Part shown: positions 1 through 50,316 of the stretch, in pieces
How positions within the stretch are numbered: position 1 is the first letter of the stretch
How the letters are laid out: every line of letters begins with the position of its first letter
Assembly (NCBI GenBank): GCA_051959955.1
Contig: JBQCEU010000100.1
Span: 1 to 50,316 of the forward strand
Reading direction: 5' to 3'
Origin: Terriglobales bacterium
GTDB lineage: Bacteria > Acidobacteriota > Terriglobia > Terriglobales > SCQP01
Length of the DNA stretch: 50,316 nt
Program-made: the position numbers and the translations under genes
Notes under the pieces: model-generated
Seen by the model: the letters and a program-made list of their open reading frames with translations, nothing else
Told to the model about the DNA's origin: nothing
Database searches by the model: none

Positions 1-1903
1 CCGCGGCGCCCTGCTGCCGCTCGAGTTCCGCCTGCTTCGCTACCGTCCCGAGGCATGGCAGCCGCGCGATTCGCTTGCTCTGGCGGCCTACATGTACAAC
101 GTGCTGGCCTCGGGCTACGACAGCAAGCTGATGCGCGAGACTTTTACGGCCAAGCTCGGGCCCGCGCTTGCCGCCCAACTCTTTCCTGAACGCTCGCCCT
201 GGGACATTCCACCGGGCAGCTACCGGGCTGCCTCTGGCCGGCCGGCTGGCCAGCGCAGCGAGCTCCCGGTTTTTGCCGCGGTTTGGGGAGCGGCGACCGG
301 GCGGCACGGCGGCAGTAACAACTGGGTGGTCTCGGGCGCCCACAGCTTCAGCGGGCATCCCATCCTTGCCAATGATCCCCACCTGCAGTTCCAAATTCCG
401 GGCCTGTGGTGGGCGGCAGAGTTGACGTCGCCGCAGGTGGAGGTAGCGGGCGTGGCCATTACGGGCGTGCCGGGCATCATCGTCGGCCACAACCAGGCCA
501 TCGCCTGGGGCGTAACCAATTCCATGGCCGACGTGCAGGATTTGTACCGGGAGACGCTCGACGGCAAGGGCAATGTGCTCACGCCGCAGGGCTGGCGCCC
601 GCTGGAGCACTGGCACGAAGTCATCCGGGTGAAGGGGCAAGGGGAGGTGACCCTGGATGTTCCGGTCACGCCTCACGGTCCGCTAATTGCCTCCGATGGC
701 GGTGGCAAACTGGCGCTCGCCTGGAGCCTGTACAGTCCCGGCGCGCTGCAGGCCACCCACGTTTTTTTCGCCCTCGATCAGGCGCAGAACTGGCAGGAGT
801 TCACCACCGCGCTCGCCGATTTCGGCGGTCCTCCGCAAAACTTCGTCTACGCCGACACCAGCGGTCACATCGGCTACCAGCTCGCCGGATGGATCCCGCG
901 CCGCGCGGGCTTTGACGGCGCGGTGCCGGTGCCCGGCGCCAGCGCGGCCTACGGCTGGCAAGGCTGGATTCCGTTCTCGCAGCTTCCGCGGGTTTTCGAT
1001 CCCGCCGGCGGCATTCTGGCGACCGCCAACGGCCGGATCGCGCCCGACGGCTACCGGCCCACTCTCTCCACGACGTGGGATGCGCCCAACCGCACGCGCC
1101 GGATCTATGCCCTTCTCGGCGGCCTGCCGCGGTGGAATGCACGGGCGATGGGCCGGGTGCAGACCGATGTCATCTCGGAACAGGATGGTGATTTTGCCGC
1201 CGCCCTGGTCGCGGCTGGAAAAGACGTGGTCGCGCCGGCCGCGGTGCAGGCGGCGCTGCACCAGCTCGAGGGCTACCGCGGCGACATGAGCCACACTTCG
1301 GTGGCCGCCACGCTCGCCTACCAAACCCGCGAGGAGCTGCTCCATGAGGTGGTGGCGGCCAAAACAGGCGAACGTCTTGCGCGGAAGTATCACTGGGACA
1401 TGGCGCCGGTGTTCGAGCAATGGCTGGTCCAAGCCCATCCGGCACAATGGCTGCCGCCGGGCTACAGCGGCGCCCACGCCTGGGACCAGTTACTGCTGCA
1501 CTGCCTGGCAGAGGTGGTGGGGCGCGGGCCGCAGCCTTGGGGACGGAGGGAGACGCTTTCCCTTTTGCATCCGATCTATTCCCGGATTCCATTCCTCCGC
1601 CAACATGCCGACCTAGGTCCGGTGGAGCTGGATGGCAGCCCGCTCACGGTCAAGCAGGCCCGCAATACGGCCTTGGGCAACAGCTCGACCCTGGGCCCCA
1701 GCATGCGCTTTATCGCCGACCTGGGGGATTGGGATGACTCTTCGCTGACCCTGGTCACGGGCGAGTCGGGCCGTCTCTTCGATCCCCACTACAGCGACAA
1801 TTTCACCGCATACTTGCGCGGCGAGGGCCTTCGGCTGTGGTTCACCCCCGCGGCGGTGGCCGCGCATGCGGCCCACCATTTGCAGCTCAATCCCGGGCAC
1901 TGA
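1..1903 (+). CDS. Penicillin acylase family (Ntn-hydrolase, peptidase S45) protein, 5'-truncated by the window edge
   Basis: GSNNWVV (N-terminal nucleophile Ser of the beta subunit), LANDPHL and GHNQAIAWGVTN motifs. The frame is open from position 2 (RGALLPLEFRLLRYRPEAWQPRDSL), so the true start lies upstream of the window. Confidence 0.9.
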   Translation, partial: RGALLPLEFRLLRYRPEAWQPRDSLALAAYMYNVLASGYDSKLMRETFTAKLGPALAAQLFPERSPWDIPPGSYRAASGRPAGQRSELPVFAAVWGAATGRHGGSNNWVVSGAHSFSGHPILANDPHLQFQIPGLWWAAELTSPQVEVAGVAITGVPGIIVGHNQAIAWGVTNSMADVQDLYRETLDGKGNVLTPQGWRPLEHWHEVIRVKGQGEVTLDVPVTPHGPLIASDGGGKLALAWSLYSPGALQATHVFFALDQAQNWQEFTTALADFGGPPQNFVYADTSGHIGYQLAGWIPRRAGFDGAVPVPGASAAYGWQGWIPFSQLPRVFDPAGGILATANGRIAPDGYRPTLSTTWDAPNRTRRIYALLGGLPRWNARAMGRVQTDVISEQDGDFAAALVAAGKDVVAPAAVQAALHQLEGYRGDMSHTSVAATLAYQTREELLHEVVAAKTGERLARKYHWDMAPVFEQWLVQAHPAQWLPPGYSGAHAWDQLLLHCLAEVVGRGPQPWGRRETLSLLHPIYSRIPFLRQHADLGPVELDGSPLTVKQARNTALGNSSTLGPSMRFIADLGDWDDSSLTLVTGESGRLFDPHYSDNFTAYLRGEGLRLWFTPAAVAAHAAHHLQLNPGH

Positions 1904-2984
1904 CGGCCAGCACCCGTTCCAGCACCCAACCCACGGACGGGGGCGAACTACGCAGCGCCACGTCGGCCTCGTGGAGCGCGGGCAGCAGCTTGCGCAGGCG
2001 GGCTTCCGGCATGCGGCGCGCGACGGACAGGATGCTGTCGGCGGCGAAACCAGGCGGCCGGAGGCCTTCGGGCAGGGCGCGGTACAGGCCGCTGCGGTCG
2101 GCGACGCGCGCCTCCCGAGCCAGCAGCGCCATCGAGAAGGCGCGACTGAGCTGGAATACCAGGCCGATGGCTTCGCTCTCGCCCTCGCTTGCCAGCCAGC
2201 TCCGGAGCCGGCCCAAGGCCCCGGCCCGGTCGCCGCGGGCCATGCACTCGGCCAGCTCGAAGGCGGAAGCCGAAGCCGCGCCGGTGACCAGGGTCGCGAT
2301 GTCCTGGTCGGTGATAGCGCCGCCTGAGGCGTATAGGGCGAGCTTTTCGATTTCGCGCTGCAGCAGAGCCAGTTGACCTTCGAGCACCTCGGCCAGCCGC
2401 CTCGCCTGGGGGGCGGTCAAGGAGGCGCCCAAATCCATCGCCATCTGCTGGGCCAGTGCCGCGGCCTGGGCCTCGCCCGCCTGAGCACAGGCGATCACCG
2501 GCCCCACAGCGCCCAGGGTTGTTTCGATGCGTTGCAGGCGCGACTTGTCTTCCAGACCCATGCGGTTGCGGTCGGCGGGGATATGAATATGGTCGGCGAC
2601 GAACACCACCACCGCCGTCGGGGGCGAGCCGGCATGTTCGGTGAAGCGCCGCAGATTGTCGGGGAAGGCGCCGTGCTTTTTCTTGCCGGCGGTGGCGGGC
2701 TCTTCGCCGCCCGACTCCGCCGCGGCGGCGCCGCGTCCGTAGAGCTCGCGAGCACTGCGCACCCAAAACACCTGCAGCGGGGCCATCAGGGAGGGGTTCA
2801 AAGCCCAGTCGAGGATCGCGTCCAGGGGAGTGGCGGCGAGGTCTTCGTCGCGCCAGCCGAACTCCAGCGTCTCCGGGGGCAACTGCTCCCGCAGCGCGGC
2901 GCGGAAGCGGTCGCGGAAATAGCTTTCGTCGCCGGCCAGGGTGTACACCGGCTGCAGCGGCTGCAGGGGGAAAGCCGGGCTCAA
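1887..2984 (-). CDS. holA: DNA polymerase III delta subunit
   Basis: PVYTLAGDESYF N-terminus, PSLMAP, REIEKLALY and SAFELAE; directly downstream of lptE as is typical. Confidence 0.85.
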   Translation of the reverse strand: MSPAFPLQPLQPVYTLAGDESYFRDRFRAALREQLPPETLEFGWRDEDLAATPLDAILDWALNPSLMAPLQVFWVRSARELYGRGAAAAESGGEEPATAGKKKHGAFPDNLRRFTEHAGSPPTAVVVFVADHIHIPADRNRMGLEDKSRLQRIETTLGAVGPVIACAQAGEAQAAALAQQMAMDLGASLTAPQARRLAEVLEGQLALLQREIEKLALYASGGAITDQDIATLVTGAASASAFELAECMARGDRAGALGRLRSWLASEGESEAIGLVFQLSRAFSMALLAREARVADRSGLYRALPEGLRPPGFAADSILSVARRMPEARLRKLLPALHEADVALRSSPPSVGWVLERVLAVSARD

Positions 2985-3499
2985 AATGCCTCCAGAATAT
3001 CGGCCACCAGGGTGCGGGCCACTTCCTGGTTGAGCCGCAGAAAGGCGGTCGAGTTTTCCTCGAAAAAATTCTGCTGCTGGGCACTGGTTTGATACTGCTC
3101 GTGGAAGACCAGGTCGTTGTTGCGGAACAGCTCGCGGCCGGAGGGCTCGGCGGTCACCCAGGCTTGCAGATGGATGACCACCTCGACGGTGGTTGCCCGG
3201 CCGCTGGCGGCGTCAAAGGTGACGGGATTGATGCTGACGCTGCGCAGATCGCCGTGGACGGCGGCGTCGCTGCCGGCCAGGGTGGGTTGGATGCGGTAGC
3301 GGGCGCGCTCCTCAAAGGCGCGCGCCACGGCGGCGCTCAAGGCCTGGGAAAATCCCGGCTGGCGGGTGTGGTTGGCGAAGGGCAGGACCGCCAGGACGCG
3401 GGTGCCGGCCGGCAGCACGGCGCCGTGGCCAGCGAGATGGTAGCCGCAGCCGCTGAGGCAGAAAGCCGCGGCCAGCCAGAGGGGGAGCGTGCGCTTCAC
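2981..3499 (-). CDS. lptE: LPS assembly lipoprotein LptE family
   Basis: Lipobox LSGC followed by GYHL; 172 aa; lptE-holA synteny. Confidence 0.8.
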   Translation of the reverse strand: MKRTLPLWLAAAFCLSGCGYHLAGHGAVLPAGTRVLAVLPFANHTRQPGFSQALSAAVARAFEERARYRIQPTLAGSDAAVHGDLRSVSINPVTFDAASGRATTVEVVIHLQAWVTAEPSGRELFRNNDLVFHEQYQTSAQQQNFFEENSTAFLRLNQEVARTLVADILEAF

Positions 3500-4482
3500 C
3501 GGCGGCGCGCCTCGAGAACGGTCAGGGCGGCGTCGAGGCCGGCGTGCACGGTGCGCCGCAGATTATCGAGGGCGGCGGTGATCCAGTAGCCGCCGGCGGG
3601 GTCGCGCCGCGGCGGCCCGAGCTGGATGGTGTCGCTGCCGCCGGCGGCCAGGGCGTCGGGCGCGGGGCATGAAGTCAGCCAGGGGCTGCGCAGGCTGGCT
3701 GTTACGGCCTCCGCCTCGGGTTCCCGCCCGTGCTTGACGTACAACGACAGCAGGGTGGCGTGAAACAGCGGGGCTTGCAGGACTTCGAGCGCCGGCGGGG
3801 CGGCGGCCGGCACGGTGCGGAGCGCGGCGGTTTCGGCGGTAATGCGGCGGCGCAGATCCGCGGCATCACGGCCGGCGCGCAGATTGAAGGCCAACTGGGC
3901 GCCGAAGACTTCCTCGGGAATGCTTTGCAGGCTGAGCAGCCGGGTGGTCTGCTGTTCGAGTTCCCGCATTCCCGGCCAACCCTGCTGGCTGGCCGGCTCA
4001 AACACGGTGGCGGCCTCTGCGGTGGACGGGCCAGCGAGCGCCAGCCGGTCGAGAAGATGGGCGAGGGCTTGGGCGGCGGGATGGGCCACGCGGATGAGGC
4101 GTACCTGCCCGGGGTCTTCGCCGGGAGGGGTCTCCAGGCCGGCCAGAAGCGCGCCGTCGCCTTCCGCCTCGAGCGCACCGGCCAGGTCCACCACAAGGGT
4201 TTGCGGCGCCGCCATGGCGAGCGCCTGCCGGGCTTCCTGGGCAGCGCCCGCCAGCAGCAGCAGGTCACGGTCGGCGAGCGCATCCGGTGTGCAGGCCTCG
4301 GTGGCCATGGGTTCGTCGCCAAACTCGAGCAGACCGCGCTCGGCGCTTTTGCCCGCGCCGGGGGCGCGGACTTCCAGCAGCGCGGGGGGATAGGCGGGGA
4401 AATTCCGCTCGCGCAAGCCCACGGCGAGCTCCCTGCCCAGCAGCGTGGCGGCGCCGACGATGGCGATGCGGTAAGCCGTCAT
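3496..4482 (-). CDS. Aspartate-semialdehyde dehydrogenase-like (Asd/ArgC dimerisation domain) protein, apparently non-catalytic
   Basis: Start moved to ATG 4482 (MTAYRIAIVGA), overlapping the pssA stop (ATGA). Asd-like segments ELEQQT, FGAQLAFNL and DNLR are present; the NPNC catalytic motif is absent. Confidence 0.7.
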   Translation of the reverse strand: MTAYRIAIVGAATLLGRELAVGLRERNFPAYPPALLEVRAPGAGKSAERGLLEFGDEPMATEACTPDALADRDLLLLAGAAQEARQALAMAAPQTLVVDLAGALEAEGDGALLAGLETPPGEDPGQVRLIRVAHPAAQALAHLLDRLALAGPSTAEAATVFEPASQQGWPGMRELEQQTTRLLSLQSIPEEVFGAQLAFNLRAGRDAADLRRRITAETAALRTVPAAAPPALEVLQAPLFHATLLSLYVKHGREPEAEAVTASLRSPWLTSCPAPDALAAGGSDTIQLGPPRRDPAGGYWITAALDNLRRTVHAGLDAALTVLEARRR

Positions 4483-5369
4483 GCCTCGTCCGCGGCCGCG
4501 TGCCGCTGCCGGTAGAGGTGGAGATAGTAAATGGCGCGCCAGCACAGCGCCGAGCCGGCGTAGACGATGACCAGCCCCAGCAGCACCACCTCCGAGTAGT
4601 ACCAGAGGCCCGCCATCAAGGCCGCCAGGCTCACCATGAAGACGTAGGGATGGCGCCGCCCCAGGTCAATCTCCTTGAAGCTGTAAAACCGCCAGGTGCT
4701 GACCATCAGGAAGGCCAGGCCGACCACCAGCGCCAGCCAGAAGCCGGCCAGCACCGGCGAGGTATTGACCGACATAAAGAAGAAAGACGGGGAGGCGAAG
4801 AAATGGACGATGGCGGCGATGGAACCGGCGGCGGCGGGGATAGGCATGCCGACGAAGTAGCGCTTGCCCGGCTTGCCGGGATTGGAAGGGTGGGACTCGT
4901 GGGTGGCGATGTTGAAGCGCGCCAGCCGCGCGGCACCGGCCACGACAAAAAGAAACACCGCGATCTGCGCCACCCGGTTCAGGGCCACCACCGCATGGGG
5001 CGAAGCTTCGAGGAAGCGCAGCCCCCAGACGTAGGCCATCACCGCCGGCGCCACGCCAAAGCTGATCACGTCGGCGAGGGAATCGAACTCGCGACCGAAG
5101 GCGCTGGTGGCGTTGGCCATGCGGGCGATGCGGCCGTCCAACCCGTCGAGGAGAATCGCCCAGCCGATGGCCTTGGCGGCTGTATCGAGGAGGTTGGCCG
5201 CATCGAGCGGCGCCTGCAGGGCAAGGATGCTTTGCTGGATGGCGTACCAGCCCATGCCCAGATTGGCGACGGTGAAGAGGGAAGGCAGCAGCGCCACCCC
5301 ACGTCGCAGCGGCCGGGGCGGATGAGGAGGCGGAGGGGGATTCACGGCGTGAGCGGCAGCGGTGGACAC
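4479..5369 (-). CDS. pssA: CDP-diacylglycerol--serine O-phosphatidyltransferase (CDP-alcohol phosphotransferase)
   Basis: LPSLFTVAN, DGLDGRIAR...FGREFDSLADVISFGVAP, RLARFN and YFVGMPIPAAAG motifs. Confidence 0.88.
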   Translation of the reverse strand: MSTAAAHAVNPPPPPHPPRPLRRGVALLPSLFTVANLGMGWYAIQQSILALQAPLDAANLLDTAAKAIGWAILLDGLDGRIARMANATSAFGREFDSLADVISFGVAPAVMAYVWGLRFLEASPHAVVALNRVAQIAVFLFVVAGAARLARFNIATHESHPSNPGKPGKRYFVGMPIPAAAGSIAAIVHFFASPSFFFMSVNTSPVLAGFWLALVVGLAFLMVSTWRFYSFKEIDLGRRHPYVFMVSLAALMAGLWYYSEVVLLGLVIVYAGSALCWRAIYYLHLYRQRHAAADEA

Positions 5370-5399
5370 GTTGGCAGGGGCCGGAGGCCGACCGCTAAC

Positions 5400-5405
5400 A
5401 TTATA
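5400..5405 (-). promoter_or_regulatory. Putative -10 box (TATAAT) for pssA
   Basis: Perfect TATAAT on the minus strand about 30 nt upstream of the pssA GTG, in GC-rich surroundings. Confidence 0.5.
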
Positions 5406-5442
5406 ACTGCCGGAGGCGGCGCAGGCCGCGAAACGGCACGAG

Positions 5443-5847
5443 CTAGGCGCGCGCCTCGTCCTCGGCTTTGTACATGTACTTGATGATGGCTTTGTAGATC
5501 AGCAGGTTGGGCTCGCCGGTGCGATGGACCTTGATGCAGTGGCGGTCATACCACTCGATCACCCCGCGGACCCGCTCGCCATCGCGCAGCACCAGGACCA
5601 TTTCGGTCTTGGACTGCATCTGCTTCAAGAAATAAAAGCTCTCGGCGTTGGTGGTTTCCGGCGGGACCGGCTTTTTGGGCAGGCGGGCCGGGGGCAGGGT
5701 GGGGGTGGCGGCGAGAGCGGGGGCGGCCGCCGCGCCGCGGCTCAACTGACCACGAACATCGGCGAGAGAGGGGCGTATCAGTTTCCGGTTGCTAACCAGT
5801 TCGGAGTCGGGCGAGCGGCGGGCAGTGGTGTCGTTCAGCGAGGCCAT
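5443..5847 (-). CDS. Hfq-like (Sm fold) RNA chaperone with long N-terminal extension
   Basis: C-terminal ~60 aa ESFYFLKQMQSKTEMVLVLRDGERVRGVIEWYDRHCIKV...LLIYKAIIKY follows the Hfq Sm1/Sm2 pattern. ATG 5847 is preceded by GAGGAG. Confidence 0.7.
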   Translation of the reverse strand: MASLNDTTARRSPDSELVSNRKLIRPSLADVRGQLSRGAAAAPALAATPTLPPARLPKKPVPPETTNAESFYFLKQMQSKTEMVLVLRDGERVRGVIEWYDRHCIKVHRTGEPNLLIYKAIIKYMYKAEDEARA

Positions 5848-5892
5848 AACATTCGGCTCCTCGATCTCCTCCCTGGCTCTCACCTGCGGGGG

Positions 5893-6972
5893 TCAGCGGG
5901 CTGAGGACAGTGCCAGCGCCCAACTGGCTAGCGCCAGCGGCCGGAACGCATTGCGGCGTGCAGCAGCCTGGATGCGGTCCAGTCCGGCGATGGCGTCAGG
6001 CATGCCTGCCGGAGCGATTTGTTGGGCCAACTGCTTGAGTTCGGCCACGGAGTCCACATTGCCGATTCCTGCGGAAAAGTCCGATTGGAGATAAAGAATA
6101 TCTTGCAAGACACTATAGAGAATTTCCAGCAGCGATTCAAACTTTTCTTTGCTGGAGCGGGTAGACTCACTCAGTCGAAAGACTGAGGTCAGCGGCCGGC
6201 CGGCGACTCCCGCTTGAAGAAACTGAAGGACTTCGCGCCTTAGCTCACGATAGGAGTCCAAATTGAACTGCAGGGCGCGACCGGGGCGGCCCTGGGCCAG
6301 GCGGGCCGCCAAGGCGGCGTCGGCGCCGCTGCGCTGGCGCGCTTGCAAAGCCTGGGCCAGTTCATCGGCGGGCAAGGGCGAGAGGCGGACCTCCAGCGCC
6401 CGTGAGCGCACGGTGGGGAGCAGGGCGCCGGGATTGCGCGCCAGGGCGATCAGCACCACGCCGGGGGGCGGCTCCTCCAGGGTTTTGAGCAGCGCCGCCT
6501 GCGTCGCCCAGCGCGCCTGATCAAGATCGGGAATGATCAGGGTCCAGGTCCGGCCGGCATCGGGCAGCAGTTGGGTCTGGTGAATGATGGCCCGCGCCTG
6601 CGGGAGAGAGAGAAAGTCGCCGTCGGGAGGATAGAGACGAATCGCCGGATGCAGGGCCAACTGCAGCGGGGCGGCGGCACGGGCGTTGGTCTTGACTTCG
6701 GCGGCGCGGTGGGTCAGCGCAGCTTCCACTTGCTCGGCCAGATTGTCAAGGCGGGTGGTCTGAACGCAGAGATCGCAACTCCCGCAGAACTCACCCGGCG
6801 CCGGGGGATGGAGGCAGTTCAGCGCCTGGCCCAGCATGACCGCCAGGGTAGTTTTGCCGATGCCATCCGGCCCGGCCAGCACCAGGGTGCGCTGCATGGG
6901 TCCCTGGCGGGAGGCGGCGAGTTGCCGCAACTGTTCCACGGCGGCAGGGTTGCCGATGAAATCACTCCACAT
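5893..6972 (-). CDS. holB: DNA polymerase III delta-prime subunit
   Basis: Start ATG 6972 (MWSDFIGN); GPDGIGKT, Cys zinc cluster (C..FCGSCDLC), ALLKTLEEPP and LLPTVRSR; tmk-holB synteny. Confidence 0.88.
   Translation of the reverse strand: MWSDFIGNPAAVEQLRQLAASRQGPMQRTLVLAGPDGIGKTTLAVMLGQALNCLHPPAPGEFCGSCDLCVQTTRLDNLAEQVEAALTHRAAEVKTNARAAAPLQLALHPAIRLYPPDGDFLSLPQARAIIHQTQLLPDAGRTWTLIIPDLDQARWATQAALLKTLEEPPPGVVLIALARNPGALLPTVRSRALEVRLSPLPADELAQALQARQRSGADAALAARLAQGRPGRALQFNLDSYRELRREVLQFLQAGVAGRPLTSVFRLSESTRSSKEKFESLLEILYSVLQDILYLQSDFSAGIGNVDSVAELKQLAQQIAPAGMPDAIAGLDRIQAAARRNAFRPLALASWALALSSAR
6112..6140 (-). promoter_or_regulatory. Putative sigma70 promoter internal to holB (TTGAAT-N17-TATAGT)
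   Basis: Near-consensus -35 and -10 with a 17-nt spacer in a locally AT-rich patch, oriented toward the hfq-like gene. Confidence 0.55.
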
Positions 6973-7591
6973 GGGTCTGCCCTTCGGCGGCTGCGTCCAG
7001 AGCCGACAGAACCCGGGCTGCCACTGCCTCCACGCTGCCGTGGGCCGGGACGAGGCGGCAGCGCACCGGCTCGCGCGCGGCGATTTCCCGATACGCGGCA
7101 GCCACGCGGGCAAAAAACCCCAAGCTCTCGGCCTCGAAGCGGCCCGCTTCCGGCAGCTTGCGGGCGCGTGCCACGCTCACTTCCGGCTCCAGGTCGAAGA
7201 TCAGGGTCAGATCGGGTTTGAGGCCGTGGCACAAGATGCCGTGCAGGCTGCGGATCGCCTGGCGGTCGAGACCGCGGCCGCCGCCTTGATAGGCCTCGGT
7301 GGCGTCATGAAAGCGGTCGCAGAGCACCCAGCGCCCGGCCGCCAGGGCGGGCTCGATCAGCTCGGCCACACTTTGGGCGCGCGAGGCCGCCATCAGTGCC
7401 AGCTCTGCCATGGGAGCGGGCTGAGCGCCGAGCACCAGGGAGCGAATCTGTTCGCCGACGGCGGTCCCGCCCGGTTCGCGCGTGGTTACCACATCGAGTC
7501 CACGGCCGCGGAGGGCGGCCGCCAGGCGTGCCAGTTGCGTGCTCTTGCCGCTGCCGTCAATGCCTTCGAAGCTGATGAACCGCCCCCGCAT
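6962..7591 (-). CDS. tmk: Thymidylate kinase
   Basis: FISFEGIDGSGKSTQ, TREPGGT, CDRF and AYQGGGRG motifs. Confidence 0.95.
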   Translation of the reverse strand: MRGRFISFEGIDGSGKSTQLARLAAALRGRGLDVVTTREPGGTAVGEQIRSLVLGAQPAPMAELALMAASRAQSVAELIEPALAAGRWVLCDRFHDATEAYQGGGRGLDRQAIRSLHGILCHGLKPDLTLIFDLEPEVSVARARKLPEAGRFEAESLGFFARVAAAYREIAAREPVRCRLVPAHGSVEAVAARVLSALDAAAEGQTHVE

Positions 7592-7637
7592 CCGTCAAGA
7601 TTGTACAACCCGTGACGGCTGCTATATTCAAGAACGG

Positions 7638-8336
7638 ATGGCCGAACTTTCCATTGCCGCCGCCGTGGACCGGGCCCAGCAGGCCATCGCCGCCGCCTGC
7701 GCGCGGGGAGGGCGTCGCGGGGACGAGGTCCGACTTTTGGCCGCCACCAAGACGGTCACGCCCCAGCGAATTCGCGAAGCGTGGGTGGCCGGCATTCGGC
7801 TTTTCGGTGAGAATCGCGTGCAGGAGCGCTTGGCCAAAGAACCGGAGCTGGCCGACCTGGCCGCGGAATGGCATCTGCTCGGTCCTTTGCAATCGAATAA
7901 AGCAGCGCGGGCGCTGCAGGCGTTCGATGTGATTGAGACGGTAGCATCGCTGGATCTCGCGGCCCGGCTGGCGCGCCTCGCTCGCGCTCCGGTGCAGGTG
8001 ATGCTGGAGATCAACCTCGCCCAAGAACCGCAAAAACATGGACTTGCCCCCGGGGAGACGGAGGAAGTAGTTCGCGCCCTGGCGGCACTGCCACAACTTC
8101 GGCTCATCGGCCTGATGGCGGTACCGCCCGCCGCCGCCGATCCGGAAGCCAGCCGCCCCCATTTCGCCGCCCTCCGCGCGCTGAGCGAACGCCTGCGCGC
8201 CATTCTGCCCAGCAGCCCGGAACGATGGGAACTGTCCATGGGCATGTCGCACGATTTTGCCGTTGCCGTGGAAGAGGGCGCCACCCTGGTGCGCCTGGGC
8301 ACGGCGCTGTTTGGTTCGCGCCGGGGGAACCCTTAA
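7638..8336 (+). CDS. yggS: PLP homeostasis protein, YggS family
   Basis: LAATKT, FGENRVQE, WHLLGPLQSNK and LSMGMSHDF..AVEEGATLVRLGTALFG; start moved to ATG 7638. Confidence 0.92.
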   Translation: MAELSIAAAVDRAQQAIAAACARGGRRGDEVRLLAATKTVTPQRIREAWVAGIRLFGENRVQERLAKEPELADLAAEWHLLGPLQSNKAARALQAFDVIETVASLDLAARLARLARAPVQVMLEINLAQEPQKHGLAPGETEEVVRALAALPQLRLIGLMAVPPAAADPEASRPHFAALRALSERLRAILPSSPERWELSMGMSHDFAVAVEEGATLVRLGTALFGSRRGNP

Positions 8337-8346
8337 GGAAACCGTT

Positions 8347-9561
8347 ATGGATCTGCACGCTATCCAGTTGGAATTGAAGGCCCATAAGCTTGACGGCTGG
8401 CTCTTTTATGACCATCACCGCCGCGATCCCATCGCCTATCGCATTCTGGGGCTCCCGGAGGGGCAGATGGCGAGCCGACGCTGGTATTACTTCATCCCCG
8501 CAGAAGGCGAGCCGCGCAAGCTTGTCCACCGGATCGAATCCGCCGCGCTCGATGGCCTGCCTGGGGCGCGCGCGCTGTACTCGCAATGGGCGGAGCTGAC
8601 CGTACAACTGAAATTGTTGCTGGGCGCGGAAGCGGGGCCGCGGATAGCGATGCAGTATTCACCGGGATGCGAGCTGCCGGCCATTTCGATGGCCGATGCG
8701 GGCACGGTCGAACAGGTGCGCGCGCTGGGCTGTGAGGTGGTGAGCTCCGCCGATCTGATTTCGCGGTTCGATGCCGCCTGGACGCCAGCCATGCTGGCCA
8801 GCCATCGGCGGGCGGGAAGGGTCATTGACGCCACCATCCGGGCGGCCTTCGGGCAGGTCCGCGCAGCGTTGGACGCCCAGCGACCGATCAGCGAGTATGA
8901 ACTGCAGCAGTGGATGGCGGAGCGGATGCGCGAGGGCGGGCTGGTGGTGGCCGGGGCCGGCGAGGAGCCAATTGTGGCCGTCAACGCCCATGCCGGCGAC
9001 CCTCACTATCAGCCGCAAGCGCAAGGCTCGGCCGCCATCACGGCCGGCAGCCTGCTGTTGCTCGATGTCTGGGGCAGGGAAGCGAAGGTACCGCGGGCGG
9101 AATCCGCCTTCTACGACGTCACCTGGGTTGGCTACTGCCTGCGGGCGGGCGAATCGGCGCCGCCGGATGCCATGGGGAAGGTTTTCAGCGTGGTGCGGGA
9201 CGCGCGGGAGGCGGGTATCGAGCTGGTCGAGCAGGCGATCACGGCCGGCCGGCCGCTGCACGGCTTCGAGGTGGATCAGAGAGTGCGCAAGGTCATTCAG
9301 GCAGCCGGCCTGGGCGAGTTTTTTGTGCATCGCACCGGCCATTCGCTGGGCCGGGACGTGCACTCCAGCGGCGCCAACCTGGACGACTTTGAAACTCACG
9401 ATGTGCGCCAAATCCTGCCCCGCTCGGCTTTCACCATCGAGCCCGGCGTCTACTGCCCGCAGCAACAGCCGTTTGGGGTCCGTTCGGAGGTAAATCTCTA
9501 CATTGGCGAGGGCACGGTGGAGGTAACGGCGCCGCGGCAGGCGGAAATCGTGAGAATATGA
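8347..9561 (+). CDS. M24 family metallopeptidase (aminopeptidase P-like)
   Basis: Metal-ligand motifs LLDVWG, YDVTW, HRTGHSLG, TIEPG and VRSE; ATG 8347 preceded by AAGGA. Confidence 0.88.
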   Translation: MDLHAIQLELKAHKLDGWLFYDHHRRDPIAYRILGLPEGQMASRRWYYFIPAEGEPRKLVHRIESAALDGLPGARALYSQWAELTVQLKLLLGAEAGPRIAMQYSPGCELPAISMADAGTVEQVRALGCEVVSSADLISRFDAAWTPAMLASHRRAGRVIDATIRAAFGQVRAALDAQRPISEYELQQWMAERMREGGLVVAGAGEEPIVAVNAHAGDPHYQPQAQGSAAITAGSLLLLDVWGREAKVPRAESAFYDVTWVGYCLRAGESAPPDAMGKVFSVVRDAREAGIELVEQAITAGRPLHGFEVDQRVRKVIQAAGLGEFFVHRTGHSLGRDVHSSGANLDDFETHDVRQILPRSAFTIEPGVYCPQQQPFGVRSEVNLYIGEGTVEVTAPRQAEIVRI

Positions 9562-9573
9562 ACATTGCCCACG

Positions 9574-9993
9574 ATGAGCCAACCTGTGGCCAACGCCAAG
9601 CCTTCCCAGTCAACCTCCCAGTCCGCGGCCGCCGGCGCCTGGTGGGTGCTGCTGTTGGGCTGGCTGCTCCCCGGCATGGGCTACTTCGTGGCGCGCAAGT
9701 GGGTGCGCGGCAGCCTGGTGCTGGTGTCGGTGGTGGGGATGTTTGGCCTGGGGCTGGCCATGCGCGGCCGGGTGTTCGGCTTCAACACCAGCAATATTCT
9801 CGATATGTTGGGCTGGATCGGCGATCTGTGCGCGGGCGCGCTCTACTTCCTCACCCGGCTGGTGGGAGCCGGCGCGGGCAACCCCTATTCGGTGCTTGGC
9901 GACTATGGCACCAATTTTCTGATCGCCGCCGGGCTGCTCAATCTGCTGGCCGCCGCCGACGCGCGCGACGTGGTGCTGGGGAGGAAGCGTTAG
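9574..9993 (+). CDS. Membrane protein, DUF6677-like
   Basis: WLLPGMGYF and DYGTNFLIAAGLLNLLAAADA; several hydrophobic segments. Confidence 0.65.
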   Translation: MSQPVANAKPSQSTSQSAAAGAWWVLLLGWLLPGMGYFVARKWVRGSLVLVSVVGMFGLGLAMRGRVFGFNTSNILDMLGWIGDLCAGALYFLTRLVGAGAGNPYSVLGDYGTNFLIAAGLLNLLAAADARDVVLGRKR

Positions 9994-9996
9994 TCC

Positions 9997-10176
9997 ATGG
10001 GATTCTCGCATCTTACCGCCGTGGTGTTGTTTTCGCTGTTCGCATCGGTGATTTTTGGCATCACGCTGCGCGAGGGGCTGCGTGAGCAGCTCCGCTATGG
10101 GCTTATTGCCTTCGCCTGGTTTGTGGGTGGCACCATCGCCGGCGGATGGTTTCTTTATCTGTTGAACCCCCATTGA
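9997..10176 (+). CDS. Small two-TM membrane protein (59 aa), absent from the ORF track
   Basis: MGFSHLTAVVLFSLFASVIFGITLREGLREQLRYGLIAFAWFVGGTIAGGWFLYLLNPH; fills the gap between the DUF6677-like and brx genes; GGGAGG upstream. Confidence 0.75.
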   Translation: MGFSHLTAVVLFSLFASVIFGITLREGLREQLRYGLIAFAWFVGGTIAGGWFLYLLNPH

Positions 10177-10193
10177 TTCAAAAAGGAGTCGCC

Positions 10194-10610
10194 ATGTATC
10201 CCGAGTTCATGATTGCCCCCATGCGCGAGGAGCTAACCCGCATTGGCGTCGAGCAGGCACGCACCCCGTCCGAGGTGGATCAGGCGGTAGCCCAGCCAGG
10301 AACCACACTGGTGGTGGTCAACTCCGTCTGCGGCTGTGCCGCCGGCAAAGCCCGGCCGGGAATAACGCAGGCCCTGCAACATGGGCGGCGCCCCGACCGC
10401 GCCATCACGGTTTTTGCAGGCGCCGACCTGGAGGCCACCGAGCGCGCCCGGGGCTACTTCACCGGCTTCGAACCGTCGTCGCCTTCGGTCGGGCTGCTCA
10501 AGGACGGGCAGTTGGTGTTCATGCTGGAACGCCGCCAGATCGAGGGCCGTACCGCTCCCGAAATTGCCCAAGCGCTGACGGAAGCCTTCGATCAGCACTG
10601 CGGCCAGTGA
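10194..10610 (+). CDS. BrxA/BrxB (YphP/YqiW) family bacilliredoxin
   Basis: MYPE..IAPMREELT, VNSVCGCAAGKARP (CGC motif) and PSSPSVGL; AAGGAG RBS before ATG 10194. Confidence 0.92.
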   Translation: MYPEFMIAPMREELTRIGVEQARTPSEVDQAVAQPGTTLVVVNSVCGCAAGKARPGITQALQHGRRPDRAITVFAGADLEATERARGYFTGFEPSSPSVGLLKDGQLVFMLERRQIEGRTAPEIAQALTEAFDQHCGQ

Positions 10611-11899
10611 CAGCGACGGCGTGGCTGCCGTCGGCGGCAGAGGCCGAGACCGATTTTCCGCTGGCCAATCTGCCTTATGGCGCCTTCTCGGCGCTGGGCC
10701 GGGAAGCGCGCCTGGGTGTCGCCATCGGCGACCAGATCCTTGATCTTCGCGCCGCCGATGCGGTGGGGCTGCTTGCCGGCCTGCCGGAAGCTTTGCGGGA
10801 GGCCTGCCGGCAACCGGTGCTGAACTCCCTCATGGAGCAGGATCCCGCCCGGTTGAGCCAACTGCGCCGCCGGCTGACGGAATTGCTCAGCGCCAGCCAT
10901 GAGAGCGATCGCGAGCGCACCGCCCGGGCGCTGCTGCCGCAAGCCGAGGCCACGCTCCAGCTTCCGGCGGCCATCGGCGACTACACCGACTTTTACGCCT
11001 CCATCCATCACGCCACCAACGTGGGCAAGCTCTTCCGCCCCACCAACCCCCTGCTGCCGAATTACAAGTACATCCCAGTTGGCTACCACGGCCGCAGTTC
11101 CTCGGTGGTGGTCAGCCCGGAAAGAATCCGACGTCCGGTTGGTCAACTGCCTGGAGCGGAAGGGGCGGCGCCAAGTTTCGCGCCTACCCGGCAGTTGGAT
11201 TACGAACTGGAGGTTGGCATATTTGTAGGTCAAGGGAATGCCCTGGGGCATCCGATCCCGATGGTGGCGGCCGAAAGCCATATTTTCGGCCTGTGTTTGC
11301 TCAACGATTGGTCAGCCCGCGATATGCAGCGGTGGGAGTATCAGCCGCTGGGCCCGTTTCTGGCAAAGAACTTCGCCACGTCCATCTCACCCTGGGTGGT
11401 CACCATGGAAGCCCTGGCGCCCTATCGCGTTCCCGCCGCGGAGCGTCCGGCCGGCGATCCCGAGCCGCTGCCGTATCTCGACGCTGTGGGCAACCGCGCG
11501 GCCGGCGGGCTGAATATGACGGTGGAGGCCTGGCTGCAGACCGACCGCATGCGCAGGGAAAAGCTGGCGCCGGTACGTCTCAGCCGCGCCAATTTTCGCG
11601 ATCTTTACTGGACGATGGCGCAGTTGCTGGTCCATCACGCCAGCAACGGCTGTAATCTCCGCAGCGGCGATCTGCTGGGAAGCGGAACCATCTCCGGGCC
11701 CGAGCCGGAGGCGCGGGGGTGCCTTCTGGAACTGACCTCAGGCGGCCGTGAGCCGGTGACCCTGCCCGGCGGCGAAACCCGAGCCTTTCTTGAAAACGGG
11801 GACGAAATTACACTGCGCGCCTACTGCCAGAAGGCGGGAGCAGCCCGGATCGGTTGGGGGGAGTGCCGGGGTAGAATTGTCCCAGCCGTGGAAGTGTAA
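10607..11899 (+). CDS. fahA: Fumarylacetoacetase
   Basis: DFPLANLPYG, GDYTDFYASIHHATNVG, YHGRSSSVV, LDYELE and NDWSARDMQRWEYQPLGPF motifs. Confidence 0.95.
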   Translation: MTATAWLPSAAEAETDFPLANLPYGAFSALGREARLGVAIGDQILDLRAADAVGLLAGLPEALREACRQPVLNSLMEQDPARLSQLRRRLTELLSASHESDRERTARALLPQAEATLQLPAAIGDYTDFYASIHHATNVGKLFRPTNPLLPNYKYIPVGYHGRSSSVVVSPERIRRPVGQLPGAEGAAPSFAPTRQLDYELEVGIFVGQGNALGHPIPMVAAESHIFGLCLLNDWSARDMQRWEYQPLGPFLAKNFATSISPWVVTMEALAPYRVPAAERPAGDPEPLPYLDAVGNRAAGGLNMTVEAWLQTDRMRREKLAPVRLSRANFRDLYWTMAQLLVHHASNGCNLRSGDLLGSGTISGPEPEARGCLLELTSGGREPVTLPGGETRAFLENGDEITLRAYCQKAGAARIGWGECRGRIVPAVEV

Positions 11900-11920
11900 C
11901 TCCCCTCCCGCCCGCGCGTC
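11895..11920 (+). promoter_or_regulatory. Putative ECF-sigma promoter TGTAAC-N16-CGTC upstream of ECF gene 1
   Basis: AAC (-35) and CGTC (-10) with a 16-nt spacer match the typical ECF promoter form; it ends 15 nt before the ATG. Confidence 0.55.
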
Positions 11921-11935
11921 GAAGAAGGATGGTGC

Positions 11936-12547
11936 ATGCCCGAGCCCGTACCCGCAGTTGATGAAGACCTCATCCTCGTACGGCAGGCGTGTGCTGGGAA
12001 CCGGGAGGCTTTCTACAACCTTGTCAGCCGCTACGAGCGCAGGCTTTATCGCTCGGCTCTGGCCATTACGGGCAGTCCGGCCGATGCCGAGGAGACCGTC
12101 CAGGAGACCTTCCTGCGGGCCTTCGAGCACCTGTCGCAGTTCCGCGCCGAGGCCAAGTTCCAGACCTGGCTTACCCAGATTCTGCTCAACACGGCGCGTA
12201 TGAAACTGCGGAAGAACCATGCCGGACTTTGGGAATCGCTCGACGAACCGCGCCCAACCGAAGAGGGTATGATGCCGCGCGACGTGGCCGAGTGGCGGGA
12301 AAACCCGGAGCAGAAGCTGGGGCGAGAGGAGATGGAACGGATCCTGCATCAGGCGCTGCGGGGCCTGCCACCGGGCTATCGCGAGGTGATCGCCATGCGC
12401 GACATGCAACTGCTCTCGACACAGGAGACGGCCGAACTGCTGGGCATGAGCGTGGCCAACGTCAAGACACGGCTTTTGCGAGCCCGGCTGCAACTGCGGG
12501 AAAGGCTGGCGGGACCACTGGGCCGGCTACACGGCGAGAGGGGATGA
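11936..12547 (+). CDS. ECF RNA polymerase sigma factor (sigma-70 family)
   Basis: Region 2 DAEETVQETFLRAF..FQTWL and region 4 LPPGYREVI..ETAELLG..NVKTRLLRAR. Confidence 0.93.
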   Translation: MPEPVPAVDEDLILVRQACAGNREAFYNLVSRYERRLYRSALAITGSPADAEETVQETFLRAFEHLSQFRAEAKFQTWLTQILLNTARMKLRKNHAGLWESLDEPRPTEEGMMPRDVAEWRENPEQKLGREEMERILHQALRGLPPGYREVIAMRDMQLLSTQETAELLGMSVANVKTRLLRARLQLRERLAGPLGRLHGERG

Positions 12548-13245
12548 GCGCGATGGAAAGCACCTGCCAACAGTGGCTGGCGTGGTTGACGGATCATCTG
12601 GATGGTGAGTTGAACGCCGCCTATTGTGCCCAGTTCCGCTCGCACATGGAGGACTGTCCGCGGTGCCGCGCCTTGCTGCAGAACCTTCAGGTCTCGCAAG
12701 CCCTTTTGGCCGATGAGCGCTACTTTGCACCGGCGCCGGAGGCTTCGGGGCGTTTGCGCCAGGCGCTGGAAAGCGGTCTGGAGGAGCCTTTGCTGGTGGC
12801 TGACCTGCGTCCGGCCGCCCGGCAGCCAGCGCTCATCAAGCGGCGGCGATGGTGGCAGCCGCAGTGGACTGGCGCCTGGGCCGCGGCGATTGTGCTTCTG
12901 ATTCTGGCGGTGGGAGTTGTCCGCTGGCGGGCCGGGGCGGTGACGACCTCGGGATGGCTGATAGATCGCCACTGCCTCACAGCTTTTGCCAACCACCCGG
13001 CTGACCACCCGCGCGATTGCCTGCTGCGCTGCGCCAAGCTGACCTACGGCGTGGTGGATGCCAAGGGGCACTTCACCCCCTTTGACGCGCAGGGCAGCAG
13101 GCGCGCCCTCGCCGCGGTGGAGGCCAGCGACAAGCCCGACCACCTGTGGGTAACCGTCACCGGAAAGAAATCCGCCAGCTCGCCGGTTCTGGAAGTGCAG
13201 CAGATCGAGCTCACCGATCCCAACGTGGCCGCCTCCCGCTATTGA
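12544..13245 (+). CDS. Zinc-finger (zf-HC2/ZAS) anti-sigma factor with TM helix and Cys/His-rich C-terminal domain
   Basis: ATG 12544 overlaps the sigma stop; HMEDCPRC (HxxxCxxC); TM AWAAAIVLLILAVGVV; C-terminal DRHC..HPRDCLLRC. Confidence 0.8.
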   Translation: MSAMESTCQQWLAWLTDHLDGELNAAYCAQFRSHMEDCPRCRALLQNLQVSQALLADERYFAPAPEASGRLRQALESGLEEPLLVADLRPAARQPALIKRRRWWQPQWTGAWAAAIVLLILAVGVVRWRAGAVTTSGWLIDRHCLTAFANHPADHPRDCLLRCAKLTYGVVDAKGHFTPFDAQGSRRALAAVEASDKPDHLWVTVTGKKSASSPVLEVQQIELTDPNVAASRY

Positions 13246-13249
13246 AGCC

Positions 13250-14263
13250 TTAGGGCTTGGAGGCAGGTCCGAGGAGGATCTTCTCGAAAAAGGCCAGCGC
13301 GCGCGGGTCTTTCGACTGGCCCAGCCAGAACATGGCGCGCTTGCGCACGGCCGGGTTGGAATTGCTTTCGGCAACATGAATGAGTAGCGGCACCCCGTCA
13401 CCGTGGGGCAACTGGCTGAGGCCGAATACCGCGCGCTCTTTAACCTGGGTGTCCGGGTCGTTTTGGACGGCATCCGCGATCGCACCGGCAGCCTTCTGGC
13501 TGGCCTTTTGTCCGAGCCAAAACAGCGCCTGACCACGCACCTCAGGCGAGGGATCCGTCTTGGCCATGCGGATCATCTCGTCAACCGCCTCGGGTTCATG
13601 GCTGACGGAAAAGGCAAACACCAGACGCCGCCGCAGGGCCGGGGAGAGGTCGGGCGAGCGCTCCAGACGCTGCAGGGCGGAGAATCCGGCGGGGCCGCGC
13701 GCCGCGCCCAGCCAGAACACCGCCTGCTCGCGCACCTTCTCCGGAGCTGATCCGGAAGCCAGCCCCTGCAGCGCCTGCCCGGCGGCATCGCCGGCGCTCA
13801 GGGCCAGCGGCGCAGTTGCGGACGCATTGCCCGCTTGCGCCAACCCCTGCAGGAGGCGTGCACTCTGGGCGGCATCGGCGCCCGTGAGCCAGGTGACGGG
13901 GAGGCCACCGGCATCCAGCGTGCAAGTGGCGTCGAAGCTCCGCACCTTGTCCACCGTGCCGTTTTCCAGACGAAGCATTATGAGCAGCGGGCGGGATTGC
14001 AGAGGGGTATCGCCATCCTCACGGATGCGGCTGTTGCCGGTTTCCAGATAGGCGGTATCGCCGCAGTCGCGGTTGTGCTGGGGCATGCCCATGACGCTGT
14101 AGCCCCACCAGCGCGGGCCGCTCGAGTGTTCCGCCGCCTGCAGTTGGGCGGCGAGGTTGGCGGCGGGCGCGGTGGTGAGCTGCGCGTGGGTGAAATTCGG
14201 GGTTTGGGCGGCCGTCAGCGCGGCGGCGGTGAGCAGCAGAAGGGAAGTGGCGAGTGGGCGCAT
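13250..14263 (-). CDS. Exported HEAT-repeat protein
   Basis: Signal peptide; repeats VREQAVFWLG, VRGQALFWLGQ, VKERAVFGLSQ and VRKRAMFWLGQ. Confidence 0.8.
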   Translation of the reverse strand: MRPLATSLLLLTAAALTAAQTPNFTHAQLTTAPAANLAAQLQAAEHSSGPRWWGYSVMGMPQHNRDCGDTAYLETGNSRIREDGDTPLQSRPLLIMLRLENGTVDKVRSFDATCTLDAGGLPVTWLTGADAAQSARLLQGLAQAGNASATAPLALSAGDAAGQALQGLASGSAPEKVREQAVFWLGAARGPAGFSALQRLERSPDLSPALRRRLVFAFSVSHEPEAVDEMIRMAKTDPSPEVRGQALFWLGQKASQKAAGAIADAVQNDPDTQVKERAVFGLSQLPHGDGVPLLIHVAESNSNPAVRKRAMFWLGQSKDPRALAFFEKILLGPASKP

Positions 14264-14272
14264 GGCAGTTCC

Positions 14273-15535
14273 TTACTGATTGAGGATTTCCATCAGGTAG
14301 TCGGTGGCGGCCTTGGAGTGCATGAGCGAGAGCTGCTGCACGAGGTCGCGCTTCAGTTCCGGGTCCTGCTCCTTGCGCGCCAGCGCCACCAGGCCGGCGG
14401 CGTCGTTGCGGATGAAGAGCGAGCGGATCACCGCGCGGCTGGTTTCGCGGTCACTCGCGCCTGGATAGAGCGACTCCAGCGCGGCCGCCACCTTGGGCGA
14501 GCCGTTCATACCCAGGCTGCGGATGGCCTCCAGCCTCATCTTGGGGTTACTCTCGGCCTTGGCCAGCGGGATCAGGTGATCGGTATCGCCTGCCATGCCG
14601 AGCGATCGGATGATGGTCAGCTTGGCGTCCACGGGAGGATTGGATTGGTAGAGCTGCCACAACTCATCCTTGCCGCCCGCCAGCGCCAGATTGCGAATCG
14701 CCTCCTGGCGCAGCGCGGGGTCGGATTCGCTCCTGGCGGCGGCCAGCAGATCGGCGCGGTCGCCGCCGACCATGTAGGCGCGCAGGATGTTTTCGCGCAT
14801 GGGCCGGGTGGCATTGCCGGCATAGATGCTCGCCAGCGCGGCGCGGCCTTTCTCGCCTCCGGCCATGCCCAGATAGCGCACCGCGTGGTCGCGCACCTCG
14901 GGGTTGGGATTGTTTTTGGCAATTTCGGTAAGTTCCTGCAGAGCGGCGGGAGAGTGGTTCTGCGCCAGCACGAACAGAGCCCGGGTCTTGACCGCCGGCG
15001 AGGCGTTGCCGTTGATTACCTTCTCCAGCATGGGCAGCGCTTCGGCGGAGTTGCTGTTCATCAGGCCATTGAGCGCCAGCAGCTTGAGATCATCGCCCTT
15101 TTGCAGGTCGGGGGTGACGACGGCACCGGTGGCCTGGCGCAGTTGCAGTTTCAGCGCCGCCGCGTCCTGGGACCAGTCGCTGGCGGGATAGAGGGCGTGC
15201 AGGCGGTCGAGCGCCGCCATCGAGGCGTCCAGCTTTCCCAATTTGTTGTCGGCGAAGGCCTGCCAGTACAGCGAGGCATCGCCCATTTTGGCGCGGGCCG
15301 CCTCGAGCTTGGCCGCCAGCTCTTCAAATTGCGCCGAAGCCTTATCCCACTGCGCGGAGTTGATGGCATCGAGGGCTTCCTGGTATTGCTTGATCACCTG
15401 CGGCGGCGGGGGAGGCGCGACCACCGGAGTGGGCGGAGCGGCCAGGGGCGGAGGCGGGGGCGCGGTCTGGGCTCCCAAACCGACCGCCAGGGCCAGAGCC
15501 AGTGCCGAGGTCAGAAAACAGGTTTCATGCTTCAT
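14273..15535 (-). CDS. Exported TPR-like plus HEAT-repeat protein
   Basis: Signal peptide, Pro-rich linker, TPR-like ASLYWQAFADNKLGK...YPASDW, then repeats VKTRALFVLAQ, VRDHAVRYLG, LRQEAIRNLA and MRLEAIRSLG. Confidence 0.8.
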   Translation of the reverse strand: MKHETCFLTSALALALAVGLGAQTAPPPPPLAAPPTPVVAPPPPPQVIKQYQEALDAINSAQWDKASAQFEELAAKLEAARAKMGDASLYWQAFADNKLGKLDASMAALDRLHALYPASDWSQDAAALKLQLRQATGAVVTPDLQKGDDLKLLALNGLMNSNSAEALPMLEKVINGNASPAVKTRALFVLAQNHSPAALQELTEIAKNNPNPEVRDHAVRYLGMAGGEKGRAALASIYAGNATRPMRENILRAYMVGGDRADLLAAARSESDPALRQEAIRNLALAGGKDELWQLYQSNPPVDAKLTIIRSLGMAGDTDHLIPLAKAESNPKMRLEAIRSLGMNGSPKVAAALESLYPGASDRETSRAVIRSLFIRNDAAGLVALARKEQDPELKRDLVQQLSLMHSKAATDYLMEILNQ

Positions 15536-16269
15536 AGGTCACCATTGCGTTCGGAAGTTGGCGCCTGCCGGCGCGCGGTTAATGTCTGATCGAACACCCG
15601 CAGCTTGAACAGCAACCCACTGGCCGCGAAGCGTTCCTGCATCCTCTGCCATTGGACGCTGTCGAGGCGATTCGGACTGTGGGCAATCTCCAAGAGCGGC
15701 GGTTCCAGCAATCCCAGCACATGCGCCGCGGTCAGGTCGCCATGGGCGGCGGCATCGGCGGCGTAGAGGCGGTTGGCGGCGAGCAGTTCGCGGGCCTGGC
15801 GCCTGGCGTCGGCCATGGGTACGGTTCCGGCAGCGGCGGGAGCGTGCTTGACTTCCAGCAGCAGCGCCTGGGCCTGGTCCAGATGTTCACCCACCGCGGC
15901 CCGCAACAAGGGAGAGGCCGAAGGGCTTTCCGCCACCGCGGCCCGTGCGGCCGGGGCCGCCGCCCGCGGCCGCGCCCACCAACCCATCAGCACCAGCACC
16001 GCCGCCAGGGCCGCCGCGCCGCTCCAAGCCCAGCGCCAGGAGCGCTGGGGGACAGGGGAATCGAGGATCCCGTCCATCCGCGCCCAGACGCGGGCGGGCA
16101 GGAGGGCATCGGCTTCCGGCGAGTCCCACCGCGCAGCCATCCGCAGCGGCTGCTGCCAGCCCTCGAGACGTTGGCGGCAGGCCGCGCAGTCTTCGAGGTG
16201 CGCGGCCGTTGCCTGGTCGCCAAAGCCCATGGCGTGGGCCATCAATTGCTTGTCATCAGCGTGCTTCAT
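15532..16269 (-). CDS. Putative ZAS anti-sigma factor with TM helix
   Basis: HLEDCAACRQRL (HxxxCxxC) and TM AAALAAVLVLMGWW; coupled to the ECF gene by an ATGA overlap. Confidence 0.8.
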   Translation of the reverse strand: MKHADDKQLMAHAMGFGDQATAAHLEDCAACRQRLEGWQQPLRMAARWDSPEADALLPARVWARMDGILDSPVPQRSWRWAWSGAAALAAVLVLMGWWARPRAAAPAARAAVAESPSASPLLRAAVGEHLDQAQALLLEVKHAPAAAGTVPMADARRQARELLAANRLYAADAAAHGDLTAAHVLGLLEPPLLEIAHSPNRLDSVQWQRMQERFAASGLLFKLRVFDQTLTARRQAPTSERNGDL

Positions 16270-16853
16270 CGCGCCTGCTCCAACTGCTGCCGCAGCTTGC
16301 GAACGCCGCGGAAAATGGTGTTCTTGGTGGCTGAAGTGCGCAACCCCAACGCCGCCCCAATCTCTTCAATCGAAAGCTGCTCGTAGTGCCGCAGTACAAA
16401 GGCGGCCCGCTCCACCGGGGTGAGGTGGTTCAAGGCGGTGCCGATGCGGCGGCTGGCTTCCGCGCTCAAGAGCAGCCGCTCCGGCGATGGCTGGGCGCCA
16501 GGCAGAAGCTCGGCCGGATCGGACTCCCCGTCCGCGCTGAGGGCTGTCTGCGGTCGTGCCCGATGGCGCCGGAGAAGGTCAAGGGCGGCGTTGGTGCAGA
16601 TGCGGTGCAGCCAGGTCCCCACGCCGGCCCGCGCCTGGAAGCGGGCGCGGCTGCGGTAGGCGCGGAGGAAGGTTTCCTGTACCAAATCTTCGGCGTCCTG
16701 GCGGTTGGCGGTCATGCGGTAGGCGAGCCGGTACAGCCGGGCGCTGTAGAGCTCGACGATGGAGCGGAAGTCGGCGCTGGAGCCCAAATCGAGCTCTCCC
16801 GCGAGGGCGGCGGCGGAATTGTCCGCGTCCACGTCGCCGGCTACGTTCGTCAT
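16266..16853 (-). CDS. ECF RNA polymerase sigma factor (sigma-70 family)
   Basis: DAEDLVQETFLRAY..TWLHRICTNAALD and LTPVERAAFVLRHYE..EIG..FRGVRKLR. The start is ATG 16853 or 16862; 16853 is preferred because of the promoter position. Confidence 0.92.
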   Translation of the reverse strand: MTNVAGDVDADNSAAALAGELDLGSSADFRSIVELYSARLYRLAYRMTANRQDAEDLVQETFLRAYRSRARFQARAGVGTWLHRICTNAALDLLRRHRARPQTALSADGESDPAELLPGAQPSPERLLLSAEASRRIGTALNHLTPVERAAFVLRHYEQLSIEEIGAALGLRTSATKNTIFRGVRKLRQQLEQAR

Positions 16854-16864
16854 CTGCCCCATTG

Positions 16865-16888
16865 GACGCAGACCCCCGGCGGCGGTTA
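16865..16888 (-). promoter_or_regulatory. Putative ECF-sigma promoter TAAC-N16-CGTC upstream of ECF gene 2
   Basis: The minus strand reads ccTAACcgccgccgggggtctgCGTCcaatg, the same architecture as the motif before ECF gene 1. Confidence 0.55.
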
Positions 16889-17596
16889 GGTCGGCCTGCG
16901 GCCGCCCAGCATGTGCCCAAGCTGGCGCGCGATCCCCAGCAGGCGCCGCGCATCGGCGGAAGTCGGCCGCCAGCGGCTCAACATTTCCCTTACCAGCCGC
17001 TGCTGGCCGCCGCGGTGTTCCGGTTGCACTGTACCGAGCCGCTCGAGCAGAGGCATCCAGGCCTGCACCACGCGTTCGCGCTGGGCGGCGTCCAGCCCGG
17101 TGAGGCGGGCCGGGGGGGCGGCCTGGACCGAGCGCGTCAGTTCATAGGCGCACACGGCAACCGCCTGGCCCAAATTCATCGAAGGCGCCTCCGGCCGGGT
17201 GGAGATGCGAGCCAAGCGGTGGCAGTAGCTGATTTCCTCCACTCCCAAGCCGGTCTTCTCCGAGCCAAACACCAGCGCCGTCCGGCCCGCCGGCAGCGAG
17301 GCGGCCACCGTCTGCCATTCCTCGAGTGGCAGTTCCGGTACCCTCCCGGTTCCGGCCGATGTCCCCACCACGGCATCGCACCCGGCGACCGCCTCGGGGA
17401 GCGTGGCAAAGGTCCGCGCGTGCTCGAGGACGGCCAAGCCGGCCCGCGCCGACCGCACCGTGTCCCAGGCGGCCGCGTAGGGCTCGACCAGGGCAAGATC
17501 TTCAAGCCCAAAGTTGGCCATGGCTCGCGCCGCCGCCCCGATGTTGAGCGGGTTTCGCACCCGCACCAGCACAATGCGGATGGCAAGATGCAGCAT
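16886..17596 (-). CDS. tRNA/rRNA methyltransferase, TrmJ/LasT (SPOUT) family
   Basis: NPLNIGAAARAMANFG, VFGSEKTGL and SMNLGQAVAV; start moved to ATG 17596. Confidence 0.88.
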   Translation of the reverse strand: MLHLAIRIVLVRVRNPLNIGAAARAMANFGLEDLALVEPYAAAWDTVRSARAGLAVLEHARTFATLPEAVAGCDAVVGTSAGTGRVPELPLEEWQTVAASLPAGRTALVFGSEKTGLGVEEISYCHRLARISTRPEAPSMNLGQAVAVCAYELTRSVQAAPPARLTGLDAAQRERVVQAWMPLLERLGTVQPEHRGGQQRLVREMLSRWRPTSADARRLLGIARQLGHMLGGRRPT

Positions 17597-17618
17597 AGCC
17601 TTCCATTGTACCGGGCGG

Positions 17619-18710
17619 TTAATGCACAGGCTGGCGCGCCAGACGGCGGTACAGGCTGGCATAGGCGGCGGTCATGCTGCGAGCGTCGAAGTTGCGTTCC
17701 GCGCGCTGCCGGCAGGCTCGGGGATTGATGGCCGGCAAGTGCCTGGCGGCCGCTTCGGCCAGACGATCGTCGTCGCCCACAAAGCCAGTTTCGCCATCGG
17801 CGACGACCTCGGGCAGCGCTCCGATGGGCGCGGCGAGCACCGGCACCCCGCAGGCCGCTGCTTCCATCGCCGCGAGGGAGCTGGTCTCGGCGATGCGCGA
17901 CGGAATCACGACCGCAGCGGCCGCCGCCAGGAGATCCAGCTTGGATTGGGCGGAGGGGGGAGGCAGCCAACGTACATCGCTGTTGAGATGCGGGGCAATC
18001 CGCGAGGCGAAGTAGTTTTGGTGGGCGGGGAAGGGGCCGATGTCGCCCACCAACCAAAGAGGCCGGCGGGCGGAGCGGGCGATGGCGATGGCGGCGTGGG
18101 GCGCCTTTTCGGGGCAGATGCGGCCCAAGTACAGCAGCGGCGCGCGAATGTCTGCCGGGGAGCGGCGGAGTGTGAACCGAAGCAGATCTACTCCATTGGG
18201 AATCACCCCGCAACATGCTGCCGGCCCATACTCCCGCGCCTGGGTGTGGCTGACGCACTGCCAGTGAACACCAGGCGGCGGTGGGGACGGGTTGTGCGGA
18301 TACAAGGCGCGCGCGAGGTGACGGGTGAACAGCAGGGGGGCGGGGAAGTCGCCCGGCCCAGCCTGGAAAAGTCCGCCGAGATTGTGGACGAGGTCGAGGC
18401 CGTCTGTCTGTGCCAAGCGCCGGGCGAGACGTCTCGCCGCCGTGCGGCACCGCGCCAGGAGCGCTTCCAGCGCCGGTTGGGAGATGGGAAGGGGCGGCAA
18501 CCCGCTCAAGTGGAATTGCGCCAGCAGACGGGGCCAGGAGATGAACTGGATGCGGGGCCAGGAGCGGCTCCCTTCCGCCCCCACCCAAGTGACCTGGGTC
18601 GGGGGCTGCCTGTCCAATGCTTGCAGCAGCAGATAGACCATCTGCTCGGTGCCGCCGCAGGCCGCACTGGTCACCGGCGTCAACGGGTAGCTGAGCAGCA
18701 ACAACTTCAT
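17619..18710 (-). CDS. Glycosyltransferase family 4 (GT-B)
   Basis: GGTEQ, IPNGVD, GRICPEKAPH and ETSSLAAMEAAACGVPV; ATG 18710 overlaps the PIG-L stop. Confidence 0.88.
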   Translation of the reverse strand: MKLLLLSYPLTPVTSAACGGTEQMVYLLLQALDRQPPTQVTWVGAEGSRSWPRIQFISWPRLLAQFHLSGLPPLPISQPALEALLARCRTAARRLARRLAQTDGLDLVHNLGGLFQAGPGDFPAPLLFTRHLARALYPHNPSPPPPGVHWQCVSHTQAREYGPAACCGVIPNGVDLLRFTLRRSPADIRAPLLYLGRICPEKAPHAAIAIARSARRPLWLVGDIGPFPAHQNYFASRIAPHLNSDVRWLPPPSAQSKLDLLAAAAAVVIPSRIAETSSLAAMEAAACGVPVLAAPIGALPEVVADGETGFVGDDDRLAEAAARHLPAINPRACRQRAERNFDARSMTAAYASLYRRLARQPVH

Positions 18711-19450
18711 GCACCGGCGTCCAGGAAGGCGGCGAAGCGGGCGGCAATCTCCTCGCCGCTCCAAGGCCAGCCCCAGAGTTCATAGACACAGGGGGCGCAC
18801 GGCCGCCGCCGGTAGTTGTGCCGTGGCAGGGGGCGCAGCGCCTCGCGATGGGCATCAAATGGGGCCAAGGTGGCCCGCTGTGAGGCATAGAGGGCGAGGG
18901 CCGCCTGCTTGGCCGCGGCCGGGGAGCCGCGAAGCGTCACACTCCATTCGGGCGCCTCCGGGAAGTGTTGCCGGACCATCGCGCCCGCACGGGTCGTGTA
19001 CAGCGCGTACTCCCAGGCTTCCAGGCCGAGCCTCCGGCTCAGCCTGGCGGCGAGTAAATTGGCGGCATCGTGATCGGGATGCCCGCCCTCGAAGGCCGGC
19101 GCCAGGATCAGTTGTGGGCGCGTTTGCTCCGCAATGTGACGCAGCCAGGCTTCGGCTGGCGCCAGCCTGTGACTCAGCTCCTGATCCAGGACATTGCTGA
19201 AGGCCAAGCGGGCTTGAGGGAAGCCGCGCCAAGCCGCCTTCGCCTCCCGCCGGCGCGCTTGCTTGTAGACCAGGCGGCTGGTGCGGCCGCCGTGGCCGGC
19301 GGGCGCGCGCCAGCGCGCATCGCGCGGGGCCCCATCGGTCAAGTAGGCCACAGTGATAGGTCCAGGGTGCTGTTGCACCCACCCCCACACGCCCACGGCT
19401 TCGTCGTCAGGGTGGGCGGCCAGTATGAGGACGGCACCACCGTTTTTCAC
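18707..19450 (-). CDS. PIG-L family N-acetylglucosaminyl deacetylase
   Basis: AHPDDE, TDG and GGHPDH motifs. GTG 19450 is the preferred start because 19504 would collide with the divergent gene. Confidence 0.85.
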   Translation of the reverse strand: MKNGGAVLILAAHPDDEAVGVWGWVQQHPGPITVAYLTDGAPRDARWRAPAGHGGRTSRLVYKQARRREAKAAWRGFPQARLAFSNVLDQELSHRLAPAEAWLRHIAEQTRPQLILAPAFEGGHPDHDAANLLAARLSRRLGLEAWEYALYTTRAGAMVRQHFPEAPEWSVTLRGSPAAAKQAALALYASQRATLAPFDAHREALRPLPRHNYRRRPCAPCVYELWGWPWSGEEIAARFAAFLDAGA

Positions 19451-19502
19451 CCGCGGCCTGCCGCCCCCGCGCCTATACTGTTGCTGGTTATCCACCTGGA
19501 TC

Positions 19503-20906
19503 ATGAGTTCACTGCCTCAGCCCCTTCTCGCGTATCTCGAATCCAATGCCAGCCAGTCGCTCACCGGGCTGATGGACTTTTTACGCATCCCCAGCATCAG
19601 CACGTTGCCGGCGCACAAGCCCGACATGGCCCGCGCGCTCGACTTTTTGGCCAAGCGACTGACGGCAATTGGCCTGGAACACGTCAAGGCGGTACTGCCC
19701 AAGGGGCTCGCCCAAGCGAACCCCATCCTGTACGCCGATTGGCTGCATGCCCCCGGCCAGCCGACGGTTCTGTTCTATGGCCATTACGACGTCCAGCCCC
19801 CGGATCCATTGGCGGAATGGGTGACCCCGCCCTTCGACCCCACGGTGCGCGAGGGCAACCTCTACGCTCGCGGCGCTGCCGACGACAAGGGCCAGGTCTA
19901 CGCCCAGGTACAGGCTATGGACGCTTGGATGCAGACCCAGCGCAAGTTGCCGGTCAACATGAAGTTTCTGATCGAGGGGGAAGAGGAAGTCGGCGGCGAG
20001 GCCGTGGATGCATATGTGCGTCAGAACAAGAAGGCTCTGGCGTGTGATTGCGTGGTGGTCAGCGACACCGCCATGTTCGCCCCCGGCCTGCCCTCTCTGG
20101 ATGTGGGACTGCGGGGCATGGTGTACGCCGAGGTGGAAATCCAGGGACCGGGCCGCGACCTGCATTCGGGGCTGTACGGCGGCGTTGCGCCCAACCCTTT
20201 CGAGGCTCTGGCACGCATCATCGCCGGCCTGAAGTCACCCGAGGGCAAGATTCTGATTCCGGGATTTTACGATTCCGTGCTGCCGCCCAGCGCGGAAGAG
20301 ATGGCTGCCTGGAAGCGCCTGCCGTTTGATGAGAAGCAGTATCTGGAAGAGGAAGTGCGGGCGTCGGCGCTGGTGGGCGAAGCGGGATACTCGGTGCAGG
20401 AGCGCACCTGGTCGCGGCCCACCTTTGACGTCCACGGCATGCCAGGCGGCTTCACCGGCCCCGGTTCCAAGACGGTGATCCCCGCGCGCGCCTCCGCCAA
20501 AATGAGCATGCGGCTGGTGCCCCAACAAAAACCGGCCGAGATCTTCACTCTCTTCAAGGCCGCGGTCGAGCGCCTGACGCCGAAAGGATTTCAGTGCACG
20601 GTCAAGCTGCTCAATACCGCCGATCCGGTGTTGGTGGATCCCAGAAACCGTTTTGTGCGCGCCGGGGTGACGGCCTTGCAGCGCACGTTTGGAGCCGAGC
20701 CGGTATTCATCCGCTCGGGCGGATCGGTTCCCATCGTCGCGCTGTTCGATTCCGAGTTGAAGGTTCCGACGGTGATGATGGGCTTCGGGTTGCCCGACGA
20801 CGGGCTGCACAGCCCGAACGAGAAATTTGCCTTGACGAGTTTCCACGGCGGCATTCGGGCAGTAGCCGAATTTTTGGCGCTGCTGGCCGACGGCGGAGAA
20901 GGCTGA
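19503..20906 (+). CDS. M20 family metallopeptidase (dipeptidase)
   Basis: YGHYDVQP, ARGAADDKGQ, EGEEEVG, DLHSG and LHSPNE; start ATG 19503. Confidence 0.92.
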   Translation: MSSLPQPLLAYLESNASQSLTGLMDFLRIPSISTLPAHKPDMARALDFLAKRLTAIGLEHVKAVLPKGLAQANPILYADWLHAPGQPTVLFYGHYDVQPPDPLAEWVTPPFDPTVREGNLYARGAADDKGQVYAQVQAMDAWMQTQRKLPVNMKFLIEGEEEVGGEAVDAYVRQNKKALACDCVVVSDTAMFAPGLPSLDVGLRGMVYAEVEIQGPGRDLHSGLYGGVAPNPFEALARIIAGLKSPEGKILIPGFYDSVLPPSAEEMAAWKRLPFDEKQYLEEEVRASALVGEAGYSVQERTWSRPTFDVHGMPGGFTGPGSKTVIPARASAKMSMRLVPQQKPAEIFTLFKAAVERLTPKGFQCTVKLLNTADPVLVDPRNRFVRAGVTALQRTFGAEPVFIRSGGSVPIVALFDSELKVPTVMMGFGLPDDGLHSPNEKFALTSFHGGIRAVAEFLALLADGGEG

Positions 20907-20933
20907 GCGGGCGCAAGGGAAGCCGGCGGGAGT

Positions 20934-21713
20934 TTACTTGCCGCCGGCGACGACGAGGTCGTTTTTCACTCCCAGCACGCCCGGCAGGCCGCGCACCGCA
21001 TTCCCCGCCACGGATTTATCCACCTGGGTGTCAACCACGCCCACCAAGGTGACGCGTCCGTTCTCCACGAGGATGCGGATGGGGTGCGCGGGATCATTGG
21101 CGTAGCGGATCATGGAGGGATTGCCGTAGATGGCGCGGGCCGCGGCCAGCCGGATCTGGTCATCCATGGGCGACAGCGGCGCCACTTCGATGTTGTCAAT
21201 CACGCCTTTGACGCCGGTGGTATCTACGATGATGTCCACGGCGGAGTCGCGGTCGGGGTAGTCACGGACCTGCCCTCCCACCGTGACCACACCGTTATTC
21301 ACGCCCACGGTCAGGGCGTTGAAGGTCTGGCCCATGCCCATGCGGTCGTAGGTGAGGCGGTCGGCGATTTCACGTTTTAGCTGGGCATCGGGGACGGCTT
21401 CGGTGTGCACGGCAATCTGGTTCACCACGCCGTCCACGCCGTCCACGCCGCGCGCCTGATTGGCCGCTTCCAGCTTGGCCCGCAGGTTGGGCACGGCGCC
21501 GGTGAGTTTCGCCACCCGGTCGTCCACCTGGACCCGCACCTGGCCCATGTCCTTCTTTTTGGCGATCTTCTGCTGCACCTCGGCCTGCAGCCGTTGATCC
21601 TGAACCGCCGAGGCCTGGGCGGCGGGGTTGGCCTGGGCGGTGGCTATGCTCACCGCCAGCAGCAAGCTCAACCCCAGCAGCAACCATTGCGGAGCACGCT
21701 CCTTGAGTTCCAT
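20934..21713 (-). CDS. Exported triple-BON-domain (OsmY-like) protein
   Basis: Signal peptide and three BON repeats (LTG..GVDGVVNQI; VTVGG..GVKGVIDNI; VTLVG..GVLGVKNDL). Confidence 0.88.
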   Translation of the reverse strand: MELKERAPQWLLLGLSLLLAVSIATAQANPAAQASAVQDQRLQAEVQQKIAKKKDMGQVRVQVDDRVAKLTGAVPNLRAKLEAANQARGVDGVDGVVNQIAVHTEAVPDAQLKREIADRLTYDRMGMGQTFNALTVGVNNGVVTVGGQVRDYPDRDSAVDIIVDTTGVKGVIDNIEVAPLSPMDDQIRLAAARAIYGNPSMIRYANDPAHPIRILVENGRVTLVGVVDTQVDKSVAGNAVRGLPGVLGVKNDLVVAGGK

Positions 21714-21735
21714 GCACCCACCCCCTCTATTCCTT

Positions 21736-21764
21736 TGGATGGATGAACTTCCCCCGGCGTTGCA
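21736..21764 (-). promoter_or_regulatory. Putative alternative-sigma promoter TGCAAC-N17-CATCCA upstream of the BON gene
   Basis: Same motif and spacing as upstream of osmC and of the 41925 RNA candidate. Confidence 0.55.
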
Positions 21765-21765
21765 A

Positions 21766-23049
21766 TTAGCGCGCCGAAGCCGCTGGCTGCCCGAGCGGGT
21801 ACAAGGGAAAGCCCGCAGCCAATTGCCGCACCTGCCGCTGCACCTTTTCCAACTCGGCGGGCTCCTGGCGGTGGTGGAGCACGTGGGCGATCCAGCGGCC
21901 GATCTGCTGCATCTCGCCGACGCCCATGCCGCGGGTGGTCAGCGCCGGGGTTCCCAGCCGTATCCCACTCGGATTCATGGGCGGGTTGGTGTCGAAGGGA
22001 ATGGCATTTTTGTTGACGGTAATGTTGGCCGCATGCAAGGCGTTCTCGGCCTCCTTGCCGCGGATCCCCTGGCTGAAGACATCCACCAGCATGAGGTGGG
22101 TGTCGGTGCCGCCGGAGACGATGCGGAACCCTTCGTCGTGCAGTTGCGCCGCCAGCGCCCGGGCGTTGGCCACCACCTGCGCCGCATAGGAGCGGAACTC
22201 CGGCTGCGAGGCCTCCAGCAGGCAGACCGCCTTGGCGGCGACAATGTGCACCAGGGGTCCGCCCTGGGAGCCTGGGAAGACCGATTTATCCACCGCCGGG
22301 CCGTACTCCTGGCGGGCGAGAATCAAGCCGCCGCGAGGCCCGCGCAGTGTCTTGTGGGTGGTGGTGGTGACGATCTGGGCGTGGGGAACCGGGCTGGGAT
22401 GGGCGCCGCCCGCCACCAGTCCGGCAAAGTGGGCCATGTCCACCAGATAGAGCGCCCCCACTTCATCGGCGATGGCGCGCATGCGGGCGAAATCAATGAT
22501 CCGGGGGTAGGCGCTGCCGCCGCCGATGATCAGTTTGGGCCGCGCCTGGCGGGCGGTGTCGGCCAGCGCCTGGTAGTCAATGGTCTCGGTGTCCTTGTCC
22601 ACGCCATACGGGACGATGTGATAGGTCTTGCCGGAGAAGCTGAGCGGATGGCCGTGGGTCAGGTGGCCGCCATGCGCCAGGTTGAGTCCCATGACCGTGT
22701 CGCCGGGCTGCAGTACCGCGGCGTAGGCCTCCTGGTTGGCCTGCGAGCCGGAGTGGGGCTGGACGTTGGCGAACTCAGCTCCAAACAACTCCCGGGCCCT
22801 TTGCCGCGCCAGTTCCTCGACCGCGTCGGCGTATTCGCAGCCGCCGTAGTAGCGCTTGCCGGGATAGCCTTCGGCGTACTTGTTGGTAAACACCGATCCC
22901 GCCGCCTCCAAGACGGCGGCGCTGACGAAGTTCTCCGAGGCGATGAGCTCGAGATGCTCGTGTTGCCGCCGGGCTTCGGCCGCAATCGCCCGAGCCACGT
23001 CGGGGTCCACCTCCGCCAAGGGAGCGAGGAAATTGTTGGCCAGGGTCAT
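21766..23049 (-). CDS. glyA: Serine hydroxymethyltransferase
   Basis: [25 protein letters not shown] and [14 protein letters not shown] motifs. Confidence 0.98.
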
Positions 23050-23114
23050 AAGTTCATCTTACGCGGCTTCATTGACTGGCGCGGGGCTCCACCAGCCGGA
23101 GAACGAGAGCGGAC

Positions 23115-23148
23115 AAAAAAACGCCGGAGTGCAGCGAGCGCTCCGGCG
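23115..23148 (-). terminator. Intrinsic terminator
   Basis: 8-bp perfect stem CGCCGGAG/CTCCGGCG followed by T7 on the minus strand. Confidence 0.8.
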
Positions 23149-23190
23149 AAATTCGTGGCCCCTTGCGGAGGCACGGTCAAGTGTGTGGAT
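23115..23190 (-). ncRNA. Candidate ~76-nt sRNA (or attenuator) between the CDGSH gene and glyA
   Basis: -10-like TACACT at 23197-23202, unpaired 5' stretch, GCAA-tetraloop hairpin (23154-23175), then an intrinsic terminator; no ORF. Confidence 0.45.
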
Positions 23191-23192
23191 AA
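23184..23192 (-). promoter_or_regulatory. DnaA box (TTATCCACA)
   Basis: Perfect 9/9 consensus match in an AT-rich intergenic region. Confidence 0.5.
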
Positions 23193-23296
23193 GCCAAGTG
23201 TAGCGCGGAAATCCCAAAATCAATAAAAACTTTGGGTCAAGTTTTCAAAAACCACAAATGCGCCGGTACCATCCACTACTTGGCTACTGCTGCTAG

Positions 23297-23557
23297 CTAG
23301 ACGGCACTATTGGCTGGCTGCTTTTCCTTCTCCTGCTTTTCGCGCGCCAAGATGTGGGCTTCGGGGGCATCCCAGCCGCAGTCGCGATGGGAGGAATCGC
23401 AAAAAGGCTTGTTGCGGGAATGGCCGCAGCGGCAGAGCGAGACAGCCGGCTTGTTGGTGGGCAAGGGAATTTCATTGCCCTCGCTGTCAATCAGGCGAAA
23501 CGGTCCCTCCACCTTGAGCGAGCCTTTGCGACGAACGGTAATCGTGACTTCTGGCAT
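23297..23557 (-). CDS. CDGSH iron-sulfur domain protein
   Basis: LCRCGHSRNKPFCDSSH motif. Confidence 0.9.
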   Translation of the reverse strand: MPEVTITVRRKGSLKVEGPFRLIDSEGNEIPLPTNKPAVSLCRCGHSRNKPFCDSSHRDCGWDAPEAHILAREKQEKEKQPANSAV

Positions 23558-23566
23558 CTTCTCCCC

Positions 23567-23929
23567 CTAGTTTTCGGTAGATTCCGGGTTTCGCTGCCGC
23601 GAGCGACGCAGCAGCGCCTCCATGCGGGCGGTGTACTCCGACGAGCGGTCGAGTTCGAAGCGCAGGTCGGGCACGCGGCGGATTTGCAGCCGGTGAGCCA
23701 ACTCGGCTTTGAGAAACCCACGCGCGGCCATCAGTCCCTGCAAAGCCTGCTGCTGCTCGCGGGCGTCGCCGGCGACGGCGACATATACCAGGGCCAGCCG
23801 CATGGGAGGCTCGAGTTTCACTTCGCTCACCGTGGCCAGGCCAATGCGGGGATCGCCCAATTCGCCCTCGATGAGTTCGTTGAGTTCATCCCGCAAAGTC
23901 TCGGCGATGCGTTCCTGGCGATGGGGCAT
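23567..23929 (-). CDS. rbfA: Ribosome-binding factor A
   Basis: DPRIGLATVSEV and RRVPDLRFELDRS; downstream of infB. Confidence 0.93.
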   Translation of the reverse strand: MPHRQERIAETLRDELNELIEGELGDPRIGLATVSEVKLEPPMRLALVYVAVAGDAREQQQALQGLMAARGFLKAELAHRLQIRRVPDLRFELDRSSEYTARMEALLRRSRQRNPESTEN

Positions 23930-23938
23930 GGGAGAAGT

Positions 23939-24229
23939 CTAGATCAGAATTTCAGCCTGGCCGCGGCGCACGTCCTGGCCGGCGAGCATGCGCTCGGCGG
24001 CGGCCGCCGCCTGTTCCAGTTGGCCGAGCAGATAGCCGGCGTCGCCGTTCACGGCGGCGATGCCCAGCGTGGCCCTCTGCCAGAGGTCGCGATCTTCATC
24101 CAGTTCGGCGACCGAGACGTTGAATTGGCGGCGCAGGCGGTCCTTGACGCTGCGCACCACCTGGCGGCGGTCCTTGAGCGAACCGGCCTCAGGGAGCACG
24201 ATCTCGATTCGCACCCAGCCCACCGCCAT
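23939..24229 (-). CDS. DUF503 (YlxP) family protein
   Basis: SLKDRRQVVRSVKDRLRRQFNVSVAE..DLWQRATLG; typical position between infB and rbfA; start is 24229 or 24238. Confidence 0.88.
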   Translation of the reverse strand: MAVGWVRIEIVLPEAGSLKDRRQVVRSVKDRLRRQFNVSVAELDEDRDLWQRATLGIAAVNGDAGYLLGQLEQAAAAAERMLAGQDVRRGQAEILI

Positions 24230-24243
24230 GCCGTACATCCGGG

Positions 24244-27021
24244 TCAGGCGAGCAGGGTGGCGACCTTCTCCACCGAGAAAGCCTCCAACACGTCGCCTTG
24301 TTTGATGTCGTTGAAATTGGCCACCGAAGCGCCACACTCCATGCCGGAGCGCACTTCGCTGACATCATCCTTGAAACGTTTGAGCGAGGCCAGCTTGCCG
24401 GTGTAGACCACGGCGCCGTCGCGGAGGACGCGCACCTGGGAGTCGCGGGTGAGCTTGCCATCCTTCACCAGGCAGCCGGCGATGGTGCCGGCCTTGGGGA
24501 TGCGGAAGGTCTGCTGCACTTCGGCGCGGCCCAGCACCGTCTCCTTGAAGGTGGGCTCGAGCAGGCCCTGCATGGCCTTCAGAATCTCGTCGGTGAGCTC
24601 GTAAATAATGGAGTGCAGGCGGATATCCACCTTCTCCTGCTCGGCCAGATCCTGGGCCTTGCGCTCCGGGCGGACGTTGAAGCCGATCACCACGGCGCGC
24701 GAGGCGGAGGCCAGCAATACGTCGCTCTCGGTGATGGCGCCCACGCCGGAGTGGATGATGCGCAGCTTGACCTTGTCGGTGGAAAGCTTCTGCAGGGTGT
24801 CGACCAGCACCTCTTCCGACCCTTGCACGTCGGCCTTGATGACCAGGTTCAATTCCTTGACGTCGCCGCGCGCCAACTGCTGGCTGAGGGCTTCGAGGTT
24901 GAGGCGTGAGGAGCGGGCCATGGCTGCTTCCCGTTCCTTCTCCTCGCGGAAGCCGGCGATCTGCTTGGCCTTGAGGCGGTCATTGACCACCAGCCAGTTG
25001 TCACCGGCGCCGGGCACGCCGTCGAGGCCGAGCACGGCGGCGGGGGTGGAGGGTCCGGCTTCCTTGATCGGGCGGCCGCGATCGTCGAACATGGCGCGGA
25101 CGCGGCCCATGATGGAGCCAACAATCAGGGTATCGCCTTCGCGCAGGGTGCCGTTCTGCACCAGCATGGTGGCCACGGTGCCGCGGCCGCGATCGAGCTG
25201 GGCTTCGAGCACCACGCCCTGGGCGGGGCGATCGGGATCGGCCTTGAGTTCCTGGAGGTCGCTGACCAGCAGGATCATCTCCAACAGCAGATTCAGATTG
25301 GTTTTGGCCTTGGCGCTGACGGGCACGGTGACGGTGGTACCGCCCCAATCCTCGGCCAGCAGGCCGCGGTCGGCGAGCTGCTTCTTGACCCGGTCGGGCT
25401 GGGCGTCGGGCTTGTCAATCTTGTTGACCGCCACCACGATGGGTACGCCGGCGGCCTTGGCATGGTCAATGGCCTCGAGCGTCTGAGGCATCACGCCGTC
25501 GTCGGCGGCGACCACCAGGACGACGATGTCGGTGACCTTGGCACCGCGGGCACGCATGCGGGTGAAGGCGGCGTGGCCGGGGGTGTCAATGAACACCACG
25601 CGGCGGCCGTAGGCAGGCGAGTTCTTGTCGCTGATCTCCACCTGATAGGCGCCGATGTGCTGGGTGATGCCGCCCGCTTCGCCGGCGGCGACGCTGGTGG
25701 CGCGGATGGCATCGAGGAGCGAAGTTTTGCCGTGGTCCACGTGACCCATGATGGTGACGACGGGGGCGCGCGGCACAAGGTTGGCGCCGGCCTGGCCGTC
25801 GGCGGACTCTTCCGCCTGGGGCTCGGCGCCCAGGGTCTCCTGTTCGATGCTGACGGTGGTGGCGGCGGCGCCGAAGTCCCGGGCGATCTGGGTGGCGATC
25901 TCGGTATCGAGCGACTGGTTGACGGTGACGAACAAGCCGCGGTCGAGGAGCTTGCGGATGACGTCCTTGGCGCGCAGTCCCAGCCGTTCCGACAAATCCT
26001 TCACGGTCACGCCTTCGCTGATGGTGATGGCGCTGGCGGTGGCCATGACCGGCGTGGCGGCGGAGGCGGGCTGGTATTTCTGGGATCCTTCCTTGCTGCG
26101 CGGCTCACGGCGGGCATGATGGGCGCCCCGGGGCGCGGCGGTCTCGCGGCCGCTGCCGGGCCTTGTGGGATGCATGGGGCGGCGACCGTCGGGGGCGGCG
26201 GCGCCGACTCCCGGCCGCGGCGCTCCGGGGCGGGGCGCCAGGGGGGTGCGCTGATAGATGGGGCGTCCGGGGGCGGGCACGATCGGCCGTCCCGGAGCGG
26301 GGCGCAGGGGCCGTTCCGGCGCGGTGTAGGTGGGGCGGGTGGGGGCCACCGGCACGATCACGCGGCGGGCGCCGGGAGCGGTGGTGGGTGCCACGGAGGC
26401 GCCTGCCGCGGGGGTTGCCACGTTGAGGGTGGGCCGGCGAATGGTGGGGGCCGGCGGCGGCGGGGTGGGGACGGCGGGTGCCAGCGGGCGCCCGGGCGGC
26501 GGCGCCACGGGCCGGGCGGAGGTGGCGGGGGTGGCCGGCGCGGCGGGGCGCGCGGCGGCGGCTGGGCGCACCGGTTCGGCCGGTTCGGGTTTGACCGCCG
26601 GGGCGGGCGGGGCGGCCGGAGGATGCACCGGGGCGCGATAGATGGGCCGCTCGGGCGCGGTCGGGAGCTTCGGCGCCGCCGCGGGCGGCTGCGCCGCCGG
26701 AGAGGGTGCCGCCCGCCGCAGAGCAGGCACACGGGGTTTGGCCGCGGGCGCGGCTGAGGTGTCGGCTGCCTCGGGTGCGAGCGCCTGGGGCGTGCCGGCG
26801 GGTTTCGGCTCGGCCGATGCGGGGGGCGGGGCCGCGGGCGGGGCGGGCGCAGGCTGTTCTTCGCCGCGGATATAACGCCGCACCCGTTCGGCGACATCTT
26901 CTTCCAGCGAACTGGAGTGCGTCTTGTGCTCGGTAAAGCCGATCGCCGTCAGCGCGTCCAGAATCAGGCGCGACTTGACTTCCAGCTCCTTGGCAAGATT
27001 GTTGATGCGAATGTTCGCCAT
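24244..27021 (-). CDS. infB: Translation initiation factor IF-2
   Basis: Start [13 protein letters not shown] at 27021; [21 protein letters not shown] and NKID motifs; Pro/Ala-rich linker. Confidence 0.98.
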
Positions 27022-27022
27022 C

Positions 27023-28603
27023 CTAGATATTGTGCTCCGGCGTTTTGTTCTCAGGTGATTCCGCGCCCTCGGGCTCGCTGTTGCTGGCCAGCTCCGATCC
27101 CGAAGCCTCGGCGTCGGCATCCTGGCTGCGGGCCTGGGCCGAGTCCGCCGCCGGCTCCAAGCCATCGCGCGCCGGCAATTCGGCTTCATCGGCCAGGGGT
27201 GCGTTCATCACGCCCCGCTCTTGTTCGGCTTCCAGATCCTGTCCGGTCGCTTCCAATTCCCCTTCGGGCGTCGCGGTGAGCTCCGGTCCGGCGGCAGACG
27301 CCTCGCCGGCAGTTTCAGCCGATCCGCCCTCGAGTACGCCAAAGAAACGGTTCACCGCGACAAAGATCTTGGCCACGGCCTTCGGGCCGATGCCGGGGAT
27401 CTCCTGCAACTGCTCGGGCGTCAAGCTGCCCAACTGTTCCACGGTGGCGATGCCGGACTCGCCCAGGCGGGTGGTGATGCGTTCGCTGAGCTCGCTCAAC
27501 TGCGACAATGGCGTCTCGCTGGCCACGCCCTCACCCACCAGCGCCGACATCTGTTCCTCGACCTCGCGGCGCTTCTCCTCTTCGCTTTTGATGTCAATTT
27601 TCCAGCCCAGCAGCTTGGCGGCGAGGCGCACGTTCTGGCCCTTTTTGCCGATGGCGAGGGAGAGCTGGCTGTCGTCCACCACGACTTCCAAATGGCGGCT
27701 TTCGGCATCGAGGATGGTGACGCGGCTGATTTTGGCGGGACTGAGGGCGTTGGCGGCAAACTGCACCGGGTCCTCGCTGTACTCGATGATGTCGATTTTT
27801 TCGCCGCGGAGTTCGCGGATGATGCTCTGCACCCGCATGCCCTTCATGCCCACGCAGGCGCCGACGCAGTCCACATCCTTGTCGCGGGAGAATACCGCGA
27901 TCTTGGTGCGCTCGCCGGCTTCGCGGGCGACGCCCTTGATGACCACCGTGCCGTCGTAGATTTCCGGCACCTCGGCCTCGAACAGCTTCTGGACCAGGGC
28001 CGGATCAGCGCGCGAGACCATCACCTGCGGCCCCTTGGCCGCCTTCTCCACGCCGCGGATGACGACCCGCACCCGTTCGCCGTTGGCGAACGACTCCAGA
28101 CGGGACTGATCGCGGCGTCCCAGCCGGGCCTCGGTGTGGCCCAGGTCCACGATGACGTCGGGGCCTTCGGTGCGCTTGACGGTGACGTTGACCACCTCGC
28201 CCACCCGGCCGATGTACTCGTTGTAGACGGTGTCGCGCTCGGCTTCGCGGACTTTCTGGAAGATGATCTGCTTGGCCATCTGGGCGGCGATGCGGCCCAG
28301 GCCCTCGGTGTCCTTCTTGATGCGCACCTCGCCGCCGACTTCGGCGGCGGGGTCAATGGCGCGGGCCTCGAGGAGGGAGATTTCCAGGGCCGGGTCGGTC
28401 ACCTCCCCGGCCACTTTCTTGACGGCGTACACCGAGATTTCGCCGGTGTCCTTGTTCAGCACCGACTCCAGCTCTTCCTGCGTCTTCAGATGCTTGCGCG
28501 TGGCCGCCAGATAGGCGTCCTCGACGGCGCTCACCACGATGGCCGGGTCAATGCCCTTGTCGCGGCTGATCAGCTCGATTTGTTGTTGCAGTGGACTTGC
28601 CAT
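27023..28603 (-). CDS. nusA: Transcription termination/antitermination factor NusA
   Basis: GRIAAQMAKQ, EVPEIYDG, REAGERTKIAV and AIGKKGQNVRLA; HhH motif and acidic tail. Confidence 0.98.
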   Translation of the reverse strand: MASPLQQQIELISRDKGIDPAIVVSAVEDAYLAATRKHLKTQEELESVLNKDTGEISVYAVKKVAGEVTDPALEISLLEARAIDPAAEVGGEVRIKKDTEGLGRIAAQMAKQIIFQKVREAERDTVYNEYIGRVGEVVNVTVKRTEGPDVIVDLGHTEARLGRRDQSRLESFANGERVRVVIRGVEKAAKGPQVMVSRADPALVQKLFEAEVPEIYDGTVVIKGVAREAGERTKIAVFSRDKDVDCVGACVGMKGMRVQSIIRELRGEKIDIIEYSEDPVQFAANALSPAKISRVTILDAESRHLEVVVDDSQLSLAIGKKGQNVRLAAKLLGWKIDIKSEEEKRREVEEQMSALVGEGVASETPLSQLSELSERITTRLGESGIATVEQLGSLTPEQLQEIPGIGPKAVAKIFVAVNRFFGVLEGGSAETAGEASAAGPELTATPEGELEATGQDLEAEQERGVMNAPLADEAELPARDGLEPAADSAQARSQDADAEASGSELASNSEPEGAESPENKTPEHNI

Positions 28604-28618
28604 AATTTCACCCGCGGG

Positions 28619-29137
28619 TCAGACCCGTTTCCGGGCCCTTCCCGGCTTTCCCGGAGTGGGCCAGAGGGGCGCCAACTGCGCCCGCTCGATGTTGTCGAAA
28701 GCGATGGTCACCATCTCCACAGCGCCCTTCGCCTCCGGCCGCAGCCGGATGCCACCGGCCACGCACCCCTCCAATATTCCCGTCCACGAGCAGCTCTCGG
28801 CCACCGGGGTCCGGGTTTTTAGACGTGCCCGCTGGCCGGCGAAGCGTTCGTAATCCTGGGGCTTGACCAGCGGCCGATCCAGCCCCGGCGACGACACTTC
28901 CAGCGTGAAGGGGCCGGGCAGGGTCGGCTCTCCGGCCGCTTCCCGCTCGTCCAGGGCCGCGCTCAAGGCCCGGCTTGCCCGCTCACAATCGGCCAGCCCC
29001 ACGCCACCGGGCTGATCCACATACACCCGTAACAACTTCTGGCCGCTTTCGCCCTTGAACTCCAGCTTTACGAGCTCAAGGCCGGCCGCAGCCACCACTT
29101 GATCCACCAAGCCTTCGATATGTGGCGAACCTTTCAT
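28619..29137 (-). CDS. rimP: Ribosome maturation factor RimP
   Basis: LRVYVD..DCERASR..LEVSSPGLDRPL. Confidence 0.95.
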   Translation of the reverse strand: MKGSPHIEGLVDQVVAAAGLELVKLEFKGESGQKLLRVYVDQPGGVGLADCERASRALSAALDEREAAGEPTLPGPFTLEVSSPGLDRPLVKPQDYERFAGQRARLKTRTPVAESCSWTGILEGCVAGGIRLRPEAKGAVEMVTIAFDNIERAQLAPLWPTPGKPGRARKRV

Positions 29138-29170
29138 CTTCGCCCTGGCTCCCTGACGGTCAATGCCAAC

Positions 29171-29196
29171 AAAAAAGTGGGCTTGCGCCCACTCTT
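29171..29196 (-). terminator. rimP leader terminator/attenuator hairpin
   Basis: Minus strand AAGAGTGGGC-GCAA-GCCCACTTTTTT lies between a TATCAT -10 box (29224-29229) and the rimP start. Confidence 0.7.
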
Positions 29197-29283
29197 CGGG
29201 TCGGCACCGGACTTTCCTCTCCTATGATACCCCAATGCTCCCCCCGCATTCCAACCCCCCCGCCGCCCCCTATAATTGAGGGC

Positions 29284-30459
29284 ATGCCTTTGGCTGCCCC
29301 GCCTGCCGCCTGCGGTCTATGGCACTCTCAGGGCCGCCGCTACAGCGAGCCCGCGCATCCCTACCGCAGCGACTTCCAGCGCGACCGTGACCGGATTTTT
29401 CACGCCCGAGCCTTCCGGCGGCTGGAAAACAAGACGCAGGTATTCTCCCGCCGGTTCTCCGACCATTTCCGTACCCGGCTCACCCATACGCTGGAGGTGG
29501 CGCAAATTTCCCGCACCGTGGCCGCCGCCTTGGGGCTCAATACCGATCTGGTGGAGACGCTCGCGCTGGCGCACGACCTGGGCCACCCGCCCTTCGGGCA
29601 CACCGGGGAGCAGGCCCTGGATGAACTGATGCGGCCCTGGGGCGAAAGCTTTGACCACAACCTGCAGGCGCTGCGCATCGTCGAGCAATTCGAGGTTCGG
29701 TATGCCAGTTTTCCCGGCCTGAACCTGACCTTTGAGGTGCGCGAAGGGCTGGTGAAGCATTCCCACGACTACACCGCCGCCGAGCATCCGGAATTGGCCG
29801 AGTACCTGCTCGAACTGCGGCCGCCGCTGGAGGCGCAATTAATTGACCTCACCGACGAAATTGCCTACTCGACCGCCGACTTGGACGACGGCAGCGAAGC
29901 CGGCCTGCTGACCCAGCCGCAGATTGCGCAAGTTCCGGTCGTGGGGCGGCTGTTGGAGGTGGTGGACCGCCAGTACGGCGCTCTGCCGCCCAAACTCCGC
30001 TTCAACGAGATGCTGCGCCGGCTACTCGACCACTTCGCCACCGATCTGATCCAAAACCTGGCACCGCAGCTTGGGCAATTCGACTCGGTGGAGGCCATCC
30101 GCAGGCATCCGGTGCGGCTCGCGGCTTTCTCGACGGCGGTTGAGAGGGAGCGTCAGGAACTCAAGCGCTTCCTCTACGAGAACATGTACCACCATGCCCA
30201 GTTGGCGGAAGAGCACGAGCAGGCGGCGGCGACGGTGCGGCGGGTATTCGAGCATTTTCTGGCGCACCCGGAGAAGCTGCCGATGACCTATCGCCAGGCG
30301 GCCGGCGAGGGCCGGGCGGCGCGGGTGATCGGCGACTATCTGGCGGGCATGACCGACAGCTACATCCGGCGGCTGGACACGCGGCGGCTGGGCGGTGGGC
30401 CGTATACTGATAACCGGACATGGCCGACACCAATTCCCAGCACGACGAACCAGTCCTGA
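29284..30459 (+). CDS. dgt: Deoxyguanosinetriphosphate triphosphohydrolase (HD family)
   Basis: FQRDRDRI..FRRLENKTQVF, RTRLTHTLEV, AHDLGHPPFGH and DYLAGMTD; ATG 29284 follows TATAAT. Confidence 0.93.
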   Translation: MPLAAPPAACGLWHSQGRRYSEPAHPYRSDFQRDRDRIFHARAFRRLENKTQVFSRRFSDHFRTRLTHTLEVAQISRTVAAALGLNTDLVETLALAHDLGHPPFGHTGEQALDELMRPWGESFDHNLQALRIVEQFEVRYASFPGLNLTFEVREGLVKHSHDYTAAEHPELAEYLLELRPPLEAQLIDLTDEIAYSTADLDDGSEAGLLTQPQIAQVPVVGRLLEVVDRQYGALPPKLRFNEMLRRLLDHFATDLIQNLAPQLGQFDSVEAIRRHPVRLAAFSTAVERERQELKRFLYENMYHHAQLAEEHEQAAATVRRVFEHFLAHPEKLPMTYRQAAGEGRAARVIGDYLAGMTDSYIRRLDTRRLGGGPYTDNRTWPTPIPSTTNQS

Positions 30460-30941
30460 AAGTGAGCGACCGCCGTCACTGTACCGAAAGCGGCGAGCGG
30501 CGTTCGGAGGTGGATCAGCAGGAGTTCGAAGAGCGTCCCACGCCGCCGCCCCCGCCTCCAGCGGCGGCGGCGGCGGCGAAGCCCAAGCCGGCCGAGCCGG
30601 CGGCGGGCGGGGCCAAGGCGCCGCCGCCGCGTCCGGAGCGTCTGGCGGCGCGCGACATCACCTTCGCAGGCCTGCTCCAGGATCTCTACGCCACCGCCAT
30701 GATGCAGATGGGGGCGGAGTTGCAGCCCGGCCAACCCGGGCAGGTGGATATCGAGGGTGCACGGGAGACCATCGATCTGCTGGGGATGCTGCAGCAAAAA
30801 ACCCACGGCAACCGCGAGGCGCAGGAGGAACAGCTCATGAGCGCCGTGCTCTACGATCTGCGCCTTGCCTATGTCGAGCTGATGCGCGCCGCGACGCGGA
30901 TGCCGCCCCTGCCGCCGCCGCCGGGCGGCCGCAAACGCTGA
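30420..30941 (+). CDS. DUF1844 domain protein
   Basis: KVSDRR N-terminus and ARETIDLLGMLQQKTHGN..LYDLRLAYV. Confidence 0.85.
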   Translation: MADTNSQHDEPVLKVSDRRHCTESGERRSEVDQQEFEERPTPPPPPPAAAAAAKPKPAEPAAGGAKAPPPRPERLAARDITFAGLLQDLYATAMMQMGAELQPGQPGQVDIEGARETIDLLGMLQQKTHGNREAQEEQLMSAVLYDLRLAYVELMRAATRMPPLPPPPGGRKR

Positions 30942-30960
30942 TCCCTGAGCTCCTGATCCA

Positions 30961-31731
30961 GTGAAAGGCACCCTCACCGTCCTCGGCTCCGGCACCTCGA
31001 CCGGTGTGCCCACCCTGGGCTGCGGCTGCGAAGTCTGCCAGTCGCGCGATCCGCGGGACCATCGGCTGCGGCCCAGCATCTGGCTCAGCTTTGGGGGGCA
31101 CAACGTGGTGTTTGACACCACGCCGGACTTCCGCACGCAGGCGCTGCGCGCCGGCATTCCCGCCCTCGATGCCGTCTTTTTTACCCACAGCCACGCCGAC
31201 CACATCATGGGCATGGACGACATCCGGCCCTTCAATTTCGGCCGTCCCGAGCCGTTGCCCATCTTCGGCAATGCCGCGACGCTGGCCGACCTCCGCCGGG
31301 TGTTTCAGTATGTGTTTCAAGCCAGCTACACGGCCAGCTCCATTCCGCGGGTGGATGCGCGGGAGATCACCGGGCCGGTGGAGATGTTGGGGGCGCATTT
31401 TGAGCCGATCGAAGTGCTGCACGGTTCGCTGCCCATTCTGGGCTACCGCTTCGGCGCGAACGCCTACCTTACCGACGTGAGTGAGGTTCCGGCCGCCAGC
31501 CAGGAGCGCCTGGGCGGATTGGACGTGCTCATTGTGGACGCGCTCCGCCTCCGTCCGCACCCCACCCACTTTCATCTGGCGCAATCGCTGCAACTGGTGG
31601 AAGCATTGCGGCCGCGGCGGACCTTTTTGACCCACATCGCGCATGAGATGGCCCACGCCGCGACGGAAGAACAGCTTCCCGCCGGCGTCCATCTGGCTTA
31701 CGACGGCCTGCGGCTGGAGGTTGAGCTCTAG
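30961..31731 (+). CDS. Metallo-beta-lactamase-fold hydrolase (PhnP-like)
   Basis: LGSGTSTGVP..CEVC, THSHADH, AYLTD and LTHIAH motifs. Confidence 0.9.
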   Translation: MKGTLTVLGSGTSTGVPTLGCGCEVCQSRDPRDHRLRPSIWLSFGGHNVVFDTTPDFRTQALRAGIPALDAVFFTHSHADHIMGMDDIRPFNFGRPEPLPIFGNAATLADLRRVFQYVFQASYTASSIPRVDAREITGPVEMLGAHFEPIEVLHGSLPILGYRFGANAYLTDVSEVPAASQERLGGLDVLIVDALRLRPHPTHFHLAQSLQLVEALRPRRTFLTHIAHEMAHAATEEQLPAGVHLAYDGLRLEVEL

Positions 31732-32681
31732 TGCGCATCCTGCAGCAGCTTCCTGCGGCGGGCACGCTGGCCAGCGTGGCTACGGTGGGCAACTTCGACG
31801 GGGTGCACCGGGGGCATCAAGAACTCCTGAGCGCCGCCGCGGCCGACGCCCAACGGCGCGGACTGCCCTCCATGGCGGTGACGTTCGCACCGCATCCGGC
31901 GCGGATTCTTCGCCCGGAGGCCGCCCCGCGGCTGATCACCCCCGACAGCAGCAAGGCCGAGCTCATTGCCGCCTGCGGGGTGGATGTGCTGCTGGAACTG
32001 CCCTTTCATCGCGAGCTCTCGCTACTCACCCCGCATGAGTTTGTGCAACAGATTCTGGTGGCCGGGGTGGGGGCACAGGCGGTGCACGAAGGCGAGGATT
32101 TTCGCTTCGGCCACCGCCAGGAGGGGACGGTGGCCACCCTGCGTGCGCTGGGCGCGGAATTGGGCTTCGCCGTGACCATTCACCCGGCGGTGAGGGTGGG
32201 CGGCGAGGTGGTGTCGAGCTCGCGGGTGCGGGCGGTGATCGCCGCCGGCGAGGTGGCGCAGGCCAGGGAACTGCTGGGGCGCAGCTTCGCGGTGCGCGGC
32301 CTGGTCGCGCCGGGCCGCGGCATTGGCCGGCAGCGCACTGTCCCGACCCTCAACCTGCATCACTATGAAGAGCTATTGCCGGGCAACGGGGTCTACTTCA
32401 CGCAGGTGTCGGTGGCGGGTGGGGCGGCGCAGCCGGCGCTGACCAACGTCGGGGTGCGCCCCACTTTCGGCGAAGGCGGGCCATTGAGCGTAGAGTCGCA
32501 CCTGCTGCGCCCGCCGGCCGGCGGCATCCCCGCCCACTGGGGCGACACGCTGGCGATCGTCTTTCTCGACCGGCTGCGCGACGAGCAACGTTTCGCATCG
32601 CCGGAGGCCCTCAAGGCTCAAATCCTGTCGGATGTGGCTGCGGCAGAATCATTCTTCAATCTTCCGCCTGGTCACTGCTAG
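31731..32681 (+). CDS. ribF: Bifunctional riboflavin kinase/FAD synthetase
   Basis: GNFDGVHRGH, DFRFG, VSSSRVR, PTLN, NVGVRPTF and ESH motifs. Confidence 0.95.
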   Translation: MRILQQLPAAGTLASVATVGNFDGVHRGHQELLSAAAADAQRRGLPSMAVTFAPHPARILRPEAAPRLITPDSSKAELIAACGVDVLLELPFHRELSLLTPHEFVQQILVAGVGAQAVHEGEDFRFGHRQEGTVATLRALGAELGFAVTIHPAVRVGGEVVSSSRVRAVIAAGEVAQARELLGRSFAVRGLVAPGRGIGRQRTVPTLNLHHYEELLPGNGVYFTQVSVAGGAAQPALTNVGVRPTFGEGGPLSVESHLLRPPAGGIPAHWGDTLAIVFLDRLRDEQRFASPEALKAQILSDVAAAESFFNLPPGHC

Positions 32682-32723
32682 CATGATGGAAGAGAGCGGA
32701 TCTCTCACCCAAGGAGCCTTGCC

Positions 32724-33263
32724 ATGAAGATTAACCGCATAGTTCTGGCCGCCTGCGCCCTCGCCGCCTGCTCCGCCCTGGCCGGGGCGCAAGCCGCCAA
32801 CCCGGTTGCCACCGCGCTGCGCAACTCGCTCAAGAGCGCCACCAACAAGATGGTGGCCGCCGCGAAGGAGATGCCGGCCGACAAGTACAGCTTCAAGCCC
32901 ACGCCGGAGTCCATGAGCTTCGGCCAGTTGGTGTTGCACGTCGCCAACTCCAACCAGAGCATGTGCCAGTGGGTGAGCGGCGCCGCCCCGGCCATCAAGA
33001 CGACGCTGACGCCCACCTCCCCCAAGGACGAGCTGGTCGCCTTCCTGCAGAAGTCGTTTGACTATTGCCAGCAATCGCTCGCCTCACTCAGCGACGCGGA
33101 TCTGGGCAAGGAAGTGTCCTCGTTTGGCGGGCGCAAGGTGAGCCAGGCGCAGCTCATCCTCTCGCTCTCCGACGATTGGGCCGATCACTACAGCCAGCAG
33201 GCCGCGTATCTGCGCCTGAACAAGCTGCTGCCGCCGACGGCGCGGCCGCGCCGCGGGCGGTAG
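32724..33263 (+). CDS. Exported DinB-family protein
   Basis: Signal peptide; MPADKYSFKPTPESMSFGQLVLHVA..DHYSQQAAYLRL; AAGGAG RBS. Confidence 0.85.
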   Translation: MKINRIVLAACALAACSALAGAQAANPVATALRNSLKSATNKMVAAAKEMPADKYSFKPTPESMSFGQLVLHVANSNQSMCQWVSGAAPAIKTTLTPTSPKDELVAFLQKSFDYCQQSLASLSDADLGKEVSSFGGRKVSQAQLILSLSDDWADHYSQQAAYLRLNKLLPPTARPRRGR

Positions 33264-33279
33264 AAAAAGCCGCCGGGAG

Positions 33280-34293
33280 CTAGCGTTCGGCGCGCAGGGC
33301 GCGGCCCATGAGCTCGGCCACGGCTTGTCGGGGAGCGAGATGCTCGAACAGGACGCGGTGCATCTGGCGGAGGATGGGCATTTCGACGCCCCAGCGGGCG
33401 GCCAACTGGGTGGCGGCGGCGGCGGTGCGGACGCCTTCGGCCACCATGGGCGTCGCCGCCTGAGCTTCGGCCAGGGATTGGCCCGTGCCCAGGGCGATGC
33501 CCAGGGCGCGGTTGCGGCTCAATTCGCCGGTGCAGGTCAGCACCAGATCGCCCAGTCCGGCGAGGCCGGCGAGGGTCTCTTCGGCGCCGCCCATGGCCCG
33601 CGCCAGGCGGCCCATCTCGGCCAGTCCGCGGGCGATCAGCGCCGCGCGGGTGTTCGATCCCAGCCCCAGGCCCTGACAGATGCCGGCGGCAATCGCAATG
33701 ACGTTCTTGAGCGAGGCCGCCAGTTCCACACCGACGAGGTCGGTGGAGGTGTAAATCCTCAGGGTGGGTGAAGAGAGCCGTTGTTGCAGCGAGGCGGCGA
33801 GCGCGGCGGAGGCCGCCGCCAGCACCACCGCCGTGGGGTCGCCTGCCGCCACCTCGCGCGCAAAGGTCGGGCCGCTCAAGGTGGCCAGCCGCGGCGCCCA
33901 GTCCGTGCCCAGCACCTCGAGGGCTACCTCCGACACACGCAGGCAGGTGTGCTCCTCCAATCCCTTGGTGGCCAGCACCACCTCGGCGGCCGGGCCGAGA
34001 AGCGGCCGCAGTCCGGTGAGCACCCGGCGCAGGGCATGGGAGGGGACGGCGATCACCACCAGCGGCGCGGCGGCGACCTGCAACTCGTGGCTGGGAGAGA
34101 TGTTCTCCGCTAGCGCAAACCCGCGCAAGAACACGTCGTTTTCGCGTTCGGCGGCCATGCGTTCAGCCAGCTCGCGCTCATAGACCCACAGCCCGACTTC
34201 GTATCCCTGACGATTGAACTCAATCGCCAGCGCCGTGCCCCAGCTTCCGGCGCCCACCACCGACAGATGTTTCCGACCCGCGGCCGGCATCAT
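33280..34293 (-). CDS. gpsA: NAD(P)H-dependent glycerol-3-phosphate dehydrogenase
   Basis: GAGSWGTALA, SGPTFA, LKNVIAIAAG and GLGDLVLTCTGELSRN; start ATG 34293. Confidence 0.95.
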   Translation of the reverse strand: MMPAAGRKHLSVVGAGSWGTALAIEFNRQGYEVGLWVYERELAERMAAERENDVFLRGFALAENISPSHELQVAAAPLVVIAVPSHALRRVLTGLRPLLGPAAEVVLATKGLEEHTCLRVSEVALEVLGTDWAPRLATLSGPTFAREVAAGDPTAVVLAAASAALAASLQQRLSSPTLRIYTSTDLVGVELAASLKNVIAIAAGICQGLGLGSNTRAALIARGLAEMGRLARAMGGAEETLAGLAGLGDLVLTCTGELSRNRALGIALGTGQSLAEAQAATPMVAEGVRTAAAATQLAARWGVEMPILRQMHRVLFEHLAPRQAVAELMGRALRAER

Positions 34294-34898
34294 GCGGCCC
34301 GCTCCACGCGCGCTCCAAACTTGTGTTCGGTGCCGCGGCGGAGGCGCTGCATGTTGCCGCGGTGACGCCAGAGAATCAGCGCCGCCGCCAGGCCCGCCGC
34401 AGCCAGTTCCGGGGCGGTCACGTGGCCGCTCAGCGGTGTGAGCAGCAGCGGCAGGGCAATGGTGGCGCAGATGGAGGCGAGCGAAACATAGCGCCAGATG
34501 GCGAGGACAATCAGAAAGACGACGAGCGCGCCCGCCAGCGCCCACGGCGCCCACGCCAGAAAGGCACCCAGCGCCGTGGCCACGCCTTTGCCGCCCTGGA
34601 ACCGGAGCCACGGGGTGTACATGTGCCCCAGAATCACCGCCAGCAGCATGGCGGCCAGAAGCAGGGAATGGCCGGGGGCAAAGTGCAGCCCCAGCCACAG
34701 CGCCACCCAGCCCTTGGCGGCATCCAAAACCAGCGTCAAGATGCCCAGCTTCCTGCCGCCGGTGCGCAGAACATTGGTGGCGCCGATGTTCCCGCTGCCG
34801 GCGCGGCGAATGTCCCCGCCGTTGTGAAGGCGGAAGAGGAGGAACCCAAAGGGAATGCTCCCCAGCAAGAAAGCGACGATGACGAGAGACCACTCCAT
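34290..34898 (-). CDS. plsY: Glycerol-3-phosphate acyltransferase
   Basis: LGSIPFG, GSGNIGATNVLR, GGKGVAT and RHRGNMQRL motifs; start ATG 34898. Confidence 0.95.
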   Translation of the reverse strand: MEWSLVIVAFLLGSIPFGFLLFRLHNGGDIRRAGSGNIGATNVLRTGGRKLGILTLVLDAAKGWVALWLGLHFAPGHSLLLAAMLLAVILGHMYTPWLRFQGGKGVATALGAFLAWAPWALAGALVVFLIVLAIWRYVSLASICATIALPLLLTPLSGHVTAPELAAAGLAAALILWRHRGNMQRLRRGTEHKFGARVERAA

Positions 34899-34932
34899 CC
34901 CGCAGTCATTGTACAAAAGCCAGGGCTGGCCT

Positions 34933-35196
34933 TCAGGGTCCGGCTTGGGCCGAGATGCCGGGATGCCTTCCGCGGTTTCGATAGGCGCGCATCTCGGCCG
35001 TCCAGCGCAGGAAGCGGCGCAGCTCGCTCCGTTGCCGCCAGCAAAAGCGCAGGAACAAGCCCAGGGTAATGTCCTCCGCCGGAACGCCGGAGAAGGTTTC
35101 GATCCGCCAGCGCACGAGCGGGCTGCGCCAGGGGCGCCAATGGTGGCCGCGGGTGGAGGACCAGGCGAAGCGCAGCGGCTGCAGAAAAGCGGGCAT
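34933..35196 (-). CDS. Small Trp/Arg-rich hypothetical protein (87 aa)
   Basis: MPAFLQPLRFAWSSTRGHHWRPWRSPLVRWRIETFSG...; the ATG overlaps the tonB stop (TGATG); hidden at the end of a spurious 899-aa ORF. Confidence 0.7.
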   Translation of the reverse strand: MPAFLQPLRFAWSSTRGHHWRPWRSPLVRWRIETFSGVPAEDITLGLFLRFCWRQRSELRRFLRWTAEMRAYRNRGRHPGISAQAGP

Positions 35197-36287
35197 CAGT
35201 TTTGCCCGGGCGGGGTCAAGTTGTAATAGAAGGAAAATTGCAGCGTGATCAAGGGGCCGTGAAAGGCGGGCGGCAAGGGGGGGAAGGGATTGGAAGCGCT
35301 GATGGAAGCCTGGGCGGCTTGATCGAGCGCCGCCTGACCGGACAGGGAGGTCGGGCGAATGCCGGGGGGCTGGGGGATGCTGCCGTTGCTGGCGATGTTG
35401 AAGACCACCACCACCCGGCCCTGGGCTCCCAGGTAGACGGCTTCGGGCATGACGGCGTACCAGTTGCGCCGCACGATCTCGATGATGCGCTGCAGGTAGG
35501 AGGAAAAATCCACGCCTTGGGTGTCGGTGAGGATCTCGACGCCCGCTCCCGTCTCCCCCGGTGATGAACTGCCACCACCTGCCGGGGGCCGGGGCAGGGG
35601 AGTGACCTGGGTCATGCTGCGTTGTCCCCGGGCCCCGTCGCGCGCCGCGCCTTCGATAGCGCGCTGCAGGGCGGTCGCCGGGCTGATGTTCAACTTCAAC
35701 TGGGGGTTGGGGATCGGCTTCGGTACATCTTCCAATTTCAAGCCGGGAGGCTCGGCTTTGGGCTGTTCTTTGGGCGCGGCGGTGGGCGGTGCGGCGGCGG
35801 GTTGGGGCGGCGGAGCGGCTACTGGCGGCTGTTTGGTTACCGGCCCGGGCGGCGGGGTTGCGGGGACGGGCTTGGGGGCCAGGCGCGGAGCGGGCGTGCT
35901 CAAGGAATCGCGGATCTTGTCCTGCCGATCGAAGTGCCGGTTCTGGTCGCTCAGCGCTTTGGGGTTGACCGGCGGTTTGGGCTTTACCAGGTCTTTGGGC
36001 AATTCCAGGAAAGTCAGTTGTGGCTGTTGTTCGAGATCTTGCTGTGGCGAAGGCAAGCGCACCACCACCGGCCCGAACAGCTTGGGGCTTAGCAAAAGCA
36101 AAATGATGACCGCCAGGTGGCCAATCACCGACCAGAAGGCCGCCGCTTGCCGCCGTCGCTTGCGCCGCTCTTCGCCCAGCTCCAACAGCAGCGATTCGAC
36201 ATGGAATTCGGCCCCCCGTAACAGCGGGGGCGGCGGCGGCAGCTTGTCTTCGTCTTCCTGGTCCGCCAGTAGTCGAATCAGGGGCAT
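35196..36287 (-). CDS. TonB-family protein (TM, Pro-rich spacer, TonB/TolA C-terminal domain)
   Basis: TM with the SVIGH (SxxxH) motif; Pro-rich middle; C-terminal YLQRI..RRNW..GRVVVVFNI..SG..ALDQAA..PFPPLP. Confidence 0.85.
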   Translation of the reverse strand: MPLIRLLADQEDEDKLPPPPPLLRGAEFHVESLLLELGEERRKRRRQAAAFWSVIGHLAVIILLLLSPKLFGPVVVRLPSPQQDLEQQPQLTFLELPKDLVKPKPPVNPKALSDQNRHFDRQDKIRDSLSTPAPRLAPKPVPATPPPGPVTKQPPVAAPPPQPAAAPPTAAPKEQPKAEPPGLKLEDVPKPIPNPQLKLNISPATALQRAIEGAARDGARGQRSMTQVTPLPRPPAGGGSSSPGETGAGVEILTDTQGVDFSSYLQRIIEIVRRNWYAVMPEAVYLGAQGRVVVVFNIASNGSIPQPPGIRPTSLSGQAALDQAAQASISASNPFPPLPPAFHGPLITLQFSFYYNLTPPGQN

Positions 36288-36429
36288 TGCGGTGCCTTAA
36301 TCTTAGCGCGACCACGTCCATGACGGCGGGCACAGCCGGGCGCGACAGGATGACGGCCGAGCGGGCCGGCAGGCGGGAGTCGCCGGCGAAGGCAATCGCG
36401 CCCGGGTCAAGGCACAATAGCCAAAGCAG

Positions 36430-38226
36430 ATGTCTCAGTTCTCGGATCAACTCAAGCAGCGTGCCGACCTGGCCAAAATCATCGGCGAGGTGGTGGCTCT
36501 GCGTCCGGGCGGCAATGGCTTTATCGGCCTCTGCCCGTTTCACAACGAGAAGACACCTTCGTTTCACGTTCACACCGCCAAGCGCTTCTACTATTGTTTC
36601 GGCTGCCACGCCCACGGCGACGTTTACCGCTTTTTCATGGACTTGCGCAAGATTGGCTTTCCCGAAGCGGTGGAGCTGGTTGCCGAGCGGATGGGGGTGG
36701 AAGTGCCGCGCAGCGCTGATCCGGCTGCCGCCGATCCGCAGCGCCGCGAGCTCTTGCGCATCCATGCCGCGGCGCGGGATTTCTTCGCCGAGTGCCTGGC
36801 GGGCCGTTTGGGCGCTGCCGCCCGCGCCTACCTGGAGTCGCGTGAGTTGCCCTTCGCGGCGGTACAGCCGTTCCATCTCGGCTACGCCCCGGAATCGGGC
36901 CGCAGCCTCGCCCAGTATCTCGAGGCGCAGAAGGTTACGCCGGCTCTCGCCCTGCGTTCCGGGCTGTGTCAGCTTCGCCGCGAGAGCGCGGCCCGCCAGC
37001 AGCCCGAGCCTGATCCCCATGGCCTGCGCTGGAGCGATCTCTACGATCGCTTCCGCCACCGGCTCATTTTCCCCATCCACGACGAACGGGGCCAGACCAT
37101 CGCATTTGGCGGCCGCAGCCTGGTGAGCGACGACAGGACGCCCAAGTACCTCAATTCTCCCGAGCACCCCCTCTATACCAAAGGCAAAGTGCTCTACAAC
37201 CTCGACCGCGCCCGCGAGGCGATTCGCAACCTGGATCACACCATCCTGGTGGAAGGCTATTTTGACTGCCTGCGCGTGTTCCTGGCCGGCTTCCAGAATG
37301 TGGTAGCAAGCTGCGGCACGGCGCTTACCTCCGCCCAGATCGTCCCGCTCGGGCGCATGAGCAAGAACGCGGTGGTGAACTTCGATCCGGACACGGCCGG
37401 GGCGGCGGCCGCGGAACGGTCCATTGGCCTGCTGCTGGAGGAGGGGTTCAAGATGCGGGTGGTTGTGCTGGAAGGCGGCCTCGACCCCGACCTGTTTATC
37501 CGTCGCCAAGGGGCACCCGCCTATGCCGCCGCCCTGCGATCCAGCCGGTCGTTTTTCGACTATCTGGCGGAGCGGGCGCGGGGTCAGTACGACCTGCGCC
37601 GAGGCGAAGGGAAGTTGCAGGCGGTCAATCATTTACTGCCATTTATTAGTCATATCCATGAGCCTATTTTGAGGCAGAGCGTGGCCGAGAACCTGGCCTC
37701 GCAACTAGGCATTGACCAGCCCCTGCTGACGCGCCAGCTCATCGCCGCCGCCCGGCAGCGGCAAAACCAGTTAACCGGCGAAGCCCTCCGCCCGCCGGAG
37801 ACCCTCTACGCCGAGCGGGTGCTACTCCGTGCCTGGTTGGAATGGGAGCCACGCCGAGGCGAGATCGCGGCCATGGTCGCGGAGGAGGGGCTGCTGGCCG
37901 GCTTGGCGACGGAGAGCATGTTTGAAGCGCTGGCGAGTGCGCCCGCGGGGAGCGACTGGCAGCAACTGACCGAACGGTTGGGGGAAGCCGAGCGGCCCTG
38001 GATGGCACAGATTGTGCTTAGCTCGGATGCCCGCGGCGTCCACGATCCACCGCTGAGTGAAGCCGACTTGGAGGCTGCCCTCGAGAACCTGCGGCAGCGG
38101 CGGCGGGCGAGGGAGCGGCGGCAACTACAGGAGCGAATCCGAGCGGCGGCCGCGGCAGGCGACAAAGCGGGTTTGGCAGCACTCTTGCGGGAGAAAACCG
38201 CCGCCGACGCCCAAAGCAGAAAGTGA
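36430..38226 (+). CDS. dnaG: DNA primase
   Basis: CPFHNEKTPSF..CFGC zinc finger, KYLNSPE, VEGYFD, FDPDTAG and DPD motifs. Confidence 0.97.
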   Translation: MSQFSDQLKQRADLAKIIGEVVALRPGGNGFIGLCPFHNEKTPSFHVHTAKRFYYCFGCHAHGDVYRFFMDLRKIGFPEAVELVAERMGVEVPRSADPAAADPQRRELLRIHAAARDFFAECLAGRLGAAARAYLESRELPFAAVQPFHLGYAPESGRSLAQYLEAQKVTPALALRSGLCQLRRESAARQQPEPDPHGLRWSDLYDRFRHRLIFPIHDERGQTIAFGGRSLVSDDRTPKYLNSPEHPLYTKGKVLYNLDRAREAIRNLDHTILVEGYFDCLRVFLAGFQNVVASCGTALTSAQIVPLGRMSKNAVVNFDPDTAGAAAAERSIGLLLEEGFKMRVVVLEGGLDPDLFIRRQGAPAYAAALRSSRSFFDYLAERARGQYDLRRGEGKLQAVNHLLPFISHIHEPILRQSVAENLASQLGIDQPLLTRQLIAAARQRQNQLTGEALRPPETLYAERVLLRAWLEWEPRRGEIAAMVAEEGLLAGLATESMFEALASAPAGSDWQQLTERLGEAERPWMAQIVLSSDARGVHDPPLSEADLEAALENLRQRRRARERRQLQERIRAAAAAGDKAGLAALLREKTAADAQSRK

Positions 38227-38235
38227 TCGTGGGTC

Positions 38236-38263
38236 GAAACTTCTGGCCCCCACCTTTCATCTA
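38236..38263 (+). promoter_or_regulatory. Putative alternative-sigma promoter GAAAC-N17-CATCTA upstream of rpoD
   Basis: Variant of the AAC-N17-CATC motif. A TAAAAT -10 box also occurs at 38321-38326. Confidence 0.4.
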
Positions 38264-38381
38264 TTGGAGAAGGGGCGCGGCGGTGGCAGGTTTTCATGGC
38301 CAAACCGCTGTCCATCCAAGTAAAATATAGGTTTGCGGCATCAGCCCGGGCGCGTGGCGCCACCTGGAACGAGGAGCAATT

Positions 38382-40058
<1,677 letters not shown>

Positions 40059-40091
40059 CCCACCCGCAGGCCGGCACCCAGGCAGGCACCC

Positions 40092-41555
40092 ATGGACGAA
40101 TTGCATGCGCCGCTGCCGCCCGCTTCCCCCGCCGCCGGACCGGCGGGGTTGAGGTGGTGGGTGCTGGTGGTAGTGCGGGTGGTGGGCCTATGCGGCGGTT
40201 GGGCGTTGGCGCGGTGGAGGAATCCCAGCCATGGCAGCGCGCCGGCGCTCACCCAGTCGCTGGCGGCGGCGGAGAGCCGCGTGGCGCCGGCGGTGGTCAC
40301 CATCGCGGTGCAGAGCAGCCGGCCGGTGCGTGGCCGTTTTCGCCAACCGGCCAATCGCAAGGCTCCGGACTTCCCCCGGCTGGATCACAGTCAAGGCTCG
40401 GGCGTGATCGTGGATGCGCGCGGCTACGTGCTTACCAATCGCCATGTGGTGCGGCGCGCGGTGCGCATCCAAGTCTCGGTGGCAGGCGATTCCCGCCCCT
40501 ACTTCGCGCGCTTGGTAGGAGAAGATCCCGACACGGACCTGGCGCTGCTCAAGATTGATGCCACGCACCCGCTGCCCACGGTGCGGTTCGGTGATTCCGC
40601 GCGCCTGGCGGTGGGCGACTGGGTGGTGGCGATTGGCAGCCCGTTCGGCCTGGACGGCACGGTGACCGCCGGCATTATCAGCTCCCTCCATCGGTCGGTG
40701 GATCCATCGAAGCAATTCGAAAGTTTCATTCAAACCGACGCGCCCATCAACCCGGGCAACAGCGGTGGGCCGCTGGTGGATCTCCGCGGGGAGGTGATCG
40801 GCATCAACACTGCCATCTACACCGAATCGGATGGCTATCAGGGCATCGGCTTCGCGCTGCCCAGCGATCTGGTTGCGCACGTCATCCCGGCGCTCCTGCA
40901 GCATGGGAAGGTGACCCGGGGTTCCATCGGTGTTTACTTCGAGAGCCAGCTTGACCCAGCCGTGCGCCGCGTTTATGGGCTGCCGAGTGGCGTTCCCCTG
41001 ACACAAGTTGCGGCCAAGGGCCCGGCGGCCAGCGCCGGCCTGAAAGCCGGAGATGTCATCACGTCGCTTGATCAGCAGCCGGTCGCGGATGGCTCGACGC
41101 TCATGCAGAGGATCGAGTTCCTGCCGGTCGGGACTTCGCTGCGGGTAGGCTACGAACGCGATGGTCAGAGCCGCACCGCGACGGTGCGGGTTGCCGATCG
41201 TGACCAGCTTTACCCGCCGCCCGCGGGCGACCGGATCGGAGCCGTAGCGGCGTCGGCGCGGACGCAGCCCAATCTGGGCATGGTGTTGGAAGACTCCACC
41301 AAGGCGCCGGTGGAGGTGATTGGGGTCACCCCGGATTCGTTCGCTGACCAGATCGGGGTTGAGGCGGGAGACGAGATCCTGCAATGCAACCGCCAGCCGG
41401 TCGGCAGCCGCCGTGCTTTCACGGCTTTGATCCGGTCGTTGCGGCCGGGCGCCGATGTGGCGATACTGGTGGCACGCCACGACGATCAGGGCGGGGTGAG
41501 CCGCTGGTTGTTGGGCGGTACACTGCCGCCGCCACTGGCGGTCAACTTGCCATGA
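40092..41555 (+). CDS. HtrA/DegP-family serine protease with two PDZ domains
   Basis: Catalytic triad motifs LTNRHVV, DTDLAL and GNSGGPL; N-terminal hydrophobic segment; two PDZ-like GD(V/E)I segments. Confidence 0.93.
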
Positions 41556-41899
41556 ATTTCCTGCTCTATGCGGTTCTTGTCGCTGCTCCCTGGCAGCACC
41601 CGAAGCCCCATCCCAAGCGAGCCCGGAAGGCCGTCCATCATGCGGCACCCAAGCCAGAGACCATGAGCGGGCAGCGGGCGGCGGAGATTCAGCAGGCGCT
41701 GATCGGGGCCGGGTACCTCAAAGTGGCCAGCGGTCAATGGGATGCGGCCACAGCCGCTGCCATGAAGAAATACCAGGCCGATCACCACTGGCAGACGCGG
41801 TTTGCGCCTGATGCGCGGGCGCTGCTGGCGCTGGGGCTGGTGCATCCCGCGGCCAGCACCGCCGTGGCGTCCAACGGCGGGGGCAAGCCGCAACCTTAG
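41552..41899 (+). CDS. Small exported peptidoglycan-binding-domain protein
   Basis: ATG overlaps the htrA stop; EIQQALIGAGYL..GQWDAATAAAMKKYQADH..PDARALLALGL. Confidence 0.8.
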   Translation: MNFLLYAVLVAAPWQHPKPHPKRARKAVHHAAPKPETMSGQRAAEIQQALIGAGYLKVASGQWDAATAAAMKKYQADHHWQTRFAPDARALLALGLVHPAASTAVASNGGGKPQP

Positions 41900-41917
41900 G
41901 CCCAGGGCGGGCATCCC
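41890..41917 (+). promoter_or_regulatory. Putative alternative-sigma promoter GCAAC-N17-CATCCC
   Basis: Elements and spacing identical to the osmC upstream motif; no plus-strand gene downstream, only the structured element starting 7 nt later. Confidence 0.6.
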
Positions 41918-41924
41918 AAATACT

Positions 41925-42062
41925 GGCCCCCCTCAAGCACCGCCGCGTGCTGTGGCCGCCGGCGAGGCCGGATGCCTCACCAGCAGAGCCCCGAAACGGC
42001 GGTGCCGCCGTGGGGCGGCCGCCGGTGGGTCGCGCCTTCGGGCAGCGGCCAAGAGGGGGGCC
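41925..42062 (+). ncRNA. Candidate structured non-coding RNA (~138 nt), family not recognised
   Basis: 10-bp terminal stem, 9-bp and 5-bp nested stems, a cUUCGg-capped hairpin and its own promoter-like motif; lies between convergent genes. Confidence 0.6.
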
Positions 42063-42078
42063 GAATAGGAACAGGTTG

Positions 42079-42651
42079 TCAGGCGGCGGGCTGGCTGGCT
42101 TGCGGCAACACCGCGCCGCGAATCCCGATGCGGTGCTGATAGACGAGGGTGCCGCCGAGCTGGGCCGCGGTCGCGGCCAGGGCGAAGCCGGCCAAGGCCG
42201 AACGCCGACCATGGCCAGGCCGCCGGCGACGCAAGAAGGAGAGGGTGAAGGCGCTCACCCCCAGCACGTTCACGAGGCCATGCACCAGGCCAATGCGCCG
42301 CACTTCACGGTCGGTGATCTGGTGCCAGTCGGCCAGCCCGGTGACTGCGGCGGCGAGGGCGCCGGCCAAACCGATGCCGATCGCTCCGCGGGCAGCGCTG
42401 GCCCAAGGCTGCCGCGGCTGGCGGCCGGCCATGAGATCGAAAATCAGAGCCGTGGTCCAAGCGCCCAAGGGCACATCGGTGAGCATGGCGTGCAGGGGGT
42501 GGCCGAGCGGTTCACCATGGGCCCAGGCACGGAGCTGATCGCGCCGCGGACCGAGGCTCTCGATCACCGTGTCCAACCCGCGATGCAGGCCATCGGCTAC
42601 GGGATCAATCCATTGCTGGCGGGCAGCAGTTTGGGCAAGCGTGCGGGTCAT
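42079..42651 (-). CDS. DUF2231-like membrane protein
   Basis: HGEPLGHPLHAMLTDVPLGAW, TGLADW, GLVHG and LGGTLVY motifs. Confidence 0.8.
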   Translation of the reverse strand: MTRTLAQTAARQQWIDPVADGLHRGLDTVIESLGPRRDQLRAWAHGEPLGHPLHAMLTDVPLGAWTTALIFDLMAGRQPRQPWASAARGAIGIGLAGALAAAVTGLADWHQITDREVRRIGLVHGLVNVLGVSAFTLSFLRRRRPGHGRRSALAGFALAATAAQLGGTLVYQHRIGIRGAVLPQASQPAA

Positions 42652-42701
42652 AGGCTATGCGATTGCCCGGCGTGACCGCGAGTTGGCCGAGGCTGCGGCC
42701 G

Positions 42702-43148
42702 TTAGGCCGTTTTTCGCTCGCCCGGAGACGCTACCAGAATGGCTGAGAGGCGGATCGGCGTGGCGGCGAGGGCGCGTGAGACCGGGCAGTTGCGCCGGGC
42801 TTCCTCGGTAACCTGCTGGAACTGCTCTTCGCTGATGCCCCGCACCGCGGCTTCGCAGGCCAGGTCTATGGCGCTGATGGCGTAGGCGCCGTCCTGCAGG
42901 CCAAAATGCACCTGCGCCCGGGTGAAGATGTGGAGTGGTTCGGCGTGGGCACGGCTGAGAGCCACGGCCAAGGCCATGGAGTAACAGCCGGCGTGGGCGG
43001 CGCCCAGCAGCTCCTCTGGATTGGTGCCGGCGCCGGTTTCCATGCGGGAAGCATAGGTGAACGGTCCCTGGTAATCGGCAAAGTGCATGGTCCCCTTGCC
43101 CTGCTTCAAATCGCCCCACCACTGGGCCTCGGCCGTCCGTACCTGCAT
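42702..43148 (-). CDS. osmC: OsmC-family peroxiredoxin
   Basis: [35 protein letters not shown] and CPVSRAL; AGGAGG RBS before ATG 43148. Confidence 0.92.
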
Positions 43149-43173
43149 GGCCAACCTCCTTTTCCCTGCCATG

Positions 43174-43200
43174 GGATGTCTTTTGAGCGGCGACTGTTGC
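43174..43200 (-). promoter_or_regulatory. Putative alternative-sigma promoter GCAAC-N17-CATCC upstream of osmC
   Basis: The minus strand reads GCAACagtcgccgctcaaaagaCATCCc. Confidence 0.6.
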
Positions 43201-43236
43201 GCTGGGGGAGGGCCGAGCCTTGTAAACTGGTATCGC

Positions 43237-44733
43237 ATGCCAGAAACCACCACGCTAAAGAATTGGATCGGCGGCCGCTGGAGCGAGCCGCATTCGGGCG
43301 CCTGGCTGGAGCGCCACAACCCGGCGGATGCGCGCGAGCTGGTTGCCCGCGTCCCCGCCTCGGATGCCCAGGATGCCGATGCCGCTCTGGCCGCCGCCGC
43401 CGCCGCCTTCCCCGGCTGGCGCGCCACCCCCGCGCCGCGGCGTGCCGAGATCCTCTTCCGCGCCGCCCAGCTCCTGGTGGAGCGCAAGGAAGCCTACGCC
43501 GTTACGATGACGCGCGAGATGGGCAAGGTGCTCGAGGAAACGCGCGGCGACGTTCAGGAAGCGATCGACATGCTCTATTTCATGGCGGGCGAAGGGCGCC
43601 GCCTGTACGGTCAGACCACGCCTTCCGAGCTGGCGAACAAAGTCTGCATGACCACCCGCGCTCCGCTGGGTGTGGCGGCGTTGATTACGCCTTGGAACTT
43701 TCCGATGGCGATCCCGAGCTGGAAGCTGGCGCCCTGCCTGCTGTGCGGCAATACCGCCGTGCTCAAGCCCGCCGACGACACCCCGCTTTCGGCCATGAAC
43801 TTCGTGCAGACGCTGAGCGATGCCGGCCTGCCGCCGGGGGTGGTGAATGTAGTGTTTGGGCGCGGCCCGGAAGCGGGGGCGCCGCTGGTGACCGATCCTC
43901 GCAGCCGGATTGTCAGCTTCACCGGCTCGACGGCGGTAGGCAGGGAAGTCGGGCAGAAGGCGGCGGCAGGGTTCAAGCACTGCAACCTGGAGATGGGCGG
44001 CAAGAACGCCATCATCGTGCTCGACGACGCCGATCTGGAGCTGGCGGTGGACGGCTGCCTGTGGGGGGCCTTCGGCACCAGCGGGCAGCGGTGCACGGCC
44101 ACCAGCCGCATCATCCTGCAGCGGGGCATCCACGACCGCTTTCTGGCAGCCTTGGAAAAGCGCGCGCGGGAGCTCAAGCTGGGCAACGGTCTGGAAGCGG
44201 GCGTGCAGGTCGGGCCGGTGGTCAATGAGAAGCAAATGCGGCGCATCCTGGACTACATCGCGATCGGCAAGAGCGAAGGCGCCCGGCTGGTGCTGGGCGG
44301 CGAACAGGTCACCAGCGGCGCTTGCGGCCAGGGCTACTTCATCGCGCCCACCATTTTTGCGGGCGTGAAGCCGAAGATGCGCATCGCGCAAGAGGAAATC
44401 TTTGGCCCGGTGGTTTCGCTGCTGAGCTGCGAGGGATTGGAAGACGCGATCGCCATCGCCAACGATGTGCCTTACGGACTGTCGTCGTCGCTCTACACGG
44501 CCAATGTCAATGCCGCCTTCCGCGCCCTGCGCGATCTCGACACCGGCATTGTATACATCAACGCCCCCACCATCGGCGCCGAAGTCCATCTTCCCTTTGG
44601 TGGAGTTCGGAATACCGGCAATGGACATCGGGAGAGCGGATTGGCCACCCTCGACGTCTACAGCGAGTGGAAGACGCTGTATGTGGACTTCAGCGGCCGT
44701 CTGCAACGCGCGCAGATTGATACAGGTGAATAA
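43237..44733 (+). CDS. Aldehyde dehydrogenase family protein
   Basis: [28 protein letters not shown] and EEIFGP; start ATG 43237. Confidence 0.95.
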
Positions 44734-44739
44734 GCAGCC

Positions 44740-45852
44740 ATGATCATTGGTGTCCCCCGCGAACTGAAGGATCACGAGACCCGGGTCGGCCTGGTGCCGG
44801 GCGGGGTCCACGAACTCACCGGCTTGGGCCATCAGGTGCTGGTGGAAACCGGCGCCGGTCAGGCTTCGTTTTTCGACGACGAGGAGTACAAACGCGCGGG
44901 GGCCGAGATGGTCACCTCAGCCAAGGAACTCTGGTCGCGGGCCGAGATGGTCTGCAAGGTGAAAGAACCGATAGACCCGGAGTACAGGTTTTTCCGCCCC
45001 GGCCTGGTGCTGTTTACCTATCTGCATTTGGCGCCGCTGCCGGAGCTGACGGAACAGCTTCTGCAAAAAGAGGTGACTGCCATCGCCTACGAGACGGTCA
45101 GCGAGGGTCCGCACCGTTTGCCCTTGCTCGAGCCCATGAGCGAAGTGGCAGGGCGCCTGGCCGTCCAAGTGGGGGCGCAGTTTCTGGAGCGGCGTTACGG
45201 CGGCCGCGGCATGCTGCTGGGCGGCGTGCCGGGGGTGCGGCCGGCACGCGTGCTGGTGATCGGCGGCGGTATCGTGGGAACCAACTCGGTCAAGATGGCG
45301 GCGGGGCTGGGGGCGGTGGTCACGGTGGCCGACCGCAGCGCACTCAGGCTGCGCCAGCTCGATGACCAGTTCGGCGGCCGGGTGATCACCATGTATGCCA
45401 ACCCGGCCAACATCGCCGATGCCGCGCGCGAGGCCGATCTGCTCATCGGAGCGGTGCTCATTCCGGGCGCCAGCGCCCCCAAGCTGGTCACCCGAGAGAT
45501 GGTTTCGCAGATGAAGCGGGGGGCGGTGATCGTGGATGTTTCCATTGATCAGGGCGGGTGCATTGAGACCGCTCATCCCACCACCCACACCCACCCCTCG
45601 TATATCGAGATGGATGTGGTGCACTAATGCGTGACCAATATGCCGGCTGCCGTGCCACGCACCTCCACCCTGGCGCTCACCAATGCCACCTTTGCATACG
45701 TACGCAAGCTGGCTGATCACGGCGTGGTGGCAGCGGTGCAGTCGGATCCGGGCCTCTACGCCGGGGTCAATACCTACCGTGGCGCCCTCACCTATCAGGC
45801 CGTCGCCGAAGCCCAGAGCCGTCCCTATAAGGCTTTGAGCGAATTGTTATAA
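44740..45852 (+). pseudogene. ald: Alanine dehydrogenase interrupted by an in-frame TAA at 45625-45627 (pseudogene or sequence error)
   Basis: MIIGVPRELKDHETRV, KVKEP, FTYLHLA and DQGGC..PTTH motifs; the frame reads [17 protein letters not shown] where Ald has VVHYCVxNMP. Confidence 0.85.
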
Positions 45853-45853
45853 T
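45845..45853 (+). promoter_or_regulatory. Extended -10 promoter (TGnTATAAT) for hrcA
   Basis: TGTTATAAT lies 6 nt before the hrcA GTG and overlaps the ald terminal stop codon. Confidence 0.65.
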
Positions 45854-45859
45854 TAAAGC

Positions 45860-46948
45860 GTGCGTGATCTGCCTCACGAGGTCGTGGCTGGCCAGCCGGA
45901 AGGCCGGCAAGCAGCGGTTTTGCAGGCGCTGGTCGAGACGTATTTGGCGACCGGGGCGCCAGTGGGGTCGCGCCTGCTGGCCGAGACCCAGCTCACCGGC
46001 ATTTGCTCGGCGACAGTGCGCAACGTCTTCGGCGATCTTGTCCGTTCCGGCTACCTGACGCAGCCGCACACCTCGGCGGGCCGGGTGCCCACGACGCGGG
46101 CCATTCGGTGGTGGTTGCAGCAGCTCGACGCGCCGGCGCCGACGACGGACACGGCCGCCGCCCAAGAGCTCGAACACTCGCTGCGCGCCGCCGGGGACGA
46201 AACCACGCTGTGGCTGCGCGCCTCGGAATTTCTTTCGGAAAGTTCCCAGCAAGTAGGCATGGTGGCGCTGGCTCCATGGCGGGATGCGGGGTTGAAGTAC
46301 CTGCGCTTTTTCCGCCTGACCGACCGCCGCGTGCTGGTGATCCTGGTGGCCGCTGACGGGCAGGTGCGGGAACGGGTGGGGCGCGTGCCCGAAGCTTATA
46401 CCCAGGCGGAGCTGGACGAGGCCTCGCGCTTCTTCAACCAACACTTCAGCGGCGCCACCCTGGCCCGCATACAGCGCGAGCTGTGGCACCGGCTGGAGGA
46501 GGAACGCGCCGCCTACGACGCGCTGCTGAAGCGGGTGGTGGTGCTCTCGCACTGCGGCGTTCTGGAGGCGCAGGACGGCGGCGAGGTCTTTTTCCAGGGG
46601 GCCAGCCATCTGGCCGGCATGCTGGATACCGAACATCTGGCCGCAATGCTGGAGCAGTTGCAGCAAAAGGAGCGGTGGCTTCGCCTGCTGACCGGCCTCG
46701 ATCAGGACGCCTCCGATGAATGGGTGGAGTGGACCCAGGGTGAGAGCGGAGGCGAGGCGCGGTGCTGGCTGCGGGTGCGAGTGGGGCTGGATGACAACCT
46801 GCCGGAATTGTCGCTGATCAGCGCCAACTACGGCAGCGGCGCCATCGGCATCCTGGGGTCAACCCGGATGGAATACCAGCGCGCCCTGGGAGCGGTAACG
46901 CTGGTGCGGGAAGTCTGCCGCCGTGTGCTGGGAGAAACGACGACCTAA
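45860..46948 (+). CDS. hrcA: Heat-inducible transcription repressor HrcA
   Basis: PVGSR, SATVRN, GYLTQPHTSAGRVPT and GILGSTRMEY motifs. Confidence 0.93.
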   Translation: MRDLPHEVVAGQPEGRQAAVLQALVETYLATGAPVGSRLLAETQLTGICSATVRNVFGDLVRSGYLTQPHTSAGRVPTTRAIRWWLQQLDAPAPTTDTAAAQELEHSLRAAGDETTLWLRASEFLSESSQQVGMVALAPWRDAGLKYLRFFRLTDRRVLVILVAADGQVRERVGRVPEAYTQAELDEASRFFNQHFSGATLARIQRELWHRLEEERAAYDALLKRVVVLSHCGVLEAQDGGEVFFQGASHLAGMLDTEHLAAMLEQLQQKERWLRLLTGLDQDASDEWVEWTQGESGGEARCWLRVRVGLDDNLPELSLISANYGSGAIGILGSTRMEYQRALGAVTLVREVCRRVLGETTT

Positions 46949-46950
46949 TC

Positions 46951-47493
46951 ATGTCTGATCCGCAAGCCAACCCGAACGAGACCATGATCGGCCCGGAGCA
47001 CGAGCTGGCGGCGAGCGAACCACCGGCCGAGTTGGAGGCCGAAGTTGCCCGCCTGACCGCCGAACGGGACGGGCTGCAGGACAAGTTATTGCGCGCCCTG
47101 GCGGAGGCCGACAATGCGCGCAAGCGCTTCGCGCGCGACCTGCAGGACGCCCACGCGCGGGCGGTGATGGACGCCGTACGGCCGTTTCTGCCCGTGCTCG
47201 ACAGCTTTGAGCTGGCCGCGGCCCATGCCGGCGCCAGCGCCAGCGGGGAGATGCGCAGCGGCCTGGAGGCCCTGCACCGGCAATTGCTGGATGCGGTGCG
47301 GAAAGCCGGCCTGGAGGCGGTGGACGCGCCGGCGGGCCAGCCCTTCGATCCCCATCTCCATGAAGCCCTGGAGATGGTGGACACCGACACCGTCGCCGAC
47401 GGCCACGTGGTGGAGCAACTGCAGCGGGGTTACAAGCTGCGCGATCGCCTGGTGCGTCCGGCGATGGTGCGCGTGGCGCGGCGGGCCTCCTGA
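46951..47493 (+). CDS. grpE: Nucleotide exchange factor GrpE
   Basis: [28 protein letters not shown] and [14 protein letters not shown] motifs. Confidence 0.95.
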
Positions 47494-47501
47494 CGCCTGG
47501 C

Positions 47502-48620
47502 ATGAGCGAAAAACGGGATTATTACGAGATCCTGGGCGTGGCCCGCGACGCCGGGGAGACGGAGATCAAGAGCGCCTACCGGCGGCTGGCGATGAAGTAT
47601 CACCCGGACCGCAATCAGGGGGACGCGGCCTCGGAGGAAGCCTTCAAGCAGGCCTCGGAAGCCTACAGCGTGCTCTCCGACAGCCAGAAGCGGGCCCAGT
47701 ACGACCGCTTCGGGCACGCCGGGGTGGGCGGCAACGGCGGCGGTTTTGACCCCAGCGCGTTCACCGACTTCGCCGACATCTTCGGCGACTTCTTCGGTTT
47801 TGGGGATCTGTTCGGCGGGACGCGGCGGCCGCGCAAGGGGGCGCAGCGCGGCGGCGATCTGCGCTACGACCTGGAGATCTCCTTCGAACAGTCCATGGAA
47901 GGCGCGGAGGTGGAGATCAAGTTCGAGCGCCTCACGGTCTGCGACGCCTGCCAGGGCAAGCGCACCCGCGGCGGCGTCGCTCCCGCCACCTGCTCCACCT
48001 GCGGCGGGCGGGGCCAGGTGCGGTTTCAACAGGGATTTTTCAGCGTGGCGCGCACCTGCCCGGCCTGCGGCGGCGCGGGCGCGGTGATTCATGATCCCTG
48101 CCCGCTTTGCCGGGGGCAGGGGAGAGTGCAGCGGGAGATCCGCCGCACCGTGGCCGTGCCGGCGGGGATTGAAGAAGGCATGCAGTTGCGGTTGAGCGGC
48201 GAAGGCGAGGCGGGGGTGGGCGGCGGTCCGGCCGGGGACCTCTACGTGCTCATCCACGTGCGGGCGCACCCGTTTTTTCAGCGCAAGGGGACGGAGCTGG
48301 TCTGCTCCATTCCGATCTCGTTTCCGCAGGCGGCGCTGGGCTGCACGGTCCGGGTGCCGACGCCCTGGGGCGAGGAGGATGCCCATGTGCCTGCGGGAAC
48401 GGCGAGTGGCGCGGAGCTGACGCCGTTGAAGGGCAAGGGTGCACCGCGGGTGAACGGCCGTGGCCGCGGCGACCTGCACGTGTTCGTGCAGATCGAGGTT
48501 CCCAAGAAGCTGACGCGCGAGCAGAAGCAACTGCTGCAGGAACTCGATCGGCTGATGCCCAACCAGAACCTGCCCCACGACGCCGGCCGGTTCGAAAAAG
48601 TGCGCGATTTAGTCGGGTAG
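47502..48620 (+). CDS. dnaJ: Chaperone DnaJ
   Basis: J-domain HPD, G/F-rich region and four CxxCxG repeats. Confidence 0.97.
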
Positions 48621-48622
48621 CC

Positions 48623-49312
48623 ATGGCGCGCCGCCGTTTCTTTGCCGACGCGCTGGCGGAGGGAGCGGCGCGGCTGGAGGGCGCCAACGCCCATCATCTC
48701 GCCCGCGTGCTGCGCGCCGAGCCGGGTCAGGTCTATGAACTGGCGTTCAACGGCCGCGTCTATCTGGCCCGGATCACCGCCGTGCGGCCGGCGCGCGTGG
48801 ATTTTGCCGTTGTCGAGGAACTGCCGGCGCCCGCGCCGGAACGGGAGATCTCGCTCGGGGTGGGGCTCTTCAAGTTCGACCGCTGTGAGTGGATGGTGGA
48901 GAAGGCTACCGAGCTCGGCGTCAGCCGCCTCACGCCGCTGTCCACCCGCCGCACCGATCCCAAGCTCGCCGCCGCCGCCCCGGCCCGCCGCGCCCGTTGG
49001 CAGCAGATCGCGCGCGGCGCGGCGGAACAGTCGCGGCGCGCCGCCTGGCCGGAAGTCGCTGAGCCGCAAGCCCTGGCGGCGTGGCTGGCCTTGCCGCATG
49101 CGGGCACCCGACTGGTGCTTTCGGAATCTGCCACGGCTCCCCTGGCTGCCCCCGCCAGAGGTTCCCTCGTGATGCTGGCCGGTCCGGAAGGAGGCTTGGC
49201 GCCGGAGGAGGCGGAGGCCGCCGCGACCTCTGGTTTCGCTCCGGTCTCGCTCGGCCCGCGCATCCTGCGCTCCGAGACAGCCGTACTGGCGGCCCTCGCC
49301 CGCTTTGGCTGA
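48623..49312 (+). CDS. rsmE: 16S rRNA (uracil1498-N3)-methyltransferase
   Basis: HHLARVLR, EKATELGV, AAEQSRR, GPEGG and LGPRILRSETA motifs. Confidence 0.95.
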   Translation: MARRRFFADALAEGAARLEGANAHHLARVLRAEPGQVYELAFNGRVYLARITAVRPARVDFAVVEELPAPAPEREISLGVGLFKFDRCEWMVEKATELGVSRLTPLSTRRTDPKLAAAAPARRARWQQIARGAAEQSRRAAWPEVAEPQALAAWLALPHAGTRLVLSESATAPLAAPARGSLVMLAGPEGGLAPEEAEAAATSGFAPVSLGPRILRSETAVLAALARFG

Positions 49313-49415
49313 AAGTATTTTCTGTTCTGCCGGTTGTTAGTGCGGCATATCAAGCCGCGATTCATCCTCCCTCCCCCCCATTGACACGCGCCCAATTACG
49401 GAGGAGTCTCGCGCT

Positions 49416-50316
49416 ATGGGACGCCGCACGGCCTTTTGCACCGCGCTGTTTCTGACGGGAGTTCTGGCCGCCTTTGGGTTGGCGCAGGCGCCTGGCTCAA
49501 AGGAAGTGAAAATCGAGTCGGGCAGCTACACCTTGGTCCCATTGCGAATTGCCACCGAGACCAGTAGCGTGGACTTGGATGTGGTGGTGCGACAGCCGGA
49601 TGGCACACCCATCGCCGGGCTCGACAAGGAAAACTTTCGCATCGTAGACAACGGCCGCGAGCGCGGGATCAGCGGCTTCTTTGTCACCTGGTCAGCTTCC
49701 GGACCGAAGCGGCGGGTGACCGGCACAGGCACGGGCCTGCCCAACGCGGCGGCGCCAACGCGCTACCTTGGTCTGATCTTTGACGATGTCAGCACGGACG
49801 AGCGCGACCTGAAGAACGCACGCAACGCCGCCGAGCGATTCATTGGCGAGCAGATGCAGCCGGGGTCCAGGCTGGCCATCTTCACCACTTCCGGAACGGT
49901 CGAACAGGACTTCACTACCGACGCCGCGCGTTTGCAGGCGGCCGTGGCCCGCATTAGGACGCATCCGCGCGCGGGCCGCAGCATGTTCGATTGCCCGCGC
50001 GTTACGCCCTACGAGGCGGACCTGATCGTGCAGCACCACGACATGCTGGCGCTGCAATCGGTGGACGCGGAGGCCGCCAACTGCAACGGCAAGAGCCAAC
50101 CTACGGGCGACAACCTGAGTGATGGAGCGGTGAATGAGCTCAATGCCGGCGGTGCGTCCGGGCAGATGGCGCTGGCGCAGGCGCAAGCGACGTTTTCCCA
50201 GGAGCGTGGCATTGCTCTGGATACGCTGACCTATGTCCGGAACGTTGTGGACGCGATCGGGAAGATGCCGGGTGAGCGGATCCTTGTACTGGCCACCGGG
50301 GGCTTCATCTCCGATA
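49416..50316 (+). CDS. Exported VWA-domain protein (VWFA-related Acidobacterial domain type), 3'-truncated by the window edge
   Basis: Missing from the ORF track because it has no stop in the window. GGAGGAG RBS; signal peptide MGRRTAFCTALFLTGVLAAFGLAQ; VDLDVVVR..GLDKENFRIVDNG, LIFDD, QDFTTD and MPGERILVLATGGF. Confidence 0.85.
   Translation, partial: MGRRTAFCTALFLTGVLAAFGLAQAPGSKEVKIESGSYTLVPLRIATETSSVDLDVVVRQPDGTPIAGLDKENFRIVDNGRERGISGFFVTWSASGPKRRVTGTGTGLPNAAAPTRYLGLIFDDVSTDERDLKNARNAAERFIGEQMQPGSRLAIFTTSGTVEQDFTTDAARLQAAVARIRTHPRAGRSMFDCPRVTPYEADLIVQHHDMLALQSVDAEAANCNGKSQPTGDNLSDGAVNELNAGGASGQMALAQAQATFSQERGIALDTLTYVRNVVDAIGKMPGERILVLATGGFISD

Follow-up and report, generated by a model that had tools for sequence, protein, structure and literature searches.

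The convergent intergenic gap between a PG_binding_1-domain gene (PGB) and a DUF2231 membrane-protein gene of a Terriglobales soil acidobacterium holds a compactly folded element of ~138 nt (41925-42062), which is probably a small regulatory RNA because selection maintains it in two sister species and it directly follows a stress-type promoter. All coordinates refer to the window, i.e. the whole stretch of 50,316 nucleotides that was analysed. To the more specific reading, that the element is a young, lineage-specific small structured RNA gene on the plus strand that depends on an ECF sigma factor, we give an even chance. A preliminary description of the same DNA had called the locus an undescribed system. 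A real, selected, structured plus-strand element is indeed present; the wording was too strong in that what we find is a single candidate gene for a small RNA, within a stress regulon.

Genomic context

PGB is the final gene of a dnaG-rpoD-htrA-PGB row, and its presumed ATG overlaps the htrA stop codon as ATGA. The element begins 25 nt after PGB stops, reading in the same direction, and lies 17 nt past the stop codon of DUF2231 (Table 1). The genes htrA and osmC lie close by, flanking PGB and DUF2231; the domain annotation agrees with the neighbours named in the preliminary description (osmC, DUF2231-like, htrA). The next plus-strand gene encodes an aldehyde dehydrogenase, with an ORF that opens at 43087 and a likely ATG near 43237, ~1.2 kb downstream and past two antisense genes. 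A riboswitch or 5' leader, already considered untypical for lack of a downstream sense gene, was rejected on these grounds. We also rejected a small-protein gene: the frame of the ATG at 41972 agrees between the species for ~11 codons, the differences are all non-synonymous and the 23-nt indel shifts the frame, so that no ORF is conserved in frame, as had been supposed from the single sequence. RNA contigs from two runs lie on 42096-42238 and 42319-42544, inside DUF2231, and none lies on the element; contigs reveal neither the ends nor the strand of an RNA, and with such low depth and the ready loss of small structured RNAs these data bear neither way on transcription of the element.

Table 1 Features of the element and its surroundings, in window coordinates
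Feature	Position	Strand	Remarks
PG_binding_1-domain gene (PGB)	41552..41899	+	TAG stop 41897-99; start presumed
-35-like element GCAAC, candidate ECF-type promoter	41890..41894	+	pattern match
-10-like element CATCCCA	41912..41918	+	sequence read and pattern match
Predicted transcription start	41922..41925	+	6-9 nt after CATC, from promoter geometry
P1 5' strand (closing helix)	41925..41934	+	GGCCCCCCTC; pairs with 42053-42062, pair probability 0.98-1.0
P2 5' strand	41937..41945	+	perfect 9 bp with 41997-42005
P3 5' strand	41954..41962	+	GGCCGCCGG; pairs with 41980-41990 across two bulges
P4 hairpin GAGGC-CGGAU-GCCUC	41964..41978	+	conserved apical loop YGGAU
P3 3' strand	41980..41990	+	within invariant block GCAGAGCCCCGAA
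P2 3' strand	41997..42005	+	pairs with 41937..41945
Genome-specific insertion, ~23 nt	42006..42027	+	missing from all 4 sister-type copies
P5 hairpin	42028..42050	+	UUCG loop here; UUUG or UUUA in sister copies
P1 3' strand	42053..42062	+	GAGGGGGGCC; no U-tract after
DUF2231 membrane-protein gene	42079..42651	-	convergent with PGB; downstream of osmC
osmC	42702-43148	-	adjoins DUF2231
Second GCAAC-N17-CATCCC	43173..43200	-	25 nt before osmC start codon

Consensus fold and its significance

The perfect 10-bp closing stem (P1), the perfect 9-bp stem (P2) and the GAGGC/GCCUC hairpin (P4) of the preliminary description are all present, the first as an inverted repeat. P1 is kept in all five copies (98% of cells paired). 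In the sister copies P2 carries one G-C to A-U and two C-G to U·G changes, and P4 a compensatory G-C to A-U change plus one of C-G to U·G. A strain variant of this genome retains a G·U pair in P4 (41978 C>T) and turns the only mismatch of P3, a C·A pair in this genome, into C-G (41982 A>G). P5 is paired in 100% of cells with one U·G to C-G change; this hairpin is kept, and the UUCG loop that had been emphasized in it is not conserved. The consensus helix P3 takes the place of a 5-bp stem proposed earlier (41948-52/41981-85), the letters of which are present, although its ensemble probability is 0.03 and it shows no conservation. A proposed pseudoknot between GGCCGCC and GGCGGCC is likewise possible by complementarity, but its 3' partner lies in the 23-nt stretch that the sister species does not have. 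We rejected both as core features for want of conservation in the sister species. The insertion partly duplicates 41946-41962 (a direct repeat, 82% identical) and in a constrained fold is able to add a hairpin to the junction.

The fold as a whole is beyond chance. In this genome the z-score is -3.43 for the plus strand and -4.41 for the minus strand, none of 200 dinucleotide shuffles folding as well, and the copies of the sister species reach z-scores of -3.9 to -6.3. Folded singly, each of three sister copies has a minimum-free-energy structure that equals the consensus or extends it closely. Taken by itself, the closing stem is within chance, since two perfect 10-nt inverted repeats occur in 401 nt where ~1 is expected (an estimate at 78% GC); the preliminary description had cautioned that high GC inflates chance pairing. 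Covariation, which it had suggested as a check, gave no formal significance: two double-changed pairs were observed and 173 of 500 shuffles had as many, because effectively only two lineages are compared, and the pairs were counted in the very sequences from which the consensus structure had been built.

Conservation and distribution

This genome and the sister species are identical at 94 of 114 element positions (82.5%), compared with 128 of 283 (45%) at the fourfold-degenerate sites of htrA, PGB and DUF2231 (binomial P ~3e-16), which shows that the element is under purifying selection. Unpaired columns are identical at 20 of 26, and conservation falls off beyond P1 and beyond the core of the -10-like element.

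Our searches located the element in this genome and a single sister species, and in no other. Covariance-model searches recovered it in 2 of 16 genomes of the genus and 2 of 151 of the order; at the family level 3 of 28 matched at E<=0.1, the third of which (G042, E 0.03) falls within an ORF of 898 codons and was discarded as a chance match. In the sister genome the covariance-model matches are confined to two syntenic contigs. A pattern scan of genome contigs returned two records, both of the sister type, and a scan of metagenomes three contigs, two of them sister-type copies; metagenome contig L031 was dismissed as a chance match in a coding region, by eye a glutamate-synthase-like gene. BLAST of the gap against 41 relatives gave, outside the sister genome, GC-rich matches of at most 58 nt with E >= 7e-5, which we treated as chance. 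Three syntenic relatives without the element have gaps of 6, 88 and 462 nt with unrelated sequence. The suggested search for homologues in Acidobacteriota was thus successful for a syntenic homologue in the sister species, while a wide distribution was not found.

Strand preference

The plus strand had been favoured in the preliminary description, and the comparison of copies agrees. G·U wobbles occur at six positions and become A·C mismatches on the minus strand, and two compensatory G-C to A-U changes are present. Among the four sister-type copies, none of the seven polymorphic sites breaks a plus-strand pair (simulated P 0.001-0.009), and all three that fall within pairs give a mismatch on the minus strand. 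Of the four changes in this genome's strain variant, three preserve a plus-strand pair or make a new one. The three sister copies folded both ways are 5-9.4 kcal/mol more stable as plus strand. In this genome alone the minus strand is slightly better (-95.3 vs -90.5 kcal/mol); folding the alignment as minus strand leaves more pairs broken and gives a positive covariation term. Wobbles, compensatory pairs and polymorphisms are therefore consistent with a plus-strand three-way junction, as judged by sequence comparison.

The upstream promoter motif

The motif GCAAC-N17-CATCCC lies at 41890-41917, with the first base of P1 7 nt downstream, as the preliminary description had it. Its -35-like element overlaps the last codons of PGB (Gln-Pro-stop), and the Gln there is encoded by CAA, the less used of its two codons (31 of 146 in nine window genes). 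In the sister species the -35-like element reads ACAAC at equal spacing and the -10-like element CATCTCA, which fits the CATC[CT]CA found before BON genes; both species retain the motif, its N17 spacing and the interval of 7 nt to P1. Scored with a matrix built from 12 sites of relatives, with no element site among them, this site reaches 12.5 bits, as good as the osmC site, and 346 of 6,160,840 genome positions score equally or better. The three copies of the site score 12.5, 16.05 and 13.3 bits, with per-position frequencies of 5.6e-5, 5.2e-6 and 3.6e-5.

The equal motif upstream of osmC, noticed earlier from the single sequence, is retained at 4/4 loci, and the same motif is retained upstream of an OsmY-like BON gene at 13 of 16 loci. 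A closely related motif with CGTC replacing CATC stands upstream of a core ECF sigma gene at 12 of 14 loci of the genus. Conservation of the upstream motif, another of the checks suggested beforehand, is accordingly seen before the element in both species and before these protein genes. Like an alternative-sigma-dependent small RNA, the element has at the correct distance a promoter motif common to the protein genes of its regulon. The candidate sigma gene (G000:C348:6966-7604) is highly conserved and its own promoter reads GCAACC-N16/17-CGTCAAA; its assignment to the element is tentative, since this -10 is CGTC and not CATC. Genome-wide, the strict motif occurs 12 times against ~6 expected, and counts show no excess of N17 over N14 or N20. 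Most matches are coding, e.g. one of the top matches, in a dxr-like gene on contig C98, and no regulon can be read from such counts because codon periodicity dominates them. A promoter scan of the element region found no sigma-70-type promoter. The motif has no match in the running text of the ECF classification paper PMC7826278, which gives its promoter logos in figures and supplements.

Comparison with known families

No Rfam 15 model (4227 models, including 6S, SRP, tmRNA, Acido-type motifs and ribozymes) matched at gathering score anywhere in the window. At E<=10, the region 41700-42300 gave three weak matches (13.8-15.6 bits), none of them overlapping 41925-42062, and the sister copy one weak match outside the element. 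The proposed Rfam check thus agrees with the earlier failure to recognize a known family.

Several kinds of element were tried and rejected. The element is not a dispersed REP, BIME or MITE repeat, a match to which had been named in advance as a refutation: it is single-copy, with one BLAST match at E <= 0.001 and one covariance-model match, itself, and inspection found no target-site duplication abutting the 10-bp inverted ends in either species. An intrinsic terminator was discarded, as no terminator-like site was called at the element and no T-run follows P1 on either strand. An Hfq-dependent trans-acting sRNA has no U tail here and almost no conserved single-stranded stretch; Hfq genes are found in the genome, so the partner exists, but the sRNA module does not. 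For a CsrA sponge of the CsrB/RsmZ type there is just one conserved GGAUG loop, and CsrA was not found in the genome, which is 94% complete. A Y RNA was rejected with no TROVE match in the same 94%-complete genome and no match to Rfam Y-RNA models.

Discussion

We hypothesize that an ECF-type alternative sigma factor, for which the product of G000:C348:6966-7604 is a candidate, brings RNA polymerase to GCAAC-N17-CATCCCA, a promoter that would overlap the PGB stop codon and start transcription at ~41922-41925. With such a start, the first 10 nt of the RNA would pair with nt 42053-62, and P1 would close a GC-rich three-way junction consisting of the long arm P2-P3-P4 and hairpin P5, to which the 23-nt duplication may have added an extra hairpin in this genome. 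Expression of the RNA would be induced together with that of osmC-DUF2231 and the OsmY-like BON protein, within a regulon for envelope or osmotic stress, and the closed fold may define and protect both RNA ends. Since there is no U-tract terminator, the 3' end would arise by trimming back to P1 or by U-independent termination. The few single-stranded bases, chiefly the conserved GGAUG apical loop, suggest a protein partner or a loop-loop contact, not a long linear seed. That the element represents a new RNA class, newly born within one genus and recruited to an ECF-sigma stress regulon as a protein decoy or scaffold, is in our view quite unlikely; its partner would be, e.g., a nuclease, a chaperone or a polymerase-sigma complex, and it would not act as a seed-pairing sRNA.

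The closest known parallels are the enterobacterial small RNAs dependent on the ECF factor sigma(E), namely MicA, RybB and MicL. Like these, the candidate would be a small non-coding RNA directly behind an ECF-type promoter and a member of a regulon for envelope or osmotic stress. It lies next to a htrA/degP-type protease gene, and its promoter, as with MicL, sits within the 3' part of a gene for a protein. It differs from them in having no sequence or structural similarity (no Rfam match), in a 5' end that is locked in P1 instead of forming a free seed, in having no Rho-independent terminator with U tail, and in its phylum, Acidobacteriota; an Hfq gene is present in this genome. Type I 3'-UTR-derived sRNAs such as DapZ have a promoter of their own where the upstream ORF ends, share the terminator of the parent mRNA and carry Hfq-bound seeds. 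The element resembles them in a promoter overlapping the upstream stop-codon region and a candidate RNA placed in the would-be 3' UTR, but no terminator or seed is evident in it. With 6S RNA, Y RNA and CsrB/RsmZ it has in common ends paired in a long terminal helix, mostly paired bases and one conserved GGA-containing apical loop. In contrast to 6S RNA, the predicted folds have no central bubble and match no Rfam model; Y RNA and CsrB/RsmZ would go together with Ro/TROVE or CsrA genes, neither of which was found in the 94%-complete genome, and CsrB/RsmZ differ further in that the element has only one conserved GGA loop. A full-text literature search found no characterised small RNA or mapped alternative-sigma promoter from Acidobacteriota.

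The main rival to a small RNA gene is a stabiliser or terminator in the 3' UTR of the upstream operon. The element would then be made only by read-through of the dnaG-rpoD-htrA-PGB transcript, with the promoter-like motif unused or incidental, and would protect the mRNA against exonucleases and/or, terminating without a U-tract, keep transcription from entering the convergent DUF2231 gene. We consider this unlikely. In its favour, the element follows PGB closely on the same strand, a terminator is expected between convergent genes, the plus-strand wobble evidence fits equally well and the region has no sigma-70-type promoter. Hairpin terminators without U-tract ('I-shaped') are described for GC-rich bacteria, and the element resembles them in that a highly stable GC helix, with no U-run behind it, closes the operon. 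However, one hairpin would suffice for a terminator or stabiliser, whereas a three-way junction of 115-138 nt (115 nt in its conserved form) with conserved loops and largely identical unpaired columns is found here, and there is no U-tract. The motif, its spacing and its distance to P1 are moreover conserved where neutral sites are only 45% identical, and one relative has only 6 nt between the genes and no structure at all. A cis-antisense device, in which the element would be the 5' domain of a longer antisense RNA across DUF2231 or would pair with the 3' UTR of the osmC-DUF2231 operon, tuning that mRNA by RNase III-type cleavage or transcriptional interference, appears improbable. The promoter faces the osmC-DUF2231 operon, which has the identical motif before osmC, no terminator follows P1, the minus strand also folds stably, and a terminator-like hairpin plus T-run for plus-strand transcripts lies at 42695-42710, at the far end of DUF2231. 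Yet antisense action does not need a conserved fold, and the fold is both conserved and strand-specific; by inspection, the sister species has no terminator with a T-run at that end of its DUF2231 gene, and since two terminator-like sites were found where shuffles give 0.6, the site at 42695 may be chance.

A function of the minus strand, as 3' UTR or terminator of the DUF2231 mRNA, is very improbable. It would account for the lower energy and z-score of that strand in this genome and for the position of the element just past the DUF2231 stop codon, but the plus strand is the more stable one in all three sister-type copies folded both ways, the wobbles and all three paired-site polymorphisms become A·C mismatches, and the minus-strand alignment fold is the poorer one. 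We attach equally little probability to an element without RNA function, i.e. a relic of a MITE/REP-like inverted-repeat mobile element or tolerated GC-rich slippage products. The 10-bp inverted ends, the internal duplication and the occurrence in two species but not in their syntenic relatives would fit such an origin, as would the chance occurrence of perfect 10-nt inverted repeats at such GC; REP, BIME and MITE sequences are also GC-rich, lie in convergent gaps and vary in presence among close relatives. Unlike these, the element is single-copy and confined in the sister species to the syntenic site, it has no target-site duplication, and its internal sequence is under purifying selection. 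Against the small RNA itself stand the -35 element within coding sequence, the missing U-tract terminator and obvious single-stranded seed of classic Hfq-dependent sRNAs, and three syntenic relatives that do without it.

Acidobacteriota are an abundant soil phylum, and the locus offers a testable pair of an ECF-type promoter and a young structured RNA. The RNA is a candidate, its distribution is narrow and the organisms are uncultured. The promoter half, the conserved GCAAC-N16/17-C(A/G)TC, comes with a small stress regulon of the OsmY-like BON protein, OsmC-DUF2231 and the sigma gene itself, to which the structured RNA appears to have been added in two sister species. The locus would be a clean example of a non-coding RNA gene arising in a gap where relatives have none. 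If the decoy or scaffold reading were true, the element would constitute a new class of RNA and be the first regulatory RNA to be defined in Acidobacteriota.

Results

The candidate RNA lies in an intergenic gap of 179 nt between two convergent genes. The preliminary description had correct coordinates for every feature it listed: the promoter motif GCAAC-N17-CATCCC, the closing stem (10 bp, perfect), the inner stems of 9 and 5 bp, both hairpins and the complementary stretches of the pseudoknot. Within 401 nt there are two perfect 10-nt inverted repeats, with ~1 estimated by chance at the local GC content, and the 10-bp closing stem by itself is within chance. The complete fold is beyond chance: 0 of 200 dinucleotide shuffles fold as well as the element, and the folding z of related copies ranges from -3.9 to -6.3. 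Conservation is a stronger argument than these fold statistics. The element and its copy in the sister species (G002) are identical in 94 of 114 columns (82.5%), compared with 128 of 283 fourfold-degenerate sites (45%) in three flanking genes (binomial P ~3e-16). Beyond the closing helix P1, conservation drops on the 3' side and upstream is limited to the -10 core and CAAC.

Features of the element and of the genes discussed with it (positions in the window)
Feature	Position	Strand	Remark
OsmY-like BON-domain gene	20934-21713	-	NCBIfam OsmY, E 5e-10
PG_binding_1-domain gene (PGB), small	likely ATG 41552, TAG stop 41897-99	+	Pfam E 2.4e-5
Promoter motif	41890-41917	+	
Element	41925-42062	+	
P1 (closing helix)	41925-34/42053-62	+	
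P2	41937-45/41997-42005	+	
P3	41954-62/41980-90	+	
P4 (hairpin)	41964-78	+	
P5 (hairpin)	42028-50	+	
DUF2231 membrane-protein gene	42079-42651	-	E 2.4e-18; downstream of the element
osmC	42702-43148	-	OsmC Pfam E 1.8e-14; precedes DUF2231

The consensus fold consists of P1, the long arm P2-P3-P4 with the conserved loop YGGAU, and hairpin P5; for the sister copies, the alignment fold agrees with the MFE fold that each gives singly. Of the features first proposed, the consensus retains the closing stem, the 9-bp stem and both hairpins (GAGGC and capped), whereas P3 takes the place of the 5-bp stem. P3 contains one C·A mismatch in this genome, and a strain variant (41982 A>G) restores pairing there. 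About 23 nt are extra at the junction in this genome, a partial duplicate of 41946-41962 that could form a hairpin of its own, and the proposed pseudoknot was abandoned because its partner sits in this insertion, which the sister copies lack. Between the two lineages, G-C is replaced by A-U through compensatory changes in two pairs, and C-G by U·G at six positions. The covariation is not significant: with only two lineages, 173 of 500 shuffles show at least as many double changes as observed, and the consensus structure used for these pair counts was derived from the same sequences. In four sister-type copies, all seven polymorphic sites leave the plus strand pairs unbroken (simulated P 0.001-0.009), three being C/U opposite G and four lying in loops, bulges or junctions. 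The plus strand RNA structure is thus likely under selection, short of proof by covariation.

The motif had been said to recur before osmC, and its strict form is indeed found twice in the window: once ahead of the element and once upstream of osmC, 25 nt from the start codon. Among genus loci with osmC beside DUF2231, [GA]CAAC-N17-CATC precedes osmC in four of four, two of them from unpublished genomes (G005, G012). In the true intergenic gap before the BON gene stands TGCAAC-N17-CATCCA, 22 nt ahead of the ATG (20934-21765, minus strand). TGCAAC-N16/17-CATC[CT]CA or its CGTC variant is present before this gene at 13 of 16 genus loci examined (5 from unpublished genomes; one further match in G008 was left out). 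The BON gene and osmC would define a small stress regulon sharing this motif. A core ECF sigma gene (G000:C348:6966-7604 in this genome) is present in 14 of 16 genus genomes with 84-95% identity and is preceded by G[GA]CAACC-N16/17-GCGTCAAAGGGAGTAGC in 12 of 14 loci, 5 of the 14 being from unpublished genomes (locus L051 here, G000:C348:6880-7604). Its promoter looks autoregulated, and its product is a candidate for the autoregulated sigma factor of the regulon. The putative assignment of the element's promoter to the ECF type rests on the conserved AAC of the -35 element and on the sigma gene's own motif, which we presume to resemble published ECF consensus sequences.

A weight matrix was built from 12 BON and osmC sites of relatives, 3 of them from unpublished genomes (G004, G005, G012), leaving out all element sites and all sites of this genome. 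On it the element site scores 12.5 bits, against 12.1 for the osmC site of this genome, and the sister-copy element sites score 16.05 and 13.3 bits; the genome frequencies per position of these three element-site scores are 5.6e-5, 5.2e-6 and 3.6e-5. By our own arithmetic, the chance of such a site in the few dozen positions upstream of P1 is roughly P 1e-3. The two species agree in the N17 spacing and in placing P1 7 nt after the -10 element. The Gln codon supplying CAAC is the minority CAA in both (31 of 146 Gln codons in nine window genes), which weakly favours a real promoter. Genome-wide motif counts gave no N17 excess once codon periodicity was considered. At the sister-type loci L010, L032 and L033, where osmC is missing between DUF2231 and an aldehyde dehydrogenase gene, the motif upstream of DUF2231 is degenerate; in G004, another genus member, the full motif stands directly before DUF2231. 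The DUF2231 gene of G014 (G014:C12:20900-21301, locus L019) is probably a pseudogene, since it is broken by two stop codons (one TGA, one TAA).

Our covariance model R1 matched 2 of 16 genus genomes and 2 of 151 sampled order genomes; at E<=0.1 it matched 3 of 28 family genomes, the third being a chance match within a long ORF. In the sister genome the element lies on two contigs, each with a syntenic locus. The whole locus is present twice (G002:C48 and G002:C229, loci L012 and L023), with element copies differing at 5 of 115 positions, probably strain heterogeneity of the assembly and not duplication. A metagenome pattern scan gave two contigs with near-identical sister-type copies and a third, chance match within coding sequence; two assembled-genome contig records (Terriglobales bacterium MAG) bear the element. 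In three other genus members the order htrA-PGB / DUF2231 is kept, but the gap holds unrelated sequence (6, 88 and 462 nt); that the syntenic loci in G005 and G012 lack the element rests on unpublished genomes. Unpublished genomes in the comparison were G003, G004, G005, G010 and G012, and use of a sixth, G023, was confined to searches. Between this genome and the sister species, identity is 88% for the BON protein (<=67% to others searched) and 71% for DUF2231 (<=64%), so the two are each other's closest relatives among those searched. From this relationship and the unrelated gaps elsewhere we infer a recent gain by the pair; alternatively, the element may have been lost in other lineages.

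As anticipated, no Rfam family reached its gathering score in the window, and none overlapped the element at E<=10 in this genome or in the sister species. The next plus strand gene is ~1.2 kb away, past two antisense genes, confirming that no sense gene follows and ruling out a leader. The absence of a credible ORF was likewise borne out: the one shared ATG frame shows only non-synonymous differences and is shifted by the 23-nt indel, which rules out a small protein gene. An intrinsic terminator is ruled out by the lack of a U-run after the element. This genome, 94% complete, yielded no CsrA or Ro/TROVE gene; an Hfq gene is present on contig C40, and a second, weak Hfq-family match lies in the window (5464-5631, minus strand, 31.3 bits). 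In the run search, 18 DNA runs contained half or more of the words sampled from the stretch, and two RNA runs contained small shares; these 20 runs, from 11 studies, are all soil, rhizosphere or root material. RNA contigs of the two runs align solely inside DUF2231, which bears neither way on transcription of the element.

Discussion

The most likely reading, to which we give an even chance, is a small RNA induced by stress from a promoter of its own, in an ECF regulon that would also include osmC-DUF2231 and the BON gene. Unlikely, if still worth weighing, is a role in the 3' UTR of the upstream operon, as stabiliser or terminator. The genes dnaG, rpoD, htrA and PGB are closely packed on one strand, and the row looks like a single operon because the htrA stop overlaps the likely PGB start in an ATGA (41552-41555; likewise in the sister species). 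Within the terminal part of PGB, 41856-41865 offers the 3' strand of P2 (41996-42005) a second perfectly complementary partner, so that read-through mRNA could fold unlike a transcript starting at P1. We consider it rather improbable that the element is a cis-antisense device acting on the convergent operon that shares its regulon. At 42695-42710 (plus strand), overlapping the osmC stop codon, an intrinsic-terminator-like hairpin with a T-run would halt plus strand RNA antisense across DUF2231; none was seen in the sister species.

That the element is the minus strand 3' UTR of DUF2231 is very improbable. In this genome the minus strand folds at -95.3 kcal/mol (z -4.41) and the plus strand at -90.5 kcal/mol (z -3.43); in three sister-type copies folded on both strands the plus strand is 5-9.4 kcal/mol more stable, the minus strand alignment fold is the worse one, and the U·G wobbles pair on the plus strand only. 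We regard a non-functional or mobile relic as equally remote: the element is conserved beyond the fourfold-degenerate sites around it, and both BLAST and R1 detect a single copy in its own genome, which disposes of a dispersed repeat.

Our literature search, covering listings and abstracts, turned up neither small-RNA studies nor promoter maps for Acidobacteriota, and the passages of PMC7826278 consulted do not bear on the motif.

The small-RNA reading has parallels in sigma(E)-dependent sRNAs and in sRNAs embedded in 3' ends (MicL, DapZ), which we take to be analogous in logic. The element would share with them a promoter of its own, whereas its ends are closed, and it has no U tail and hardly any free seed. 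The sequence family is new; its kind is known.
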